Counted from the first letter of the stretch, positions 1-32,000 are shown. The stretch: 32,000 bases of DNA from Candidatus Saccharimonadota bacterium (GCF_964059045.1 NZ_OZ060402.1:570001-602000); one strand, 5' to 3'. Notes: generated by a model not told the origin, from the letters alone. Translations and numbers: made by a program.

Positions 1-20374: not shown

Positions 20375-21119
20375 ACCTATTAGCGAATCAATCGAATTAA
20401 AAACAATTTTAAGATCAGTCGGTATCCGAGCTTGGTCTTTTCCTATTCTTGAATTTTTTCCTAGTTTAGGACTAAAAGCATTATCAAAAAAAATAAAAAT
20501 AATCAATAAAAATGATTTTATTGTTATCACTTCTAAAAAAGCTATAGAATACTCATCAAATTATTTGAAAAATAATTATATTGAATGGCCATCCCATGCT
20601 GAATATTATACTATTGGAAAAGGATCTGCAGATTTTTTTAAAAAAAATAGTGGTTATATTGCAAAATATCCTACTAAAAATGAAAATAGTGAAACATTAT
20701 TAAAAATAATTAATTTAAATCAAATTAAGAATAAAAATATTATTATATTAAAAGGAAATCGAGGAAGAAAATTGTTAGAAAAAACTTTTAAAAAAAATGG
20801 CGCTAATGTTATATTAATTGAATGTTATCAAAGAAAAATTAAAAATATTAATTATAAAATAGAAATTTTAAAATGGAAAAAAAATAATATCAATACACTA
20901 GTTATTACTAATAATGAAGTTTTACAAGAACTATATAAAATTTTTTATTTTTTAAAAACTGAAAAATGGTTTTTAAAATGTACACTTTTAGTTATTAGTG
21001 AGAGATTAAAATATCTAGCTAAAAAATTAGGATATAAAAATATTCATATTGCAAAAAATGCAAACAATCAAACATTGCTAAAAAAATTAATTGAAATAAA
21101 ACAACAAAAAAAAAAATAA
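20355..21119 (+). CDS. hemD: uroporphyrinogen-III synthase
   Basis: The 254-aa ORF begins MKVLITRP, with ..[23 protein letters not shown] and LLVISERL collinear with E. coli HemD. It lies immediately after hemC. It ends QQKKK-stop through an 11-nt A-run (21106-21116). Confidence 0.9.
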
Positions 21120-21146
21120 ATATTTCAATATAAAAATAAATCATCA

Positions 21147-21223
21147 TGGTCGGCGAAAGAGGATTTGAACCTCTGACCCACTGGTCCCAAACCAGTTGCG
21201 CTACCAAGCTGCGCTATTCGCCG
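21147..21223 (-). tRNA. proM: tRNA-Pro (anticodon UGG), CCA encoded
   Basis: The reverse complement cggcgaatagcgcagcttggtagcgcaactggttTGGgaccagtgggtcagaggttcaaatcctctttcgccgacca is near-identical to E. coli tRNA-Pro(UGG). The acceptor is cggcgaa/ttcgccg. Confidence 0.95.
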
Positions 21224-21304
21224 TATACAAGAAAAATATTTTGATATTTTTTTAACTTAAACATTAATAATAAATAATAAAAATATAATATATTTATTTT
21301 TTTT

Positions 21305-21381
21305 TGGGGTGGTTAATGGGATTTGAACCCATGACCGCTGGAATCACAATCCAGAGCTCTACCAACTGAGCTATAACCACC
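21305..21381 (-). tRNA. hisR: tRNA-His (anticodon GUG) with G-1, CCA encoded
   Basis: The reverse complement is ggtggttatagctcagttggtagagctctggattGTGattccagcggtcatgggttcaaatcccattaaccacccca. The extra 5' G pairs with C73, as is typical of tRNA-His. Confidence 0.95.
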
Positions 21382-21427
21382 ACAAAAATTAACTAAAAAT
21401 TATTGATTATTATATCTAATTATCTTC

Positions 21428-21501
21428 TGCGCTCGACAGGATTTGAACCTGATACCTCTACTTTCGGAAAGTAGTGCTCTATCCATCTAAGCTACGAGCG
21501 C
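21428..21501 (-). tRNA. argX: tRNA-Arg (anticodon CCG), CCA not encoded
   Basis: The reverse complement is gcgctcgtagcttagatggatagagcactacttCCGaaagtagaggtatcaggttcaaatcctgtcgagcgca. The acceptor is gcgctcg/cgagcgc. Downstream is gaa rather than cca. It is first in an argX-hisR-proM cluster, which is E. coli argX-hisR-leuT-proM minus leuT. Confidence 0.93.
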
Positions 21502-21920
21502 ATAGTTATAGATTAGAACAACTCATTTTATTAAAATAATAATACAATGTCTAGTATTTTTTAAAAATTATTTTTAATTTAATATTTATGAAACTAATTT
21601 TTCATTTAATTTTTTATATAATACAAAAATATTATTGTTATTCATAAAAAAATTAATTCTTTAAAATATTTAATATATAAAATATATGTCAGTTAAAATT
21701 TATTTTGATTTATTAAATAATCATATCTATAAAAATTTAATAAAAATATAGCAACCAATATATTTATTTTTTATAAAATTTTAAAAAAAATAAATAATAT
21801 AATCTATATATTAAAAATTAAATTATATAACATATTAAATCTGTATTTAAAATTAAATAATTTTTTAATAATTAAAATATAAAATCTTTTTAAAAAATAA
21901 TAATATTATTCTTCTGACTA

Positions 21921-23180
21921 TTAAGATCTTTTCATCATATCAAAAAATTCATGATTGGTTTTAGTCATAGATAATTTATTTATTAAAAATTCCATAGCAT
22001 CAATTTCTCCCATAGGATGAATAATTTTTCTTAAAATCCACATTTTTTGTAATTCTTCAGGGAAAGTTAATAATTCTTCTTTTCTTGTTCCTGAACGGTT
22101 ATAATCAATTGCAGGAAATACTCTTTTTTCTGCAATTTTTCGAGATAATGGCAATTCCATATTACCAGTACCCTTAAATTCTTCATAAATTACTTCATCC
22201 ATTTTTGAACCAGTATCAATTAAAGCTGTTGCAATAATTGTTAAACTACCTCCTTCTTCTACATTACGAGCTGCTCCAAAAAATCTTTTAGGTCTATGTA
22301 ACGCATTAGCATCTACTCCTCCAGTTAAAACTTTTCCAGAAGCAGGCACCACTGTATTATATGCTCTAGCTAACCGAGTAATTGAATCAAGTAAAATAAT
22401 TACATCTTTTTTATGTTCTACTAATCGTTTAGCTTTTTCAATAACCATTTCAGCTACTTGAACATGTCTAGATGCTGGTTCATCAAACGTAGATGCTACA
22501 ACTTCTCCTTTAACTAATCTATGCATTTCCGTTACTTCTTCAGGTCTTTCATCTATTAAGAGAACCATAAGTACACATTCAGGATGATTATAAGCAATAC
22601 TCTGAGCTATATTTTGTAATAACATAGTTTTGCCTGCTTTAGGAGGAGCTACAATTAAACCTCTTTGCCCCCTACCAATTGGTGAAGCTAAATCTAATAC
22701 TCTAGCAGTTAAATCTTCTGTAGAACCATTACCTCTTTCCATTCTTAAACGAGAATTTGCATGTAAAGGAGTTAAATTTTCAAATAAGATTTTACTTCGA
22801 GCATTTTCAGGTTTATCGTAATTTACTGCATTTACTTTTAATAACGCAAAATATCGTTCTCCTTCTTTAGGAGGACGTATCTTTCCAGCTATAGTATCAC
22901 CAGTACGTAAATTAAATCTACGAATTTGACTCGGAGAAACATAAATATCATCAGGTCCAGCTAAATAAGAACTATCAGAAGAACGTAAAAAACCAAATCC
23001 GTCTTGTAATATTTCTAAAACGCCATTTCCAAATATATCTTCTCCACTTTTTGAATGTTGTTTTAATATAGAAAAAATAATATCTTGTTTCCGCATACGT
23101 GCTAAATTTTCCAGACCTATATTTTCGCCAAGAGTAATTAATTCAGAAACTGTGGTATTTTTAAGTTCGGTAAGATTCAT
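21921..23180 (-). CDS. rho: transcription termination factor Rho
   Basis: The 419-aa ORF has the same length as E. coli Rho and is very highly conserved throughout. Examples are [47 protein letters not shown], Walker A APPKAGKT and [21 protein letters not shown]. Confidence 0.98.
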
Positions 23181-23356
23181 AATGGTGGGTGTCTTAGTAA
23201 ACTTGAAGTAATTCTTGGAATGAAAATTAAAAATAATTTATTAAAGTATCGATATATTAACTAAAATATTTATTTTTATAGAATTATTTATTTATGTAGG
23301 TAATATTTATACTTTAATTTAAAAACAATTATAACTTTTTTAATAAAAAAAATCTA

Positions 23357-23386
23357 GCGGTTTTTCTAGACTATAATAAAAACCGC
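23357..23386 (-). terminator. trxA intrinsic terminator
   Basis: On the minus strand the sequence reads GCGGTTTTT-12 nt loop-AAAAACCGC followed by TAGATTTTTTTT. It starts 17 nt after the trxA stop. It is one of the few G/C-containing stems in this spacer. Confidence 0.65.
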
Positions 23387-23402
23387 AGATTCTATGTTAA
23401 AA

Positions 23403-23750
23403 TTAAGAACATGATTGATTATTTATGTACATCAATAAAAAATTTTTAAGTTCATATTTTGATAACATACCTATTTTTTTATCTATAATTTTATTATTTT
23501 TTAATAATAATAAAGTTGGCACGCTTTGAATAGAATACTTCACGCCTGTATTAGGATTTTTTTCAACATCTACCTTTCCTATAATTAAATTATGTTTAAA
23601 TTCTTTTGAAATATCATCTAATATAGGTGATAACAATTTACAAGGATTACACCATGAAGCCCAAAAATCAATTAAAATAAAACTAGATTCATTTAAAACA
23701 TAACTGTCAAAATTACTATCATTTAAAATAATAATATTATCTGTATTCAT
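23403..23750 (-). CDS. trxA: thioredoxin 1 (active site WCNPC instead of WCGPC)
   Basis: The 115-aa ORF contains ILIDFWASWCNPCKLLSPILDDISKEF, NPNT..KYSIQSVPTLLL and the thioredoxin fold order. It lies between rep and rho. Confidence 0.93.
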   Translation of the reverse strand: MNTDNIIILNDSNFDSYVLNESSFILIDFWASWCNPCKLLSPILDDISKEFKHNLIIGKVDVEKNPNTGVKYSIQSVPTLLLLKNNKIIDKKIGMLSKYELKNFLLMYINNQSCS

Positions 23751-23829
23751 GTTAACTCTATATTTTTATATTTTATATAATAAAATAATAACAAATATTT
23801 AATTAATTTTAAATAAAAAAATAATGTTC

Positions 23830-25845
23830 TCAATTAATAATGTTTAATGATTGTCTTATTTTTTTTAAATACATTATGCTTAATTCTTCTTTATTATAAC
23901 AAGATTTCGGGTATAATTGATCAATCCAATATAAATCATCTTGAGGTAGTTCTAATAAAAAACGACTAGGAATTGTAGAAAATATTTGACCATATTGATT
24001 TCTTTGTTTACATAAAGTAAAAACTAATTGCTTTTTAGCTCTAGTGATTCCAACATAAATTAATCGACGTTCTTCATCTAAATTATCGTTATCCATACCA
24101 TTATAATGTGGTAATATTCCTTCTTCCATTCCAATAATAAATACATATTTAAATTCTAATCCTTTAGAAGCATGTAAAGTCATTAATTGTAATTTATCTA
24201 TTTTATTATTATTATTTATATCATAAAATACATCCCTTAATGTAAAATGTGTAATTATTTGAGACAAAGTCATAGATTTCTGAATATTATTTCCTTTTAA
24301 CATTTCTATAATCCATTTTATAAATAAATCAATATTATTAATACTAGATTGTATTTTATGAATATCTTTAATAGATTTTTTTATCCATTCTTTATAATTA
24401 ATATCGTGTATTAATTTTTTTAATGCAATAATAGGAGATGCATTAAATTCTTGAATAATATTTTTAATCCATATTGAAAAATTCCTCAATTTTTTTAAAC
24501 TATAACGATTTAATTGAGTTTGTAATCCCATGTCTAGACTAGCAAAAAAAAGACTTTTTTTATGAATAGAAGACCATTTAATTAATTTATTTATAGTTAC
24601 TGTTCCAATAGAACGAGAAGGAATGTTTACAACTCTTAAAAAGGCTAAATCGTCGTTTTGATTATCAATTAAACGTAAATAAGATAATAAATCTTTAATT
24701 TCACCACGCGAAAAAAAAGAATTACTACCTGAAATTTCATATGCTATATCATATTTTATTAATTCTTTTTCAAATAAACGAGCTTGATAATTACCACGAT
24801 ATAAAATTGCATAATCACTATATTTGTTATTAAATCGATTTTTATGTGAATAAATTACTTGAATAATTTTTTTTGCTTCTTTTTCTTCATTTTGTAAAAC
24901 TAATATTTTTATCTTAGAACCATAATCTAATTCTGAAAATAATTTTTTTTCAAATTCATTGTTGTTATGTGAAATTAAAATATTTGCAACTCTTAATATC
25001 CTACCCGTTGAACGATAATTTTGTTCCATTTTTATGATAGTAATGTTTGGAAAATCTGTTTTTAACAAAGAAAAATTTTGAGAACAAGCCCCTCTCCATG
25101 AATAAATTGATTGATTATTATCACCTACTAAAGTAAAATCAGATCTTTTATTACTTAATAATTTTATAAATTCATATTGACTAGTATTAGTATCTTGATA
25201 TTCATCTACTAAAAAATATTGAATTTTTTCACTCCATTTATTTTTTACACTAAGATATTTTTTTAATAATAAAGTAGGTAAATAAATTAAATCATCAAAA
25301 TCTAATATATTATATGTAATTAAATGTTGATGATAAATATCATAATAATTTGCAAATAAAGAATCTATATCTGTTTTAACTATATTTTTAGCTTGTTTTG
25401 GATCAATTAATTGCATCTTCCATTTTGAAATTGAAGATAATAATTTTTTTAATAATAATTTGTTTTTTTTAAATTTTTTTTTAGTTATATCATTTAATAA
25501 ATTTAATTGATCATGTTCATCAAATAACAAAAAATTTGCATTTCTTCCTAAATAATGAATATCTGACTTTATTATTTCCATGCCTAAAGTATGAAAAGTA
25601 GAAATTTGTAATTCATTTAAATATTTTTGACCTAAAATTTCTGAAATACGATATTTCATTTCTTGAGCTGCTTTATTAGTAAAAGTCATAGCAGCAATAT
25701 TTTTGATATTATAATTACAATTATTAATTAAATAAATAATTTTACTAATAATTACTTTTGTTTTTCCAGATCCTGCTCCTGCTAAAACCAAGCAAGGTCC
25801 TTTGACACATTTAACAGCTTTTTCTTGAATTAAATTGAGATGCAT
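23830..25845 (-). CDS. rep: ATP-dependent DNA helicase Rep (SF1)
   Basis: The 671-aa ORF is collinear with E. coli Rep (673 aa). Shared segments include GPCLVLAGAGSGKT, TFTNKAAQEM, LVDEYQDTN.SQYE, QSIYSWRGA, EQNYRS, LMTLHASKGLEF and EERRL.YVGITRA. Confidence 0.96.
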   Translation of the reverse strand: MHLNLIQEKAVKCVKGPCLVLAGAGSGKTKVIISKIIYLINNCNYNIKNIAAMTFTNKAAQEMKYRISEILGQKYLNELQISTFHTLGMEIIKSDIHYLGRNANFLLFDEHDQLNLLNDITKKKFKKNKLLLKKLLSSISKWKMQLIDPKQAKNIVKTDIDSLFANYYDIYHQHLITYNILDFDDLIYLPTLLLKKYLSVKNKWSEKIQYFLVDEYQDTNTSQYEFIKLLSNKRSDFTLVGDNNQSIYSWRGACSQNFSLLKTDFPNITIIKMEQNYRSTGRILRVANILISHNNNEFEKKLFSELDYGSKIKILVLQNEEKEAKKIIQVIYSHKNRFNNKYSDYAILYRGNYQARLFEKELIKYDIAYEISGSNSFFSRGEIKDLLSYLRLIDNQNDDLAFLRVVNIPSRSIGTVTINKLIKWSSIHKKSLFFASLDMGLQTQLNRYSLKKLRNFSIWIKNIIQEFNASPIIALKKLIHDINYKEWIKKSIKDIHKIQSSINNIDLFIKWIIEMLKGNNIQKSMTLSQIITHFTLRDVFYDINNNNKIDKLQLMTLHASKGLEFKYVFIIGMEEGILPHYNGMDNDNLDEERRLIYVGITRAKKQLVFTLCKQRNQYGQIFSTIPSRFLLELPQDDLYWIDQLYPKSCYNKEELSIMYLKKIRQSLNIIN

Positions 25846-25939
25846 AAAAATATATTTCGATTGTTTTTAATTAAATATGTATAAAAATATTTTTAAATCT
25901 ATTTCAAAAATAATTTAACATTTTATTAAAAATTATAAA

Positions 25940-25975
25940 AACAGAAAAAATAAATAGAGTTTTATTTTTTCTGTT
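25940..25975 (-). terminator. ilvDC terminator candidate
   Basis: aacagaaaaaataaa (25940-25954) is the exact reverse complement of 25961-25975, with a 6-nt loop. On the minus strand it is followed by a T-rich run and lies 31 nt after the ilvC stop. Confidence 0.55.
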
Positions 25976-26006
25976 ATAATTAAATTAAAAAATATATACT
26001 TAAATA

Positions 26007-27479
26007 TTATTTTACAAAAATAGTTTTCATATTTTTCATTTTTTTTCTTAATTTTTTTCCAATAATTTCAATAGGATGATTTTCAATTTCTTGATTGATC
26101 TTATATAAATCAATATTATTAATATCATGAGAAATGATTTTATGACCCATGTCACCATACTGTAAATTTTTTAAAAAATTTTTTAATATAGGAATTGCTG
26201 AATTAGAAAACAAATAACTACCATATTCTGCAGTATCAGAAATGATTAAATTCATTTCATATAACCTTTTTCTTGAAATTGTATTAGCAATTAAAGGAAG
26301 CTCATGCAATGATTCATAATAAGCAGATTCTTCAATTATACCTGCATTAATCATAGTTTCAAATGATAATTCCACACCTGCTTTAATAATTGCAATCATA
26401 AAGTTAGAAAAATCAAAATATTCTTGTTCTAAAATAGTACCATTATAAGAAGGAGCGTTCTCAAAAGATGTTTTTTTTGTATCTAATCTCCATTTTAGTA
26501 AGTCAATATCATTATTGTTCCAATCATCCATCATTTTAGAAGAAAAAGATCCAGATAGAATATTATCCATATGTTGTTGAAATAATGGTGTTAAAATAAT
26601 TTTTAATTGATTAGATAAATAACATACCCTTATTTTTGCATTATTAGATATTCTATCTAACATTAAAGTAATACCTCCATGTTTTAAAGATTCTGTTAAA
26701 ACTTCCCATCCATTTTGTATTAGTTTACAAGCAAATGCTATATTATGTCCTTGTTCAACAAGATATTCATAACAAATCAAACTACCTGCTTGTAACATAC
26801 CACATAAAATAGTTTGTTCTCCCATTAAATCTGATTTTACTTCTGCAATAAAAGAAGATTCTAAAATACCTGCATGATGACTACCTATAGCAACTGCCCA
26901 TGCTTTAGCAATTTCTAATCCAATTTTTTGGGGGTTATTTTTATTATGGACTGCTATTAATGTTGGAACTCCAAAATTCCTTTTATATTCTTCGCGCACT
27001 TCAGAACCTGGGCATTTAGGAGCAACCATAATAACTGTGATATCTTTTCTAATTTTTTCTCCCATTTCTACAATGTTAAATCCATGAGAATATCCTAAAC
27101 ATGAGCCATTTTTCATTAATGGTTGTATTTTTTGTATGACTGAATGGTGTTGTTTATCTGGAGTTAAATTAATTACTAAATCAGCAGTAGGAATAAGATT
27201 TTCATAAATATCTACAACAAAATTATTTTTAAATGCATTTTTCCAAGACATGGTTTTTGCTTGAATTGATTCTTTTCTTAAAGCAAAAGAAATATCTAAT
27301 CCAGAATCTCTCATATTTAAACCTTGATTTAAACCTTGAGAACCACAACCAATAATTACTATTTTTTTTTCTTTTAAAAAAGAACAATAATTTAAGAATT
27401 CTTTTTTTTTCATTAAACGACATTTTTTTAATTCAATTAATTTTTCTCTAAAATTTAAACTATTAAAATAATTTTTCAT
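26007..27479 (-). CDS. ilvC: ketol-acid reductoisomerase (NADP+)
   Basis: From the ATG at complement 27477-27479, [14 protein letters not shown] aligns with E. coli [64 protein letters not shown] and [14 protein letters not shown] also match. The ORF-track start 12 nt upstream is a TTG and was not used. Confidence 0.95.
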
Positions 27480-27576
27480 TTTTTTTTCCAAAATATACTA
27501 ATATATTATTAATAATAATATCAAAAAACAATTGATGTATATGAATAAAAAATTATAAAAATTTAAATAATTTCTA

Positions 27577-29433
27577 TTAAAAATTTAATTTATTTACATC
27601 ACGAACAGCACCTTGATCAGCACTAGTAGCTAAACATGAATATGCTTTTAAAGCATTTGAAATAATTCTCTTCCTTTGAACATAAGGTGTATATGCTTGA
27701 TTGTTTCTTGATTCTTCTATATCTTTACGTGTTAATAATTCTTGATTTGTTACTTGTAATTCAATAGTTCTATTTGGAATATTAATCATGATTACATCAT
27801 TATTTTGAACTAGTGCAATTATTCCTTTATTTGCAGCTTCAGGCGAAACATGTCCTATAGATAAACCTGATGTACCTCCTGAAAATCTACCATCGGTAAT
27901 TAAAGCACAAGATTTATCTAATCCCATAGATTTTAAATATGTTGTAGGATATAACATCTCCTGCATACCAGGTCCACCTTTAGGACCTTCATATCTAATT
28001 AAAATAATATCACCTGATTGAATATAATTATTTAAAATTGCATATACAGCATCTTCTTGACTTTCATATACTTTTACTGGTCCTTGAAAAACATAATTTT
28101 TTTTATCTACGCCAGAAGTTTTAACAATACATCCATTTTTAGCAATATTACCATATAACACTGCTAAACCACCTTGTTGACTATAAGCATAATCAATAGA
28201 TCTTATACATCCAAAACGACGATTGGTATCAAGTTCATCCCATCTAAATGATTGAGAAAAAGGAATTACTGTTTTAATTCCCATCGGGCCAGCACGATAC
28301 ATCTTAATAATATCAAGATCTTTATTATTTATTATATTATATTTTTTTATTGTTTCTTCCAATGTTATTTGTAAAATATTTTTAACTGTAGTATCTAATA
28401 AAAAAAAATTATTTAATTCACCTAAGATTCCCATAACACCTCCAGCTCGATGCATGTCTTCCATATGGTAAATTGATGAACTCGGTGCTATTTTACAGAT
28501 ATTAGGTATTTTTTTAGATAAATCATTAATATCTGACATATTAAAATCAATATCACCTTCTTTTGCTGCTGCTAGTAAATGCAATACAGTATTGGTTGAT
28601 CCACCCATTGCTATATCTAATTTCATTGCATTATGAAAAGAATTTTTACAAGCTATATTACGTGGTAAAACATTATAATTATCATTATGATAATAAGCTT
28701 TTGTAATATCTACAATTGTTTTACCTGATTGTACAAATAGTTTTCTCCGATCAACATGAGTGGCAAGTAATGTACCATTACCTGGCAATGCTAATCCTAG
28801 TGCTTCCATTAAACAATTCATTGAATTAGCAGTAAACATTCCGGAACATGAACCACATGTTGGACAAGCAGAGTCTTCTATTTTTTTTGACTCTACATCA
28901 GATACATTAGGATTGGAACCTTGAACAATGGCATCAATTAAATCTATTTTTACAATTTCATTTTTTTGATTTAATATTCTTCCTGCTTCCATTGGTCCAC
29001 CAGAAACAAAAACAGATGGAATATTTAGACGTAAAGCTGCCATTAACATTCCAGGAGTAATTTTATCACAATTTGAAATACACACCATAGCATCAACACA
29101 ATGTGCATTAATCATATATTCAATAGAATCTGCAATAATTTCTCGGGATGGTAAAGAATACAACATCCCAGAATGTCCCATAGCAATACCATCATCTATA
29201 GCAATTGTATTAAATTCTTTAGATACACCACCAGAAGATTGAATGGATTTTGCTACAATATTACCTAATTCTCTTAAATGAATATGACCTGGGACAAATT
29301 CTGTGAAAGAATTAACGATAGCAATAATTGGTTTTTGAAAATCTAAATCTGTCATTCCAGTAGCTTTCCATAAAGCTCGAGCCCCTGACATATTTTTACC
29401 ATGAATTGTTGTAGCGGATCGATATTGAGGCAT
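27577..29433 (-). CDS. ilvD: dihydroxy-acid dehydratase
   Basis: The 618-aa ORF begins [63 protein letters not shown] and [22 protein letters not shown] match E. coli IlvD. A strong AGGAG lies 6 nt upstream of the ATG. Confidence 0.97.
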
Positions 29434-29444
29434 ATTAAACTCCT

Positions 29445-29574
29445 TTTTAGATCATTACAGTGTTAATTAAAAACAAGGTTGAATCTAGTTAAAACAATAT
29501 ATTATTAGGCCTAATAATATATTGTTTTAACTAGATTCAACCTTGTTTTTAATTAACACTGTAATGATCTAAAA
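29445..29574. repeat. 130-bp perfect palindrome (65-bp arms, zero spacer, centre AGGCCT) between tRNA-Trp and the ilvD ribosome-binding site
   Basis: All 65 pairs were checked by hand. 29445-29509 is the exact reverse complement of 29510-29574, and 29444/29575 mismatch. The arms contain many G/C positions (for example caaggttgaatctag), so this is not A/T low complexity. Confidence 0.95.
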
Positions 29575-29592
29575 TTTATTTTAAATTTTTTA

Positions 29593-29666
29593 ACAAAGGT
29601 GGAGGGAATTGAACCCACAACCCTCGGTTTTGGAGACCGATGCTCTACCTAATTGAGCTACACCTT
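29593..29666 (-). tRNA. trpT: tRNA-Trp (anticodon CCA), 3' CCA not encoded
   Basis: The reverse complement is aaaggtgtagctcaattaggtagagcatcggtctCCAaaaccgagggttgtgggttcaattccctccacctttg. The acceptor is aaaggtg/caccttt with discriminator G. The anticodon arm is identical in form to E. coli tRNA-Trp. There is one T-T mismatch in the T stem. Downstream is tta, not cca. Confidence 0.88.
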
Positions 29667-30000
29667 TAAAATATTTATATATATTATTTTAAATAATTAA
29701 AAATAAAACAATAATATTAATTATACTATAATTAACAAAATAATTACAGTATATAAAAATATATTTTGAATAATACATCATAACTATATCAAAAGTTATT
29801 TAATTAAATTGTATTATTTGTAATGATTTTAAAATAAAAATTAATCCAATAATTCTTGTTCAAAAAATATATTTAGTAGTATAATGAATAATATACTAAA
29901 TTAATAACAATATTATATTTTATAATTATTTAATTATTTAATCAAATTAAAAAATCAGTTAAATGTTTAAAATACTAAATTAAAAATTGTTGAGGTTCAA

Positions 30001-31215
30001 TTGTTAAAATTTCCAATTTATTTAGATTATGCTTCTACTACTCCCATGGAACCAAAAATAGTAGAAAAAATGATAAAATATTTAACATTATCAGGTACAT
30101 TTGGTAATTCTGCTTCACGTTCTCATTTATTTGGTTGGGAAGCTGAAGAAGCGGTAGATATTGCTCGTAATCAAATTTCTGATTTAATTAATGCTGATCC
30201 TCGTGAAATTATATTTACTTCAGGTGCTACAGAATCAAATAATTTAGCTATTAAAGGTGTGATAGATTTTTATCAATCAAAAGGTAATCATATTATTACT
30301 AGTACGACAGAACATAAATCAGTTTTAGATACATGTCGATATCTTGAAAGTAAAAATATTAATGTCACTTATCTTAATCCTAATCATGATGGTATTATCG
30401 ATATTAATAAATTAAAATCTTTTATTTCAAAAAAAACAATATTAATTTCTATTATGCATGTCAATAATGAAACTGGAGTTATACAACCAATTGAACAAAT
30501 TGCAGAAATATGCAATCAATATAAAATTATTTTTCATGTAGATATGACACAAAGTATAGGGAAAATTCCTATCGATTTAGAAAAAATAAATATTAGTTTA
30601 ATTTCATTTAGCGCTCATAAAATTTATGGACCTAAAGGTATTGGAGTATTATATGTTAGAAGAAAACCAAGAATTAGATTAGTTAGTCAAATACATGGTG
30701 GAGGTCATGAAAGAGGTTTAAGATCCGGAACATTACCAGTACATCAAATTATAGGTATGGGAGAAGCATGTCAATTAGCTAAAAAAAATATTACTATAGA
30801 ACCACAAAGATTAAATACATTAAAAAACAGATTATGGAATGGTATTAAAGATATTGAAGAAGTTTATTTAAATAGTAACTTAAATAAAGGTGCTCCACAT
30901 ATTTTGAATGTGAGTTTTAATTATGTGGAAGGAGAATCATTAATCATGGGATTAAAAAATTTAGCAATTTCTTCTGGATCTGCATGCACATCTACTAGTT
31001 TAGAACCATCTTATGTATTACGCGCTTTAGGTTTAAAAGATGAATTAGCACATAGTTCTATTAGATTTTCTATTGGTTTATTCACTACTAAACAAGAAAT
31101 TGATTATACTATTGAATCTATTCATGAATCTATAATAAAATTAAGAAATTTATCTCCTTTATGGGAAATGTATAAATCAGGCATTAATATAGAATCAATT
31201 GATTGGAAAGCATAA
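30001..31215 (+). CDS. iscS: cysteine desulfurase IscS (TTG start)
   Basis: The 404-aa ORF has the same length as E. coli IscS. (M)[14 protein letters not shown] aligns with MKLPIYLDYSATTP. The PLP lysine context is [11 protein letters not shown] and the catalytic cysteine is SSGSACTS. The TTG at 30001 is preceded by TGAGGT (29991-29996). Confidence 0.95.
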
Positions 31216-31247
31216 ATTATAAATACACATCAAAAAAGGAAAATAAT

Positions 31248-31655
31248 ATGACGTATAGTAAAAAAGTAATTGATCATTATGAAAATCCTCGAAATGTAGG
31301 TTCATTTTCGGAAAATGATATTAATATTGGAAGCGGTTTAGTCGGTGCACCTTCTTGTGGAGATGTCATGAAATTACAAATCAAGGTAAACAATGAAGGT
31401 ATTATTGAAGATGCTTGTTTTAAAACTTATGGTTGTGGTTCAGCAATTGCATCAAGTTCATTAATGACAGAATGGGTAAAAGGAAAATCATTGCAAGAAG
31501 CTGAAAATATTAAAAATACTAATATTGCTGAAGAATTAGAATTACCACCAGTAAAAATTCATTGTTCTATTTTAGCAGAAGATGCTATTAAAGCAGCTAT
31601 ATCAGATTACAAAAGTAAAAAACTAAAAAATCAACAATTTGATTCAAAAATTTAA
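31248..31655 (+). CDS. iscU: iron-sulfur cluster scaffold protein IscU
   Basis: From the ATG at 31248, MTYSKKVIDHYENPRNVGSF aligns with E. coli MAYSEKVIDHYENPRNVGSF. GAPSCGDVMKLQI, FKTYGCGSAIASSS and LPPVKIHCSILAEDA match. AAAGGA lies at 31235-31240. The ORF-track start at 31203 overlaps iscS and was rejected. Confidence 0.96.
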   Translation: MTYSKKVIDHYENPRNVGSFSENDINIGSGLVGAPSCGDVMKLQIKVNNEGIIEDACFKTYGCGSAIASSSLMTEWVKGKSLQEAENIKNTNIAEELELPPVKIHCSILAEDAIKAAISDYKSKKLKNQQFDSKI

Positions 31656-31715
31656 GTAAATTGAAAATAAATTTTGATTTATAATGTTTATTTTTATGTT
31701 TAACATCAGGAAAAT

Positions 31716-32000
31716 ATGAATTACTTTCAATTATTTAATTTACCAGAAAAATTTTTAATTGATCAAAAATTACTTGTTAAAAATTTTTATGATTTACAAA
31801 AAAAATTTCATCCAGATTTATTTATTTTAGATACACCATTAATACAACAAAAAGCGCTAAAACAATCTATATTAATTAATAATGCATTTCAAACATTAAA
31901 AAATCCATATCATCGTGCTGAGTATCTTTTAAATTTAAATAATATTGATCTAAATGATAAAAAATTTAAATTAAATGATAATAATTTTTTTAAAAAATAC
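31716..32000 (+). CDS. hscB: Fe-S cluster co-chaperone HscB, N-terminal J-domain (runs off the right edge)
   Basis: The ATG at 31716 is preceded by CAGGA. The translation MNYFQLFNLPEKFLIDQKLLVKNFYDLQKKFHPDLF...NAFQTLKNPYHRAEYLL parallels E. coli HscB (MDYFTLFGLP...QYHPDKF...QAWQTLRHPLMRAEYLL). It follows iscU directly with no iscA. It is not in the ORF track because no stop codon is in the window. Confidence 0.9.
   Translation, partial: MNYFQLFNLPEKFLIDQKLLVKNFYDLQKKFHPDLFILDTPLIQQKALKQSILINNAFQTLKNPYHRAEYLLNLNNIDLNDKKFKLNDNNFFKKY

Follow-up and report, generated by a model that had tools for sequence, protein, structure and literature searches.

Quasi-palindrome mutations, which are described as ones that "universally perfect the palindromic sequence", arise by a template switch in which one arm of an imperfect inverted repeat templates the other (PMC6357072), and template switching can both make perfect stems in a single event and maintain them (PMC8794818). 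How base-paired stems survive under random mutation is an old puzzle, and template switching has been proposed as an answer mainly from inferred events in rRNA. The palindrome upstream of ilvD that we describe here shares with these systems (the Ripley model, the E. coli thyA and lacZ QP reporters, and the cases of Monttinen & Loytynoja 2022) a perfect repeat, multi-base changes on both sides, a lack of wobble intermediates, and identity that extends outward. Those cases are short (about 10-20 bp), and are single events or inferred in rRNA stems, whereas ours is 100-130 bp long and perfect across species at saturation, with a mechanism that we infer.

Rho-independent terminators downstream of tRNA genes, which are often bidirectional, offer another likeness, since at our locus too the hairpin follows the tRNA (by 10-23 nt) and has a G/C stem base, a T-run, and an upstream A-run that mirrors it. 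In contrast to such terminators, the stem runs about 20 bp past the T-run to the Shine-Dalgarno sequence (SD), leaving the full hairpin with no T-tail; it is also 2-5 times longer, has a poor T-run in the Buchnera of Eriosoma lanigerum, and allows no space for a downstream promoter. The stems processed by RNase III (e.g., rRNA operon flanks and phage T7 R1.1-type sites) likewise set a long duplex between a stable RNA gene and a downstream RNA. RNase III needs roughly 20 bp of dsRNA, and in E. coli the distal gene of rrnC is tRNA-Trp. The RNase III sites found in nature are as a rule imperfect, and their internal loops guide the enzyme to one cut, whereas our palindrome is perfect. Human Y-chromosome palindromes and plastid inverted repeats resemble it in having arms that are identical within a genome and diverge between species; they are, however, kilobase-scale, spacered, and dependent on recombination, whereas here the arms make up 130 bp with almost no spacer in a bacterium reported to be without RecA. 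Finally, REP/BIME, Correia, and other dispersed palindromic repeats are also extragenic and hairpin-capable, but ours is a single-copy locus in 32 kb, found at an orthologous position in a pattern of vertical inheritance and with no sign of mobility.

The window, by which we mean the whole 32,000-nt stretch of DNA that we analysed, carries this palindrome between tRNA-Trp and ilvD (Table 1). The window belongs to the Buchnera symbiont of Eriosoma grossulariae, and its IlvD protein was 100% identical to protein P0001 of Buchnera aphidicola (Eriosoma grossulariae); the next-closest IlvD was that of the Buchnera of E. lanigerum (81% identity), and all others were at about 70-75%. Downstream, ilvD is followed by ilvC, rep, trxA, and rho, all on the minus strand, and iscS-iscU is divergent, on the plus strand from 30001. 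The hairpin just past ilvC looks like an ordinary terminator and likely marks the end of the transcription unit; a comparable imperfect hairpin lies 3' of ilvC at the E. lanigerum locus. As a side observation, the E. grossulariae tRNA-Trp gene does not encode CCA, its acceptor end reading ...CACCTTTG and then TTA, and that of E. lanigerum (L081 2804-2880) does encode CCA.

Table 1. Coordinates of the palindromes and neighbouring features in the window
Feature	Coordinates	Strand	Description
rpmE (L31)	6729-6932	-	SD adjoined by the palindrome at 6941-7031
Second perfect palindrome	6941..7031	.	43-nt arms, 5-nt spacer; ends AAAAA against the GGA of the rpmE SD
Hairpin	25940..25975	-	15-nt perfect arms, just past the ilvC stop
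ilvC (ketol-acid reductoisomerase)	26007..27491	-	Downstream of ilvD; NCBIfam NF003557, 867 bits
ilvD (dihydroxy-acid dehydratase)	27577..29433	-	NCBIfam NF009103, 1083 bits
ilvD Shine-Dalgarno AGGAG	29440..29444	-	Adjoins the palindrome directly, unpaired
Palindrome	29445..29574	.	130 bp, perfect, zero spacer, centre AGGCCT; exact reverse-complement match
Core, ilvD-proximal arm	29465..29480	-	AACCTTGTTTTTAATT (16-nt core: AACCTTRTTTTTAATT); G/C-pair stem base then T-run, terminator-like
Core mirror, tRNA-proximal arm	29539..29554	-	AATTAAAAACAAGGTT (mirror of the 16-nt core: AATTAAAAAYAAGGTT)
Linker between tRNA-Trp and hairpin	29575..29592	-	18 nt, A/U only, UAAAAAAUUUAAAAUAAA
tRNA-Trp (CCA anticodon)	29593..29668	-	Upstream of ilvD; ARAGORN; Rfam tRNA 68.7 bits

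When 29445-29509 was compared by script with 29510-29574, each was the reverse complement of the other at 65/65 pairs with zero spacer, as the original prediction had it, including the AGGCCT centre; on the ilvD-sense (minus) strand the 5' arm runs from 29574 to 29510 and the 3' arm from 29509 to 29445. That prediction was also right about the surroundings, with tRNA-Trp 18 nt away, AGGAG adjoining, and all three elements on the minus strand, and about the mixed composition of the arms, which have a GC content of 21.5% (22.3% for the window) and are neither low-complexity nor an A/T run. The G/A bases of the ilvD SD AGGAG, at arm positions 66-68 and 70, break the symmetry, and a repeat search picked up the same palindrome as 75-nt arms with 95% complementarity. 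The longest perfect arm to arise by chance was 11-18 nt (30 block shuffles of the window; loop of at most 40 nt). The RNA fold of the palindrome was -88.5 kcal/mol, against -22.3 +/- 3.7 for shuffles (z = -18), and its DNA fold was -63.1 kcal/mol (z = -22). Because shuffles reach only such short arms and both folds lie far beyond those of shuffles, we excluded chance as the origin of the palindrome. The predicted RNA stem is continuous over 63 bp with a 4-nt loop (GGCC), so that the earlier description of a structure with no loop holds for the DNA, with its zero spacer, but not for the RNA hairpin; the same description was correct that a U-tract is missing, as the full stem runs straight into AGGAG. 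On the plus strand the palindrome has the tail TTTATTTTAAATTTTTT, and a proposed role in blocking antisense transcription lost its footing since this plus-strand T-run is not conserved in relatives.

Searches with a 30-mer of the arm and with the core motif found no match in the 32-kb window beyond the palindrome itself, and we rejected a dispersed (REP/MITE-like) repeat on the basis that arms and core are unique in this stretch. Rfam 15 gave nothing at or above the gathering threshold for the palindrome, the sub-threshold matches being to generic long-hairpin models of miRNA precursors (one of these matches scored 60.9 bits, the threshold being 230). A replication origin or skew switch at the palindrome was likewise rejected, as GC skew tracks gene orientation and an origin signal is absent.

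We compared the orthologous tRNA-Trp-ilvD spacers of the window and 13 other Buchnera-type loci. Perfect palindromes were present in the Buchnera of E. lanigerum (locus L081, OZ060395.1; 2891-2990, 49-nt arms, 2-nt spacer) and of E. harunire (L002/L094, CP188086.1; 2892-2990, 49-nt arms, 1-nt spacer), so that the check on sister species that had been suggested returned both arms in each. In all three Eriosoma Buchnera the palindrome takes up nearly the whole spacer, starting 10-23 nt past the tRNA (E. lanigerum has a 10-nt linker and E. harunire a 23-nt one) and ending 0-1 nt short of the ilvD SD, which reads AGGAG in E. grossulariae, AGGTA in E. lanigerum, and AGGAA in E. harunire. With the SD just outside the stem in 3/3 species, the suggestion that the palindrome occludes the ribosome-binding site was not upheld. 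The 11 other trpT-ilvD spacers (from Pemphigus, two Tetraneura, Mollitrichosiphum, Chaitophorus, Periphyllus, and further Buchnera from NCBI/Logan) were all palindrome-free, with perfect arms of 15 nt or less, and across 656 kb of comparison loci perfect arms of at least 30 nt were found nowhere except in these palindromes. An NJ tree of IlvD placed the three Eriosoma Buchnera in one clade with Tetraneura as sister; since the palindrome occurs in this clade and is missing from the others, it is a shared derived character of the Eriosoma-Buchnera clade. We also considered an ancestral terminator seed in the sister genus; this was unsupported, as a hairpin after tRNA-Trp is not conserved in Tetraneura (15-20 bp of A/T stem in T. 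akinire and none in T. ulmi).

Some other features of these loci are recorded here in their own right. In a Buchnera-like symbiont whose IlvD is 73% identical, two independent metagenome assemblies (L085 1-120 and L086 1-100) end in a 34-nt tandem repeat, ACATATAATACAGTAACATGAGAGTAAGTGTCTT, which lies ~60 nt upstream of ilvD and is a different type of repeat in the same spacer. The Tetraneura ulmi Buchnera locus from NCBI (L092) and that from Logan run ERR13998916 (L093) differ by 4 SNPs in 4,860 nt, which suggests two different samples or strains. Scanned for the core-loop-core pattern, metagenomes yielded a single hairpin, unrelated and a chance match (L091 209-250; 13-bp arms, A-tract/T-tract), upstream of a gene pair, the first ORF of which has a P-loop (GxxGxGK) ATPase motif as judged by eye.

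For the three Eriosoma species, 34 arm positions anchored at the SD could be aligned ungapped. Pairwise identity between species in this block was 68-71%, and all 102 cells (34 pairs in three species) were Watson-Crick paired. In 15 of the 34 pairs both sides had changed in one or more species, with no one-sided change and no unpaired position; none of 500 shuffles equalled this, and slid partners were 32-52% paired. No G·U pair or mismatch occurred in the 163 pairs of the three palindromes (65+49+49), and many of the swaps were between A-U and U-A or between G-C and U-A, with no G·U intermediate. Identity at ilvD four-fold sites between species was 0.46-0.49, compared with about 0.42-0.47 expected at saturation from composition, so the palindrome remained perfect while neutral sequence turned over completely. 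The palindrome is real, old, and confined to the Eriosoma clade; it directly adjoins the SD, and its arms, which contain a conserved core, co-evolve with no wobble. The alternative in the original prediction that the palindrome is maintained is thereby supported, perfect arms having been kept in three species despite saturated four-fold sites. Perfect Watson-Crick symmetry without wobble points to arm-to-arm copying at the DNA level and not only to selection on RNA, and, contrary to the premise of the original prediction, AT-biased mutation need not erode a perfect repeat if the arms continually copy each other. Perfect arms could also stem from mismatch repair acting in an extruded hairpin, or from strong selection for pairing.

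Within the arms, 13/16 positions of the core were invariant in the three species, compared with 6/18 in the outer arm; the part inside the core varies in length, with about 29 nt in E. grossulariae versus 12-15 nt in the others, and in sequence. Copying between arms, if unbiased, does not lower the rate of substitution, and purifying selection therefore appears to act on the core, whereas the remaining arm need only be symmetric. The core consists of a stem base, AAGGTT/AACCTT, with G/C pairs, followed by RTTTTTAATT. After AACCTT the tract reads GTTTTTAATT in E. grossulariae, ATTTTTAATT in E. harunire, where a consensus scan flagged it as terminator-like, and AATTGTAATTT in E. lanigerum, where it is interrupted. 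A scan of the window for canonical terminators called none. As the core resembles a terminator stem base and T-tract, the palindrome may be a leaky terminator or a processing hairpin between tRNA-Trp and ilvDC. The interrupted T-run of E. lanigerum is a weak point of the terminator reading, and if termination at the palindrome were efficient, ilvD would need a promoter of its own, of which none is recognisable.

Matches to sigma-70-like promoters in or near the palindrome occurred only at the shuffle expectation in 3/3 Eriosoma species. By hand we could align -10-like hexamers in the outer arms (TGTAAT / TACAAT / TAAAAT), 10-13 nt before the SD, with the -35 partner absent, and a promoter inside the palindrome was rejected on these grounds. 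An ilv-type leader-peptide attenuator was rejected as well, as we found one dominant hairpin and no credible ORF, the only ORFs of at least 20 aa touching the spacer being two mirror-image 21-aa artefacts that enter from the flanks. Anti-SD pairing between CCUU of the proximal arm and the ilvD SD was dismissed by inspection, since it would involve 4 bp across a ~30-nt loop.

The window contains a second perfect palindrome, at rpmE (Table 1), with an RNA fold of -54.7 kcal/mol (z = -13), and both of these independent long palindromes stop exactly at an SD. The rpmE palindrome was absent from the orthologous rpmE spacers of E. lanigerum (L089) and E. harunire (L090), where perfect arms of at least 14 nt were found nowhere in 5.5 kb each; as judged by these comparisons it is young and specific to E. 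grossulariae, and its presence in this species only indicates that palindrome birth is ongoing in the lineage. When we looked for an ancestral arm of the rpmE palindrome, alignments to the E. lanigerum and E. harunire spacers were no better than shuffles. Further perfect hairpins with 15-25-nt arms lie in other spacers (6669-6727, 4726-4813, 12335-12377, 2843-2882, and 25940-25975), most of them terminator-like and just 3' of rpmE, pgi, or ilvC or between convergent genes; the pgi-orn spacer, unusually long at 1.3 kb, contains the pair at 4726-4813, whose 25-nt arms are separated by 38 nt. Elsewhere in the window, a 359-aa ORF at 12426-13505 (minus) had no NCBIfam match at E <= 1e-10.

On balance we lean, by no great measure, towards an explanation in which an inherited palindrome is kept up by template switching, grows outward to the SD, and has a role in termination or processing; template switching as the engine, the limit on growth, and the terminator or processing role are the parts that we infer. 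A foldback would have been born once, in the common ancestor of the Eriosoma Buchnera, and would have been vertically inherited thereafter, with the 16-nt core as its seed and its sole sequence-constrained part. The engine would be replication template switching (intra-strand fold-back copying), by which a substitution in a single arm would soon be erased or copied to the other arm, and the palindrome would stay Watson-Crick perfect despite drift in sequence, turnover at the centre, and a gradual outward movement of the ends. The mirrored transversions, the lack of wobble, the variable centres and lengths, and the recurrent birth of palindromes argue for such copying at the DNA level rather than for RNA-pairing selection alone. 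Outward growth would halt at the ilvD SD because further symmetry would cost the SD its sequence or draw it into the stem, and this limit would account for the three orthologues and the independent rpmE palindrome all ending at an SD. To our knowledge, Buchnera is also without SbcCD. It has been reported to be without RecA and nearly all homologous-recombination proteins (PMC1193525). If RecA, the recombination proteins, and SbcCD are indeed absent, a long palindrome would be tolerated rather than cleaved.

At the RNA level, this explanation would make the palindrome a leaky terminator or attenuator that also marks a processing boundary, with the strongly transcribed tRNA-Trp on one side and the ilvDC message on the other. 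Since no separate ilvD promoter is visible in the sequence, ilvDC is probably expressed by read-through from tRNA-Trp. Immediately 5' of the SD, the read-through leader would carry a perfect duplex of 49-65 bp, an expected target for cleavage by RNase III; with its predicted stem of 63 bp, against the length of about 20 bp or more of continuous dsRNA for RNase III, the modelled palindrome transcript is a plausible RNase III site.

Four other explanations were weighed against this one. That the palindrome is a sequencing or assembly fold-back artefact, or else a very recent one-off duplication in the strain, as the original prediction had allowed, seems to us scarcely credible. The genome of the window is a single assembly, neither its IlvD nor that of the closest relative, P0002, is on record in Logan assemblies, and graph assemblers may over-perfect near-palindromes; on this last point, the 100% perfection that we report is to be read with the caveat that De Bruijn graph assemblers may homogenise a near-perfect palindrome (bubble popping). 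Homologous palindromes with the same boundary nevertheless occur in two other species, in separate assembly records, and their arms have diverged between species yet are mirrored within each. Moreover, a Logan k=31 contig of E. harunire reads (L095 1-40) ends exactly k-1 = 30 nt into the ilvD-proximal arm, a de Bruijn signature that would be expected if the inverted repeat is in the raw E. harunire reads, and the Logan contig matched the NCBI record over 3,379 nt with no difference. With homologous palindromes at the same position in three Eriosoma Buchnera and ilvD four-fold sites saturated, the palindrome is neither an assembly or whole-genome-amplification artefact nor a recent accident. 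A function at the DNA level, such as a cruciform, a protein-binding site, or a bidirectional promoter for the divergent ilvDC and iscSU, is in our estimate improbable. Both strands are perfectly symmetric, the palindrome lies between these divergent transcription units, and its outer arms hold the -10-like hexamers given above; the promoter-like matches are nonetheless at chance level with no -35 partners, tRNA-Trp intervenes between the palindrome and iscS, the core motif is found nowhere else in the window, and no known binding-site consensus was matched.

Selection on pairing in an RNA element, by which the tRNA-Trp-ilvDC co-transcript would carry an RNase III site, an element that stabilises the 5' end of ilvD or modulates its translation, or both, is an explanation that we consider unlikely, although several observations are consistent with it. 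The element keeps its position next to the SD and persists through saturating divergence, 15 pairs are compensatory, the 65-bp perfect duplex is far above the need of RNase III, the linker after the tRNA is A/U-rich as in tRNA precursors cut by RNase E, and a separate ilvD promoter is not recognisable. Selection of this kind would tolerate G·U pairs and bulges, yet none occurred in the 163 pairs, and the A-U/U-A and G-C/U-A swaps have no wobble intermediate to pass through. In addition, 49-65 bp far exceeds any known need for processing or stabilising, selection is weak in Buchnera, length and centre vary by species, and the recent rpmE palindrome points to a mutational process. This last observation, together with the perfect symmetry without wobble, the variable length and centre, and a Buchnera without RecA, also fits a neutral, self-perpetuating DNA structure in which arm copying outpaces mutation and deletions are rare in the static Buchnera genome. 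We find a wholly neutral structure quite unlikely, as 13/16 core positions are invariant amid saturated neutral sites, which unbiased copying would not bring about, and the palindrome fills the spacer almost completely in 3/3 species.

Our literature search found no earlier description of a palindrome upstream of ilvD. A study of Buchnera intergenic spacers reported conserved hairpins and terminators, with ilvD and palindromes unmentioned. The ingredients (quasi-palindrome correction, terminator hairpins, and RNase III stems) are already known; as far as we have found, what is apparently new is their combination in a single-copy 100-130-bp palindrome that is bounded by an SD and whose perfection at an orthologous site has outlasted saturating divergence, in a reportedly RecA-less bacterium. 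Such a palindrome offers an unusually clean natural setting in which to test, in bacteria, whether arms copy each other and how palindromes grow and are tolerated. On the practical side, palindromes of this kind break short-read graph assemblies right at gene starts and could pass for artefacts.

The explanation that we favour, of template-switch upkeep with a role in termination or processing, can be extended to what may be called a palindrome ratchet, a doubtful proposal that we offer tentatively. In a symbiont without recombination, and possibly without hairpin nucleases, template switching would create intergenic palindromes, maintain their perfection for tens of millions of years, and expand them until they meet an SD; the ilvD copy would then have been co-opted, its core and duplex setting how much tRNA-Trp read-through becomes translatable ilvDC mRNA by way of attenuation and RNase III processing. 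Should the core indeed attenuate or process the tRNA-Trp-ilvDC transcript, it would join the small number of known cis-regulatory elements for amino-acid biosynthesis in Buchnera. If the ratchet itself is true, the palindrome would be a rare cis-regulatory device in a nearly regulator-free genome, acting at a step of branched-chain amino-acid biosynthesis that is central to the aphid symbiosis.
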